DNA of 11,321 nt from a virus. Taxonomy: Duplodnaviria; Heunggongvirae; Uroviricota; Caudoviricetes. Positions within the stretch are counted from its first letter, which is position 1, and the number at the start of each line of letters is the position of its first letter. Where the stretch lies: IMG/VR virus record IMGVR_UViG_2671180814_000016, one strand, 5' to 3'. The position numbers were made by a program, and so were the translations under genes. Positions 1-11,321 of the stretch are shown here, one piece after another. Under the pieces are notes generated by a model. It was not told the DNA's origin, did not search any database, and saw only the letters and a program-made list of their open reading frames with translations.

Positions 1-1494
<1,494 letters not shown>

Positions 1495-1639
1495 ATGCGG
1501 TGCGGGTATGATCATTTTGTTCACACACAATTGATTAAACCCGCTGCCGAAAACCCTCGATAGTACCGCCAGTATGGAGGGACCCATTGAATGCAATGGT
1601 TAATATACTTTGTAAGCTATATACAATGAATCATGAGTA

Positions 1640-1942
1640 TCAAAGCCGCTTACATTTAATATCATCGTACAAAGTTCCTTCTTTGTTTAGATATCTCGAA
1701 CCGTAATTATATCCATCATCAAATGCTTCATTGGTTATTACCAGTTCCCTGTAAAATTTCTCATCAGGTGCTGTTTCATAATGAAATGCACCATAAGGCG
1801 GCGGCATTTTACCGAGATATCTTGTAACGTAGAAACTCATGTCAGTACTAAATGAATCGTTATGAATATCCCAGCATTTAAAGTCTGGAATAGCTGCACT
1901 TGTTGTTAAAGGTAATAATAATAGCAATATCAATTTTTCCAT
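1640..1942 (-). CDS. Small secreted protein (signal peptide, two Cys), unknown function
   Basis: ORF-track ORF 1640..2002 begins at a TTG. The internal ATG at 1940..1942 gives MEKLILLLLLPLTTSA|AIPDF, a typical Sec signal peptide with an A-x-A-like cleavage site. Mature protein ~84 aa. No strong RBS. Confidence 0.5.
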   Translation of the reverse strand: MEKLILLLLLPLTTSAAIPDFKCWDIHNDSFSTDMSFYVTRYLGKMPPPYGAFHYETAPDEKFYRELVITNEAFDDGYNYGSRYLNKEGTLYDDIKCKRL

Positions 1943-2105
1943 AAGAGATACCAATGCAAATGATTTAATTGCATGATAACACCTACAAAGTCTCAATACC
2001 AATTAACAAGCGATATGGCTGATTTTGTTTCAATTACGTAAAATAATTTAAAATATCGTTAATTAAAACAATTGTGATGAAATGCTCACCTTGTAATTTG
2101 TTGCG

Positions 2106-2138
2106 TATTTGATGAAAGTACTTACCCTTCATCAAATA
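2106..2138. promoter_or_regulatory. Perfect 11-bp inverted repeat (TATTTGATGAA / TTCATCAAATA) with 11-bp spacer; operator-like
   Basis: Read directly: arms 2106..2116 and 2128..2138 are exact reverse complements. AT-rich stem with no following U-run on either strand, so a protein-binding palindrome is more likely than an intrinsic terminator. Sits between the 2162..2602 gene and the 1640..1942 gene. Confidence 0.4.
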
Positions 2139-2161
2139 CACATTTCTTTAGTACTTGCCCT

Positions 2162-2602
2162 TTACTTGATAAGCAAACTATAGAATTTTCTTGTCTGCTC
2201 AACTGCAACGACAAAACAGCCAATTGCAAAACATGCTCTCAACCCACCATCCCCGCCGTGTAATGACATTGCGGTAGTGAATATAAAATTAGTCACCAAG
2301 AAAGTAATAGCCATATACAAGATGAAATATAGAAATGAGAAAATGCGGCAAAGTATATTACTGCTTTTAATATCAAATATCTTTGCAAATACTTTCGTTA
2401 GTGGTGAAAAAAGCATAGCAATAAAACCAGGAACTACAGTTAGTAAGAATATCATTACTAACATTAAAGGTACTTTAACGTATTCATAACCACTAACACG
2501 AGTTAAAATAAGTACTCCGACGATACCTGTTATTAAGCCACCGATTAGTAGTTCTTTAGTTCCTGCAAACATTTCAGAGATATTATCGACTGTAATTTTC
2601 AT
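2162..2602 (-). CDS. Integral membrane protein, ~4 predicted TM helices, unknown function
   Basis: 146-aa ORF with ATG start. Hydrophobic stretches LLIGGLITGIVGVLILT, VPLMLVMIFLLTVVPGFIAMLF, FSFLYFILYMAITFLVTNFIF and LRACFAIGCFVVAV. No recognisable family motif. Confidence 0.6.
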   Translation of the reverse strand: MKITVDNISEMFAGTKELLIGGLITGIVGVLILTRVSGYEYVKVPLMLVMIFLLTVVPGFIAMLFSPLTKVFAKIFDIKSSNILCRIFSFLYFILYMAITFLVTNFIFTTAMSLHGGDGGLRACFAIGCFVVAVEQTRKFYSLLIK

Positions 2603-2707
2603 TCTACTAACTATTCCTTCATAAAAAGTTCACTCCGATCTTATCACCGCATAAAGAAAAAGCCCTGTAGATTCTCACCATACAGCCTAAGCACTAAACT
2701 TTTCGGA

Positions 2708-2977
2708 TTACTTCGATACTACCTGCCATTGTCCATCATGCCGGATGATCTCATACTGGTACTTACCATCACACCGTACATCAATACGTCCTGTACCATT
2801 CTCAGTACTATCCATAGTCACCATATCGCATGGGTACTTACCCTTGATTAGTGACTGTGCGAAATCCATAGCGTTCTGGTTCTCATTGTCCGTGTACTGT
2901 GGCTGGGGTGCATCCTCACCTGCAATGTTGAAGAGTACCCCAGCCAGTACTAACAAAATCACCATTACCTTTCCCAT
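2708..2977 (-). CDS. Small periplasmic/secreted protein (signal peptide, two Cys)
   Basis: 89-aa ORF with ATG start and SD-like AGGG 5 nt upstream. N-terminus MGKVMVILLVLAGVLFNIAG is a signal peptide. Starts 7 bp after the stop of the upstream lipoprotein gene, so likely co-transcribed. Confidence 0.6.
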   Translation of the reverse strand: MGKVMVILLVLAGVLFNIAGEDAPQPQYTDNENQNAMDFAQSLIKGKYPCDMVTMDSTENGTGRIDVRCDGKYQYEIIRHDGQWQVVSK

Positions 2978-2984
2978 ACGTACC

Positions 2985-3347
2985 CTATAGATTGTCGAGG
3001 ATATGGGATGGTGAATTGACCCCTTCTAACCAATCGTGAACACTATCGGTCTGATGTGGTACTACCTTACTTACATGCTCTCTATAGGGATGTAGTTCAG
3101 CAATGCGGGAATCTCGTATGAGGCATCCAGTACTTGTATTGTCATCATGATAGATCTTGTTATAGATGCGACCGCAATCACTCTGGAACTGAGGACGGTA
3201 GTACTTCACCCCATTACGTGTTCCTGCATCAAACAGTACTACGGCCTTGTCATCTACATAGCCAACGTAAGCTTTATCCATGAAGCTGTGCGTAGTAGTA
3301 CATCCAGTACTAAGGGCAATCAGTAACCCAATTAGTAATTTTTTCAT
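2985..3347 (-). CDS. Probable lipoprotein (signal peptide ending ...ALSTGC)
   Basis: 120-aa ORF with ATG start and RBS AGGA 8 nt upstream. N-terminus MKKLLIGLLIALSTGC has a hydrophobic core followed by Cys; the lipobox is slightly non-canonical at -3. Starts 5 bp after the stop of the EAL-like gene. Confidence 0.6.
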   Translation of the reverse strand: MKKLLIGLLIALSTGCTTTHSFMDKAYVGYVDDKAVVLFDAGTRNGVKYYRPQFQSDCGRIYNKIYHDDNTSTGCLIRDSRIAELHPYREHVSKVVPHQTDSVHDWLEGVNSPSHILDNL

Positions 3348-3352
3348 TATTG

Positions 3353-3904
3353 TTATCCTATTAATTTTTCACATTGCTCAAAACGCATTGGCCTGAACTC
3401 TCCCTGTACCGCCCATACACCGGCCTCTCTGAGAATTGGGTAATACGTTTTATCTCTGACGGGTACGATCACCTTCTCGCAGTACTGGCGAATGCTTTTT
3501 ATGAGTACTGGAAAGATCAGACGGTCAATGTTCTCTTCTGTGTACCTTCTATTTAATCGGGCAACCTCGAAATCACCTGTAACCAGAGGAATAGCAGAAC
3601 CACCATGTACACCGAGATCATCAAGCCACTGCTGGTTATGTACTTTCATATCCCTTGTCATCTGCCGAAGGAATGGTAAGTACTCGTATGGTTCACCACG
3701 GCCAGTAGTAATCACACAATACAAACCGTTATCCCTGAACCATGCCGCCTTGCTTTCAATAAGCATTAGTTGCCCATGAAGTACTTCTTCTTCCCATAGG
3801 CCGATCTGCCTGATTCCCTCGCGTTCTACATGGCTGACCAACTCAACCCCCAGCAACTGACCACCCAAACTTGTTATCGGTATTGCCCAATTATCAATGT
3901 TCAT
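3353..3904 (-). CDS. EAL-domain-like protein, probably catalytically degenerate (YdiV/PdeH-like motif order), 183 aa
   Basis: Motifs in EAL order and spacing: AIPITSLGGQLLGVELVSH (EAL box as ELV, Arg missing), QWLDDLGVHGG (DDFGTG-like), RQYCEKVIVPVRD (where EGVE is expected, substituted), AVQGEF (QG[YW]F-like). About 55 aa shorter than a canonical EAL domain. Assigned from recalled family motifs, not a search. Confidence 0.55.
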   Translation of the reverse strand: MNIDNWAIPITSLGGQLLGVELVSHVEREGIRQIGLWEEEVLHGQLMLIESKAAWFRDNGLYCVITTGRGEPYEYLPFLRQMTRDMKVHNQQWLDDLGVHGGSAIPLVTGDFEVARLNRRYTEENIDRLIFPVLIKSIRQYCEKVIVPVRDKTYYPILREAGVWAVQGEFRPMRFEQCEKLIG

Positions 3905-3936
3905 AACTTTGCTCGTTACGCTTTAAGTTATTGATA

Positions 3937-3989
3937 ATTGATCATTTTTAAAACATTGGCAATTAAATCGATCAATTTTATTGATCATT
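3937..3989. promoter_or_regulatory. Operator-like repeats containing three GATC sites: 10-mer ATTGATCATT twice (3937..3946, 3980..3989) and palindrome GATCAAT-TTT-ATTGATC (3970..3986)
   Basis: Read directly in the 192-bp divergent intergenic region between the EAL-like gene (minus) and the LexA-box gene (plus). Three GATC tetramers within 50 bp of AT-rich DNA. Confidence 0.45.
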
Positions 3990-4055
3990 ACAATAGAATT
4001 AATCATTCAAAGTGGTAAACAAAGGGGTGCTGGATTTTTGGGAAACTGACTGCAA

Positions 4056-4075
4056 TACTGTACATATATACAGTA
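4056..4075 (+). promoter_or_regulatory. LexA (SOS) box TACTGTACATATATACAGTA
   Basis: Exact CTGT-N8-ACAG with AT-rich spacer and palindromic TA flanks. Differs from the E. coli consensus TACTGTATATATATACAGTA at one spacer position. Lies 21 bp upstream of the ATG at 4097 and 7 bp upstream of a strong SD (GAGGAGGG), where it would overlap the promoter. Confidence 0.7.
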
Positions 4076-4096
4076 ATACATAGAGGAGGGTAACAA

Positions 4097-4408
4097 ATGA
4101 GCAAAGACGGCTATGATCCATCCATTACGCGAGGGGTTCAGAAGTTCTCACATAACGGTCGCTGGGCAACCGTGTGTTATTGGGGATCTGCACTAACAGA
4201 ATTTCATTATGGGGATAGGGTATTCTTCCAGAATCAGTACAGGGAATACTGGTTAGGTACTATAGAGAGAGATTGTTTTGTACTTACCTGTGAAACACCA
4301 CTAATAAGTGTTATTGATGGGTTAGCATATCTATCTGCTGAGTACCGGATGAATCAAAGCAGTGAAGAAGGTGATTGGTTCTGTGATCAGGGGGAACTAC
4401 CCTTCTGA
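4097..4408 (+). CDS. Hypothetical 103-aa protein, predicted SOS-regulated
   Basis: ATG start with strong SD GAGGAGGG 6 nt upstream; LexA box immediately upstream. No TM segment. C-terminal EEGDWFCDQGE faintly recalls the DinI C-terminus (DDWF), which is too weak to assign. Confidence 0.7.
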   Translation: MSKDGYDPSITRGVQKFSHNGRWATVCYWGSALTEFHYGDRVFFQNQYREYWLGTIERDCFVLTCETPLISVIDGLAYLSAEYRMNQSSEEGDWFCDQGELPF

Positions 4409-4413
4409 GGATA

Positions 4414-4466
4414 CACGTACTGCTCACCCCAACAAAATAACAAACCCAACATGTGAGCAGTACGTG
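4414..4466 (+). other. Perfect 14-bp inverted repeat (CACGTACTGCTCAC / GTGAGCAGTACGTG) with 25-nt A/C-rich spacer; stem-loop or dimeric binding site
   Basis: Arms 4414..4427 and 4453..4466 are exact reverse complements. Begins 6 bp after the stop of the 4097..4408 gene and precedes the 4541 gene. No U-run directly after, so not a canonical intrinsic terminator. Confidence 0.5.
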
Positions 4467-4540
4467 AACGGGTAGTGTACTTGATTGTGTTTCGGATGGT
4501 AAAGTATTTGCCCCTTTAATGCGTTCAGGAACTACTTTCG

Positions 4541-5209
4541 ATGGATTGTAGAAAATTAAATATCGTTCTTTTATCGACCGTAGCAGTATTACTGGTTGTT
4601 GTAATTTTAGTACTAATAAAATCACTCTTTGTTGGTTCTGAAGGTTTCGAGTGGGGATCGGTTAGTGACTGGGTTAGTTCTATTGCCAATCTCATTATGG
4701 CTGGAGCAGCCCTATATGCAGCATGGAACGCTAAAAATTGGTTTCAAACTAAAATAAAGGAAAATGCTTTAAATCAAGTTACTAAGTTCTGGACTAATTG
4801 CGATCTTTTTTCGTTGGAGATGTTGAAAACATATGAAAATATATGCAACCTTAACAATACTGAACCAGATATAGAACCAAAAAATTTCGCACATTTAGTT
4901 AAAACTGAACGAGAAGTTATCGATCTATTAAACATTAAGTTAGCCTCATTAAAAAGCGAATTGCAATCACTTACCTTTTGGAAAGTATCGCCAAAAGATG
5001 AAGCTATATTCAATAATTATTTCTTCAGTAATCAAATTGCTTTAGGAACATTGAGGGAAGCGATAAGTTTTGATATAAATGACATTCATGATAGATATCA
5101 TTACAATGTCAGCTATGGAAAGTTATTAGTAGATACATTTGATAGTTTAATAGAAGCACATGCAACCTTGAAAAAGGACATGAATAACTTATTCGTTTTC
5201 TCTAATTAG
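4541..5209 (+). CDS. Membrane protein: two N-terminal TM helices plus ~150-aa soluble domain, unknown function
   Basis: 222-aa ORF with ATG start; weak SD (AGGA 10 nt upstream). TM segments LNIVLLSTVAVLLVVVILVLI and VSSIANLIMAGAALYAAW. Very AT-rich and nearly devoid of GTAC, unlike flanking DNA. Confidence 0.6.
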   Translation: MDCRKLNIVLLSTVAVLLVVVILVLIKSLFVGSEGFEWGSVSDWVSSIANLIMAGAALYAAWNAKNWFQTKIKENALNQVTKFWTNCDLFSLEMLKTYENICNLNNTEPDIEPKNFAHLVKTEREVIDLLNIKLASLKSELQSLTFWKVSPKDEAIFNNYFFSNQIALGTLREAISFDINDIHDRYHYNVSYGKLLVDTFDSLIEAHATLKKDMNNLFVFSN

Positions 5210-5229
5210 AGTCCACAACTCCCAATAGA

Positions 5230-5248
5230 CGGTGGGGTATCCTCACCG
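5230..5248. other. GC-rich hairpin CGGTGGGG-tat-CCTCACCG (8-bp stem with one G-U) between convergent genes
   Basis: Read directly. Begins 21 bp after the stop of the 4541..5209 gene. No flanking U-run, so terminator function is uncertain. Confidence 0.35.
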
Positions 5249-5385
5249 CTATAACTAACATCTCAACATTAAGATTTATAAGGTCTTCATTAAAGTACTC
5301 CCCCTTTCGTACCTCCTATATAAATAGAGGAAGTAATATATATCACCATCGTAGGTGTTAAATTCCATTCTTATCATCTCGTAAA

Positions 5386-5427
5386 CCCTATAGTGGGTTA
5401 GTAGTTCTAACCCTCAATCTATAGTGG
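5386..5427. repeat. Hairpin GGGTTAG-tagtt-CTAACCC (5395..5413) bracketed by direct repeats CTATAGTGG (5388..5396, 5419..5427)
   Basis: Read directly in the convergent intergenic region 5210..5465. The 7-bp stem arms are exact reverse complements; the 9-bp direct repeat is exact. Confidence 0.4.
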
Positions 5428-5465
5428 CATCTAACATTTACCTTACATTCCAAAAAATATTATTC

Positions 5466-5939
5466 TTAAGTCTTTTTATCTTGCTTAAGTAATGCAATGA
5501 GTCTGTGAGAGTTAGGGATTTTATGTTCATTCCCCTCCACATCTAAAATAGTTATATCTTCTAAATGACAAATATCACATTCATTATCTATCGTGACTAA
5601 GTCTGAGCTTACCAATTCAAATTTTTTTCTTTGCTTTTCTTTAATAACAATGCTCTCTTTTGGAGATGAATGGCTCCTAATGCCTTTTTCATAATGGCAA
5701 AGCATCCCTTCCAAAACTGCATCACGCCTACCAACATTGATCACTATCACCTCGATTTTATAAGGTTCCTCATCAAAAGACTCGTAGACGAGGTCAGCTG
5801 TTATTTTTAGCCTTGATCTATCATGCCATGCTGCCCTACCGGAGAAGTATAAGGAAGTACATGCAATAATAAATGACAACGCCGAAAAAGCAATAGTTAA
5901 CACATCTTTATATGTAGCTGCTATTGTTGTTATGCTCAT
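5466..5939 (-). CDS. Membrane-anchored protein (one N-terminal TM helix), unknown function
   Basis: 157-aa ORF with ATG start. TM segment LTIAFSALSFIIACTSLYF. Follows the HNH gene on the same strand after an 82-bp gap. AT-rich and GTAC-poor. Confidence 0.55.
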   Translation of the reverse strand: MSITTIAATYKDVLTIAFSALSFIIACTSLYFSGRAAWHDRSRLKITADLVYESFDEEPYKIEVIVINVGRRDAVLEGMLCHYEKGIRSHSSPKESIVIKEKQRKKFELVSSDLVTIDNECDICHLEDITILDVEGNEHKIPNSHRLIALLKQDKKT

Positions 5940-6021
5940 TTTTCTCTCAACTTACATGTCTAATTTAAAGCATATTGTATTCATAACTTTTCAAGTATGT
6001 CGTATCAAGTCTAAAATAAAT

Positions 6022-6765
6022 TCAAATTTTATTGCTGTCTTTAAACAACAGTGCTTTTAAACTTTCGACACTTAATACTTCGTTACCGCGATGTACCATT
6101 GCGTGACAGTTTGGACAAAGTGGAACCATATCAGTAATTGGATTTACCTCGTAATCCTCGCCTACTGTGTGTAGCGGTTTGATATGATGAACGTGTATAA
6201 AGCCCTTGGCGTGTTCACCATAGACTTTCTCAAAGTTAAACTCACAACACCCGCAGGAAGTACCATGATGGTCAATACAAGCCTGTCGTGCTTTTGGATC
6301 ACGCTCGTAGGAGTTTACTGTAACTTGCTTTTTTGCACCCTCAGCGTAGTTTTCAGGTGAGGTAATTTCATCTGGAAATGGATTAGGTAAAAAGTCTGCA
6401 TACCAAACTGTTCCTTCTTTCCGAAGGTAACGTTTTTCAAGTTTTGGAGTGAACCGTTTGATAACAGCTACATCTCTATTCTCATCGTTTCGTCCCTGCT
6501 CCATATCAAACGTGTAAAGCTCATAACCTTCAGCTATCAATTGAATGTGTTCAATAGCTTGAATATATCCAAGATTTTTTCTTTCCTTTCCCTCCACAAC
6601 TTTGGTTTTCCACCGCTCCCTCAGAATGACTGATCTTTCTTGCTCTTTTTGTACATCCCATGCACCAAAGATAACCATTTTCTTGTCGTGGTTCACAAAT
6701 GACCAACTCCAAGTCCAGTTACTACAAGTAGCACCATGCGACTGGATGAATTGTTTTCTGTTCAT
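6022..6765 (-). CDS. McrA-like zinc-finger HNH nuclease with an unassigned ~170-aa N-terminal domain
   Basis: 247-aa ORF with ATG start and strong RBS GAGAGGGA. C-terminus CGCCEFNFEKVYGEHAKGFIHVHHIKPLHTVGEDYEVNPITDMVPLCPNCHAMVH matches the CxxC...HH...N...CPNCH..H pattern of McrA-type HNH domains as recalled from E. coli McrA. The N-terminal region matches no domain I can name. Confidence 0.8.
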   Translation of the reverse strand: MNRKQFIQSHGATCSNWTWSWSFVNHDKKMVIFGAWDVQKEQERSVILRERWKTKVVEGKERKNLGYIQAIEHIQLIAEGYELYTFDMEQGRNDENRDVAVIKRFTPKLEKRYLRKEGTVWYADFLPNPFPDEITSPENYAEGAKKQVTVNSYERDPKARQACIDHHGTSCGCCEFNFEKVYGEHAKGFIHVHHIKPLHTVGEDYEVNPITDMVPLCPNCHAMVHRGNEVLSVESLKALLFKDSNKI

Positions 6766-6955
6766 GGTATCCCTCTCTTAATTCCCTCTTTGTACACAAA
6801 AAATGCCTACTTGATCCAGTACTTTATGTAGCTATCCAATAGCATCATAGTAGTGGAAATGACCAGAGCGAGAGTTGTGGAACTGGCGGGGCATGTCGTA
6901 CTTACCAATTCACTTTAGGTACTTCATTTGCTGTACTAACATCTATCGAGCAAAG

Positions 6956-7052
6956 CGAGTAGTAACGCCTTGCGGGTTTTCGAGTACTGGCGAGAAAAAC
7001 GCAACGTTACTAACCAATACTACGAGGAGTTCACGACGAGTAGTATTCGTGA
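6956..7052. other. Structured non-coding segment: imperfect 13-bp hairpin (6960..7012), nested stems ATACTAC/GTAGTAT and TCACGA/TCGTGA, and 9-bp direct repeat CGAGTAGTA (6956..6964, 7037..7045)
   Basis: Read directly inside the 463-bp gap between the 7229..7690 gene and the HNH gene. The only ORF here (6875..7135, plus) has a TTG start, no RBS and implausible composition. Confidence 0.4.
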
Positions 7053-7136
7053 CGCAAGTCACAGTTTCTTGGAATACTGATAGAGAAAGAAATACATGGA
7101 ATGAAATGGAATGGATTTCGTATCTCTATACTTAGT

Positions 7137-7220
7137 TGCCGTATTGATGGTAAATAGCGGGTTTCAGGGGCTTTTTTTGCCGTATTACGGCATACATCCA
7201 TGCCGTAATATGCCGTAATA
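7137..7220. repeat. Iteron-like array: five copies of TGCCGTA core — 7137..7143 (direct), 7178..7192 (15-bp palindrome TGCCGTA-T-TACGGCA), 7201..7210 and 7211..7220 (exact tandem TGCCGTAATA x2)
   Basis: Read directly. A T7 run (7172..7178) abuts the palindrome. The tandem copies have 10-bp periodicity. Located just 3' of the 7229..7690 gene and ~370 bp 5' of the HNH gene. Confidence 0.6.
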
Positions 7221-7228
7221 AGTTACAA

Positions 7229-7690
7229 TTAACGCAAGCCCTTTAAGTACTCGATCATGTCATCAATAAAGTCACCTTGTTTTTGTAGTTCCAATAGTTT
7301 ACCAAACTCTTTATATGTTAGTGTTCTTTGTCCATATACTGGTGCTGGCAGTGCGTTTGGGTGTGCCAACATATACTGCTCTATTCGTTTTGCTGCATCC
7401 GTGATCGCTGCCCCATAGTACCTGATCATACGTTCTTTTACTTGTTTCTTATTCTGTTGTACTTTAATAGCATTGATAGTATTGAATAGTAAATCATTCC
7501 GTAATTCATCTTCATTACTCAATACTGCAAACACATCATATACACTAATCTTATCTCTCACTTTAAGTTTAGCTACTGAGTCCTTCATGATGTTCTTGAT
7601 GTCTTCGCATGGGATATCTTTATATAGCTTGTACTGGCTAATTAGTGCTTTTATGTTTCTGTTATCAAAAGTTGAATAGGTTTTTGCCAT
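7229..7690 (-). CDS. Hypothetical protein, 153 aa, predicted alpha-helical, unknown function
   Basis: ORF with ATG start; SD-like AGGA 9 nt upstream. No recognisable motif. Confidence 0.6.
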   Translation of the reverse strand: MAKTYSTFDNRNIKALISQYKLYKDIPCEDIKNIMKDSVAKLKVRDKISVYDVFAVLSNEDELRNDLLFNTINAIKVQQNKKQVKERMIRYYGAAITDAAKRIEQYMLAHPNALPAPVYGQRTLTYKEFGKLLELQKQGDFIDDMIEYLKGLR

Positions 7691-7784
7691 GATAAATAAT
7701 CCTGTATAAATTAATTAATCGTGACCCGTAGTGATTACAGGCCATTTAATAAGTTTGGCTTCATTGCCATTGAGTTTTGAATAG

Positions 7785-7815
7785 ATGCCAGTACTGGAAT
7801 ACTGGCATTTTTTAT
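7785..7815. terminator. Hairpin ATGCCAGTA-ctggaa-TACTGGCAT followed by T-run ATTTTTTAT on the plus strand; possible bidirectional terminator at the 3' end of the HNH homing endonuclease gene
   Basis: Stem arms are exact reverse complements and contain the palindrome CCAGTACTGG. The U-run is strong in plus orientation and weak in minus orientation. The T-run overlaps the minus-strand stop codon of the 7812..8366 gene. Confidence 0.45.
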
Positions 7816-8366
7816 GGTTTACGTTGAATGGTTAGGCTTTGTATTCTTTGTCTTTGCTTATTCGTAAGATATGTTGTGTACCATTTTGAATAGGTAGTAC
7901 CTTTGAATAACTTACCTATATTCTGAGGGCAAATATTAATACCAGTTTGATTTAAAAACCATTTAGTGATTGCATATTGAGATAATTGTCCTTTAAGGTA
8001 CTCTCCAACAATCATTAACCATTGCTTTAGAGTAAGCTTTTGAGTACGAGTACCTTTATGCTTTCTATTGGAATTATTAACCTTCTGAGTTACCCAACGT
8101 AAATTTTTTGCTTTGTTATTCATTTTATCGCGGTCGATATGATCTACAGTGTATCTTCCTCCAATGGGTTTAGCACCATTGAATAAAGTACAAACCAAAA
8201 CATGTACATATAGTGATTTGCCATTAATAGAAACTTTTTTGTATCCATTAGATGGGTTTTTCGTAGCTATATACTGTTTTGTTTTATCATTGTAAACATC
8301 GCCATTTTCAGATACGTAGTAATGTTTTGAATTTGGAATTAATCTCCAAGTGATTTTAGGGTTCAT
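7812..8366 (-). CDS. HNH homing endonuclease (HNH_3 / NUMOD4-type) with probable C-terminal DNA-binding region
   Basis: 184-aa ORF with ATG start and RBS AAGGA 8 nt upstream. N-terminal W.LIP....YYVSENGDVY (NUMOD4-like), then YVHVLVCTLFNG...VDHIDRDKMNNKAKNLRWVTQKVN, typical of free-standing phage HNH homing endonucleases. Confidence 0.8.
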   Translation of the reverse strand: MNPKITWRLIPNSKHYYVSENGDVYNDKTKQYIATKNPSNGYKKVSINGKSLYVHVLVCTLFNGAKPIGGRYTVDHIDRDKMNNKAKNLRWVTQKVNNSNRKHKGTRTQKLTLKQWLMIVGEYLKGQLSQYAITKWFLNQTGINICPQNIGKLFKGTTYSKWYTTYLTNKQRQRIQSLTIQRKP

Positions 8367-8420
8367 ATCAAACGTCCTTGTTGTTATCGCGTCACTCCAT
8401 GTGATCGCGTCTGCTACTAC

Positions 8421-8723
8421 TTAGAGGCCAGTAGCATTTAGCCTATATTCATCCCTCGCCTTCTCACATACGATTAGCAAACGGTTTAAACATTCCTTAT
8501 GTTCATCTTCAGCAGCCAGTACAAACATTACCATTGGTAATCCGTCGATTAGGTAATTTCCATTCCATGTAATAGTACCTAATACTTCTGGATCACCAAT
8601 TCGTTCATAATGTGCTTCTAATGAACCTTCCTGATACTTCACACAATAGAAATAGTGATAATCCATATCCCCTACTATTGTGTAATCATCAAAATATTGT
8701 ACTAAATCAAAGTCATTCTTCAT
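8421..8723 (-). CDS. Hypothetical acidic protein (~100 aa), translationally coupled to the upstream RHH gene
   Basis: ORF-track ORF 8421..8729 starts at a GTG; the ATG two codons in (8721..8723) gives MKNDFDLVQYF... It overlaps the stop of the RHH gene (8713..8715) by 11 nt. No toxin-family motif recognised. Confidence 0.55.
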   Translation of the reverse strand: MKNDFDLVQYFDDYTIVGDMDYHYFYCVKYQEGSLEAHYERIGDPEVLGTITWNGNYLIDGLPMVMFVLAAEDEHKECLNRLLIVCEKARDEYRLNATGL

Positions 8724-8898
8724 TACCACCGCCCTGTAAAATCATGTACTGATTAATTAAGTACTGAACACAGGCTGATAATGAATCTTTCTGTACCTTC
8801 CCACTACTAATTAGCTGGTTAAGTACAAGTACTTGATCGTCATTAAGACGTGCGGTTACTACATGATGTTTGCGTTCCTTTAAAGTTACTTTTTTCAT
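8713..8898 (-). CDS. Ribbon-helix-helix DNA-binding protein (Arc/Mnt/CopG-like)
   Basis: 61-aa ORF with ATG start and RBS AAGGA 7 nt upstream. HVVTARLNDDQVLVLNQLISSGKVQKDSLSACVQYLINQYM fits beta-strand / helix / G-turn / helix, comparable to P22 Arc as recalled. Preceded by TGTAT direct repeats and a terminator. Confidence 0.6.
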   Translation of the reverse strand: MKKVTLKERKHHVVTARLNDDQVLVLNQLISSGKVQKDSLSACVQYLINQYMILQGGGNEE

Positions 8899-8943
8899 TT
8901 CTATATCCTTATAGGTGTATTTGTATACTGTATTTATAAATCC

Positions 8944-8975
8944 AAATTAAAAAGATACCTCTCTCGCAAGAGAGG
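8944..8975 (-). terminator. Rho-independent terminator: stem CCUCUCU-UGCG-AGAGAGG then UAUCUUUUUAAUUU in the minus-strand transcript
   Basis: Read directly. Exact 7-bp stem with 4-nt loop, followed by a U-rich tract, downstream of the 9337..9738 / 9087..9260 gene pair. Confidence 0.65.
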
Positions 8976-9086
8976 CAATCTTAATTAAAAAGGAAATTTA
9001 TTGTCGCTATATTATTTATGTTCAAAGCTGGAGCGGAAGGCAAAACGCATTATCGTTCTGATACTATTAGTATAGCACCAAAACTT

Positions 9087-9260
9087 TTAGCGTTTCATTT
9101 TTCTTACTACGTATTTATTTATCGATTTGATTTTTAATGGGGAAAGCAATAGTACTAAAATCATAGATAAAAACATGAGCACTATATATATTGGGATTAT
9201 CAGAAAGATGTAAAGTACAAAGCCTACTATCTCGTAAAGTAATTTAGTAAACCATTCCAT
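9087..9260 (-). CDS. Small hydrophobic membrane protein (~57 aa)
   Basis: ORF-track ORF 9087..9326 starts at TTG. The internal ATG at 9258..9260 (MEWFTKLLYEIVGFVLYIFLIIPIYIVLMFLSMILVLLL...) has G-rich SD-like TGGGGG ~9 nt upstream. Start choice is uncertain. Confidence 0.45.
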   Translation of the reverse strand: MEWFTKLLYEIVGFVLYIFLIIPIYIVLMFLSMILVLLLSPLKIKSINKYVVRKMKR

Positions 9261-9336
9261 TTTGAAGTACCCCCATTCACATTCAACTTTATAGTATTTA
9301 GTGAGGGAGTACTTAAAACGTAACAATTTGGATGTG

Positions 9337-9738
9337 TTAGCTAATAAGTTTTAGTATAGGTTTCGAATAAATGACAAGTCCAGTAACTGAACATTTTGCT
9401 TCTTTTATCTCTTCAATTAGTTCCATTGATATTGGATGTTTGAAAGCTTGAGTACACTCCTGACAGCCTGCCTCCGTTAGCGGAAACTCATCTGTTATAA
9501 CTTGAATTTCAGAAGAATACGGCAAAAAAATGTACTGAACTTTAATTTTGTTGGAAAATTCGTACTTGCATAAGCTCTCATCTTGAGAATCATTCCGCTT
9601 TGAAAAAAGCCTTAATTGATTCTCTTCATTCAATGAGATCCCAATATCATAATTCTCAGGGAAAAATTGACGGAATTTTTCTTTTTTTGCTTTATTTTCT
9701 TTCTTACGCATTTTGGCAATCCTCTCTTTAGAATTCAT
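9337..9738 (-). CDS. Hypothetical protein, 133 aa, basic N-terminus, unknown function
   Basis: ORF with ATG start and weak RBS. A putative promoter lies upstream. The next gene follows after a 10-bp gap. Confidence 0.55.
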   Translation of the reverse strand: MNSKERIAKMRKKENKAKKEKFRQFFPENYDIGISLNEENQLRLFSKRNDSQDESLCKYEFSNKIKVQYIFLPYSSEIQVITDEFPLTEAGCQECTQAFKHPISMELIEEIKEAKCSVTGLVIYSKPILKLIS

Positions 9739-9778
9739 CTCATGGTTTCATCGCTCCTATTCGTTAGTGAATGACGCT

Positions 9779-9807
9779 ATGGTACTGGTTTAACGTTGAA
9801 AAGTCAA
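9779..9807 (-). promoter_or_regulatory. Putative sigma70 promoter (TTGACT-17 bp-TACCAT) for the 9337..9738 gene
   Basis: Minus-strand -35 TTGACT (plus 9802..9807) and -10 TACCAT (plus 9779..9784) with a 17-bp spacer, ~40 bp upstream of the ATG at 9738. Sequence-only call. Confidence 0.4.
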
Positions 9808-9824
9808 AAAAGTTAATTTTACCC

Positions 9825-9853
9825 TTGACTATTCTAACACACGCTGATATAAA
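9825..9853 (+). promoter_or_regulatory. Near-consensus sigma70 promoter with extended -10 (TTGACT-17 bp-TGaTATAAA), back-to-back with the minus-strand promoter and directed toward the recombinase 3' end
   Basis: Plus-strand -35 TTGACT 9825..9830, 17-bp spacer, TG at 9845..9846, -10 TATAAA 9848..9853. No credible plus-strand ORF downstream. Confidence 0.4.
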
Positions 9854-10033
9854 TGATTTGCTGTATTTTGCACGGAAATCTTAAACCCATCGGGTGCGTA
9901 GTTATATCCAAAATTCATAATCCCTCTTTTATTGCTCTATCTACAATGCCGTTAGATTTCGACATCGTAGATATATTGTTCAAATATTAACTCGCATAAT
10001 TCATTCTACAAGACCATAAATTCTCATTAGCTT

Positions 10034-11321
10034 TTAATCCATCCAATCAATCATATCTTCATTAACAATGATCTCAAATTTTTCACGCTTGAGAAGATTA
10101 AGATACAATCCAACATCATCAAGTATTTTGGTACGGCTAATGGCAAGCGACCACATATCAGTACCAGATGTAACGGAGGCAATGAAAACGGTTTTGCCCT
10201 CTTCATTGACAGTGTAGACACGCTCGCCGCTTGTTTCAGAGATTACGATCTCATGTAGTACTTCACCCCCGCCCCGCTTGTTATCAATCACAAGCGTATG
10301 GGATAGGACATCATTGAAGTATTCCAACTGTACAAATATACGCTTTTCAAAAACCCAGTACTTAACAGATTTCAGTACTAATCTTACTTCTTTCCGTAAC
10401 TTTGCACGTAACTCGACATTCAATGGATCAAGTACTTTATTAATATCGAAATCAAATACAGGGATTTCTTTGATGTTCTTTGAATTTAATATCTCAGATT
10501 CTATTTCTTCAATTCTATCCTGTACCTCAGTTAAACCCGTCATTAATGGTAACGAGGCTTTCTTACCTGCTGCCTTACGTTCATTAATTTTAACCTGATA
10601 GGTTTCTGCCTCTTTCTGTAAAGTACTTAACTCTTCTCGCAATGATGCAAGCAATGAATCTGAATCCGACTTACCTTCCATCATCAATTTATTGAAGTCT
10701 ACATTTTTGACAAGCTGTAGAATGTTCTTTTCAATTCTCATGTACTGGATAGATTTAGCATCGCAGATCTTCTTTTCTTCCCTGTTACGACAAATAACAT
10801 ACTTAGTTCGTACATGATTATAGTGAATTGCAATATTGCCCCCACAGTGACCGCATTTCAGCATCTTCGGGAAGAGGTTAGTAATGTAATCATCCTGAGC
10901 AATGGTAATGTCCTTACGGATACGATTAGCTATACCATTCCGCGATAACTTCTCATTAGCCCGTTCAAAGGTGAGGTTATCGATAATCTTCATGGTAACT
11001 ACTTTCTTATCACGTAGTACCCTCAGTACATTGACGGTACTCCACCCTTTCGGCAAGCGTTTTACAATCGCCCCTGAACCAAGGCCTGTCTCATAAAGTT
11101 TAAAAATCTCTCGGACAACTTCTGGTTCAAGTAATAGATCCTCTGCTGGCTTCTTCTTCTCCAACATAACGCGATCCATCATTCTATTCGCTGTCAGGAA
11201 CAACTCTTCGTCGATGATTTTCGGGTAAACGTTTGGTACTACCTCACCGTTGTAACGTTCATGCTCGCCCAACAAACGGCGATCACGTATCTGAGGTGTA
11301 CTGGCAATAGCGGACACTACC
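10034..11321 (-). CDS. Large serine recombinase/integrase, C-terminal ~428 residues; 5' end (catalytic resolvase domain) beyond the right edge
   Basis: Frame is open to the window edge; the ORF-track start at 11317 is a GTG and probably not the true start. Contains recombinase-domain-like segments (YPKIIDEELF, EPEVVREIFKLYETGLGSGAIVKRL), a zinc-ribbon motif (CGHCGG...C..C) and a coiled-coil-like stretch (LREELSTLQKEAETYQVKINERK), the architecture of large serine recombinases. Confidence 0.65.
   Translation of the reverse strand, partial: VVSAIASTPQIRDRRLLGEHERYNGEVVPNVYPKIIDEELFLTANRMMDRVMLEKKKPAEDLLLEPEVVREIFKLYETGLGSGAIVKRLPKGWSTVNVLRVLRDKKVVTMKIIDNLTFERANEKLSRNGIANRIRKDITIAQDDYITNLFPKMLKCGHCGGNIAIHYNHVRTKYVICRNREEKKICDAKSIQYMRIEKNILQLVKNVDFNKLMMEGKSDSDSLLASLREELSTLQKEAETYQVKINERKAAGKKASLPLMTGLTEVQDRIEEIESEILNSKNIKEIPVFDFDINKVLDPLNVELRAKLRKEVRLVLKSVKYWVFEKRIFVQLEYFNDVLSHTLVIDNKRGGGEVLHEIVISETSGERVYTVNEEGKTVFIASVTSGTDMWSLAISRTKILDDVGLYLNLLKREKFEIIVNEDMIDWMD

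What the first reader, a model, noticed from the sequence alone, without database searches (positions are those of the whole stretch)
2708..3904. Three-gene operon: degenerate EAL-like protein, lipoprotein, small periplasmic protein
The 183-aa protein keeps EAL motif order and spacing but has substitutions at positions expected to be catalytic (ELV for EAL, PVRD where EGVE is expected). That suggests a c-di-GMP-binding or protein-binding role rather than phosphodiesterase activity, as known for YdiV-type degenerate EAL proteins. It is tightly coupled (5- and 7-bp gaps) to a lipoprotein and a secreted protein. A mobile-element module joining a second-messenger-like domain to envelope proteins could change host motility, biofilm formation or receptor exposure.
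Basis: partly seen in the sequence, partly recalled or inferred. Interest (0 to 1): 0.55.

Follow-up and report, generated by a model that had tools for sequence, protein, structure and literature searches.

The report
Prophage-borne miniature dead EAL-like protein
A decayed prophage carries a shrunken, catalytically dead relative of the Salmonella flagella-silencing protein STM1697, always paired with an outer-membrane lipoprotein, so this family of temperate phages may switch off host flagella and remodel the cell surface, although no function has been tested.

Summary
The three minus-strand ORFs, the 5- and 7-bp gaps and the ELV and PVRD substitutions are all present. The 183-aa protein is a real but extreme EAL-like protein. 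Pfam misses it. Its only solved sequence relative is STM1697, a Salmonella anti-FlhD4C2 factor (E 4.6e-25). The predicted fold matches STM1697, then YdiV, then true EAL domains. It keeps 4 of 12 canonical EAL active-site residues and lacks about 44 residues (two helices), so motif spacing is not conserved.

Short forms of 169-193 aa form their own clade. They occur only in one lineage of serine-integrase prophages of Enterobacterales. There the module is conserved: a LexA-box-controlled 103-aa gene, transcribed divergently from the EAL-like gene, then the lipoprotein gene. All three genes are under purifying selection (dN/dS 0.14-0.26). The third gene (89 aa) is a rare add-on.

Best reading: a non-catalytic protein binder that probably targets FlhD, made together with an envelope lipoprotein of unknown role. 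FlhD binding is inferred, not shown. The retained contact residues are conserved across the whole stand-alone EAL family, and a Klebsiella homologue sits in a genus I take to lack flagella. I rate it a new variant of a known kind, of moderate interest.

The parts
3353..3904 (-). 183-aa truncated, catalytically dead stand-alone EAL-like protein (STM1697/YdiV kind)
   Evidence: ORF. PDB phmmer gives STM1697 5hxg_A, E 4.6e-25. BLASTP gives 31% identity, E 2e-31, with a gap of about 44 aa. Foldseek top hits are 5hxg_A, then 3tlq (YdiV), then EAL domains. 4 of 12 EAL catalytic positions are kept. dN/dS is 0.14-0.20.
2985..3347 (-). 120-aa predicted outer-membrane lipoprotein, the conserved partner of the EAL-like gene
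2708..2977 (-). 89-aa predicted exported protein, a lineage-specific add-on
   Evidence: N-terminal hydrophobic segment and two Cys. Only 3 clusters in 5.8 billion proteins. Present after the lipoprotein gene only in L003 (68% identity) and displaced in L019.
3934..3962 (-). Predicted sigma-70 promoter of the EAL-like operon (TTGCCA, 17 bp spacer, AATTAT)
   Evidence: Consensus scan. The TTG of the -35 element and the ATTAT of the -10 region are invariant columns in the seven-prophage alignment A4. Prediction only.
3937..3989 (.). Three GATC-containing copies of the near-palindrome ATTGATCAAT, overlapping the predicted promoter; candidate operator sites
   Evidence: 4 matches in the window against 1.1 expected, three of them here. 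The stretch 'AAAAATGATCAATTATCAAT' is conserved in 7 loci. The binding factor is unknown.
4056..4075 (.). Canonical LexA (SOS) box TACTGTACATATATACAGTA in front of the divergent 103-aa gene
   Evidence: It is the only CTGT-N8-ACAG in the window. CTG and CAG are invariant in all seven aligned prophages.
4097..4408 (+). Divergent 103-aa gene (phrog_2100, function unknown), the conserved third member of the module
   Evidence: PHROG hit at 4.8e-9. Present divergently upstream of the EAL-like gene in all related loci with upstream sequence except IS-interrupted L013.

Best explanation
The 183-aa protein is a miniaturised stand-alone EAL-like domain. It has lost phosphodiesterase chemistry and almost certainly canonical c-di-GMP binding, so it acts as a protein-binding regulator. 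It belongs to a prophage-restricted clade whose nearest characterised relatives are the enterobacterial anti-FlhD4C2 factors STM1697 and YdiV.

The most likely mechanism is as follows. The protein is expressed from its own promoter on the prophage. It docks through its conserved helix (residues 128-141) and Y121 onto FlhD in the FlhD4C2 master activator. This blocks class II flagellar transcription and switches off flagella in the lysogen or infected cell.

It is translated from the same message as a disulfide-containing outer-membrane lipoprotein. That lipoprotein's role is unknown but is presumably at the envelope, for example receptor masking or superinfection exclusion. In this lineage a small exported protein has been appended.

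Shown here: homology, fold, loss of catalytic residues, prophage context, conserved gene pairing and purifying selection. Inferred: the FlhD target, the motility phenotype, and any functional link to the lipoprotein.
For: Homology and fold:
- STM1697 is the only PDB sequence hit. BLASTP gives 31% identity, E 2e-31.
- The AF2 model (pLDDT 69.6) matches the STM1697-FlhD complex first (E 2.6e-10), YdiV next, and EAL domains after.
- 20 of 25 relatives hit PF00563. There is a weak NCBIfam PdeH hit.

Loss of chemistry:
- 4 of 12 catalytic or ligand positions are kept, against 8 in STM1697 and 11-12 in many relatives.

FlhD contact residues:
- Of the 11 STM1697 residues that contact FlhD (PMC5622320), nine are alignable.
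- Five are identical (L97, V108, L134, K136, Y141). Three are conservative (F160 to Y121, K167 to R128, L172 to V133). One differs (H176 to S137). This includes both 'centre' residues, F160 and L173.
- Residues 128-141 are among the most conserved stretches of the short-form family.

Gene and context:
- dN/dS of 0.14-0.20 shows a working gene.
- The module 103-aa gene, EAL-like gene, lipoprotein gene is conserved in prophages of E. coli, Shigella, Klebsiella, Lelliottia, Enterobacter, Scandinavium and Pantoea and in 6 IMG/VR contigs.
Against: - The STM1697 contact residues are conserved across the whole stand-alone EAL family, including members with 11-12 of 12 catalytic residues. Their retention therefore does not discriminate FlhD binders.
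- Within the short forms these positions are not significantly more conserved than the rest (Mann-Whitney p=0.12).
- Two STM1697 contact residues (positions 115/116) fall in the deleted segment.
- The protein is not the sister of STM1697 (NJ bootstrap 2%).
- A 176-aa homologue sits in Klebsiella pneumoniae prophages. To my knowledge that genus lacks flagella. Shigella sonnei, the probable source of this window, is non-motile. In the Klebsiella copy three otherwise invariant contact positions differ (R128S, K136Q, Y141C), which can be read either way.
- The AF2 model is poor over residues 69-112.
- No binding, motility or expression data exist.
Confidence: 0.5

Rival explanations
1. It is a degenerate EAL-like adaptor that binds a different partner. 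That partner could be another host regulator, as YdiV does with Fur/SlyD or BluF with BluR, or a phage protein. The effect on the cell would then not be through flagella.
For: The short forms are a separate clade from STM1697. They occur in Klebsiella prophages, a genus I believe lacks flagella. Part of the STM1697 interface is deleted. The 'interface' residues are family-wide and so uninformative. YdiV is documented to have a second target (PMC7515728, listed).
Against: Both characterised degenerate stand-alone EAL-like proteins of enterobacteria bind FlhD on the same face (PMC5622320). The corresponding helix is the best-conserved part of this protein. No alternative partner is suggested by the neighbouring genes.
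Confidence: 0.25
2. It is a cyclic-dinucleotide receptor or sponge. It would either sense c-di-GMP, like LapD or FimX, or soak up defence signalling nucleotides as a phage counter-defence.
For: It has an EAL fold. It retains E21, D95, D96 and Q167. It sits in a prophage region whose neighbouring slots carry defence-like cargo in relatives: DUF3800, mSLOG/DUF4326-DUF488-DuOB, and GTPase with 8xMP.
Against: It lacks the EALxR arginine, the Asn, the Lys and both Glu motifs, and it has lost two helices of the barrel. STM1697 and YdiV neither bind nor cleave c-di-GMP (PMC5622320). There are no PADLOC hits. It is a conserved core-like gene of the lineage rather than variable cargo.
Confidence: 0.1
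3. It is part of the prophage's own induction or regulatory circuit. It would work with the divergent LexA-controlled 103-aa gene and the palindromic operators between them, rather than being a host-directed conversion gene.
For: The invariant divergent arrangement includes a conserved LexA box and conserved GATC-containing palindromes over the predicted promoter. The module is conserved across the whole phage lineage while the flanks vary. Its GC content (42-43%) differs from the AT-rich variable flanks.
Against: Neither the EAL-like protein nor the 103-aa protein shows a DNA-binding domain. Co-translation with an exported lipoprotein is atypical for a switch component. Nothing links EAL-like folds to phage repressor control.
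Confidence: 0.1
4. It is a decaying gene fragment with no function.
For: It sits in an IS-bounded prophage remnant. The domain is truncated. One IMG/VR copy (L025) appears interrupted.
Against: dN/dS is 0.14-0.20 over pairs 13-55% divergent in protein. Start, length and C-terminus are conserved in more than 20 distinct sequences. The same truncation is shared by the whole clade.
Confidence: 0.03

Closest known systems
STM1697 (Salmonella enterica; PDB 5HXG), an EAL-like anti-FlhD4C2 factor
   Same: Both are stand-alone degenerate EAL-like domains. STM1697 is the best and only PDB sequence hit and the best fold hit. They share the FlhD-contacting helix motif, FPxL(I/V)K.IR.YC, and an aromatic residue at position F160/Y121.
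   Different: Identity is 31%. The window protein is about 44 residues (two helices) shorter. It keeps 4 rather than 8 of 12 catalytic positions. Contact residues 115/116 are missing and H176 is replaced by Ser. It is not the sister clade. STM1697 lies next to a non-phage gene in the one STM1697-bearing fragment examined (L002), whereas this gene is in a prophage.
YdiV / RflP / STM1344 (PDB 3TLQ, 4ES4)
   Same: Both are degenerate EAL-like FlhD binders. YdiV is the second-best fold match (E 2.5e-6).
   Different: No sequence-level hit to YdiV appears even at E<=10. The YdiV-specific interface residues F155, F168, F181 and A184 are already absent from STM1697 according to PMC5622320 and were not examined here.
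PdeH (YhjH) and other active stand-alone EAL phosphodiesterases
   Same: Same domain family. There is a weak NCBIfam PRK11596 hit over residues 83-181 (E 2.7e-5). Many phmmer relatives keep 11-12 of 12 catalytic residues.
   Different: The window protein lacks the Asn, both Glu motifs, the Lys and the general-base Glu, and is truncated. It scores far below the family cut-off (23.6 against 190 bits).
Phage superinfection-exclusion lipoproteins (T5 Llp, phi80/N15 Cor), for the 120-aa partner
   Same: Both are small phage-encoded outer-membrane lipoproteins with a disulfide and a beta-rich core.

Membership tests
EAL domain (Pfam PF00563) | Direct match to the family profile | tested here: not met
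   No Pfam hit at E<=1. The precomputed Pfam field is empty for all 15 close homologues.
EAL domain (Pfam PF00563) | Homology or fold shared with bona fide EAL domains | tested here: met
   20 of 25 phmmer relatives hit PF00563, best E 1.6e-23. Foldseek hits with E<=1e-3 include RocR, MorA, LapD, FimX, DosP and others.
Active EAL c-di-GMP phosphodiesterases | Canonical residues: E(EAL), R, N, ExxE, DD, KxD, E(GV)E, Q | tested here: not met
   4 of 12 are present (E21, D95, D96, Q167). The others read H25, T, M/D, R116, N118, P148 and R150.
Degenerate stand-alone EAL-like anti-FlhD4C2 factors (STM1697, YdiV/STM1344) | Single EAL-like domain with no sensor or GGDEF domain, and significant similarity to a characterised member | tested here: met
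   The protein is 183 aa with one domain. STM1697 scores E 4.6e-25 and BLASTP E 2e-31. The fold ranking is STM1697, then YdiV.
Degenerate stand-alone EAL-like anti-FlhD4C2 factors (STM1697, YdiV/STM1344) | Orthology with STM1697 (same clade, same length and architecture) | tested here: not met
   Short forms are a separate clade (NJ bootstrap 88%). Grouping them with STM1697 has 2% support. There is a deletion of about 44 aa.
Degenerate stand-alone EAL-like anti-FlhD4C2 factors (STM1697, YdiV/STM1344) | Retention of the FlhD-contacting residues defined in 5HXG | tested here: inconclusive
   8 of 9 alignable residues are identical or conservative and 2 are deleted. The same residues are conserved in presumably active relatives, and they are not significantly more conserved than background (p=0.12).
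Degenerate stand-alone EAL-like anti-FlhD4C2 factors (STM1697, YdiV/STM1344) | Binds FlhD and lowers class II flagellar transcription and motility; no c-di-GMP binding or hydrolysis | not testable with these tools
   This needs pull-down, EMSA, motility and DRaCALA assays.
Bacterial lipoproteins (PROSITE PS51257), for the 120-aa protein | Signal peptide ending in a lipobox with an invariant Cys | tested here: met
   MKKLLIGLLIALSTG|C16 fits PS51257. 32 of 39 homologues also fit it and Cys16 is present in at least 90%. Lipidation itself is not testable here.
Phage superinfection-exclusion lipoproteins (Llp/Cor), for the 120-aa protein | Sequence or fold homology to Llp or Cor | tested here: not met
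Conserved operon | Same strand, short gaps, and adjacency conserved in diverged relatives | tested here: met
   This holds for the EAL-like and lipoprotein pair. Gaps are 2-17 bp in L001, L003-6, L009-18 and L020-26. It does not hold for the 89-aa gene, which is adjacent only in L003.

The most novel reading that the evidence does not exclude
A whole lineage of temperate enterobacterial phages carries, as a conserved core module, a miniaturised anti-FlhD4C2 factor translationally coupled to an outer-membrane lipoprotein. Together they would strip flagella and mask the envelope of the lysogen. The payoff would be exclusion of flagellotropic or other phages, or immune stealth. This would be the first phage-encoded protein inhibitor of the flagellar master regulator, and a minimal scaffold showing which part of the EAL fold suffices for FlhD capture.
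Probability: 0.3. Interest if true: 0.7.

Novelty: new variant of a known kind. Interest (0 to 1): 0.5.

Why it matters
Degenerate EAL-like proteins such as YdiV and STM1697 are key switches that turn off flagella in Salmonella and E. coli during infection. So far they are known only as chromosomal host genes.

A phage-borne, drastically reduced version would have three consequences if it really targets FlhD:
- It would show that temperate phages can hijack the flagellar master regulator by lysogenic conversion.
- It would define a minimal FlhD-binding EAL scaffold.
- It would offer a simple testable link between prophage carriage, motility, phage receptor availability and flagellin-driven immunity.

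I found no paper describing such a phage gene. No EAL-like fold appeared in the BFVD viral structure library. None appeared in 50,697 GenBank phage records except one unverified 2.2-kb record carrying STM1697 itself.

If the target is something else, this is still an uncharacterised, strongly conserved prophage module.

Tried and rejected
- Direct Pfam, PHROG and PADLOC assignment of the 183-aa protein gave nothing useful. The results were none, phrog_32988 of unknown function at E 4e-4, and none.
- Megablast of the whole window found no phage record. In plasmids it matched only the 41-42 bases at the IS2 end. In E. coli it found only two weakly related loci.
- I tested whether FlhD-contact positions are more conserved than the rest in the short forms. 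They are not significantly so (p=0.12), so I do not use this as support.
- I tested whether STM1697 is the sister of the prophage clade, which would suggest domestication. This is rejected (2% bootstrap).
- I looked for an intrinsic terminator after the 89-aa gene. The scan found none and the fold z-score was -0.08.
- The 89-aa and 103-aa proteins gave only noise against PDB.
- The afdb50 fold library was unavailable.
- A complex prediction with FlhD could not be submitted under the tool's sequence restrictions.

Full report
OBSERVATION

The three ORFs exist as described, all on the minus strand: 3353..3904 (183 aa), 2985..3347 (120 aa) and 2708..2977 (89 aa). The intergenic gaps are 5 bp and 7 bp. 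Shine-Dalgarno-like AGGA and AGGG motifs lie inside the 3' ends of the upstream genes. In the 183-aa protein, E21-L22-V23 occupies the EAL position and P148-V149-R150-D151 occupies the EGVE position. The 120-aa protein begins MKKLLIGLLIALSTG|C, which fits the PROSITE lipoprotein pattern. 32 of 39 homologues fit it too. The 89-aa protein has a strongly hydrophobic N-terminus followed by NIAG|ED, and two cysteines.

EAL motif spacing is not kept, because about 44 residues between the 'N' motif and the 'DDxG' motif are missing relative to STM1697 and other relatives. Pfam's EAL model does not see the protein even at E<=1.

WHAT THE 183-aa PROTEIN IS

- Against all PDB sequences, the single hit is Salmonella STM1697 (5hxg_A). 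It scores E 4.6e-25 with the sequence and 1.4e-28 with a profile of the 14 close homologues.
- I recovered an STM1697 orthologue from an unverified 2.2-kb record labelled 'Salmonella phage'. BLASTP against it gives 31% identity, E 2e-31, with one long gap.
- An AlphaFold2 model has pLDDT 69.6 and is poor over residues 69-112. By Foldseek it matches the STM1697-FlhD complex best (E 2.6e-10), then YdiV (3tlq), then many genuine EAL domains such as RocR, MorA, LapD, FimX and DosP.
- An exhaustive phmmer search of 1.84 billion representatives finds only 37 related clusters. 20 of the 25 I aligned hit Pfam EAL. NCBIfam gives a weak PdeH hit.

The protein is therefore a true member of the stand-alone EAL lineage, but an extreme one. 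Of 12 canonical catalytic or ligand positions it keeps four (E21, D95, D96, Q167). STM1697 keeps eight, and many longer relatives keep 11-12. Phosphodiesterase activity can be excluded with high confidence. Canonical c-di-GMP binding is unlikely, because the EALxR arginine, the Asn, the Lys and the Glu motifs are absent. STM1697 and YdiV themselves neither bind nor cleave c-di-GMP (PMC5622320).

A DISTINCT, PROPHAGE-RESTRICTED CLADE

The short forms (169-193 aa) group together with 88% NJ bootstrap support. A 224-aa protein is their sister (85%). STM1697 is not their sister (2%).

Every genomic context recovered is the same kind of prophage. It has a large serine integrase at one end, then a few kilobases of variable genes, then a Nu1-like small terminase, GpA-type large terminase, Portal_2 and a protease-capsid fusion. 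In E. coli it is inserted next to yeaG(prkA)/mipA. Hosts named by the records include Shigella sonnei, which carries a 100% identical protein. They also include E. coli, Lelliottia, Enterobacter, Scandinavium, Klebsiella pneumoniae and Pantoea agglomerans. Six IMG/VR viral contigs carry it.

Only 2 of 5,426 complete E. coli genomes have similar DNA. The BFVD viral structure library contains nothing with this fold at E<=1e-3. GenBank phage records contain nothing beyond the STM1697 fragment.

The window itself is a prophage remnant. terL is cut after codon 88 by an IS2 end at bases 1-42, and the integrase lacks its first 226 or so residues.

THE MODULE

Across these prophages the conserved unit has three parts:
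- a 103-aa gene (phrog_2100, unknown function) transcribed divergently;
- the EAL-like gene;
- 2-17 bp downstream, the lipoprotein gene.

Loci found through the EAL-like protein have the lipoprotein in all cases but one pair. In L007/L008 an unrelated signal-peptide protein occupies the slot. Loci found through the lipoprotein always have an EAL-like gene upstream. This holds even in Pantoea, where the EAL-like gene is only about 29% identical while the lipoprotein is 60% identical.

All three genes are under purifying selection, with dN/dS 0.14-0.26. The block has 42-43% GC against 32-37% for the variable flanks.

The 89-aa gene is nearly an orphan, with 3 clusters. It follows the lipoprotein only in the closest relative, L003. 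No terminator is evident after it. The transcript may therefore run on into a 4-TM protein (2162..2602) and a further secreted protein (1640..2002).

REGULATORY REGION

Aligning the intergenic region of seven prophages shows an invariant, canonical LexA box, TACTGTACATATATACAGTA, at 4056-4075. It is the only CTGT-N8-ACAG in the window. It lies just upstream of the 103-aa gene, so that gene is probably SOS-induced.

The predicted promoter of the EAL-like operon is TTGCCA, 17 bp spacer, AATTAT, at 3962-3934. Its -35 TTG and -10 core are invariant. It is overlapped by three GATC-containing copies of the near-palindrome ATTGATCAAT, which are candidate operators for an unknown factor.

MECHANISM

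The best-supported reading is a non-catalytic protein binder. The target I consider most likely is FlhD.
- Both characterised degenerate stand-alone EAL-like proteins of enterobacteria bind the same face of FlhD (PMC5622320).
- Of the 11 STM1697 contact residues, nine align. Five are identical, three are conservative and one differs. Both central residues are retained (F160 to Y121, and L173 to L134).
- The corresponding helix, residues 128-141, is among the most conserved stretches of the family.

I hold this at only about 45-50%, for these reasons:
- The same residues are conserved in relatives that look catalytically competent, so they may be structural.
- They are not significantly more conserved than background (p=0.12).
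- Two contacts lie in the deleted segment.
- Homologues occur in prophages of Klebsiella, a genus that to my knowledge lacks flagella. There, three otherwise invariant contact positions are changed.

The lipoprotein has no detectable relative of known function. An envelope or exclusion role is a guess based on precedent (Llp, Cor), not on homology.

RIVAL EXPLANATIONS

- A different protein partner (0.25).
- A cyclic-nucleotide receptor or sponge (0.1).
- A component of the prophage's own SOS-linked switch (0.1).
- A dead remnant (0.03, largely excluded).

NOVELTY AND VERDICT

I found no paper describing a phage- or prophage-encoded YdiV/STM1697-like protein. The one 'phage-encoded' motility factor that came up, EC958_1546, is an unrelated NanS-like esterase. 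Public annotation calls these proteins 'hypothetical', or in one fragment 'EAL domain-containing'.

I classify it as a new variant of a known kind: a truncated, prophage-restricted clade of the degenerate stand-alone EAL-like family, in a conserved module with a lipoprotein and an SOS-controlled gene. Interest is moderate (0.5). It would rise if FlhD binding and a motility or phage-exclusion phenotype were shown.

Noticed in passing
window 4056-4075: A canonical LexA/SOS box, TACTGTACATATATACAGTA, lies just upstream of the 103-aa gene (4097..4408, phrog_2100). CTG and CAG are invariant in seven related prophages. This suggests an SOS-induced gene, possibly a Tum-like antirepressor. That resemblance is from memory and was not tested.
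   Followed up: partly
window 3937-3989: Three GATC-containing copies of the near-palindrome ATTGATCAAT overlap the predicted promoter of the EAL-like operon. The stretch is conserved in relatives. They are candidate operator or Dam/SeqA-sensitive sites. The binding factor is unknown.
   Followed up: partly
window 1-306 and 10037-11321: The window is an IS-bounded prophage remnant. An IS2 end at bases 1-42 cuts terL after codon 88; that stretch is 100% identical to the terL of L003. The large serine integrase lacks its first 226 or so residues. The last ~49 bases match an unannotated stretch of an E. coli chromosome.
   Followed up: partly
window 2162-2602 and 1640-2002 (minus strand): Two further envelope-directed genes lie downstream on the same strand with no terminator between. 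One is a roughly 4-TM 146-aa protein, with homologues in the same slot in L007 (63% identity) and L011 (27%). The other is a probable secreted protein if translation starts at M21. They may belong to the same transcript.
   Followed up: partly
L009/L017 (DUF3800), L014 6373-8080 (mSLOG/DUF4326, DUF488, DuOB), L017 2851-4159 (DUF8209, DUF1493, Hcp), L007 5452-7363 (GTPase with 8xMP): The slots flanking the conserved module carry different defence-like or conflict-system cargo in different prophages. The region between the integrase and terS therefore behaves as a cargo hotspot.
   Followed up: no
Escherichia phage EJP2 (OQ411014.1) 308035-308259: A jumbo phage encodes a distant homologue of the 120-aa lipoprotein (37% identity over residues 6-89, E 9e-10). 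It is the only hit among GenBank phage records.
   Followed up: no
window 6022-6765 and 7812-8366 (minus strand): Two separate HNH endonuclease genes are present. One is of the HNH type. The other is HNH_3 with NUMOD4, like a homing endonuclease.
   Followed up: no
L025 6001-6507: In one IMG/VR contig the EAL-like reading frame opens for only 22 codons from the conserved start, although tblastn aligns it over its full length. This may be an interrupted copy or a sequencing error.
   Followed up: no
L014 5435-5989 (Pantoea agglomerans prophage): The gene upstream of the lipoprotein is a very divergent 184-aa EAL-like protein, about 29% identical over the C-terminal half. It retains an ISEDF and LWLGNLG motif region. 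The gene pairing has therefore survived far more divergence in the EAL-like partner than in the lipoprotein.
   Followed up: partly

What the first reader, a model, noticed from the sequence alone, without database searches (positions are those of the whole stretch)
3905..4096. Divergent control region with clustered GATC palindromes next to the LexA box
Three GATC sites sit within 50 bp inside repeated ATTGATCATT 10-mers and a 7-3-7 palindrome. They lie between the EAL-like operon and the SOS module. Clustered GATC sites in a promoter region suggest Dam-methylation-sensitive regulation or SeqA binding, or they are simply the operator of an unidentified repressor. Together with the LexA box this would place two operons under layered control.
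Basis: partly seen in the sequence, partly recalled or inferred. Interest (0 to 1): 0.45.

Follow-up and report, generated by a model that had tools for sequence, protein, structure and literature searches.

The report
Prophage divergent promoters with IHF/Dam/LexA sites
This 190-bp spacer in a degraded enterobacterial prophage carries two back-to-back promoters: one is shut by the SOS repressor LexA, and the other, which drives a flagella-inhibitor-like gene, is overlapped by a conserved IHF site and flanked by two conserved Dam (GATC) sites, so methylation-sensitive control is plausible but unproven.

Summary
GATC lies at 3940, 3970 and 3983; ATTGATCATT at 3937 and 3980; the 7-3-7 palindrome at 3970-3986; a 19/20 LexA box at 4056-4075. 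Three GATC in 47 bp is not unusual window-wide (17.6% of shuffles).

Comparison with 19 distinct related intergenic regions (flanking protein 46-89% identical) changes the picture. GATC-3940 and GATC-3970 are kept in 18/19 and 17/19; GATC-3970 is a 4-bp island in variable flanks. The third GATC, the other 10-mers and the palindrome are lineage-specific.

The region holds two divergent promoters:
- Minus-strand TTGCCA-17-AATTAT (3962-3934), found at the same position in 19/23 relatives, drives an STM1697/YdiV-like EAL-like gene.
- Plus-strand TGGATT-17-TGcAATACT is overlapped by the LexA box.

A perfect IHF core (TATCAATAACTTA, 3936-3924) with an upstream A-tract overlaps the minus promoter's -10 and start site. 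It is conserved in 17/19 relatives.

Best reading: the LexA-controlled and the IHF/Dam-modulated promoters are independent. The closest precedent is the IHF-Dam switch at Salmonella intA. Fur, OxyR, Lrp and CRP motifs do not exceed chance. No binding or methylation was tested. I rate it a new member of a known kind, of moderate interest.

The parts
3353..3904 (-). orf183: degenerate EAL-like protein, a homologue of Salmonella STM1697 and YdiV (anti-FlhD4C2 factors); first gene of the leftward operon
   Evidence: The family profile hits PDB 5hxg (STM1697) at E 1.4e-28. Foldseek top hits are STM1697-FlhD and YdiV. There is a weak NCBIfam PdeH hit and no Pfam hit.
3924..3936 (-). IHF core consensus TATCAATAACTTA (WATCAANNNNTTR)
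   Evidence: It is the only perfect match in the window. It scores 9/9 in 17 of 19 relatives and 8/9 in the other two. The core bases are invariant while two of the four N positions vary.
3945..3949 (-). A5 tract, 8 nt 5' of the IHF core on the minus strand; the same register as the A-tract of the lambda H' site (H' A-tract recalled from memory)
   Evidence: The sequence is read, and the tract is nearly invariant in relatives. The H' core and the IHF consensus are quoted in PMC2709558.
3934..3962 (-). Predicted sigma-70 promoter of orf183: -35 TTGCCA (3962-3957), 17-bp spacer, -10 AATTAT (3939-3934); inferred start site near 3927 and a leader of about 22 nt containing the Shine-Dalgarno sequence
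   Evidence: The consensus scan matches 9/12. The same TTGnnn-17-AATTAT (AATATT in L143) occurs at the same distance from the ATG in 19 of 23 unique relatives. The TTG is kept and the 3' half of the -35 varies.
3940..3943 (.). GATC-1, in the promoter spacer (about -16 to -13) and inside the expected IHF footprint, 4 bp from the IHF core
   Evidence: It is retained in 18/19 relatives, the 96th percentile of 4-mer retention. Its conservation is not required by the IHF consensus or the -10 hexamer.
3970..3973 (.). GATC-2, just upstream of the -35 (about -46 to -43), 30 bp from GATC-1
   Evidence: It is retained in 17/19 relatives as a 4-bp island with variable flanks. Spacing to GATC-1 is 30-33 bp in all lineages.
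3970..3989 (.). Palindrome GATCAAT-TTT-ATTGATC containing GATC-2 and GATC-3, plus the second ATTGATCATT; the right-hand part is lineage-specific
   Evidence: GATC-3983 is retained in 2/19 relatives. The palindrome is absent from the closest relatives L094, L010 and L146. A near-copy, GATCGAT-TTT-ATTGATC, lies in an unrelated E. coli island.
4001..4019 (.). Block 3: degenerate copy of an inverted repeat that reads CTACC-N9-GGTAG / ACCACT-TTT-AGTGGT in relatives. Its TGGTAA is the reverse complement of a possible second minus-strand -35 (TTACCA-17-TATTGT).
   Evidence: The alignment shows arms that change together (ACCAC/GTGGT against ATCAC/GTGAT). The possible distal promoter scores 8.0 in the window and 10.2-10.4 in L003 and L005, but it is not universal.
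4031..4059 (+). Predicted promoter of orf103: -35 TGGATT (4031-4036), 17-bp spacer, extended -10 TGc-AATACT (4051-4059). In the window lineage an alternative is CTGACT-17-TACAGT (4046-4074).
   Evidence: TGGATY-17-NATACT is found at the same position in most lineages, and CTGGAT is nearly invariant.
4056..4075 (.). LexA (SOS) box TACTGTACATATATACAGTA overlapping the -10 and start site of the orf103 promoter
   Evidence: It matches the consensus at 19/20, and 0 of 500 shuffles reach that score. It is the only CTGT-N8-ACAG in the window. Relatives score 13-18/20.
4097..4408 (+). orf103: conserved small protein of unknown fold; first gene of the LexA-controlled operon, followed by variable cargo (orf222, 4541-5209, in this window)
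   Evidence: It matches phrog_2100 and has 21 homologues. It is modelled at pLDDT 85, but no PDB fold match was found. The cargo genes differ between relatives.

Best explanation
The 192-bp spacer is the shared control region of two back-to-back promoters in the accessory region of a degraded prophage. That region lies between the integrase and the terminase genes, and the prophage sits at the mipA-yeaG site of Enterobacteriaceae.

(1) Rightward promoter. orf103 and its variable cargo are transcribed from TGGATT-17-TGcAATACT. A near-consensus LexA box covers the -10 and the start site. This operon is therefore off in lysogens and turned on by DNA damage.

(2) Leftward promoter. The STM1697/YdiV-like EAL-like gene and the small membrane and lipoprotein genes behind it are transcribed from TTGCCA-17-AATTAT. 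A consensus IHF site (A-tract, 8 bp, TATCAATAACTTA) overlaps the -10 and the start site. IHF bound there would exclude RNA polymerase, so I infer repression or growth-phase gating.

(3) Dam sites. Two conserved GATC sites bracket the -35. One lies in the spacer, inside the IHF footprint. The other lies about 45 bp upstream of the inferred start site. I infer that their methylation state alters occupancy by IHF, SeqA or polymerase. Expression of the flagella-inhibitor-like gene would then depend on replication or methylation history, as at the Salmonella intA promoter.

The two promoters are controlled separately, not by one layered switch. The third GATC, the palindrome and the extra 10-mers are recent, lineage-specific additions.

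Shown: sequence features, their positions, their conservation, and the identity of the flanking genes. Inferred: promoter use, IHF binding and its sign, and any Dam effect.
For: - Fixed-position minus-strand promoter in 19/23 relatives, with the TTG kept and the rest of the -35 free to vary.
- The predicted start site sits about 22 nt before the ATG, just upstream of a Shine-Dalgarno sequence in every lineage inspected.
- Perfect IHF core in the window and in 17/19 relatives, with a variable N4 and a conserved A-tract. The consensus is quoted in PMC2709558.
- LexA box at 19/20, conserved, overlapping a conserved extended -10.
- GATC-3940 and GATC-3970 are retained in 18/19 and 17/19 relatives against a mean 4-mer retention of 5.2/19. 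GATC-3970 is an isolated 4-bp island. Relatives carry 2-5 GATC per ~200 bp against 0.3-1.5 expected (mostly 0.5-0.9).
- Spacing of 30-33 bp lies at or just beyond the reach of a SeqA dimer (31 bp; PMC6225831).
- Precedent: an IHF site overlapping the -10 plus a nearby GATC form a Dam-IHF switch at Salmonella intA (PMC12455584).
- Hosts are Dam-positive Enterobacteriaceae: Shigella, Escherichia, Enterobacter, Lelliottia, Leclercia and Scandinavium.
Against: - Nothing here measures transcription, IHF binding or methylation.
- A perfect IHF core is expected 1.45 times per window by chance, so the case rests on its position and conservation.
- GATC-3940 sits inside a 14-bp invariant block (ATTGATAATTGATC). 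Its conservation cannot be separated from that of a longer site for some other protein.
- GATC is lost in a few relatives without loss of the block: L005 has AATC at site 1 and L011 has AATC at site 2.
- The invariant 8 bp between the A-tract and the IHF core is more conserved than IHF or the -10 requires.
- All hosts are Dam-positive, so there is no natural Dam-negative control.
- A second, upstream minus-strand promoter is possible in some lineages. That would change the position of every site relative to transcription.
Confidence: 0.5

Rival explanations
1. The conserved tandem ATTGATA-ATTGATC, and the TTGATC-type repeats and palindrome upstream, form the operator of a dedicated sequence-specific regulator. 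That regulator could be encoded by the phage or the host and has not been identified. The GATC tetranucleotides are then simply part of its recognition sequence, and Dam is irrelevant.
For: - 14 invariant base pairs (3930-3943) exceed what IHF plus a -10 hexamer needs.
- There are four exact ATTGATNATT copies within 100 bp against 0.46 expected.
- A near-copy of the palindrome module lies in an unrelated E. coli island with different flanking genes: 43/55 nt match, including GATCGAT-TTT-ATTGATC and AAAGTGGTAAG.
- Block 3 is an inverted repeat whose arms change together.
Against: - No regulator gene is evident beside the region. orf103 has no DNA-binding fold match, and orf183 is an EAL-like protein.
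- The 14-mer occurs only once per element in 247 kb of related DNA, so there is no regulon-like second site.
- The 3980 and 3998 repeats and the palindrome are not conserved even in the closest relatives.
- GATC-3970 is conserved as a bare 4-bp island, which a longer operator would not predict.
Confidence: 0.22
2. SeqA is the reader. After replication the hemimethylated GATC pair (3940 and 3970, plus 3983 here) binds SeqA, which transiently sequesters the orf183 promoter. IHF plays no part.
For: At least two GATC sites at 13-33 bp spacing occur in every lineage. Two GATC sites up to 31 bp apart suffice for strong SeqA binding (PMC6225831).
Against: - SeqA needs no particular flanking sequence, so this does not explain the invariant IHF-like block.
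- A 30-33 bp spacing is at or beyond the stated limit.
- SeqA binding cannot be tested with these tools.
Confidence: 0.1
3. Nucleoid silencing. The 30%-GC spacer is an H-NS nucleation region in horizontally acquired DNA, and IHF may counteract it. The GATC sites fall inside an H-NS high-affinity-like motif by accident.
For: - TCGATCAATT (3968-3977) matches the H-NS motif TCGATAAATT at 9/10, and relatives match at 7-9/10. The motif itself is recalled from memory (Lang et al. 2007).
- The spacer is 30% GC.
Against: - A 9/10 match is reached by about 6% of shuffles.
- H-NS binding is degenerate and does not predict base-perfect conservation of GATC or of the 14-mer across lineages with only 46-89% protein identity.
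Confidence: 0.1
4. A classical Dam phase-variation switch of the OxyR or Lrp type (agn43, gtr, opvAB, Mu mom, pap), or a Fur-Dam switch (EAEC sci1).
For: Clustered, conserved GATC sites sit in a promoter of a prophage accessory gene in a Dam-positive host. GATAAT-like hexamers superficially resemble a Fur box.
Against: Best matches to the consensus sequences are no better than shuffled sequence in the window and in all relatives:
- OxyR 13/20 (P = 0.15)
- Lrp 11/15 (P = 1.0)
- Fur 11/19 (P = 0.94)
- CRP 6/10
Confidence: 0.05
5. The GATC cluster has no function; it is a by-product of AT-rich TTGAT-type promoter sequence and chance.
For: - 17.6% of whole-window shuffles contain an equally dense GATC cluster.
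- The third GATC and the palindrome are not conserved.
- -35-like TTGATC hexamers create GATC automatically.
Against: - Two GATC sites are kept at the same aligned positions in 17-18 of 19 relatives.
- GATC is in excess in most lineages: 2-5 observed against 0.3-1.5 expected (mostly 0.5-0.9).
Confidence: 0.08

Closest known systems
IHF-Dam promoter switch at the Salmonella intA (ST64B-related integrase) promoter (Yang et al., NAR 2025, PMC12455584)
   Same: An IHF motif overlaps a weak sigma-70 -10 element. A GATC lies close upstream on the same promoter. The gene is in a prophage or island setting in a Dam-positive enterobacterium. In that system IHF represses transcription and blocks Dam, and methylation is needed for activity.
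   Different: - Here the GATC is 4 bp from the IHF core rather than about 20 bp away.
- There is a second conserved GATC upstream of the -35.
- The gene is an EAL-like anti-FlhDC homologue, not an integrase.
- There is no sequence homology between the two promoters.
- Nothing has been tested experimentally here.
LexA-repressed prophage accessory or antirepressor promoters (coliphage 186 p95/tum; Gifsy antirepressors)
   Same: A near-consensus SOS box overlaps the promoter of a small phage gene located away from the immunity region. A distant orf103 homologue sits beside a DinI-like gene at the right end of the 186/P2-like phage Cartapus. The comparison with 186 and Gifsy is from memory.
   Different: orf103 has no detectable similarity to Tum or to known antirepressors. 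It heads an operon with variable cargo. Its function is unknown.
OxyR- or Lrp-dependent Dam phase-variation switches (agn43, P22 gtr, opvAB, Mu mom, pap)
   Same: Two or more conserved GATC sites lie within a few helical turns in the control region of a horizontally acquired gene.
   Different: There is no OxyR or Lrp motif above chance. The only recognisable site that overlaps a GATC is for IHF. No evidence of ON/OFF switching exists.
Lambda attP H' site (canonical high-affinity IHF site)
   Same: The same layout: A-tract, 8 bp, TATCAA-N4-TTR. The H' core is quoted in PMC2709558; the A-tract register is from memory.
   Different: H' serves recombination. This site overlaps a promoter -10 and start site, and it contains a Dam site in the 8-bp linker.
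STM1697 and YdiV (RflP), EAL-like anti-FlhD4C2 proteins of Salmonella and E. coli
   Same: orf183 is a sequence and fold homologue. In Salmonella, STM1697 binds FlhD and restricts flagellar gene expression (PMC5622320 title and abstract).
   Different: orf183 is shorter (183 aa against 235 aa), prophage-borne and only 25% identical. Its central segment is poorly modelled (residues 69-112, pLDDT below 50). FlhD binding is untested.

Membership tests
LexA (SOS) box of Gammaproteobacteria | Palindrome CTGT-N8-ACAG with a close match to TACTGTATATATATACAGTA | tested here: met
   19/20 at 4056-4075, and 0/500 shuffles reach this score. It is the only CTGT-N8-ACAG in the window.
LexA (SOS) box of Gammaproteobacteria | Overlaps a promoter and is conserved in orthologous regions | tested here: met
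   It overlaps the predicted extended -10 TGcAATACT and the start site. It is present at the same place in 18 of the 19 aligned relatives (the L002 copy is degenerate).
LexA (SOS) box of Gammaproteobacteria | Binds LexA; the gene is induced by DNA damage | not testable with these tools
   This needs an EMSA and mitomycin C or lexA(Def) expression data.
IHF binding site | Core WATCAANNNNTTR (WATCARNNNNTTR) | tested here: met
   TATCAATAACTTA at 3936-3924 on the minus strand. It scores 9/9 in 17/19 relatives. The consensus is quoted in PMC2709558.
IHF binding site | A/T-rich tract on the 5' side of the core | tested here: met
   An A5 tract (3949-3945, minus strand) lies 8 nt upstream and is nearly invariant.
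IHF binding site | IHF binds and bends the DNA | not testable with these tools
   This needs an EMSA or a footprint.
Dam-dependent epigenetic (phase-variation) switch | Two or more GATC sites in the control region, conserved | tested here: met
   GATC-3940 is retained in 18/19 relatives and GATC-3970 in 17/19.
Dam-dependent epigenetic (phase-variation) switch | The GATC sites lie inside binding sites of a methylation-sensitive regulator of the known kinds (OxyR, Lrp, Fur) | tested here: not met
   OxyR 13/20, Lrp 11/15 and Fur 11/19 are all within the shuffle range.
Dam-dependent epigenetic (phase-variation) switch | Stable under-methylation of the GATC sites and heritable ON/OFF states | not testable with these tools
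   This needs methylome data and single-cell reporters.
IHF-Dam promoter switch (intA type) | An IHF motif overlapping the -10, with a GATC close upstream in the same promoter | tested here: met
   The IHF core (3924-3936) overlaps the -10 (3934-3939), and a GATC lies at 3940-3943. The arrangement is described in PMC12455584.
IHF-Dam promoter switch (intA type) | IHF represses and hinders Dam; methylation is required for activity | not testable with these tools
   This needs ihf and dam mutants and a DpnII-qPCR assay.
SeqA target | At least two GATC sites no more than 31 bp apart | tested here: met
   Spacings are 30 and 13 bp in the window and 14-33 bp in relatives. The criterion is from PMC6225831.
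SeqA target | SeqA binds the hemimethylated form | not testable with these tools
   This needs binding assays.
Replication origin or cos site | DnaA boxes or conserved iterons, an adjacent replication or terminase gene, and genome ends mapping here | tested here: not met
   The best DnaA box match is 6/8, no better than shuffles. The upstream repeats are not conserved. The terS gene is 3 kb away. The region is fully accounted for by two promoters, ribosome-binding sites and start codons.
EAL-like anti-FlhD4C2 proteins (STM1697/YdiV), for orf183 | Sequence and fold homology to STM1697 or YdiV | tested here: met
   The profile hits 5hxg_A at E 1.4e-28. Foldseek gives 5hxg_A at E 2.6e-10 and 3tlq at E 2.5e-6.
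EAL-like anti-FlhD4C2 proteins (STM1697/YdiV), for orf183 | Binds FlhD and lacks c-di-GMP phosphodiesterase activity | not tested
   No complex was modelled and the catalytic residues were not audited.

The most novel reading that the evidence does not exclude
A prophage carries a conserved IHF-Dam epigenetic switch. The switch makes expression of an STM1697/YdiV-like anti-FlhD4C2 factor, and hence host motility and flagellin display, depend on the methylation or replication history of the prophage. It sits back-to-back with an SOS-induced operon whose leader protein ends in an invariant clamp-binding-like QGELPF motif. The phage would then reprogram host behaviour through two separate host-state sensors in 190 bp.
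Probability: 0.12. Interest if true: 0.6.

Novelty: new member of a known kind. Interest (0 to 1): 0.36.

Why it matters
If the IHF/Dam reading holds, this would be a second, independently evolved example of the recently described IHF-Dam promoter switch. Here it would control a phage-borne homologue of the Salmonella flagella-shutdown proteins, linking prophage epigenetic state to host motility and immune visibility. It also defines a compact control cassette, conserved across several genera, that drives a variable cargo hotspot under LexA control. That cassette could help annotate similar prophage accessory islands. If the reading fails, the region is simply an ordinary pair of divergent promoters with an SOS box.

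Tried and rejected
- Direct nucleotide matches. Megablast of the window against plasmids and phages found nothing. Among 5,426 complete E. coli genomes only one (AREA_C483) carries the module.
- Rfam. A permissive scan of 3700-4300 gave only meaningless eukaryotic snoRNA and miRNA hits below threshold, so there is no known RNA element.
- Exact scan for the conserved 15-mer ATTGATAATTGATCA in viral contigs. It returned more than 120 loci, almost all chance hits in unrelated contigs. Only L041, L072, L090 and L094 belong to the family. The 20-mer palindrome pattern gave no hit.
- Motif tests for Fur, OxyR, Lrp, CRP, DnaA, ArgR and Fis. None was better than shuffled sequence.
- Origin of replication or cos site. 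Rejected: no DnaA boxes, no conserved iterons, no adjacent replication gene, and the whole spacer is accounted for by promoters and ribosome-binding sites.
- Integrase attP site. Rejected: the serine recombinase gene is 6 kb away.
- orf103 as a DNA-binding regulator of the divergent promoter. There is no HTH and no PDB fold match.
- Literature on STM1697 regulation (YeiE). No binding-site sequence was available to compare.
- PADLOC gave no defence assignment for orf103 or orf222.
Full report
**1. The observation**

The finding covers the whole spacer between orf183 (3353-3904, minus strand) and orf103 (4097-4408, plus strand).
- GATC at 3940, 3970 and 3983.
- ATTGATCATT at 3937-3946 and 3980-3989, ATTAATCATT at 3998-4007, and ATTGATAATT at 3930-3939.
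- A perfect GATCAAT-TTT-ATTGATC palindrome at 3970-3986.
- A single CTGT-N8-ACAG at 4058-4073. Its 20-mer matches the LexA consensus at 19/20.

The statistics are mixed.
- GATC is not enriched in the window (39 observed, 34.9 expected).
- An equally dense GATC cluster appears somewhere in 17.6% of whole-window shuffles.
- Within the 30%-GC spacer, at least 3 GATC is rare (0.16% of shuffles).
- Exact ATTGATNATT occurs 4 times against 0.46 expected, and all copies lie within 100 bp.

**2. Where the window comes from**

The proteins place the window in Enterobacteriaceae: Shigella sonnei, E. coli, Enterobacter, Lelliottia, Leclercia and Scandinavium. The window is the accessory region of a degraded prophage. 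It contains:
- an IS2 end at 1-44;
- a Nu1-like small terminase gene at 350-895;
- two HNH genes;
- a large serine recombinase gene that runs off the right end.

Intact relatives share a common gene order:
- prkA/yeaG, then the recombinase gene and small genes, in the same orientation as orf183;
- variable cargo genes and orf103, transcribed away from orf183;
- the spacer studied here;
- orf183 with small lipoprotein and membrane genes, then terS, terL, portal and protease-capsid genes.

One complete E. coli genome (AREA_C483) has a syntenic, IS-riddled copy next to mipA.

**3. The flanking genes**

orf183 has no Pfam hit. Its family profile, however, hits Salmonella STM1697 at E 1.4e-28. Its model (pLDDT 70) matches STM1697-FlhD and YdiV best, followed by true EAL domains. 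'EAL-like' is therefore correct. More precisely, it is a homologue of the anti-FlhD4C2 proteins (PMC5622320).

orf103 matches phrog_2100, is modelled at pLDDT 85, and has no PDB fold match. A distant homologue lies beside a DinI-like gene at the right end of the 186/P2-like phage Cartapus.

**4. Comparative footprint**

I collected the orthologous spacer from genomes, viral contigs, metagenomes and assemblies. There are 23 unique sequences, whose flanking protein is 46-89% identical to orf183. Twenty of them were aligned as A3. Conservation is concentrated in a few blocks:
- 3924-3926 (TAA), and 3930-3943 (ATTGATAATTGATC, 13 of 14 bases invariant and 3936 nearly so) followed by a T-tract.
- The CA of the -35 region (3960-3961).
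- GATC at 3970-3973, an island with variable flanks.
- Part of an inverted repeat around 4001-4019.
- CTGGAT at 4030-4035.
- TGCAATACTGT...ACAG, the LexA box and the bases just 5' of it.

GATC-3940 is retained in 18/19 relatives and GATC-3970 in 17/19. The mean retention of any 4-mer is 5.2/19. GATC-3983 is retained in only 2/19. Relatives carry 2-5 GATC in about 200 bp where 0.3-1.5 (mostly 0.5-0.9) are expected. The palindrome and the 3980 and 3998 10-mers differ even in the closest relatives.

**5. Promoters**

The consensus scan finds TTGCCA-17-AATTAT on the minus strand at 3962-3934. A simple weight-matrix scan of all relatives finds TTGnnn-17-AATTAT (AATATT in L143) at the identical distance from the orf183 ATG in 19 of 23 sequences. 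The TTG is kept, and the 3' half of the -35 varies freely: CCA, ACT, ATC, ATA, ATG, AGT, ATT, CGA, CTA. That is the pattern expected of a real promoter. It places the start near 3927, about 22 nt before the ATG and just upstream of the Shine-Dalgarno sequence.

On the plus strand, TGGATY-17-(TGn)NATACT recurs at a fixed position in most lineages. In the window it is TGGATT (4031-4036) and TGcAATACT (4051-4059). The LexA box (4056-4075) covers its -10 and start site. The window lineage also offers an alternative, CTGACT-17-TACAGT, and LexA overlaps that one too.

A second, more distal minus-strand promoter (TTACCA-16/17-TATAAT/TATTGT) is possible in some lineages but is not universal.

**6. What overlaps the orf183 promoter**

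The minus strand reads AAAAA-TGATCAAT-TATCAATAACTTA. TATCAATAACTTA (3936-3924) is a perfect IHF core (WATCAANNNNTTR). It is the only one in the window, where 1.45 would be expected by chance, so position and conservation carry the argument. The core scores 9/9 in 17 of 19 relatives and 8/9 in the other two. The specified bases are invariant, two of the four N positions vary, and the A-tract is conserved. The consensus and the lambda H' core (ttgctTATCAAtttgTTG) are quoted in PMC2709558. That H' has an A6 tract 8 bp upstream is from my memory of the IHF-H' crystal structure.

The core overlaps the -10 hexamer and the start site. Bound IHF would therefore compete with polymerase. GATC-3940 lies in the 8-bp linker of this site, at -16 to -13 of the promoter. 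GATC-3970 lies at about -46 to -43.

Matches to Fur, OxyR, Lrp, CRP, DnaA, ArgR and Fis consensus sequences are no better than in shuffled sequence, both in the window and in the relatives. An H-NS-like TCGATCAATT scores 9/10 (P about 0.06).

**7. Mechanism**

Shown: two conserved divergent promoter-like elements, a strong LexA box on one, a consensus IHF site on the other, and two GATC sites conserved beyond what the IHF, -10 or -35 consensus requires.

Inferred:
- orf103 and its cargo are SOS-induced.
- orf183 is gated by IHF.
- Dam methylation at the two GATC sites modulates IHF, SeqA or polymerase occupancy.

The closest precedent is the Salmonella intA promoter. There, an IHF site overlapping the -10 represses transcription and hinders Dam at a nearby GATC, and methylation is needed for activity (PMC12455584). 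The 13-33 bp GATC spacings are mostly within the 31-bp reach of a SeqA dimer (PMC6225831), so SeqA remains a candidate reader.

The LexA box is about 95 bp from the orf183 -35. It should not control that promoter directly, so 'layered control of both operons' is not supported.

**8. Rivals**

An unknown dedicated regulator is the main rival. In its favour:
- The invariant 14-mer is longer than IHF plus a -10 requires.
- Block 3 is an inverted repeat whose arms change together.
- Window 3965-4019 matches an unrelated island of E. coli ES6 at 43 of 55 positions, including GATCGAT-TTT-ATTGATC, although the flanking genes there are different.

Against it:
- No regulator gene is nearby.
- The 14-mer occurs once per element in 247 kb of relatives.
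- The upstream repeats are not conserved.

H-NS silencing, a pure SeqA mechanism, classical OxyR/Lrp/Fur-Dam switches, and chance are each less likely. An origin of replication or a cos site is rejected.

**9. Verdict**

The region is best described as a conserved bidirectional control cassette of a prophage accessory locus, with one LexA-controlled promoter and one IHF/Dam-flanked promoter. It is a new member of a known kind, of moderate interest, and it needs simple wet-lab tests.

Noticed in passing
window 4097-4408 (orf103), C-terminus encoded at about 4388-4405: Every orf103 homologue retrieved in full ends in ...DWFCDQGELPF or a near variant. Q98, L101, P102 and F103 are invariant. This Q-x-x-L-x-F at the extreme C-terminus resembles beta-clamp-binding motifs (resemblance from memory). 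The distant Cartapus homologue ends in NYSLFD and sits next to a DinI-like gene. This may be an SOS-induced clamp-binding protein.
   Followed up: partly
window 3353-3904 (orf183): A prophage-borne homologue of the Salmonella anti-FlhD4C2 protein STM1697 (profile E 1.4e-28). It suggests that the prophage can dampen host flagellar expression. No paper in the searched library linked EAL-like, prophage and FlhD.
   Followed up: partly
window 4541-5209; L018 5452-7363; L144 1003-2422; L145 1134-2348; L146 8604-9353: The genes downstream of orf103 differ in every lineage. Examples are a 222-aa membrane protein here, a GTPase plus an 8xMP protein, and a DUF2971 protein. This is a variable cargo hotspot behind a conserved LexA-controlled leader gene. 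PADLOC gave no hit for the cargo in this window.
   Followed up: partly
L148 6007-6061 (E. coli ES6, NZ_CM184335.1): A 55-nt stretch matches window 3965-4019 at 43/55 positions, including the palindrome GATCGAT-TTT-ATTGATC, a second GATCGATTTTATTAAT repeat and AAAGTGGTAAG. It lies between two unrelated divergent small genes in a different island that carries a small serine recombinase, an AIPR protein and an HNH gene. It may be a mobile regulatory module. The BLAST E-value is only 3e-3.
   Followed up: partly
L147 1018-1060 (upstream of STM1697 itself, in a mislabelled 'phage' record): The promoter region of Salmonella STM1697 also carries two GATC sites 23 bp apart in GATC(A/G)TTTTT repeats, next to TTGATTGAT. 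This recalls the GATCATTTTT block here, but the orientation relative to the gene is opposite.
   Followed up: no
window 3888-3898 and 3930-3940: A perfect 11-nt inverted repeat (CAATTATCAAT / ATTGATAATTG, 31 nt apart) brackets the Shine-Dalgarno sequence and start codon of orf183. The left arm is coding (I-D-N-W). The 70%-identity lineage has an analogous CAATGATCAAT arm that would pair with ATTGATCATT. It could be an RNA hairpin in transcripts from a distal promoter, or a coincidence of codon choice.
   Followed up: partly
window 4001-4019; relatives, for example L145 and L002 (alignment A3 columns ~125-145): An inverted repeat (CTACC-N9-GGTAG, or ACCACT-TTT-AGTGGT) lies between the two -35 elements, and its arms change together between lineages (ACCAC/GTGGT against ATCAC/GTGAT). 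No known factor could be assigned.
   Followed up: partly
window 6022-6765 (minus strand): The HNH protein gives weak PADLOC hits to Type IV methyl-directed restriction enzymes (E 4.7e-7). That would be notable in an element whose control region is rich in Dam sites.
   Followed up: no
window 1-44 and 350-895; L001; L146 451-4399: The window starts with an IS2 end that replaces the large terminase gene, so this prophage copy is defective. Relatives are integrated between mipA and yeaG/prkA.
   Followed up: partly

What the first reader, a model, noticed from the sequence alone, without database searches (positions are those of the whole stretch)
4056..5209. SOS-controlled two-gene module: LexA box, 103-aa soluble protein, hairpin, 2-TM membrane protein
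The LexA box is a near-perfect match to the gammaproteobacterial consensus and overlaps the promoter of a gene with the strongest RBS in the window. Downstream lie a perfect 14-bp hairpin and a membrane protein with a ~150-aa cytoplasmic domain. This plus-strand island runs opposite to almost everything else. An SOS-induced small protein plus membrane partner could be an antirepressor/induction switch, a lysis or kil-type function, or a damage-triggered abortive-infection or toxin module. Neither protein matches a family I recognise.
Basis: partly seen in the sequence, partly recalled or inferred. Interest (0 to 1): 0.7.

Follow-up and report, generated by a model that had tools for sequence, protein, structure and literature searches.

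The report
SOS-switched prophage gene with docking tail
A DNA-damage-switched gene in a Shigella prophage remnant encodes a small uncharacterised protein whose near-invariant tail resembles the peptides that dock onto the bacterial DNA-replication machinery, while the membrane-protein gene next to it looks like a separate, swappable passenger rather than its partner.

Summary
The LexA box (4056-4075) matches the 20-mer consensus at 19 of 20 positions and is the only such site in the window. It is conserved upstream of the homologous gene in 62 of 71 related loci, with variable spacer bases, and also in distant relatives. SOS control of the 103-aa gene is therefore very likely, though untested.

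The 103-aa protein belongs to phrog_2100, a narrow family of unknown function. It is acidic and its predicted fold has no known relative. Its best-conserved feature is a disordered tail ending Q-x-E-L-P-F. That tail resembles beta-clamp-binding peptides (Hda QLSLPL; Mor/MuC Qx[DE][LM]F) and the SSB tip (DDDIPF).

The obligate two-gene module is not supported. The 222-aa protein has two membrane helices and a four-helix bundle. Its N-terminus is conserved, its C-terminus is hypervariable, and it has its own conserved extended -10 element. It follows the small gene in only 26 of 68 loci and also occurs without it.

The hairpin is a real, covarying structure with a conserved C/A-rich loop. It recurs in front of other plus-strand accessory genes and is not a canonical terminator.

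Best reading: an autonomous SOS gene that docks onto a host replication or repair hub. An antirepressor role remains a live rival.

The parts
4030..4035 (+). Candidate -35 element (CTGGAT) of the SOS promoter
   Evidence: CTGGAT or CTGGAA recurs at the same distance from the LexA box in many related loci. It is a weak match to TTGACA, so the assignment is inferred.
4051..4059 (+). Candidate extended -10 element (TGCAATACT), overlapping the left edge of the LexA box
   Evidence: TGCAATA immediately before CTGT is conserved across most related loci. An alternative pair is CTGACT at 4046-4051 with TACAGT at 4069-4074, 17 nt apart. Both candidates are covered by the box. Inferred.
4056..4075 (+). 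LexA (SOS) box TACTGTACATATATACAGTA
   Evidence: It matches the consensus at 19 of 20 positions and is unique in the window. CTGT-N8-ACAG is kept 33-53 nt upstream of the homologous gene in 62 of 71 loci, with variable N8, and also in the distant relatives L107 and L108.
4085..4089 (+). Shine-Dalgarno sequence GGAGG, 7 nt before the ATG
   Evidence: Read from the sequence. GGAGGG is conserved in related loci.
4097..4408 (+). Gene for the 103-aa acidic protein (phrog_2100 family; alpha/beta domain plus disordered tail)
   Evidence: ORF listed. It matches phrog_2100 at E 4.8e-9. There are 21 homologue clusters and only 37 representatives among 1.84 billion. The AF2 model has pLDDT 84.8. No fold relative was found.
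4370..4405 (+). Codons for the C-terminal tail (residues 92-103, GDWFCDQGELPF) carrying the near-invariant Q-x-E-L-P-F-COOH motif
   Evidence: Among 75 distinct family sequences: Q(-5) 74, E(-3) 73, L(-2) 75, P(-1) 74 and F(0) 75. The motif is kept in very distant members. This region has low pLDDT of about 61.
4414..4466 (+). Stem-loop with a 14-bp perfect stem and a 25-nt G-free loop containing AACAAACCC
   Evidence: Found and folded. Covariation supports 10 of 12 pairs across 17 loci. The same loop core with unrelated stems occurs at other sites. No Rfam family matches.
4474..4480 (+). Conserved AGTGTAC box between the hairpin and the membrane-gene promoter
   Evidence: Conserved column block in the alignment of 17 loci. 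Function unknown.
4497..4505 (+). Candidate extended -10 promoter (TGGTAAAGT) of the membrane-protein gene
   Evidence: It is nearly invariant in loci where this gene family follows the small gene. A similar TGGTAGAAT lies upstream of the family member that lacks the small gene (L103). Inferred promoter.
4541..5209 (+). Gene for the 222-aa protein with two membrane helices and a cytoplasmic four-helix bundle (conserved N-terminus, hypervariable C-terminus)
3353..3904 (-). Context: divergent neighbour encoding an STM1697/YdiV-like degenerate EAL-domain protein, at the head of the leftward operon that runs to the small terminase subunit
   Evidence: Matches PDB 5hxg at E 4.6e-25. It is the divergent neighbour of the small gene in 29 of 68 loci.

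Best explanation
The unit is an autonomous, LexA-repressed prophage gene, not a two-gene operon.

Shown by sequence and comparison:
- A near-consensus LexA box sits on the promoter region of a strongly translated 103-aa gene.
- The pairing of box and gene is conserved across dozens of related prophages and in distant relatives. In one of these the gene is followed directly by a canonical terminator.
- It is the only good LexA box found in these phage genomes.
- The gene always lies back-to-back with the late packaging operon.

Inferred:
- In undamaged cells LexA occludes the promoter.
- DNA damage leads to RecA-stimulated LexA cleavage and a burst of the small acidic protein.
- Its folded alpha/beta domain carries a flexible acidic tail that ends in the near-invariant peptide Q-x-E-L-P-F-COOH.
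- I propose this tail is a docking peptide for a conserved host replication or repair hub. The favoured target is the hydrophobic cleft of the beta sliding clamp; the alternative is the SSB-tip pockets of SSB-interacting proteins.
- Docking would tie the phage's response to the state of the host replisome. It could block host replication or repair proteins at the hub, or recruit the hub to phage DNA or to late transcription, as phage Mu's MuC does.

The stem-loop 5 nt after the stop codon marks the 3' boundary of this transcript, as an attenuator or stabiliser. The 222-aa membrane protein is a separate accessory gene (a moron) with its own extended -10 promoter and a swappable cytoplasmic domain. 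It is most plausibly a prophage-encoded exclusion or defence protein.
For: SOS control:
- The box matches the consensus at 19 of 20 positions and is unique in the window.
- It is conserved with variable spacer bases in 62 of 71 loci, and in 5 more with one mismatch. It is also present in the distant relatives L107 and L108.
- It overlaps conserved promoter-like elements.
- It is the only near-consensus box in loci of up to 23 kb from the same phage family.

Autonomy of the small gene:
- L108 has box, gene and an intrinsic terminator in a different context.
- The downstream gene is not conserved.
- The membrane gene has its own conserved TGGTAAAGT element and exists without the small gene.

Docking tail:
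- Q-x-E-L-P-F-COOH is the most conserved part of the family and lies in a low-confidence, presumably disordered tail.
- It is retained where the rest of the protein is about 25-30% identical by my reading of the sequences.
- The variants QGELDF and QGELDFR keep Q, L and F but not P or the free terminus. That fits a clamp motif better than an SSB tip.
- Precedent: phage Mu's MuC and Mor use terminal clamp-binding motifs Qx[D/E][L/M]F and QPDLF (PMC12867686). Hda's QLSLPL is cited from my own knowledge. The SSB tip is DDDIPF (PMC5872125).
- The protein is acidic (15 D/E against 8 K/R, counted from the sequence), so it is more likely a protein binder than a DNA binder.

Genomic position: the gene is always 0.3-3.4 kb upstream of, and divergent from, the small terminase gene.
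Against: - No binding was tested.
- The tail departs from the clamp consensus at position 2 (G, not L), and it is not a perfect SSB tip (E for D, with only scattered acidic residues).
- The Cartapus homologue lacks QxELPF and ends NYSLFD.
- The gene is truncated, reduced to a remnant or out of reach in 7 of 18 independently sampled relatives, so it is not indispensable.
- The fold gives no functional hint.
- Promoters and transcript ends are inferred from conservation only. The consensus scan called no promoter at the box.
- The hairpin lacks a U-tract, so read-through into the membrane gene under SOS cannot be excluded.
Confidence: 0.4

Rival explanations
1. The 103-aa protein is a LexA-controlled antirepressor or induction trigger, in the manner of 186 Tum, Gifsy GfoA/GftA or N15 AntC. 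It would bind the prophage's own maintenance repressor, or activate the adjacent late operon, and so couple induction to SOS.
For: [quoted passage not shown]
- It is the only SOS input found in these phages.
- No CI-like or S24-type repressor was recognisable in the regions examined.
- The gene is back-to-back with the late operon.
- An acidic small protein suits a repressor binder.
Against: - It shows no similarity to Tum or GftA.
- No cognate repressor was identified.
- The family occurs in unrelated phage backgrounds: a P2-like phage (Cartapus), where it is the third gene of an SOS operon behind the position PSP3 uses for its antirepressor, and a locus next to a HigB/HigA-like pair. This argues for a conserved host target rather than a phage-specific repressor.
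- The gene is lost or truncated in some relatives.
Confidence: 0.25
2. This is the first reader's model: the two genes form one SOS-triggered module. It would be a damage-induced toxin, abortive-infection, lysis or kil pair in which the small protein regulates or partners the membrane protein.
For: - The two genes are adjacent on the same strand in the window and in a subset of loci, with a conserved intergenic layout.
- The hairpin has no U-tract, so read-through is possible.
- There is an architectural parallel with 186 p95-tum-t95a-orf97 and with Cartapus, where a homologue is followed by a membrane protein.
- One database entry names the 222-aa protein 'Phage abortive infection protein'.
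Against: - The pair co-occurs in only 26 of 68 loci.
- The membrane protein is 33% identical where the small protein is 93% identical.
- The membrane gene stands alone in L103 and has its own conserved -10 element.
- There are no PADLOC, Pfam, NCBIfam or PHROG hits.
- It shows no relation to Orf97, CARTA_47 or IrsA.
Confidence: 0.08
3. The small protein is another kind of SOS-phase effector. Candidates are a RecA/SOS modulator like DinI or PsiB, a cell-division inhibitor like SulA, SfiC or Kil, or an anti-defence or anti-nuclease protein. In each case the conserved tail would bind that other target.
For: - In Cartapus a homologue sits in an SOS operon next to dinI.
- Acidic tails and helices that mimic DNA are used by DinI (PMC3121763 reference list; otherwise my own knowledge).
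- The protein is acidic.
Against: - It shows no sequence or fold similarity to any such family.
- The tail motif has no described counterpart in those families, to my knowledge.
Confidence: 0.15

Closest known systems
Coliphage 186 SOS operon (p95 with LexA box, tum, partial terminator t95a, orf97, t95b)
   Same: It has a LexA-repressed promoter outside the immunity region, then a small protein gene, a hairpin and a protein of roughly 220-240 aa. Expression of orf97 blocks 186 infection (annotation).
   Different: There is no sequence similarity between the small protein and Tum or between the 222-aa protein and Orf97. Here the second gene is not co-conserved and seems to have its own promoter. 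The hairpin has a 25-nt conserved loop and no U-tract.
Gifsy prophage SOS operons (LexA box, dinI, antirepressor gfoA/gftA, irsA) and the PSP3/Fels-2 split tum
   Same: These are LexA-controlled small prophage proteins encoded away from the immunity region, followed by a protein of about 200 aa of unknown role (PMC3121763; Gifsy-2 annotation).
   Different: There is no similarity to GftA or IrsA. The window has no dinI and no identified cognate repressor.
Elveevirus Cartapus SOS operon (LexA box, orf44, DinI, CARTA_46, CARTA_47)
   Same: It holds the only phage-database homologue of the small protein (39% identity over residues 26-93). That homologue also lies behind a LexA box and is also followed by an N-terminally membrane-anchored helical protein.
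   Different: The homologue lacks the N-terminal 25 residues and the QxELPF tail. The downstream protein is unrelated to the 222-aa family.
Beta-clamp-binding motifs (QL[SD]LF and QLxLxL; phage Mu MuC/Mor Qx[D/E][L/M]F)
   Same: A terminal, disordered short motif has Q at position 1, an acidic residue at 3, L at 4 and an aromatic or aliphatic last residue. A phage regulator is known to use such motifs (PMC12867686).
   Different: Position 2 is G, not L. There is a P before the last residue (as in Hda QLSLPL, from my own knowledge). Binding is untested, and the protein is not a Mor/C-family member.
SSB C-terminal tip (DDDIPF)
   Same: The extreme C-terminus reads acidic residue, [IL], P, F-COOH after an acidic and aromatic stretch (PMC5872125).
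   Different: The protein is not an OB-fold SSB. Q at -5 is near-invariant here but is not an SSB feature. Two family members have D instead of P, or an extra residue after F.
Prophage morons and superinfection-exclusion membrane proteins
   Same: The 222-aa gene is a low-GC, self-promoted accessory gene in a hypervariable prophage region. Its product is membrane-anchored with a variable domain.
   Different: It matches no described exclusion or defence family. Its function is untested.

Membership tests
LexA-regulated (SOS) gene of Gammaproteobacteria | 16-bp CTGT-N8-ACAG palindrome with an AT-rich spacer, close to the 20-mer consensus | tested here: met
   TACTGTACATATATACAGTA has one mismatch and is unique in the window; 0 of 200 shuffles matched.
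LexA-regulated (SOS) gene of Gammaproteobacteria | The box overlaps the promoter or transcription start of the regulated gene | tested here: inconclusive
   The box lies 22-41 nt upstream of the ATG and overlaps conserved -10-like elements. The consensus scan called no canonical promoter there, and no transcription start data exist.
LexA-regulated (SOS) gene of Gammaproteobacteria | The box is conserved at orthologous loci | tested here: met
   It is exact in 62 of 71 loci, with one mismatch in 5 more, and the N8 bases vary. It is also present in distant relatives.
LexA-regulated (SOS) gene of Gammaproteobacteria | LexA binding and DNA-damage induction | not testable with these tools
   Needs EMSA or ChIP and reporter or RNA assays.
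LexA-controlled prophage antirepressors (Tum, GfoA/GftA, AntC) | Small protein gene under a LexA box, outside the immunity region | tested here: met
   
LexA-controlled prophage antirepressors (Tum, GfoA/GftA, AntC) | Sequence relatedness to a characterised antirepressor | tested here: not met
   BLASTP against Tum gave E 2.1. hhalign against GftA gave probability 0.3%. AntC was not tested.
LexA-controlled prophage antirepressors (Tum, GfoA/GftA, AntC) | A cognate non-cleavable repressor in the same phage, and binding to it | tested here: inconclusive
   No repressor-like gene was recognised in the window or in related loci. Small ORFs remain unassigned, and binding is not testable here.
phrog_2100 (phage protein family of unknown function) | Significant match to the family profile | tested here: met
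   E 4.8e-9, residues 25-91 against profile positions 9-77 of 85.
Beta-clamp-binding proteins | QL[SD]LF or QLxLxL-type motif | tested here: inconclusive
   QGELPF matches positions 1, 3, 4 and 6 but has G at position 2 (motif definitions from PMC12867686).
Beta-clamp-binding proteins | The motif lies in a flexible terminal segment | tested here: met
   It occupies the last 6 residues, where pLDDT is about 61 after the C-terminal helix.
Beta-clamp-binding proteins | Binding to DnaN through the motif | not testable with these tools
A complex model or a two-hybrid assay is needed.
SSB or SSB-tip mimic | C-terminal [DE]-[IL]-P-F-COOH after an acidic stretch | tested here: met
   62 of 76 family sequences of at least 85 aa end in ELPF; positions -11, -10 and -6 are acidic and W/F occupy -9 and -8.
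SSB or SSB-tip mimic | OB-fold ssDNA-binding domain (for being an SSB) | tested here: not met
Two-gene toxin/antitoxin or abortive-infection module | Conserved co-occurrence of the two genes | tested here: not met
   26 of 68 loci carry the pair. The partner is divergent in the closest relative, and the membrane gene occurs alone in L103.
Two-gene toxin/antitoxin or abortive-infection module | Match to a known defence or TA family | tested here: not met
   PADLOC, Pfam, NCBIfam and PHROGs gave no hit for the 222-aa protein.
Intrinsic (Rho-independent) terminator | GC-rich stem, loop of 3-8 nt, U-tract | tested here: not met
   The stem qualifies (14 bp, 8 G-C pairs), but the loop is 25 nt and no T-run follows.

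The most novel reading that the evidence does not exclude
The 103-aa protein would be the founding member of a class of SOS-induced prophage proteins that plug a Q-x-E-L-P-F tail into the beta sliding clamp (or into the SSB-tip pockets of repair and restart proteins). It would thereby serve as the induction or late-transcription trigger of a siphovirus-like prophage family in which no CI-type repressor was recognised. In addition, the conserved-loop, variable-stem hairpin would be a new lineage-specific RNA or ssDNA element that punctuates the phage's plus-strand accessory gene cassettes.
Probability: 0.25. Interest if true: 0.8.

Novelty: new variant of a known kind. Interest (0 to 1): 0.55.

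Why it matters
LexA-controlled prophage genes are the direct link between host DNA damage and prophage behaviour. The characterised examples (Tum, GfoA/GftA, AntC) all act on phage repressors. This family is uncharacterised and has no fold relative, and its near-invariant terminal peptide points at a host replication or repair hub instead. If that holds, it would be a second way, after phage Mu's MuC, for a phage regulator to read or hijack the replisome, and a new route from SOS to prophage physiology in Shigella, Enterobacter, Leclercia and relatives.

Two side results are useful leads on their own. One is a membrane-protein family with a conserved two-helix anchor and a hypervariable cytoplasmic four-helix bundle. 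The other is a covarying hairpin with a conserved loop that marks accessory-gene cassettes.

Tried and rejected
- Whole-window DNA search against phage records found no match. E. coli genomes gave only partial hits around the terminase genes and to IS elements. The small gene occurs in 1 of 5426 complete E. coli genomes.
- Pfam, PADLOC and NCBIfam gave nothing for either protein. The PDB sequence search gave nothing for the small protein.
- Homology to 186 Tum and Orf97, Cartapus orf44 and CARTA_47, and Gifsy-2 GftA and IrsA was rejected in every case.
- Rfam gave no family for the hairpin or anywhere else in the window.
- I looked for a complementary partner of the hairpin loop in the window and found none beyond chance.
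- A scan of IMG/VR for the exact 15-mer loop returned 94 hits. Nearly all were chance; only 8 had hairpin context, mostly on contigs of this phage family already held.
- I searched for the phage's repressor among ORFs between the terminase and integrase genes and found no conserved candidate.
- Literature searches for an SSB-tail mimic or an SOS-induced clamp binder of this kind found nothing specific. The only relevant precedent was the Mu MuC paper.
- The idea that the small gene is a strictly core gene of the phage family was weakened.
Full report
**Setting**

The exact 103-aa and 222-aa proteins occur on about 450 and 400 contigs, named mostly as Shigella sonnei. The window is therefore very likely from that species.

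It is a piece of a prophage. A truncated large serine recombinase lies at 10034-11317. HNH genes, small unknown ORFs and a Nu1-like small terminase subunit at 350-895 follow on the minus strand. The first 58 bases match IS2/IS3 elements, so here the prophage is probably a remnant.

Related elements of about 31-36 kb are common in IMG/VR and in Enterobacter, Leclercia, Scandinavium, Phytobacter and Buttiauxella genomes. They carry terminase, portal, a protease-capsid fusion and siphovirus-type tail genes. In E. coli and Leclercia they sit next to yeaG. The large terminase subunit is at most 35% identical to any sequenced phage in the collection. This is an unstudied phage family.

**Checking the observation**

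- The LexA box at 4056-4075 differs from TACTGTATATATATACAGTA at one position. No shuffle produced a site with 3 mismatches or fewer. It is the only exact CTGT-N8-ACAG in the window.
- GGAGG lies 7 nt before the ATG at 4097.
- The hairpin has perfect 14-nt arms (4414-4427 and 4453-4466) around 25 nt, and the RNA minimum-free-energy fold contains it.
- The 222-aa ORF (4541-5209) has two N-terminal hydrophobic helices. The AlphaFold model (pLDDT 82.8) shows a helical bundle after them.

**Is the LexA box meaningful?**

I fetched 68 loci that encode relatives of the small protein, plus three from an exact-protein look-up.
- An exact CTGT-N8-ACAG lies 33-53 nt upstream of the gene in 62 of 71 loci. 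Five more have one mismatch. Three of the four failures are partial matches, where the stretch examined is displaced.
- The eight spacer bases differ widely between loci while the CTGT and ACAG arms stay. That pattern is expected for a selected LexA site.
- Two very distant family members (about 25-30% identity by my reading) also have the box. In one of them the gene is followed by a textbook stem plus T-run terminator and sits beside a HigB/HigA-like pair.
- Loci of up to 23 kb from the same phages contain no other near-consensus box.
- The box overlaps conserved promoter-like elements, CTGGAT at 4030-4035 and TGCAATACT at 4051-4059. The simple consensus scan did not call a promoter there.

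I regard SOS control as about 90% likely. It has not been shown experimentally.

**The 103-aa protein**
- It matches phrog_2100, a family of unknown function (E 4.8e-9), and nothing in Pfam, PADLOC, NCBIfam or PDB sequences.
- The family is narrow. There are 21 clusters in 5.8 billion proteins and 37 representatives in a full HMMER pass over 1.84 billion.
- The protein is acidic.
- Its most conserved feature is the last twelve residues, [DE]-[DG]-W-F-[CV]-[DE]-Q-G-E-L-P-F. In 75 distinct sequences Q(-5) occurs 74 times, E(-3) 73, L(-2) 75, P(-1) 74 and F(0) 75. The most diverged members keep it as QHELPF, QFELPF, QEELPF, QQELPF and QRELPF.

A near-invariant peptide on a disordered tail is the signature of a docking motif for a conserved partner. 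Two known motifs resemble it.
- Beta-clamp-binding motifs: QL[SD]LF and QLxLxL. Phage Mu's MuC and Mor use terminal Qx[D/E][L/M]F and QPDLF motifs to couple late transcription to the clamp (PMC12867686). Hda's QLSLPL has the same L-P spacing (my own knowledge).
- The SSB C-terminal tip, DDDIPF (PMC5872125).

The near-invariant Q at -5 and the two variants QGELDF and QGELDFR fit a clamp motif somewhat better. The acidic and aromatic run-up and the almost universal free C-terminus fit an SSB-tip mimic.

**Where the gene sits**

In every locus it lies 0.3-3.4 kb upstream of, and divergent from, the small terminase gene. It is therefore back-to-back with the operon that leads into the packaging and structural genes.

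Everything else between the terminase and integrase genes is hypervariable. In 29 of 68 loci the immediate divergent neighbour is a homologue of the window's 183-aa protein. That protein is an STM1697/YdiV-like degenerate EAL protein (PDB 5hxg, E 4.6e-25).

The small gene is common but not universal. I fetched 18 relatives independently through the tail-fibre gene. Of these, 11 have it full length, 2 have it truncated, 3 keep only a remnant of 17-23 aa, and 2 show none within the stretch held.

**The 222-aa protein**

Forty-two relatives were found. Their alignment shows a strongly conserved N-terminal 70 residues: the first membrane helix, an FEWGSVSDW loop and the second membrane helix. A C-terminal domain follows that changes beyond recognition, sometimes behind an almost identical N-terminus.

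On the link to the small gene:
- The family lies on the plus strand downstream of the small gene in 26 of 68 loci, with up to three copies.
- The nearest relative of the window has a 93% identical small protein but a membrane protein only 33% identical.
- An E. coli prophage of the same family has the membrane gene without the small gene.
- About 40 nt before its ATG lies a nearly invariant TGGTAAAGT (window 4497-4505), an extended -10 candidate. The stand-alone copy has TGGTAGAAT at the same place.
- GC falls to 30-34% over the variable half.

This is the profile of a self-promoted accessory gene with a swappable domain, not of an obligate partner.

**The hairpin**

In 17 loci a stem-loop starts 1-5 nt after the small gene's stop codon. 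RNAalifold finds compensatory changes at 10 of 12 pairs. The stems differ almost completely between loci and are usually perfect. The G-free loop keeps the core AACAAACC(N)ACCCA.

The same loop core, inside unrelated perfect stems of 12-23 bp, occurs at other intergenic positions on the plus strand in front of other accessory genes. It is again followed by AGT(G/A)TAC and, 19 nt later, a -10-like hexamer.

It has no U-tract and a long loop, so it is not a canonical terminator. Rfam has no match. An exact 15-mer scan of IMG/VR found hairpin-context copies mostly on contigs of this phage family already held. Its position fits a 3' boundary element, whether attenuator, stabiliser or processing site. 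In a distant relative a canonical terminator occupies the equivalent place. The reason for the conserved loop is unexplained.

**Comparison with known systems**

The layout resembles three known SOS operons:
- The 186 SOS operon: a LexA box at p95, then tum, the partial terminator t95a, then orf97, whose expression blocks 186 infection.
- The Gifsy operons: LexA box, dinI, antirepressor, irsA (PMC3121763).
- Phage Cartapus: LexA box, orf44, DinI, a phrog_2100 homologue, then a membrane-anchored helical protein.

None of the proteins is related to its counterpart. This was tested for Tum, Orf97, orf44, CARTA_47, GftA and IrsA. The resemblance is one of logic, not of family.

In Cartapus the homologue is the third gene of the operon, behind the position that PSP3 uses for its antirepressor. 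With the family's presence in unrelated genomic backgrounds, this makes a phage-specific antirepressor role less likely than a conserved host target. It does not exclude it.

**Verdict**

- SOS control is very likely.
- The two-gene module is not supported as a unit.
- My best mechanistic reading (confidence 0.4): the small gene is an autonomous SOS gene whose product docks, through its Q-x-E-L-P-F tail, onto the beta clamp or onto SSB-tip-binding proteins.
- The main rival is an antirepressor or induction-trigger role (0.25).
- The finding is a new variant of a known kind, a LexA-controlled prophage gene, in an uncharacterised family.
- Two secondary leads are worth following: the hypervariable membrane protein and the conserved-loop hairpin.

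Noticed in passing
window 3353-3904 (-): The 183-aa protein is an STM1697/YdiV-like degenerate EAL-domain protein (PDB 5hxg, E 4.6e-25). To my knowledge that family binds FlhD and represses flagellar genes. It is the conserved divergent neighbour of the SOS gene in 29 of 68 loci, which suggests a prophage-encoded motility regulator.
   Followed up: partly
L009:6536, L047:7452, L054:7365, L059:9272, L063:6795, L066:5297, L103:3661 (all + strand): Further copies of the hairpin carry the conserved loop core AACAAACC(N)ACCCA but unrelated perfect stems of 7-23 bp. They lie in front of other plus-strand accessory genes and are followed by AGT(G/A)TAC and a -10-like hexamer 19 nt later. No Rfam family matches. 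The hairpin-context copies found in IMG/VR lie mostly on contigs of this phage family.
   Followed up: partly
window 3905-4056: The divergent intergenic region holds a motif, TTGATAATTGATCATTTTT, that is conserved across loci, plus three GATC (Dam) sites within about 60 bp. This could be an operator or a methylation-sensitive promoter for the leftward operon.
   Followed up: partly
window 1-58 and 10034-11321: The left end matches IS2/IS3-family elements, and the serine recombinase ORF runs off the right end. In Shigella sonnei the prophage seems to be an IS-bounded remnant, yet both plus-strand genes are intact on hundreds of contigs. Intact relatives sit next to yeaG in E. coli and Leclercia.
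   Followed up: partly
window 6022-6765 (-): This 247-aa HNH protein hits PADLOC models for type IV methyl-directed restriction enzymes (E 4.7e-7). A second, NUMOD4/HNH_3 homing-endonuclease-like gene lies at 7812-8366. The region between the terminase and integrase genes looks like an accessory or defence island.
   Followed up: no
L001 3400-4900 (phage Cartapus, OV696611): This P2-like phage has an unannotated LexA box (TACTGTAAATATAAACAGTG) in front of orf44, DinI, a phrog_2100 homologue and a 203-aa membrane-anchored protein. It is an SOS operon in the position where 186 has tum and orf97.
   Followed up: partly
window 874-1494 (+): A second plus-strand gene encodes 206 aa with no family match. 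Relatives occur at the same place, next to the small terminase gene, in 21 of 68 loci.
   Followed up: no
window 8713-8898 (-): By eye, this 61-aa ORF (KERKHHVVTARLNDDQVLVLNQL...) looks like a ribbon-helix-helix protein and could be a regulator. No profile supports this, and it is found in only 12 of 68 loci.
   Followed up: no

What the first reader, a model, noticed from the sequence alone, without database searches (positions are those of the whole stretch)
4541..6765. GTAC-poor, extra-AT-rich block (membrane protein, TM protein, McrA-like HNH) looks like a separately acquired cassette
Flanking DNA carries GTAC roughly once per 100 bp. The three genes at 4541..5209, 5466..5939 and 6022..6765 together contain only about four (manual count). 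The block is bounded on the left by the 14-bp perfect hairpin at 4414..4466 and on the right by the iteron-rich non-coding region. The convergent gap inside it (5210..5465) holds a hairpin flanked by direct repeats. This compositional discontinuity suggests a moron-type insertion, and its content (nuclease plus membrane proteins) fits a defence or exclusion cassette.
Basis: partly seen in the sequence, partly recalled or inferred. Interest (0 to 1): 0.6.

Follow-up and report, generated by a model that had tools for sequence, protein, structure and literature searches.

The report
Prophage defence genes lacking backbone's GTAC enrichment
The three genes are long-standing accessory (probably anti-phage) cargo of an undescribed ~30-kb prophage family of enterobacteria; the odd thing is the rest of the phage, which is packed with GTAC and has no GCGC at all, for reasons not yet known.

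Summary
The count is real but was read the wrong way round. The block 4541-6765 has 7 GTAC, and its own base composition predicts 7.3. The flanks have 53 and 50 against about 15 expected each, so the backbone is enriched and the block is ordinary. The window is a decayed low-GC prophage beside yeaG in Shigella. It belongs to an undescribed ~30-kb temperate phage family of Enterobacterales. Family-wide, GTAC is 2.5x enriched (AGTACT 8-10x in this subfamily) and GCGC is absent (0 against 305 expected).

The block is not one recently acquired cassette:
- Its genes recur at the same position in relatives with other recombinases, attachment sites and hosts.
- Neither block edge is a shared breakpoint.
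- The parts reshuffle independently, and more distant members lack them.

Across the family, the HNH, 157-aa and 222-aa gene families stay at chance GTAC (46 against 44 expected; P = 5e-12 against the family rate). They still share the GCGC avoidance, are under purifying selection, and have saturated synonymous sites.

The HNH protein has a McrA-type nuclease domain and a probably SRA-like N-terminal reader, which fits a type IV restriction enzyme. Homologues occur as morons and in defence islands. The two membrane proteins have no assignable function. The cause of the GTAC enrichment is unexplained.

The parts
4097..4408 (+). 103-aa gene (phrog_2100, function unknown). It is a backbone-type, GTAC-rich gene whose 3' end is collinear with the 222-aa module in relatives.
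   Evidence: PHROG hit, E = 5e-9. GTAC 4 against 1.1 expected. Homology window 4268-5309 = L016 and 4312-5194 = L013 runs through it.
4414..4466 (+). Conserved stem-loop with a 14-bp perfect stem and a 25-nt A/C-rich loop, between the 103-aa and 222-aa genes. No T-run follows it, so it is not a canonical terminator and it is not a module junction.
   Evidence: Found by the repeat finder. L016 has a different stem, CACGCTACACCTAC/GTAGGTGTAGCGTG, with 7 of 14 positions changed and all compensated. The terminator scan did not call it.
4541..5209 (+). 222-aa membrane protein with one strong TM segment (residues 8-26), a conserved N-terminal segment and a variable helical C-terminal part. Function unknown. 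The family is restricted to Enterobacterales.
   Evidence: Hydropathy 3.47. 42 homologue clusters, none with Pfam, PADLOC, NCBIfam or PHROG hits. Invariant residues E37 G39 S42 D43. dN/dS 0.14-0.24. GTAC O/E 1.2 over 6 loci.
5210..5465 (.). Convergent intergenic gap, which is the true variable hotspot of the region. It holds a small conserved hairpin at 5390-5418. L016 carries four extra genes here, L036 carries about 1.9 kb, and L013 has nothing but 118 bp.
5466..5939 (-). 157-aa single-pass membrane protein: an N-terminal TM helix (residues 13-31) followed by an Ig-like beta-sandwich. It is the second gene of the operon after HNH, or after a different first gene in L019-L021. Function unknown.
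6022..6765 (-). 247-aa HNH endonuclease: a C-terminal McrA-type HNH/Cys4 nuclease (about residues 141-236) and an N-terminal beta-rich domain of about 125 residues that is probably an SRA/PUA-like modified-base reader. It is a predicted type IV (modification-dependent) restriction enzyme.
6766..7228 (-). 463-bp non-coding leader upstream of HNH, conserved at about 90% in L016, L017 and L036. It contains a family-wide element of about 110 nt (6899-7008) and TGCCGTAAT-type repeats (7171-7227).
6899..7008 (-). Conserved non-coding element found across the whole family at the point where the conserved early genes give way to the variable region, whichever gene follows. It includes a hairpin TTGCG-TTTTTCTCG ... 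CGAAAAC-CGCAA with GTAC in the loop. It may be regulatory or a recombination boundary.
   Evidence: blastn hits in L001, L013, L016, L017, L019-L022, L026, L029, L035 and L036. Alignment. 11 pairs, 6 with compensatory changes, but a weak consensus energy of -3.4 kcal/mol. No Rfam family.
7229..7690 (-). 153-aa early-region gene of unknown function. It is collinear with HNH in one module in L016, L017, L036 and L037, but it is GTAC-enriched like the backbone.
   Evidence: 90-92% aa identity. GTAC O/E 2.9 over 4 loci. Continuous nucleotide match 6055-7739.

Best explanation
The block is the resident cargo of the variable (accessory or defence) region of an undescribed ~30-kb temperate phage family of Enterobacterales. 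It is not one recently inserted cassette.

The phage family:
- It has a large serine recombinase at one end and lambda-type TerS, TerL, portal and capsid genes.
- It has an orphan DNA amino-methyltransferase at the far end.
- It integrates beside yeaG or msyB.
- In Shigella the prophage is broken by IS elements, but the block is kept intact.

The block has two parts:
1. A leftward operon. The first gene is a 247-aa nuclease and the second is a 157-aa membrane-anchored Ig-like protein.
2. A convergent 222-aa membrane protein.

Mechanism proposed (inferred):
- The nuclease is a type IV, modification-dependent restriction enzyme.
- Its N-terminal SRA/PUA-like domain senses a modified base, most likely a modified cytosine.
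- Its McrA-type HNH/zinc-finger domain then cuts the DNA.
- Expressed from the prophage, it would protect the lysogen from phages or plasmids with modified DNA. This parallels McrA carried on the e14 prophage.
- The two membrane proteins are conserved partners of unknown role.

The compositional signal is a property of the backbone. Something keeps GTAC 2.5-3.4x enriched in most phage genes. The three block gene families, and other conflict-type cassettes, are exempt from it, although they obey the family's absolute GCGC avoidance. I read this as a different selective regime or gene pool for defence cargo, not a recent arrival.

Shown: the counts, the synteny, the domain matches and purifying selection. 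Inferred: modification dependence, expression in the lysogen, the defence role, and the reason for the exemption.
For: Identity of the element:
- An IS2 end lies at window 1-41.
- Exact copies occur beside yeaG in S. sonnei and S. dysenteriae genomes.
- Relatives occur beside yeaG in E. coli and E. cloacae and beside msyB in Kluyvera, C. koseri and an Enterobacter-like contig.
- Probing with TerL found 15 more loci on viral contigs of 29-34 kb.
- No sequenced phage is close. The best TerL match is 38%.

Conservation and mosaicism:
- Protein identities: HNH 90-93%, 157-aa 60-64%, 222-aa 68-82%. The recombinase is only 22-26% identical in the msyB relatives, and TerS is about 35-42% in L017 and L036 but 71% in L016.
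- Continuous nucleotide matches run across both block edges.
- The order is reshuffled in L001 and L019.
- The genes are absent from L023, L024, L027, L028 and L034.

Function:
- for HNH.
- The literature describes SRA-HNH and EVE-HNH enzymes as modification-dependent restriction enzymes (PMC6212794, PMC4333417, PMC7897488, PMC6765204) and describes EcoKMcrA (PMC6182155).
- Defence-type neighbourhoods of homologues.
- dN/dS is 0.08-0.26.
- The block is identical in all eight Shigella loci despite IS damage elsewhere.

Composition:
-.
- Synonymous-codon shuffles give 83 against 45 +/- 5 for the backbone and 5 against 5.5 for the block.
- Family-wide O/E is 2.48. HNH is the most significant low outlier (P = 2e-7), and the three families pooled give P = 5e-12.
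- The pattern replicates in L037, where a DuOB-DUF488-DUF4326 cassette is also unenriched.
- GCGC is 0 against about 17 expected in the block families, yet present in HNH homologues outside the family.
Against: - Nothing shows that the genes are expressed in the lysogen. No significant promoter or terminator was predicted.
- The two membrane proteins match no defence model.
- GTAC enrichment does not track how widely a gene is shared. Genes seen in a single locus are still 2.1x enriched, so 'accessory means unenriched' is not a general rule.
- At least one widespread small gene in the structural region is also unenriched.
- Three HNH clades occur in the family and one is 89-90% identical to an island copy. 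Repeated outside replacement of HNH therefore cannot be excluded.
Confidence: 0.6

Rival explanations
1. 4541-6765 is a single moron or defence cassette acquired recently and as a unit by this prophage, bounded by the 4414-4466 hairpin and the non-coding region.
For: The block has GTAC at chance while the flanks are 3.4x enriched. It has the least backbone-like tetranucleotide profile. GTA makes up 30% of Val codons, against 54% in the backbone. More distant relatives lack the genes.
Against: The same genes lie at the same position in relatives with other recombinases, attachment sites and hosts. Continuous homology crosses both proposed edges. The parts reshuffle separately. GCGC avoidance is shared with the family. 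dS reaches saturation between family copies.
Confidence: 0.08
2. Functional exemption. GTAC (GTACT) is a working DNA motif of the phage, for example the target of its core amino-methyltransferase or of a silencing or packaging protein. Genes that must act in the lysogen are kept free of extra sites by selection. On this view the GTAC-normal state marks lysogeny-expressed cargo and says nothing about origin.
For: The enrichment is at the DNA level: it appears in all three codon frames and in non-coding DNA, and it exceeds codon-usage expectation. It is family-wide. GTAC sites are somewhat more conserved than average 4-mers, 56% against 43 +/- 11%. The block genes stay unenriched despite dS > 1 and despite conforming to the GCGC avoidance. 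A core NPPF-motif DNA methyltransferase exists and its gene is the most GTAC-rich cluster.
Against: The methyltransferase's specificity is unknown. No methylome report of GTAC methylation in E. coli or Shigella was found. The recombinase, which must be made in the lysogen for excision, is still about 2x enriched. There is no expression data. Site conservation is only about 1.2 SD above the mean.
Confidence: 0.2
3. Repeated import. The block genes, HNH above all, are continually replaced from a pool of non-phage defence islands whose DNA is not GTAC-enriched, faster than they can ameliorate.
For: The HNH family has 906 homologues across many phyla. Three HNH clades occur in the phage family, and one is 89-90% identical to an E. 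coli ffs-island copy. Homologues occur as a moron in a Morganella prophage and in a Pseudomonas defence island.
Against: Every context examined for the 157-aa and 222-aa families lies within this phage family. Family copies lack GCGC while outside HNH copies carry it. Window-to-L001 divergence of HNH (73%) and the 222-aa protein (79%) resembles that of the recombinase (75%) and TerS (80%), which is consistent with co-descent. The ffs island is itself GCGC-free and 1.8x GTAC-enriched, so it may be a relative of the family.
Confidence: 0.1
4. The HNH protein is a phage-propagation factor, for example an HNH partner of terminase for cos cleavage as in HK97-like phages, and not a defence enzyme.
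For: HNH endonucleases near terminase genes are common in cos phages (established knowledge). This phage has lambda-type terminase genes.
Against: The gene lies about 5 kb from TerS, with unrelated genes between. Many family members with 77-88% identical TerL lack it. It has an extra N-terminal reader-like domain. Homologues sit in non-phage islands and inside a tail-gene cluster. PADLOC matches type IV models.
Confidence: 0.03
5. The GTAC dip is a chance fluctuation or a by-product of amino-acid composition.
For: The scan-corrected significance within the single window is borderline, LLR 9.0 against a null 95th percentile of 8.1.
Against: The same three gene families are at chance GTAC in every family member examined, pooled P = 5e-12. 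Recoding the block proteins with backbone codon usage still predicts more sites than observed once the backbone's context enrichment is applied.
Confidence: 0.02

Closest known systems
SRA-HNH and PUA-HNH modification-dependent (type IV) restriction endonucleases: TagI, ScoA3IV, TbiR51I, ScoMcrA, and the EVE-HNH enzyme VcaM4I
EcoKMcrA, the type IV enzyme carried on the e14 prophage of E. coli K-12
   Same: The HNH/zinc-finger nuclease domain is homologous (6ghc, E = 3e-5, residues 141-229 against 183-270). Both are prophage-borne solitary nucleases in E. coli or Shigella.
   Different: The similarity covers the nuclease domain only. The N-terminal domains are unrelated in sequence, so 'McrA-like' applies only to the catalytic half.
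Phage morons and prophage defence hotspots (lambdoid morons; the P2 and P4 hotspots of antiviral systems)
   Same: Variable cargo sits at a fixed genome position between conserved flanks. Its composition differs from the backbone. The cargo includes nuclease and conflict-type genes in different members: HNH, an Mrr_cat-like gene, a GTPase, DUF3800, DuOB-DUF488-DUF4326 and Tlde1_dom.
   Different: No defence activity has been shown. No clear own promoter or terminator was found. The block genes are older and more conserved in the family than a typical sporadic moron. The compositional contrast is one specific word (GTAC), not GC content.
Restriction-site avoidance in phage genomes
   Same: The family shows textbook avoidance of short palindromes: GCGC in every member, and CTAG, AGTACT or TGCA in particular lineages.
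   Different: GTAC goes the opposite way, being enriched 2.5-3.4x. Avoidance theory does not predict this, and I found no report of it.

Membership tests
PUA/SRA-HNH modification-dependent (type IV) restriction endonucleases | C-terminal HNH (beta-beta-alpha-Me) nuclease with catalytic His/Asn and a Cys4 zinc site | tested here: met
   Pfam HNH 27.6 bits, above the 21.4 cutoff. PADLOC mREase_IV. PDB 6ghc and 5zmm. Invariant C171, C174, H193, H194, C217, N219, C220, H221 and H225 in 30 homologues.
PUA/SRA-HNH modification-dependent (type IV) restriction endonucleases | N-terminal modified-base reader domain of the PUA superfamily (SRA or EVE) | tested here: inconclusive
PUA/SRA-HNH modification-dependent (type IV) restriction endonucleases | Solitary nuclease with no cognate methyltransferase beside it | tested here: met
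   No methyltransferase lies within the window. The phage's only methyltransferase lies at the far end of the genome.
PUA/SRA-HNH modification-dependent (type IV) restriction endonucleases | Cleavage depends on base modification (5mC, 5hmC or other) | not testable with these tools
   Needs enzyme assays or phage and plasmid restriction tests.
EcoKMcrA family proper | Homology over the whole protein, including the McrA N-terminal methylcytosine-binding domain | tested here: not met
   The phmmer alignment to 6ghc covers query residues 141-229 only. Nothing matches residues 1-140.
Phage moron | Nucleotide composition distinct from the neighbouring phage genes | tested here: met
   GTAC at chance against 3.4x in the flanks. 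Tetranucleotide r = 0.54 against 0.69 +/- 0.05. GTA makes up 30% against 54% of Val codons.
Phage moron | Present in some relatives and cleanly absent in others, as a discrete insertion between conserved genes | tested here: not met
   The genes are absent from distant members. But the interval 4541-6765 is never present or absent as a unit, homology crosses both edges, and the parts move separately.
Phage moron | Own promoter and terminator | tested here: inconclusive
   Consensus scans found no more sites than shuffles gave (11 against 13.7 promoters, 2 against 2.0 terminators). The conserved hairpins at 4414-4466 and 5390-5418 lack T-runs.
Prophage defence hotspot | Fixed position with conserved flanks and diverse cargo among relatives | tested here: met
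   The conserved 110-nt element and early genes lie on one side and TerS on the other. The cargo differs among L001, L013, L016, L017, L019, L023, L036 and L037.
Prophage defence hotspot | The cargo is made of demonstrated or model-matched defence systems | tested here: inconclusive
   Only HNH matches a PADLOC model, and only in its nuclease domain. The 157-aa and 222-aa proteins match nothing. Other members carry Mrr_cat-like, GTPase, DUF3800, DuOB/DUF488/DUF4326 and Tlde1_dom genes. No activity has been tested.
Superinfection-exclusion membrane proteins (Sie, Imm or Cor type) | Homology or a shared fold with a known exclusion protein | tested here: not met
   No hits in Pfam, NCBIfam, PHROGs or PADLOC. 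The 157-aa fold is a generic TM helix plus Ig-like sandwich.

The most novel reading that the evidence does not exclude
GTAC (core GTACT) is a functional, positively maintained genome-wide mark of a previously undescribed ~30-kb temperate phage family. It may be the target of the family's conserved orphan NPPF amino-methyltransferase, which would give a densely self-marked genome, or the binding word of a phage protein. Together with the family's absolute GCGC avoidance, it would form a sequence-level self-identity code. Defence cargo such as the HNH, 157-aa and 222-aa genes is held outside the GTAC rule while obeying the GCGC rule. GTAC density would then separate two functional classes of phage genes, not old genes from new ones.
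Probability: 0.2. Interest if true: 0.75.

Novelty: new member of a known kind. Interest (0 to 1): 0.45.

Why it matters
Taken alone, the block is an ordinary kind of thing. It is a prophage-borne candidate type IV restriction enzyme with two uncharacterised membrane partners, sitting in a variable accessory region. It adds a testable enzyme family of about 900 homologues whose N-terminal reader is not recognised by current domain models.

An unstudied phage family, widespread in E. coli, Shigella, Citrobacter, Enterobacter and Kluyvera, shows three features:
- It enriches GTAC 2.5-3.4x at the DNA level.
- It contains no GCGC at all.
- A few conflict-type gene families are exempt from the first rule but not the second.

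Over-representation of a short palindrome is the opposite of what restriction avoidance predicts. If it reflects a self-marking or regulatory system, that would be new phage biology. In the meantime, GTAC density is a practical marker for spotting the unenriched conflict-type cassettes in these prophages.

Tried and rejected
- Megablast of the window against phage records found nothing. Against plasmids it found only the IS2 end.
- The first genome-contig scan, using the recombinase, found no relative.
- Amelioration or residence-time model: rejected as a general rule. GTAC O/E does not correlate with how widely a gene is shared (rho = 0.15, P = 0.10), and single-locus genes are 2.1x enriched.
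- Periodic spacing of GTAC sites: none seen.
- Longer motif: A at -1 and T at +4 give AGTACT in this subfamily. But the hexamer adds nothing beyond its pentamers, and it is nearly absent in L029, L030 and L032, which are still GTAC-rich.
- Site-level conservation of GTAC: only modestly above average.
- Literature searches for GTAC or AGTACT enrichment, hypermodification or methylation in enterobacterial phages found nothing relevant. PabI-type GTAC glycosylases and H. pylori GTAC methylation exist but are unrelated here.
- The methyltransferase has no hit in Pfam, NCBIfam or the PDB. Only a PHROG match and sequence motifs identify it.
- The idea that the family's HNH_3 nuclease is a T5 SciA-like GCGC nickase has no sequence support. 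It matches I-HmuI.
- An Rfam search of the window and of the leader region found nothing.
- The full Chi sequence is not enriched, although GGTGGT and CTGGTG hexamers are.


Full report
**1. What the window is**

Bases 1-41 are the end of an IS2 element. The rest has about 37% G+C. It encodes, right to left:
- the C-terminal 427 aa of a large serine recombinase (10034-11317);
- small early genes, including an I-HmuI-like HNH_3/NUMOD4 nuclease (7812-8366);
- a 153-aa gene;
- a 463-bp non-coding stretch;
- the three genes of the finding;
- several small genes;
- a Nu1-like TerS (350-895).

The 247-aa HNH protein occurs, with exactly this sequence, beside yeaG in S. sonnei 53G and other Shigella assemblies. 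There the TerL gene is split by IS2, and IS21 or IS1 have removed other parts. The window is therefore a decayed prophage. The block is base-for-base identical in all eight Shigella loci fetched.

**2. Checking the observation**

- GTAC occurs 110 times, against 35 +/- 6 in dinucleotide-preserving shuffles.
- The block 4541-6765 has 7 sites, 5 of them inside the three genes. The rest of the window has 103 in 9096 bp.
- The decisive point is the direction of the anomaly. The block's own base composition predicts 7.3 sites and it has 7. The flanks have 53 and 50, against 15.6 and 14.9 expected. The block is normal and the backbone is about 3.4x enriched.
- The enrichment is at the DNA level. It is present in all three codon frames (39, 23 and 26 sites) and in non-coding DNA (0.86 per 100 bp, against 1.0 in coding DNA).
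- Shuffling synonymous codons within the backbone genes gives 45.0 +/- 4.9, against 83 observed (0 of 2000 shuffles reach it). The block gives 5 against 5.5 +/- 1.8.
- In this subfamily the word extends to AGTACT: 32 in the window backbone against 3.0 expected, and 162 against 19.7 over 58 kb of relatives, but only 3 in 27.7 kb of host flank.
- 'Extra-AT-rich' is not supported. Block GC is 0.358, against 0.383 and 0.362 in the flanks.
- The block does have the least backbone-like tetranucleotide profile of any 2.2-kb segment, even with GTAC words removed.
- Within this one window, a scan over all intervals makes the dip only borderline: LLR 9.0 against a null 95th percentile of 8.1.
- The hairpin at 4414-4466, the small hairpin with 9-nt repeats in the gap, and a few TGCCGTAAT-like repeats at 7171-7227 are all present.

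**3. The element belongs to a phage family**

- Relatives were found through the block proteins and, independently of the block, through TerL.
- They lie beside yeaG (E. coli, E. cloacae) or beside msyB (Kluyvera, C. koseri, an Enterobacter-like contig). The recombinases at the two sites are only 22-26% identical.
- Viral contigs are 29-34 kb.
- No deposited phage is close. The best TerL match is 38%.
- Every member has 34-41% G+C.
- GTAC runs at 6-10 per kb. Over 413 phage ORFs (291 kb), 2375 are observed against 958 expected, an O/E of 2.48.
- GCGC is absent: 0 against 305 expected in 256 kb.
- Host flanks and IS elements show neither feature.
- Other avoided words are lineage-specific. CTAG is 0 in the window, L016, L036 and L037 but 16-87 in most of the TerL-probed viral contigs (L022-L034), with L027 (4) and L035 (9) lower. 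AGTACT is 0-1 in L029, L030 and L032, which remain GTAC-rich. TGCA is 1 in L027.

**4. Is the block a separately acquired unit? No.**

- C. koseri L017 and L018 have the identical arrangement: 153-aa gene, HNH, 155-aa gene, then the 222-aa gene on the opposite strand.
- L016 has all three genes, with four extra genes inserted in the convergent gap. L036 has all three with about 1.9 kb inserted. L013 has HNH and the 221-aa gene directly convergent. L037 has HNH followed by a 157-aa gene.
- L001 and L019-L021 have the same families reshuffled. A different gene precedes the 155-aa gene, the 228-aa gene faces it, and HNH is paired with a DUF6998-like gene.
- At nucleotide level, window 5308-7739 is one 86% match in L017 and 6055-7739 is one 89.6% match in L016. 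The right edge at 6765 is therefore not a junction there, although it is one in L013.
- Window 4268-5309 is continuous in L016 and 4312-5194 in L013. The left edge and the hairpin are therefore not junctions either.
- The real variable spot is inside the block, at about 5310-5950.
- More distant members (L023, L024, L027, L028, L034) lack all three genes in the 8-9 kb upstream of TerS and carry other genes there.
- The region between a family-wide conserved 110-nt non-coding element (window 6899-7008) and TerS thus behaves as a variable accessory region. The block genes are a recurrent part of its cargo.

**5. The GTAC contrast replicates and is specific**

- Across the family the HNH cluster (10 loci) has 25 GTAC against 24.4 expected. 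This is the most significant low outlier of 56 clusters (P = 2e-7 against the family rate).
- The 222-aa cluster has O/E 1.20, the 157-aa cluster 0.75, and the neighbouring 252-aa '8xMP' cluster 0.32. The three block families pooled give P = 5e-12.
- In L037, core genes are 2.2-3.6x enriched. HNH, the 157-aa gene, two adjacent unknown genes and a DuOB-DUF488-DUF4326/mSLOG cassette are at or below chance.
- GTAC enrichment does not correlate with how many loci share a gene (rho = 0.15). Genes seen in a single locus are 2.1x enriched. Simple amelioration with residence time therefore fails as an explanation.
- The block genes are not naive imports. Family copies contain no GCGC (0 against 11.3 expected for HNH and 0 against about 17 pooled), whereas HNH homologues outside the family do.
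- They are under purifying selection, with dN/dS of 0.08-0.26.
- Their synonymous sites are largely or fully saturated between family copies, with dS from 0.35 to above 1.5.
- Window-to-L001 identities of HNH (73%) and the 222-aa protein (79%) resemble those of the recombinase (75%) and TerS (80%).
- From this I infer that a uniform mutational drive on all phage DNA does not maintain the backbone's GTAC excess. The block genes lie outside whatever does maintain it.
- Repeated replacement from outside remains possible for HNH. Three clades occur in the family, and one is 89-90% identical to an E. coli ffs-island copy.

**6. What the genes are**

HNH (247 aa):
- The C-terminal half is a McrA-type HNH/Cys4 nuclease: Pfam HNH; PADLOC mREase_IV; 6ghc, E = 3e-5; invariant Cys and His residues.
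- The N-terminal ~125 residues are strongly conserved but match no domain model.
- Foldseek found nothing significant, so this is moderate evidence only.
- SRA-HNH and EVE-HNH fusions are established type IV enzymes (PMC6212794, PMC4333417, PMC7897488, PMC6765204).
- The family has 906 homologues, from Enterobacterales to Pseudomonas, Verrucomicrobia and beyond.
- Contexts of homologues include a moron inside a Morganella lambdoid tail cluster, a Pseudomonas island with an OLD/UvrD pair and a GmrSD_N gene, and E. coli islands with a type III R subunit or a DNA methyltransferase.

157-aa protein:
- It has one TM helix and an Ig-like beta-sandwich.
- Only generic fold matches were found.

222-aa protein:
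- It has one strong TM segment, a conserved N-terminal stretch and a variable C-terminal part.
- It gave no hit in any library.

Both of these families are confined to Enterobacterales. Every context I examined lies within this phage family.

**7. Verdict**

The rest of the interpretation does not hold. The interval is not a recent single-unit insertion bounded by the hairpin and the 'iterons'. It is conserved, reshuffling accessory cargo of a phage family, and the anomaly lies in the backbone.

The best-supported mechanism is a prophage-encoded, modification-dependent HNH restriction enzyme with two membrane partners of unknown role. Why the family enriches GTAC, why it has no GCGC, and why a few conflict-type gene families escape the first rule but not the second remain open. 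A conserved orphan NPPF-motif DNA methyltransferase at the far end of the genome is the most obvious lead. I found no published account of this pattern.

Noticed in passing
whole window and all family loci (L001, L013, L016, L017, L019, L022-L037): GTAC is 2.5-3.4x over-represented throughout this prophage family, in all codon frames and in non-coding DNA, and beyond codon usage. In this subfamily the word is AGTACT, at 8-10x. Host flanks and IS elements lack the enrichment. No explanation and no literature precedent was found.
   Followed up: yes
whole window; L022-L032 and L034-L036: GCGC is completely absent from the phage family: 0 against 11.7 expected (Markov-2) in the window, and 0 against 305 expected from base composition in 256 kb of viral contigs. 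This holds across many host genera, which suggests a cause intrinsic to the phage and not one host's restriction system. The block genes share this avoidance.
   Followed up: partly
window (CTAG 0 against 25 expected); L022-L036: Word avoidance is lineage-specific. CTAG is 0 in the window, L016, L036 and L037 but 16-87 in most of the other viral-contig members. AGTACT is 0-1 in L029, L030 and L032, although GTAC stays enriched there. TGCA is 1 in L027. CGAG, CTGC and GGAG are also depleted.
   Followed up: partly
window 6899-7008 (minus strand): A non-coding element of about 110 nt is conserved across the whole family at the start of the variable region, whichever gene follows it. It contains a hairpin with GTAC in the loop and some compensatory changes. 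There is no Rfam match. It may be a regulatory site or a boundary sequence for module exchange.
   Followed up: partly
window 4414-4466: The 14-bp stem-loop between the 103-aa and 222-aa genes is kept in L016 with a different stem sequence: 7 of 14 positions are changed and all are compensated. This indicates selection for the structure itself. No T-run follows it.
   Followed up: yes
window 7171-7227: Three to four direct and inverted copies of a TGCCGTAAT-like word lie immediately after the stop codon of the 153-aa gene. They are conserved in L016, L017 and L036. This could be an operator-like site or an unusual terminator.
   Followed up: no
L001 5909-6619, and 31 IMG/VR loci L043-L073: A 236-aa DNA amino-methyltransferase is a core gene at the far end of the ~30-kb phage. 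It matches phrog_3820 and has the motifs AGIG and NPPF. Its own gene is the most GTAC-rich cluster (O/E 5.1). It is a candidate enzyme acting on GTAC, but its specificity is unknown.
   Followed up: partly
L037 12564-14966; L010 5896-7595: A DuOB - DUF488 - DUF4326/mSLOG cassette sits in the accessory region of the E. cloacae family member and is GTAC-free. The same trio occurs in the E. coli ffs island that carries a 90%-identical HNH. That island is itself GCGC-free and 1.8x GTAC-enriched, so it may be a relative of the phage family.
   Followed up: no
window 1-41; L002-L009: The Shigella prophage is heavily decayed: IS2 lies in TerL, IS21 in the accessory region, and IS1 directly upstream of the HNH leader in some strains. 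Even so, the 2.2-kb block is 100% identical in all eight loci.
   Followed up: partly
window 7812-8366 (minus strand): There is an I-HmuI-like HNH_3/NUMOD4 homing-type endonuclease (PDB 1u3e, E = 4e-13). It is conserved at 89% in Kluyvera and present in several family members. It shows no sequence similarity to T5 SciA, the GCGC nickase.
   Followed up: partly
window 3353-3904 (minus strand); L037 11866-12540: The 183-aa protein has weak similarity to the C-terminal part of EAL-type c-di-GMP phosphodiesterases, and its L037 counterpart hits Pfam EAL. This cluster is among the most GTAC-rich (O/E 4.6).
   Followed up: no
window 1640-2002 and 2162-2602: Two further small genes, a secreted or lipoprotein-like 120-aa protein and a multi-TM 146-aa protein, are also close to chance GTAC (2 against 1.1 and 2 against 1.3). 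The counts are too small to be significant on their own.
   Followed up: no
L022-L034 structural regions: The Chi-like hexamers GGTGGT, CTGGTG and TGGTGG are 7-10x enriched in several loci, although the full Chi octamer occurs only 0-2 times per locus.
   Followed up: no

What the first reader, a model, noticed from the sequence alone, without database searches (positions are those of the whole stretch)
5466..6765. McrA-like HNH nuclease with an unassigned N-terminal domain, followed by a membrane-anchored partner
The C-terminal zinc-finger HNH is of the type found in modification-dependent (type IV) restriction enzymes. The ~170-aa N-terminal domain (WSWSF..., MVIFGAWD...) matches none of the modified-base readers I can recall (SRA, EVE/PUA, YTH). 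The gene is followed 82 bp later by a single-TM protein on the same strand. A modification-sensing nuclease with a novel reader domain and a membrane partner would be a plausible uncharacterised defence or anti-superinfection module.
Basis: partly seen in the sequence, partly recalled or inferred. Interest (0 to 1): 0.6.

Follow-up and report, generated by a model that had tools for sequence, protein, structure and literature searches.

The report
Solitary McrA-like nuclease, new SRA-like reader
A Shigella sonnei prophage carries a stand-alone DNA-cutting enzyme of the kind that attacks chemically modified foreign DNA; its unannotated front half is a widespread, probably SRA-like sensor domain, and the membrane protein next door is an optional neighbour, not a partner.

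Summary
Both ORFs exist as described: 6022-6765(-) 247 aa, 5466-5939(-) 157 aa, 82-bp gap. The C-terminal half is a McrA-type zinc-finger HNH with all catalytic and Zn residues intact.

A profile search finds this domain in 314 clusters at 50% identity. It is fused to HNH, DUF3883/NOV_C and MUG113 nuclease domains. It also sits in tandem with EVE and DUF3427, in the same position EVE holds in VcaM4I and YenY4I. The gene is solitary across more than 10 phyla, has no cognate methyltransferase, and often lies among defence genes.

Best reading: an uncharacterised group of single-protein type IV restriction enzymes carried as prophage cargo.

The membrane "partner" is restricted to one Enterobacteriaceae prophage lineage. 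It is absent beside HNH genes that are 91-93% identical and diverges independently of the HNH, so it is a facultative neighbouring cassette.

Novelty: new variant of a known kind.

The parts
6022..6765 (-). Complete gene for the 247-aa NTD-linker-HNH protein (stop codon 6022-6024)
   Evidence: ORF list. The N-terminus MNRKQF is conserved in homologs and a GAGGG lies 7 nt upstream of the ATG. There are 906 homolog clusters, full-length in more than 10 phyla.
6391..6765 (-). N-terminal domain, residues 1-125: Trp-rich putative modified-base reader (signature GATCxNWxWSWSF / FGAWD / W52 / Q69..H73 / GYxLxTF / W121-x-A123)
6301..6390 (-). Flexible linker, residues 126-155, containing the conserved PDE..P..Y.EGA.K motif that travels with the HNH module
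   Evidence: pLDDT is below 50 at residues 140-152. The motif is conserved in A1. It is also present in HNH proteins that carry unrelated N-domains.
6046..6300 (-). McrA-type beta-beta-alpha-Me (HNH) nuclease module, residues 156-240, with a CxxC...CxxC zinc site (C171, C174, C217, C220) and invariant H193, H194, N219, H221, H225
   Evidence: Pfam HNH E 3.3e-6. PADLOC mREase_IV E 4.7e-7. PDB EcoKMcrA 6ghc E 3.4e-5 and ScoMcrA 5zmm E 0.003, both with alignments. Invariant columns.
5940..6021 (-). 82-bp spacer between the HNH gene and the TM gene
   Evidence: No terminator-like site on the minus strand. Two weak promoter-like matches, not above shuffled expectation. The spacer is conserved only among loci with the HNH-TM arrangement. 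It is replaced by a 4-bp overlap in E. hormaechei.
5466..5939 (-). 157-aa single-pass membrane protein (TM helix at about residues 14-34, window 5838-5900; conserved NVGRRDAVLEG and EKQR motifs). A facultative neighbouring cassette, not a component of the nuclease system
   Evidence: Family alignment A4. Only 32 clusters, all Enterobacterales. No family or PDB match. Co-occurrence tests.
6766..7228 (-). 463-bp upstream intergenic region of the HNH gene; no consensus sigma-70 site found on the minus strand; inverted/direct TATTACGGCA repeats at 7171-7222

Best explanation
The 247-aa protein is a self-contained, single-polypeptide modification-dependent (type IV) restriction endonuclease carried as accessory cargo of a Shigella sonnei prophage.

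Proposed mechanism:
- The N-terminal 125-aa domain is a highly diverged SRA/PUA-like beta-barrel. It is inferred to bind DNA and to accommodate a flipped-out modified base in a pocket lined by the invariant aromatic residues (W17, W19, W21, F23, W36, W52, F86, W121).
- A flexible linker of about 30 aa tethers it to a McrA-type zinc-finger HNH domain, which cuts nearby, probably as a dimer as in EcoKMcrA.
- The host is Dam+ Dcm+ and the family is common in such enterobacteria. The target must therefore be something other than G6mATC or C5mCWGG, for example 5hmC or glucosyl-5hmC, 5mC in another context, or a phage hypermodified base.
- The benefit is protection of the lysogen from phages or plasmids carrying that modification.

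Status of each step. Shown: gene integrity, HNH homology with an intact active site, a confidently folded N-domain, its modular distribution, and the solitary gene context without a methyltransferase. Inferred: SRA homology, base flipping, dependence on modification, dimerisation, and the phenotype.
For: 1. The HNH is of McrA type. The PDB hits are 6ghc (E 3.4e-5) and 5zmm (E 0.003). PADLOC mREase_IV gives E 4.7e-7. The Zn cysteines and the H/N/H residues are invariant in 40 homologs.

3. The NTD is a mobile module found in 314 clusters at 50% identity. The architectures seen were:
- NTD-HNH
- EVE-NTD-HNH (P0191)
- NTD-EVE-HNH (P0213)
- EVE-NTD (P0172, P0201)
- NTD-NOV_C/DUF3883 (P0178, P0204)
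- NTD-DUF3427-NOV_C (P0194)
- NTD-MUG113 (P0216)

These copy the EVE-HNH (VcaM4I/TspA15I) and PUA-DUF3427-DUF3883 (YenY4I) layouts of proven modification-dependent enzymes (PMC6765204). They also match the range of nucleases that EVE is fused to (PMC7641849).

4. The gene is solitary. In 55 loci, the 300 flanking ORFs form no cross-locus cluster larger than 4. Only 1 of 148 neighbours is a DNA methyltransferase. The neighbours do include OLD/AAA_15, BrxC, EcoRII-C, NERD, integrases and TA genes.

5. Conservation is full-length across Proteobacteria, Verrucomicrobiota, Bacteroidota, Planctomycetota, Chloroflexota, Acidobacteriota and others, which implies frequent horizontal transfer.

6. The same HNH module is swapped onto at least 5 other N-domains, as expected for a modular sensor-nuclease class.
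Against: - Foldseek finds nothing better than E 0.29, and its top hit is Hjc.
- No sequence or profile method links the NTD to SRA, EVE or any Pfam family.
- I could not inspect model coordinates, so the placement of conserved aromatic residues in a base pocket is unverified.
- No biochemical or phage data exist for any member that I could find.
- No consensus promoter was found upstream, so expression in the lysogen is unproven.
Confidence: 0.6

Rival explanations
1. Two-gene module. The HNH nuclease works together with the downstream membrane-anchored 157-aa protein, for example as a membrane tether at the DNA entry site, a regulator, or an immunity or effector partner.
For: The TM homolog lies directly downstream on the same strand at 78-82 bp in S. 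sonnei, E. ludwigii, E. cloacae, C. koseri and one MAG, and with a 4-bp overlap in E. hormaechei. There is no terminator between the genes. The TM family is almost never seen without this HNH nearby: 7 of 8 species contexts have it.
Against: - The TM gene is absent from all 55 full-length HNH loci of other species, including 12 Enterobacterales.
- It is absent next to the closest HNH relatives (Kluyvera 91%, Enterobacter MAG 93%) within the same prophage type.
- In E. coli it follows an unrelated 227-aa gene, and the HNH lies 1.3 kb away.
- In Serratia it occurs without any HNH.
- HNH and TM identities are discordant (93/66, 90/61, 81/83, 73/58), which indicates independent cassette histories.
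- The TM family has 32 clusters against more than 900 for the HNH.
Confidence: 0.12
2. The N-domain is not a modification reader. It is a degenerate PD-(D/E)XK/Hjc-like or otherwise structure-specific DNA-binding domain. The enzyme would then target branched or other unusual DNA, such as phage replication or recombination intermediates, irrespective of base modification.
Against: - SRA-type hits outrank and outnumber the Hjc-type hits.
- There is no invariant acidic/lysine triad. The conserved residues are mostly aromatic.
- Repeated tandem fusion with EVE and DUF3427, and substitution for EVE in known enzyme layouts, points to modified-base sensing.
Confidence: 0.12
3. Ligand-gated abortive nuclease. 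The PUA-like N-domain senses a free modified nucleotide or other small danger signal produced during infection and then unleashes the HNH on all DNA, by analogy with the PUA-Cal-HAD system that binds m6-dAMP.
For: PUA-like domains can bind free modified nucleotides (PMC12871103 abstract). The NTD also occurs fused to a non-nuclease VWA domain (P0224), and some hits are only as long as the domain itself, which could be stand-alone forms or fragments.
Against: The architecture mirrors DNA-binding type IV enzymes. There is no oligomerisation or signalling partner. Many of the short hits are probably contig fragments. There is no direct evidence for this reading.
Confidence: 0.07
4. A phage housekeeping HNH: either a terminase-associated packaging nuclease of the HK97 gp74 type, or a homing endonuclease.
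For: The gene lies in a prophage between the integrase and the terminase genes. HNH nucleases are common in phages.
Against: - It is about 5 kb and more than 8 genes away from the small terminase gene.
- A separate HNH_3/NUMOD4 homing-type gene sits at 7812-8366.
- No full-length homolog exists in 50,697 phage genomes.
- Most family members sit in non-phage chromosomal or defence-island contexts.
Confidence: 0.03

Closest known systems
EcoKMcrA (E. coli K-12, PDB 6ghc)
   Same: The C-terminal zinc-finger HNH module is the closest by sequence, including the preceding Y-x-R-D helix (E 3.4e-5, residues 141-229). The size is similar (277 vs 247 aa), as is the two-domain reader-linker-HNH layout. 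From my own knowledge, McrA is also prophage-borne (e14) in a Dam+ Dcm+ host.
SRA-HNH enzymes TagI (6ghs) and ScoMcrA (5zmm/5zmn)
   Different: There is no detectable sequence relationship to Pfam SAD_SRA. The NTD is much smaller (125 aa) and has its own Trp-rich signature. ScoMcrA additionally has a sulfur-binding domain and targets phosphorothioate DNA.
EVE-HNH enzymes VcaM4I / TspA15I and the EVE-DUF3427-DUF3883 enzyme YenY4I (Lutz et al. 2019, PMC6765204)
   Same: The architecture is identical, with the NTD in the place of EVE: N-terminal sensor, short linker, C-terminal HNH. P0194 reproduces the YenY4I layout as NTD-DUF3427-DUF3883. The genes are not adjacent to methyltransferases.
   Different: The NTD is not an EVE domain (no PF01878 hit; hhalign probability 0.1%). 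In some relatives EVE and the NTD coexist in tandem, which implies they have non-redundant specificities.
SRA-like readers of PvuRts1I/AbaSI and MspJI/LpnPI/AspBHI
   Different: Those enzymes use PD-(D/E)XK-type catalytic domains and the opposite or a different domain order. There is no sequence similarity.

Membership tests
Type IV / modification-dependent restriction endonucleases (modular reader + nuclease) | Nuclease domain with intact catalytic and metal-binding residues | tested here: met
   HNH PF01844 above the gathering score. C171/C174/C217/C220 and H193/H194/N219/H221/H225 are invariant in 40 homologs. The domain aligns to EcoKMcrA and ScoMcrA.
Type IV / modification-dependent restriction endonucleases (modular reader + nuclease) | A separate domain with a known modified-base reader fold | tested here: inconclusive
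Type IV / modification-dependent restriction endonucleases (modular reader + nuclease) | The sensor domain is modular: it recurs with different nuclease domains and with other readers | tested here: met
   The NTD is fused to HNH, NOV_C/DUF3883 and MUG113. It sits in tandem with EVE in both orders and with DUF3427.
Type IV / modification-dependent restriction endonucleases (modular reader + nuclease) | No cognate protective methyltransferase encoded alongside | tested here: met
   1 of 148 neighbouring proteins is an N6_Mtase. No flanking gene is conserved. None of the window ORFs scanned is a methyltransferase, and the unscanned ORFs are all under 150 aa.
Type IV / modification-dependent restriction endonucleases (modular reader + nuclease) | Cleavage depends on, or is stimulated by, a DNA modification; modified phage or plasmid is restricted | not testable with these tools
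   This needs biochemistry and plaque or transformation assays. No published data were found.
EcoKMcrA family (NEco-HNH) | McrA-type HNH domain | tested here: met
   6ghc E 3.4e-5 and PADLOC PDLC03656 E 4.7e-7, both covering only residues 141-229.
EcoKMcrA family (NEco-HNH) | NEco N-terminal specificity domain | tested here: not met
SRA-HNH enzymes (Pfam SAD_SRA PF02182 + HNH; TagI, ScoMcrA) | Sequence membership in SAD_SRA | tested here: not met
   There is no PF02182 hit, even at E up to 10, in any of 26 NTD sequences.
SRA-HNH enzymes (Pfam SAD_SRA PF02182 + HNH; TagI, ScoMcrA) | SRA fold with a base-flipping pocket | tested here: inconclusive
EVE-HNH enzymes (VcaM4I/TspA15I) | EVE domain PF01878 | tested here: not met
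   The window protein has no EVE hit. hhalign of the NTD against EVE gives probability 0.1%. EVE is present only as an additional domain in relatives.
   0 of 55 other-species loci have the TM gene. It is absent next to HNH genes that are 91-93% identical, and the two genes diverge discordantly.
   The genes share a strand, with an 82-bp gap and no terminator. They overlap by 4 bp in E. hormaechei. In E. coli they are rearranged, and in Serratia the TM gene stands without the HNH.
Terminase-associated packaging HNH (HK97 gp74 type) | Adjacent to terminase genes and conserved in phage genomes | tested here: not met
   The gene is about 5 kb from the TerS-like gene at 350-895. There are 0 full-length matches in 50,697 phage records.

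The most novel reading that the evidence does not exclude
The WSWSF domain is a previously unrecognised family of modified-base readers with a specificity not covered by known type IV enzymes. It must spare Dam and Dcm methylation, and it coexists in tandem with EVE in some proteins, which suggests a different ligand. Candidates are a glucosylated or otherwise hypermodified pyrimidine, a deazapurine, or a non-canonical methylation context. If so, it would be both a new layer of prophage-encoded immunity in Enterobacteriaceae and a new reagent for mapping that modification.
Probability: 0.25. Interest if true: 0.7.

Novelty: new variant of a known kind. Interest (0 to 1): 0.5.

Why it matters
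Type IV restriction enzymes are modular, and each new reader domain has so far brought a new specificity: NEco, SRA, EVE, winged-helix, iEndoIII.

It is widespread: more than 900 clusters at 90% identity and 314 at 50%. It is combined with several nuclease types, yet it has no Pfam family, no solved structure and no assay. Public databases call these proteins only "HNH endonuclease".

Characterising it would add a defence gene that current defence-finding tools miss. It would also explain part of the prophage-conferred phage resistance of S. sonnei, E. coli, Enterobacter, Citrobacter and Klebsiella lysogens. It might also give a new enzyme for detecting DNA modifications.

It also shows that adjacency within a prophage moron region, as with the TM gene here, is weak evidence for a functional module.

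Tried and rejected
**Source and close homologs**
- Megablast of 5300-7000 against phage and E. coli complete-genome collections gave no match. The source, S. sonnei, was found by exact-protein lookup instead.

**Sequence and fold searches on the NTD**
- Pfam, PHROGs, PADLOC and NCBIfam gave nothing for the NTD.
- A PDB profile search gave 0 hits.
- hhalign against EVE gave probability 0.1%.
- Foldseek against PDB and BFVD gave nothing significant.
- The afdb50 library was unavailable.

**TM protein**
- No family hit and no credible PDB hit.

**Tests of the partner idea**
- I asked whether the alternative upstream neighbours of the TM gene (E. coli 227 aa, Serratia 470 aa) are cryptic NTD or HNH relatives, which would have suggested a shared TM effector with swappable sensors. 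They are not.
- I asked whether the TM gene carries its own conserved upstream region in all contexts. It does not; the region is conserved only where the HNH precedes it.

**Literature leads rejected**
- END nucleases use an iEndoIII sensor and are unrelated.
- Ambrosia AbrD belongs to a five-gene system whose context is not seen here.

**Other**
- A packaging or homing role was rejected on context and distribution.
- One search was an empty script with no result.
Full report
**1. Observation**

The window contains ORF 6022-6765(-) of 247 aa and ORF 5466-5939(-) of 157 aa. They are on the same strand and 82 bp apart.

The exact 247-aa protein is recorded on 484 contigs, essentially all from the clonal species Shigella sonnei, for example strain 53G, HE616528.1 positions 1434428-1455171.

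The region is the accessory (moron) part of a decayed prophage. It lies between a large serine integrase (window 10034-11317, cut by the window end) and a Nu1/TerS-like gene (350-895), with GpA-type terminase genes further on. Composition is unremarkable, at 32-41% GC.

**2. The nuclease half**

Every library recognises residues of about 141-238, and only those residues:
- Pfam HNH, E 3.3e-6, above the gathering score.
- PADLOC mREase_IV models, E 4.7e-7 and 6e-6.
- PHROGs HNH families.
- PDB EcoKMcrA 6ghc (E 3.4e-5) and ScoMcrA 5zmm (E 0.003), with alignments covering the Y-E-R-D helix, the HH pair and the CPNCH motif.

In a 40-sequence alignment down to 47% identity, the four zinc cysteines (C171, C174, C217, C220) and H193, H194, N219, H221 and H225 are invariant. 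The description "McrA-like zinc-finger HNH" is therefore correct, and the enzyme is predicted to be active.

**3. The N-terminal half**

No sequence method assigns residues 1-140. Pfam was negative even at E up to 10 on 26 family members, and PHROGs, PADLOC, NCBIfam and a PDB profile search were also negative.

The region is nevertheless the most conserved part of the protein. The invariant residues are R3, F6, S9, G11, C14, N16, W17, W19, S20, W21, S22, F23, F33, G34, W36, I47, W52, Q69, H73, L83, T85, F86, I102, W121 and A123.

AlphaFold2 gives the following:
- A compact alpha/beta domain at residues 1-125: pLDDT about 85-95 in the full-length model, and 89.8 with pTM 0.83 in the NTD-only model.
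- A linker that is disordered at residues 140-152.
- The HNH domain.

The domain is thus about 125 aa, not about 170.

- Other PUA-like folds (YTH, Lon-N, RsmE-N) lie below these.

I treat "SRA/PUA-like" as probable but not proven.

**4. Independent evidence from domain architecture**

An HMM of the NTD, searched against 1.84 billion cluster representatives, finds 314 clusters at E up to 1e-3 and 230 at E up to 1e-10.

Besides the canonical form of about 245 aa, the domain occurs in these arrangements:

| Architecture | Example(s) |
|---|---|
| EVE-NTD-HNH | P0191 |
| NTD-EVE-HNH | P0213 |
| EVE-NTD | P0172, P0201 |
| NTD-NOV_C | P0178, P0204 |
| NTD-DUF3427(weak)-NOV_C | P0194 |
| NTD-MUG113 | P0216 |
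| VWA-NTD | P0224 |

. The Trp-rich signature is retained in all of them.

NOV_C is the former DUF3883, which Lutz et al. treat as the PD-(D/E)XK catalytic domain of YenY4I and McaZI (PMC6765204). MUG113 belongs to the GIY-YIG clan; this rests on my own knowledge of Pfam.

In Lutz et al., EVE-HNH enzymes (TspA15I/VcaM4I) and the PUA-DUF3427-DUF3883 enzyme YenY4I are experimentally 5mC/5hmC-dependent. Bell et al. catalogue EVE fused to PD-(D/E)XK, HNH, PLD and GIY-YIG nucleases (PMC7641849).

The NTD therefore occupies the same architectural slot as EVE, with a similar range of partner domains, and sometimes sits beside EVE. This is the strongest argument that it is a modified-base sensor.

Conversely, the HNH module of this family, including its PDE..EGA..VNxYERD linker, is found on at least five other unannotated N-domains in cyanobacteria, Sorangium and others, one of them DUF6009.

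**5. Genomic behaviour**

A genome scan found 443 loci that encode relatives. Full-length copies occur in Gamma-, Alpha-, Beta- and Deltaproteobacteria, Verrucomicrobiota, Planctomycetota, Bacteroidota/Ignavibacteria/Chlorobi, Armatimonadota, Gemmatimonadota, Acidobacteriota, Chloroflexota and one Firmicute.

In 55 full-length loci, the 300 ORFs within three genes either side form no cross-locus cluster larger than four. The gene is solitary.

A Pfam census of 148 immediate neighbours shows one N6 methyltransferase. The rest is a mix of mobile-element and defence markers:
- Phage_integrase: 5
- AAA_15/AAA_21: 5
- OLD TOPRIM: 3
- UvrD: 2
- BrxC, EcoRII-C, NERD, RhuM and addiction-module genes

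No full-length homolog exists in 50,697 deposited phage genomes. Public annotation is only "HNH endonuclease", or from JGI "5-methylcytosine-specific restriction protein A".

**6. The membrane protein**

The 157-aa protein has one TM helix at about residues 14-34, followed by a basic stretch (R35, R41, R43, K45). By the positive-inside rule this suggests that the conserved C-terminal domain, with motifs NVGRRDAVLEG and EKQR, is cytoplasmic; this is an inference. It has no family or PDB match.

Its family is small, with 32 clusters, all Enterobacterales. It is confined to one prophage type, the one with a serine integrase and a GpA terminase.

Linkage is asymmetric.

The TM gene lies directly after the HNH in these genomes:

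| Genome | Gap |
|---|---|
| S. sonnei | 82 bp |
| E. ludwigii | 78 bp |
| E. cloacae | 79 bp |
| C. koseri | 81 bp |
| One MAG | 80 bp |
| E. hormaechei | 4-bp overlap |

.

Exceptions:
- In E. coli it follows an unrelated tail-anchored 227-aa gene. The HNH lies 1.3 kb away and is abutted by a DUF6998-like gene.
- In Serratia it occurs without any HNH.

In the other direction, none of the 55 other-species HNH loci has the TM gene, and that set includes 12 Enterobacterales. Nor do the two closest relatives of the S. sonnei HNH:
- In Kluyvera (91% identity, same prophage type) the downstream convergent 221-aa gene follows the HNH directly.
- The Enterobacter MAG L007 is 93% identical.

Divergence of the two genes is uncorrelated. 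HNH/TM identity to S. sonnei is 93/66 in C. koseri, 90/61 in E. hormaechei, 81/83 in E. ludwigii, 80/81 in E. cloacae, 73/58 in the MAG and 73/59 in E. coli.

The simplest reading is two independently exchanged cassettes occupying neighbouring slots of a prophage moron region. The HNH clearly functions without the TM protein. A lineage-specific accessory role for the TM protein cannot be excluded, and the overlap in E. hormaechei shows co-transcription is possible. I give that role about 12%.

**7. Mechanism proposed**

Shown:
- An intact McrA-type HNH.
- A confidently folded, strongly conserved N-domain joined by a flexible linker.
- Modular reuse of that domain with nucleases and with EVE/DUF3427.
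- A solitary gene without a methyltransferase, often in defence or mobile contexts.

Inferred:
- The N-domain binds DNA and reads a modified base, probably by flipping it into an aromatic pocket as SRA domains do.
- The HNH then cleaves nearby, likely as a dimer, as the EcoKMcrA paper reports for that enzyme (PMC6182155 abstract).
- The specificity excludes Dam and Dcm marks, because the hosts carry them.
- The prophage gains by protecting its lysogen from modified phages or plasmids. From my own knowledge, this parallels McrA on the e14 prophage.

**8. Verdict**

This is an uncharacterised group of type IV-like HNH enzymes. Its sensor is new at the family level but probably an SRA/PUA-like fold. 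The "membrane partner" is not part of the system.

Novelty: new variant of a known kind. Interest: moderate (0.5).

It would not overturn anything. It does identify a widespread, unannotated reader domain, worth a Pfam entry, that is directly testable and could carry a new specificity.

Noticed in passing
window 7812-8366 (-): A second, unrelated HNH gene of 184 aa. It has HNH_3 + NUMOD4 domains (PHROG 59, PADLOC HEase), which is the homing-endonuclease type, and lies two genes upstream of the finding.
   Followed up: partly
window 3353-3904 (-); L002/L003/L005 12862-15547: A 183-aa degenerate EAL-like protein. It gives a PdeL-like NCBIfam hit at E 2.7e-5, and its orthologs in Enterobacter prophages hit Pfam EAL. 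In several S. sonnei genomes it is split by an IS21-family (IstA/IstB) insertion.
   Followed up: partly
window 4541-5209 (+): A 222-aa protein with an N-terminal TM helix and no family hit. Diverged paralogs (221-228 aa) sit convergently next to the HNH/TM region in the E. ludwigii, E. coli, C. koseri and Kluyvera prophages. It is a second variable membrane-protein slot.
   Followed up: partly
window 874-1494 (+): A 206-aa ORF with no family hit. Its sequence ('KVDLILRE...YIFIEFKC') resembles a PD-(D/E)XK D...ExK motif, followed by a Cys-rich C-terminus. It may be another nuclease next to the small terminase gene. This is unverified.
   Followed up: no
window 7171-7222: An inverted repeat (12 nt perfect: TATTACGGCATA / TATGCCGTAATA) together with a tandem direct repeat (ATGCCGTAAT x2), immediately downstream of the 153-aa ORF. 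It is flanked by a T7/A7 run and is not a canonical terminator for either strand.
   Followed up: partly
L091 6536-8243; L096 8965-10474; L106 8564-8735: Related prophages carry an mSLOG/DUF4326 - DUF488 - DuOB gene triad in the equivalent accessory region. This triad is absent from the S. sonnei window.
   Followed up: no
L087 7488-8279; L104 2304-3098: In the E. coli prophage a 263-aa DUF6998-like gene abuts the HNH stop codon, and a homolog lies two genes away in Kluyvera. It is another recurrent but non-universal neighbour of the HNH.
   Followed up: no
L067-L086 (e.g. L076 5464-6360, L081 5050-6366, L085 5041-6363): The same HNH module plus linker, 50-58% identical over residues 130-240, is fused to at least five other unannotated N-terminal domains in cyanobacteria, Sorangium and others (one is DUF6009). 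These are possibly further uncharacterised sensor domains.
   Followed up: partly
L001 and L006 vs L002-L005: S. sonnei genomes differ in what lies upstream of the HNH gene. In some, the integrase-side genes are replaced by IS1 and unrelated chromosomal genes. IS3 and IS21 copies interrupt the terminase region. Together these show ongoing IS-mediated decay of this prophage, while the HNH gene stays 100% identical.
   Followed up: no

What the first reader, a model, noticed from the sequence alone, without database searches (positions are those of the whole stretch)
6766..7228. Large non-coding region with a TGCCGTA iteron array and nested hairpins
This 463-bp gap is the longest non-coding stretch in a gene-dense window. 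It contains five copies of the TGCCGTA core (one direct, one 15-bp palindrome, two exact tandem 10-mers at helical periodicity) next to a T7 run. It also has a 53-nt imperfect hairpin, further nested stems and a 9-bp direct repeat CGAGTAGTA. This layout is typical of a replication origin, a terminase or recombinase recognition site, or a structured ncRNA; none is annotated by the ORF track.
Basis: seen in the sequence. Interest (0 to 1): 0.55.

Follow-up and report, generated by a model that had tools for sequence, protein, structure and literature searches.

The report
Prophage control region with new RNA
The gap is real and functional. It holds binding-site repeats matched to the neighbouring small protein, plus a conserved folded RNA-like element found in no RNA catalogue, and together they probably form the replication or lifestyle control region of an undescribed family of enterobacterial prophages and small islands.

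Summary

The window is the early region of a ~35-kb Shigella sonnei prophage. It has a large serine integrase and lies next to yeaG.

The gap has three layers:
- **Conserved structured element, about 6849-7062.** Its core (6916-7019) has 44 distinct relatives in Enterobacterales prophages and small islands. The 53-nt hairpin carries compensatory changes in 10 of 11 pairs. G-U versus A-C counts put the structure on the + strand, opposite to the flanking genes. It matches no Rfam family, sequenced phage or plasmid.
- **Short A+T-rich box.**
- **TGCCGTA array.** Relatives replace it with unrelated repeats, and each repeat type tracks the subtype of the adjacent ~155-aa helical protein. That protein has no known family.

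A conserved + strand terminator lies just beyond that gene's start codon.

Best reading (0.42): an operator or iteron array plus a convergent non-coding RNA, forming a feedback switch. Main rival (0.3): an iteron-type replication origin.

Nothing shows a transcript, protein binding or replication. Novelty: new variant of a known kind. Interest: 0.6.

The parts
6766..6848 (.). Upstream region shared with the HNH cargo gene (6022-6765, -). It holds that gene's ribosome-binding region and one AGTACT copy (6818-6823). By eye only, there is a weak + strand promoter candidate, TTGATC (6811-6816), a 16-nt spacer, then TATCCA (6833-6838).
   Evidence: The promoter scan found no consensus-grade site anywhere in 6500-7500, so the promoter is inference.
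6849..6899 (+). Probable 5' end and type-specific 5' hairpin of the structured element. AGTAGTGG (6849-6856) corresponds to AGTAAGGG, the point where conservation begins in relatives. Predicted stem: GAAATGACC (6856-6864) with GGGGCATGTC (6888-6897).
   Evidence: Alignments. No covariation support for this stem; predicted only.
6916..7019 (+). Conserved core of the structured element. P0 pairs 6918-6922 with 6933-6937. P1 pairs 6950-6951 with 6955-6956. P2 pairs 6960-6967 with 7005-7012 and 6970-6974 with 7000-7004; this is the 53-nt hairpin. P3 pairs 6978-6982 with 6991-6995 and has an invariant loop AGTACnn.
   Evidence: blastn core in 31 E. coli genomes. nhmmer hits. Covariance model R1 gives 118 bits at 6916-7019. 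Pair counts.
7013..7062 (+). Type-A-specific 3' hairpins, which are mutually exclusive or pseudoknotted. AATACTAC (7016-7023) pairs with GTAGTATT (7040-7047). TCACGA (7031-7036) pairs with TCGTGA (7047-7052). GTGAC (7049-7053) pairs with GTCAC (7058-7062), followed by AGTTTCTT. The loop repeats CGAGTAGTA from the core.
   Evidence: Conserved within type A, but there is no sequence variation in the stems, so covariation cannot be tested.
6869..7040 (+). Cluster of seven CGAG motifs, all on the + strand (starting at 6869, 6947, 6956, 6981, 6991, 7023, 7037). They are part of a recurring GAGC-RAAGCGAR-like motif that often sits in loops.
   Evidence: One search gives 48 copies on both strands in 11.3 kb, so about 0.4 would be expected on one strand in 172 nt. 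Motif recurrence in relatives.
7095..7114 (.). Short AATGG-type pentanucleotide repeat whose copy number varies between S. sonnei isolates. This explains gap lengths of 463 versus 468 nt.
   Evidence: L008/L015 carry one extra aatgg.
7121..7136 (.). A+T-rich box TATCTCTATACTTAG, which includes TATACT at 7127-7132. It occupies the position of the conserved palindromic box TTAATATTAATATAAG of relatives, directly abutting the first repeat.
   Evidence: Its function (promoter -10, operator or unwinding element) is inferred.
7137..7217 (.). TGCCGTA repeat array: 7137-7143 (+), 7178-7184 (+), 7186-7192 (-), 7201-7207 (+), 7211-7217 (+). The T7 run is at 7172-7178. The array ends 12 nt from the stop codon of the 153-aa gene.
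   Evidence: Conserved in 17 type-A relatives, with copy number varying from 4 to 6. Replaced by other repeats where the protein subtype differs.
7229..7690 (-). Gene for the 153-aa all-helical protein, the presumed repeat-binding partner. It always lies convergent to the structured element.
   Evidence: No Pfam, PHROG, PADLOC or PDB relative.
7783..7810 (+). Intrinsic-terminator-like hairpin AGATGCCAGTACTGGAATACTGGCATTT followed by TTTTATGG. It would end + strand transcription that runs antisense over the 153-aa gene. A partly deleted remnant of the family's usual terminator lies at about 7722-7743.
   Evidence: An equivalent hairpin plus T-tract lies 30-40 nt beyond the start codon in about 20 of 24 relatives.

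Best explanation
The gap is the control region of a portable two-part module found in a family of enterobacterial prophages and small integrative islands.

- Part one is an array of short repeats (here TGCCGTA) recognised by the adjacent 153-aa helical protein.
- Part two is a conserved, highly structured non-coding RNA. It is transcribed from the + strand, towards the repeats and the 3' end of that protein's gene.

Proposed mechanism: + strand transcription starts at or just upstream of the structured element, near 6849. It crosses the A+T box and the repeats, runs antisense over the whole 153-aa gene, and stops at a conserved terminator just past the gene's start codon (7783-7810 here). The protein bound to the repeats blocks or represses this antisense transcription, while the antisense RNA lowers expression of the protein. 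The result is a feedback switch that sets the level of an early-operon regulator or initiator.

Shown: the repeats; the co-variation of repeat type with protein subtype; the conserved structure and its strand; the conserved terminator.

Inferred: that the element is transcribed; the promoter; protein-DNA binding; the direction of regulation; and whether the switch governs replication or the lysis-lysogeny decision.
For: - Core conservation. The core is 76-88% identical in 31 E. coli genomes, while the adjacent proteins share only 14-23% identity.
- Number of relatives. 44 distinct core variants were recovered from viral, genome and metagenome contigs.
- Hairpin P2, model-fitted alignment. 10 of 11 pairs show changes on both sides. 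89% of cells are paired, against at most 44.5% when partners are slid.
- Hairpin P2, MAFFT-only alignment. The same signal appears: 93.6% paired, with UA/AU 9:7 and GC/CG 9:8.
- Strand. In hairpins 2 and 3 of relatives, G-U pairs outnumber A-C 16 to 1. P3 has an invariant U-G pair.
- Loops. The P1 loop varies in sequence and length (GAAA, GAGA, AAA, GATC) between invariant flanks. This suits a hairpin, not a duplex-DNA site.
- Repeat specificity. Eight unrelated repeat types each go with one subtype of the ~155-aa protein. They are independent of which HNH_3/AP2-like gene lies upstream.
- Terminator. A + strand hairpin plus T-tract, with compensatory stems, lies 30-40 nt beyond the start codon in about 20 of 24 loci. 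In the window it is at 7783-7810.
- Portability. The module is retained in 9-10-kb islands with tyrosine integrases and no structural genes.
Against: - No transcript data are available.
- No consensus-grade sigma-70 promoter was found on either strand in 6500-7500. Candidate promoters are weak and read by eye.
- Folding energy is not exceptional and is equal on both strands.
- G-U versus A-C counts in P2 on the model-fitted alignment are balanced at 22 versus 21. The strand call therefore rests on hairpins 2 and 3, P0 and P3.
- Hairpins 2 and 3 belong to the type-B 3' module. The window's own type-A 3' module is different and shows no variation to test.
- Repeats at the 3' end of the regulator's own gene are an unusual place for an operator.
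Confidence: 0.42

Rival explanations
1. Iteron-type origin of replication. The 153-aa protein is a new kind of initiator that binds the TGCCGTA iterons and opens the neighbouring A+T-rich DNA. The structured + strand RNA activates, primes or limits initiation, in the manner of transcriptional activation at the lambda origin, ColE1 RNA II or plasmid antisense copy-control RNAs. This overlaps with the best explanation, since a control RNA plus a Rep-iteron pair is how many replicons work.
For: - The prophage has no recognisable replication gene anywhere in the early region, so an origin and initiator must be hidden among unknowns.
- Direct plus inverted copies of one short repeat next to the gene for a type-specific protein is the classic iteron layout.
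- In relatives, one repeat abuts a conserved A+T box. Then 60-130 nt of A+T-rich spacer separates it from the main array.
- Read by eye from the sequences, two loci (L036, L174) carry a perfect WATCAANNNNTTR match (TATCAAGGGTTTA) in that spacer. This was not tested statistically.
- Repeat copy number varies, e.g. three tandem ATGCCGTAAT units in L256.
- The module persists in small islands that have lost or never had structural genes.
Against: - The protein has no similarity in sequence or fold to Rep_3, RepA_N, lambda O or any winged-helix initiator.
- In the window the spacer is only 34 nt and is not especially A+T-rich.
- Reading the sequence by eye showed no clear DnaA box in the window; no pattern search was run.
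- All repeats lie downstream of the gene and none lies upstream.
- No replication data exist.
Confidence: 0.3
2. The conserved structure works as single-stranded DNA, not RNA. For example, it could be a priming (primosome-assembly or primase-recognition) signal for lagging-strand synthesis during rolling-circle replication. It could also be a signal used when the element is mobilised.
For: - Strand-specific G-T tolerance and compensatory changes fit a single-stranded DNA hairpin as well as RNA.
- From general knowledge, such signals are conserved across otherwise unrelated replicons, as this core is.
- No good promoter was found.
Against: - There are at least five consecutive hairpins over more than 200 nt.
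- GNRA-type tetraloops occur in P1.
- A conserved downstream + strand terminator is present.
- A sharp 5' conservation boundary is preceded by variable -10-like hexamers.

All of these fit a transcript better. No relaxase or rolling-circle nuclease is encoded.
Confidence: 0.1
3. A DNA packaging (cos/pac) or recombinase recognition site shared between helper prophages and small satellite-like islands.
For: - The core is the only nucleotide-level similarity between the S. sonnei prophage and the small E. coli islands, as expected for a site that a common machinery must recognise.
- There is only a 35-nt gap upstream of the small terminase gene, so cos is not in the usual place.
Against: - The site is about 6 kb from the terminase genes.
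- No sequenced phage shares it.
- Strand-asymmetric wobble pairs and loops of variable length are not expected for a duplex protein-binding site.
- The attachment sites are at the prophage ends.
Confidence: 0.05
4. No current function in this genome: a decaying remnant whose repeats and hairpins are historical.
For: - The S. sonnei prophage is decaying. IS elements interrupt the large terminase gene and a cargo gene.
- The family's usual terminator hairpin is partly deleted at about 7722-7743.
Against: - The core, the repeats and the 153-aa gene are intact here and identical across many S. sonnei genomes.
- The family-wide constraint is clear.
Confidence: 0.05

Closest known systems
Iteron-controlled replicons (P1 oriR/incA with RepA, pSC101, R6K, lambda O/ori)
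   Same: Several direct and inverted copies of one short sequence lie next to the gene of a protein whose subtype co-varies with the repeat sequence. An A+T-rich segment is adjacent, and an array sits directly after the gene's stop codon, as with P1 incA (general knowledge). The replacement of modules between relatives is also shared.
   Different: The protein is about 155 aa, all-helical, and unrelated in sequence or predicted fold to known initiators. No repeats lie upstream of the gene. No clear DnaA box was seen by eye in the window. Replication is untested.
Convergent or cis-antisense control RNAs of phages and plasmids (lambda oop, P22 sar, R1 CopA, R6K silencer RNA)
   Same: An RNA gene lies convergent to a regulator or initiator gene and is bounded by an intrinsic terminator. 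It sits in the control region of a mobile element.
   Different: Those RNAs are 60-150 nt and overlap the target's 5' or 3' end. Here the conserved structured part lies wholly outside the gene, is at least 200 nt, and would be followed by about 600 nt of antisense sequence. No Rfam model matches.
RNA-based immunity of P4 (CI RNA) and P1/P7/N15 (C4-type RNAs)
   Same: In these temperate elements a processed structured RNA takes the repressor's role. In this family the RNA is the only conserved + strand feature in the early region.
   Different: There is no sequence or model similarity. No complementary target sites were found elsewhere in the window. Processing is unknown.
ColE1 RNA II and the RNA-based origins of extrachromosomal mycobacteriophage prophages (PMC7157519)
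   Same: A structured RNA is transcribed towards the presumed origin in an element that lacks a recognisable Rep protein family.
   Different: Here a type-specific protein and repeats are also present. No RNase H-type transition site or antisense partner has been identified.
Vibrio cholerae PLE satellites (PMC7567579)
   Same: These are integrative elements with a large serine recombinase. They have a large non-coding region containing the origin, and abundant non-coding transcripts with a proposed regulatory role.
   Different: No sequence relationship was detected. PLE RepA belongs to a known initiator family. The present element carries its own capsid and tail genes.

Membership tests
Iteron-type replication origin | Three or more copies of one short repeat, clustered, some at helical spacing | tested here: met
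   Five TGCCGTA copies in 81 nt, including two tandem 10-mers. Relatives carry 3-6 copies of their own repeat.
Iteron-type replication origin | Cognate initiator encoded next to the repeats, with matching specificity | tested here: inconclusive
   Repeat type tracks the subtype of the ~155-aa protein in 24 of 24 loci. Binding and initiation were not tested.
Iteron-type replication origin | Initiator belongs to a known Rep family or has a winged-helix fold | tested here: not met
Iteron-type replication origin | Adjacent A+T-rich unwinding region and host-factor sites (DnaA, IHF) | tested here: inconclusive
   Relatives have 60-130 nt of A+T-rich spacer. Read by eye from the sequences, two relatives (L036, L174) carry an IHF-consensus match. 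The window has only a 34-nt spacer with a T7 run. No clear DnaA box was seen by eye; no pattern search was run.
Iteron-type replication origin | Supports autonomous or helper-dependent replication | not testable with these tools
   Needs a cloning or marker-frequency experiment.
Any described RNA family (Rfam 15, including C4/CI antisense RNAs, HEARO, retron and phage sRNAs where modelled) | Match to the family covariance model | tested here: not met
   No hit at gathering score in the window or in 7 related loci. Only two chance-level hits at E up to 10.
Structured non-coding RNA (generic) | Base pairs maintained by compensatory changes, with a strand-specific G-U excess | tested here: met
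   P2 has 10 of 11 pairs with double changes, and the covariation score is 0.226 against at most 0.09 for slid controls. The MAFFT-only alignment agrees. G-U to A-C is 16:1 in hairpins 2 and 3. Caveat: the count in P2 is balanced at 22:21 on the model-fitted alignment.
Structured non-coding RNA (generic) | Promoter, terminator and a detectable transcript | tested here: inconclusive
   A conserved + strand terminator lies downstream. No consensus promoter was found. Transcript evidence is not obtainable with these tools.
cos/pac packaging site | Adjacent to the terminase genes and shared with the phages that package it | tested here: not met
   The small terminase gene is at 350-895, about 6 kb away. 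No match in 50,697 phage records.
Retron (msr-msd) or IscB/HEARO guide RNA | Adjacent reverse transcriptase (retron) or RuvC-HNH nuclease (IscB) | tested here: not met
   There is no reverse transcriptase in the window. The 247-aa neighbour has only an HNH domain and is absent from 10 of 24 loci that keep the RNA.

The most novel reading that the evidence does not exclude
This undescribed family of enterobacterial temperate phages and satellite-like islands has no protein repressor. Its maintenance or immunity factor, or its replication licence, would be the roughly 1-kb convergent non-coding RNA. The conserved, multi-hairpin 5' domain of that RNA displays repeated GAGC-RAAGCGAR loops and two invariant AGUAC loops. 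This domain would engage a host or helper factor, or the more than 100 AGTACT sites scattered over the element. The type-specific protein-repeat pair would provide heteroimmunity.
Probability: 0.15. Interest if true: 0.85.

Novelty: new variant of a known kind. Interest (0 to 1): 0.6.

Why it matters
If the model holds, the region defines three things:
- a new structured RNA family, widespread in Enterobacterales mobile elements and absent from Rfam;
- a new family of sequence-specific DNA-binding proteins, with eight or more natural specificity variants and their cognate sites;
- the control or replication module of a prophage lineage with no cultured representative. The closest capsid in 50,697 phage records is about 30% identical.

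The module also occurs in 9-10-kb islands that carry defence-like cargo. It may therefore explain how such islands are induced, copied or kept silent. The natural protein-site pairs could also serve as orthogonal parts for engineering.

Tried and rejected
- **DNA similarity searches.** megablast and blastn of the gap and of the whole window against phage and plasmid collections found no match.
- **RNA gene searches.** tRNA/tmRNA search found none. Rfam at gathering and permissive thresholds gave only chance hits, HtrA thermometer and mir-360.
- **Loose pattern scan.** Only Kluyvera (L036) and Mangrovibacter (L068) were real.
- **Structure prediction without comparison.** RNAalifold on the raw MAFFT alignment recovered only fragments, because the 5' arm of P2 was misaligned. 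Single-sequence folding was uninformative on strand.
- **Trans targets of the RNA.** A search of the window for extra copies of the loop sequences found none.
- **Literature.** A search for the invariant sequence strings returned only unrelated papers.
- **Retron, IscB-guide and type III toxin-antitoxin readings.** Rejected, because no reverse transcriptase, RuvC-HNH nuclease or tandem RNA repeats with a toxin are consistently adjacent.
- **Apparent promoter upstream of the protein gene.** The match TTAACA-17-TATCAT was rejected as the promoter for that gene. Its -10 hexamer overlaps the start codon and the stretch contains the ribosome-binding site.

Full report
**1. The observation**

The sequence features are as described.
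- TGCCGTA occurs at 7137, 7178, 7186 (reverse), 7201 and 7211. That is five of only six copies in the window, against 0.69 expected.
- The 15-bp palindrome is at 7178-7192, the tandem ATGCCGTAAT pair at 7200-7219, and the T7 run at 7172-7178.
- The 53-nt hairpin spans 6960-7012, and the CGAGTAGTA pair is at 6956 and 7037.
- The gap lies between two minus-strand ORFs: a 247-aa HNH protein (6022-6765) and a 153-aa protein (7229-7690).
- Folding energy alone is unremarkable and equal on both strands.

**2. What the window is**

Exact-protein look-ups place the window in Shigella sonnei (for example 53G, HE616528.1), next to yeaG. The element runs in this order:
- a 644-aa serine integrase;
- a few small early genes;
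- the 153-aa gene, then the gap;
- variable cargo;
- small and large terminase, portal, protease-capsid fusion and tail genes.

It is therefore a prophage of about 35 kb, decaying in Shigella through IS insertions. No sequenced phage resembles it at the DNA level. The closest capsid is about 30% identical.

**3. A conserved core**

A sensitive blastn search against 5,426 complete E. coli genomes matched only about 6892-7019 of the gap, at 76-88% identity. There were 31 matching genomes, always in unannotated DNA and in different islands:
- at ffs and at thiM, with tyrosine integrases and no structural genes;
- at yeaG, with the serine integrase.

In each island a ~155-175-aa minus-strand gene lies about 250 nt to the right. 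These proteins are only 14-23% identical to the window's protein. Pattern scans of viral, genome and metagenome contigs were filtered with a profile. This raised the set to about 90 loci and 44-46 distinct cores, all from Enterobacterales or unassigned contigs.

**4. Structure and strand**

The evidence for a real structure on the + strand is as follows.
- On an alignment made without any structure model, the 53-nt hairpin (P2) is 93.6% paired. It shows UA/AU 9:7 and GC/CG 9:8 exchanges, against at most 42% pairing when partners are slid.
- A covariance model (R1) was used to realign 44 distinct sequences. Ten of the 11 P2 pairs then show changes on both sides. The covariation score is 0.226, against at most 0.09 for the slid controls. 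That alignment leans towards the model.
- The inner helix P3 (TTTCG/CGAGA, with a U-G pair) and its AGTAC loop are invariant.
- The small P1 hairpin keeps its flanks while its loop changes in sequence and length: GAAA, GAGA, AAA, GATC, GTTC. This argues against a duplex-DNA protein site.
- In relatives with the commonest 3' module, two further hairpins follow. They carry compensatory changes and have 16 G-U pairs against 1 A-C. This places the structure on the + strand, opposite to the flanking genes.
- In P2 itself the counts are balanced, 22 to 21, on an imperfect alignment.
- Many relatives also have a conserved 5' domain that begins sharply at AGTAAGGG. The window's equivalent is AGTAGTGG at 6849.
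- The hairpin-2 unit occurs 0, 1 or 3 times in different relatives.
- A CGAG-containing motif recurs in loops. In the window there are seven + strand copies in 172 nt.
- No Rfam family matches the window or seven relatives.

**5. Repeats as a specificity module**

To the right of the structured part, relatives share a palindromic A+T box (TTAATATTAATATAAG) abutting a first repeat. An A+T-rich spacer follows, then a repeat array that ends at the stop codon of the ~155-aa gene.

The repeat sequence differs completely between groups:
- TGCCGTA
- GTTACGGTTAT
- GTACTAATTC
- GGGCTAA
- ATAACCACATA
- GGAAAGATG
- AATTCGGG
- TTCTGCGAA

Each repeat type goes with one subtype of the protein. It does not depend on which HNH_3/AP2-like gene lies upstream, and it holds in islands that lack the RHH gene. 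Within the window's type, 17 variants keep the repeats, and copy number varies. The 153-aa protein is therefore the likely binder.

**6. The protein**

**7. A convergent transcription unit**

A strong hairpin followed by a T-tract on the + strand lies 30-40 nt beyond the start codon of the ~155-aa gene in about 20 of 24 loci. The stem sequences change in a compensatory way between groups. In the window that hairpin is partly deleted, and a similar one sits at 7783-7810. This implies + strand transcription running antisense across the whole gene. Its origin must lie in the gap. No consensus promoter was detected; only weak candidates were seen by eye.

**8. Interpretation**

Shown:
- the repeats;
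- the pairing of repeat type with protein subtype;
- a conserved + strand structure;
- a conserved + strand terminator.

Inferred: transcription, protein binding and function.

The most economical model is a feedback switch. The protein bound at the repeats controls a convergent non-coding RNA, and that RNA in turn lowers expression of the protein (confidence 0.42).

The chief rival, which overlaps with this model, is an iteron-type origin in which the protein is a new initiator and the RNA is an activator, primer or copy control (0.3). It is attractive because the element has no recognisable replication gene. It is weakened because the protein is unlike known initiators.

A single-stranded-DNA role (0.1), a packaging or recombinase site (0.05) and a functionless remnant (0.05) are less likely.

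**9. Comparison and novelty**

The layout resembles several known systems: iteron replicons; convergent control RNAs (lambda oop, R1 CopA, R6K silencer RNA); the RNA-based immunity of P4 and P1; and the RNA-based origins of mycobacteriophage prophages (PMC7157519). It also resembles the non-coding origin region of PLE satellites (PMC7567579). It is not a member of any described RNA or initiator family by the tests run here. I rate it a new variant of a known kind, with interest 0.6.

**10. Seen in passing**

AGTACT is the commonest hexamer of the element. The window has 34 copies against 3 expected, and 20.5 kb of an intact relative has 65. The sites fall in all three reading frames, and none occurs in the host flanks. 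Copies lie in the invariant loops of the core and in the terminators. This is unexplained.

Noticed in passing
window 1-11321 (34 sites, e.g. 6818, 6983, 7246, 7790); L289 1-20546; L023 1000-11000: The palindromic hexamer AGTACT is the single most frequent hexamer of the element. The window has 34 copies against 3.06 expected (at most 7 in 200 shuffles). An intact relative has 65 copies in 20.5 kb, including its capsid and tail genes. GTAC is enriched about 3-fold. Sites fall in all three reading frames (24/7/20) and are absent from flanking host DNA. The 10-mer CCAGTACTGG, allowing up to 2 mismatches, occurs 15 times against 2.6 expected. The small ffs island shares the enrichment; the thiM island (L021) does not. 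The cause is unknown; possibilities include a binding, modification or silencing site.
   Followed up: partly
window 7783-7810 and 7722-7743; relatives 30-40 nt beyond the start codon of the ~155-aa gene: A conserved + strand intrinsic terminator with compensatory stems lies upstream of the ~155-aa gene in about 20 of 24 loci. In S. sonnei the usual hairpin is partly deleted, and a second hairpin containing CCAGTACTGG lies 93 nt out.
   Followed up: yes
window 6022-6765 (-): The 247-aa neighbour has a C-terminal HNH domain and matches PADLOC models of type IV methyl-directed restriction enzymes (E = 5e-7). It is cargo, present in 14 of 24 related loci. Other loci carry different cargo at the same position, for example an 8xMP membrane protein, an AAA ATPase pair, or NdpA-like and DUF3800 genes.
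   Followed up: partly
window 7095-7114: The AATGG-type pentanucleotide repeat differs by one unit between S. sonnei isolates, giving gap lengths of 463 versus 468 nt. A T-run length difference (462 nt) also occurs.
   Followed up: partly
L239 14224-14432; L162 and L260: The 34-nt hairpin-2 unit of the RNA (AGAGACTGAC-GAGCAAAGCGAT-GTTAGGCTCT) is tandemly triplicated in one metagenomic relative and deleted in two others. It is flanked by the direct repeat AGAGACTGA. Its 3' arm can alternatively pair with the downstream repeat, and one relative (L281) changed all three segments together.
   Followed up: partly
window 7812-8366 (-), 8713-8898 (-), 9087-9326 (-): The conserved early genes upstream of the 153-aa gene are: an HNH_3/NUMOD4 protein, interchangeable with an AP2-like protein in relatives; a ~60-aa protein whose sequence pattern looks like a ribbon-helix-helix fold by eye, with no Pfam match; and a ~57-aa hydrophobic protein. 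No helicase, primase, polymerase or CI/Cro-type repressor was recognised anywhere in the early region.
   Followed up: partly
L002/L290 (S. sonnei 53G), L004, L006: The Shigella copies of the prophage carry IS21, IS3 and IS1 insertions, in a cargo gene, in the large terminase gene, and replacing the integrase side in some strains. The prophage is therefore defective there, although the gap and the 153-aa gene stay intact.
   Followed up: no
window 7257-7418 (+) and L023 8359-8586 (+): Short + strand ORFs (53 and 75 aa) lie antisense inside the ~155-aa gene. They would sit within the proposed antisense transcript. They are probably spurious, but coding potential was not tested.
   Followed up: no
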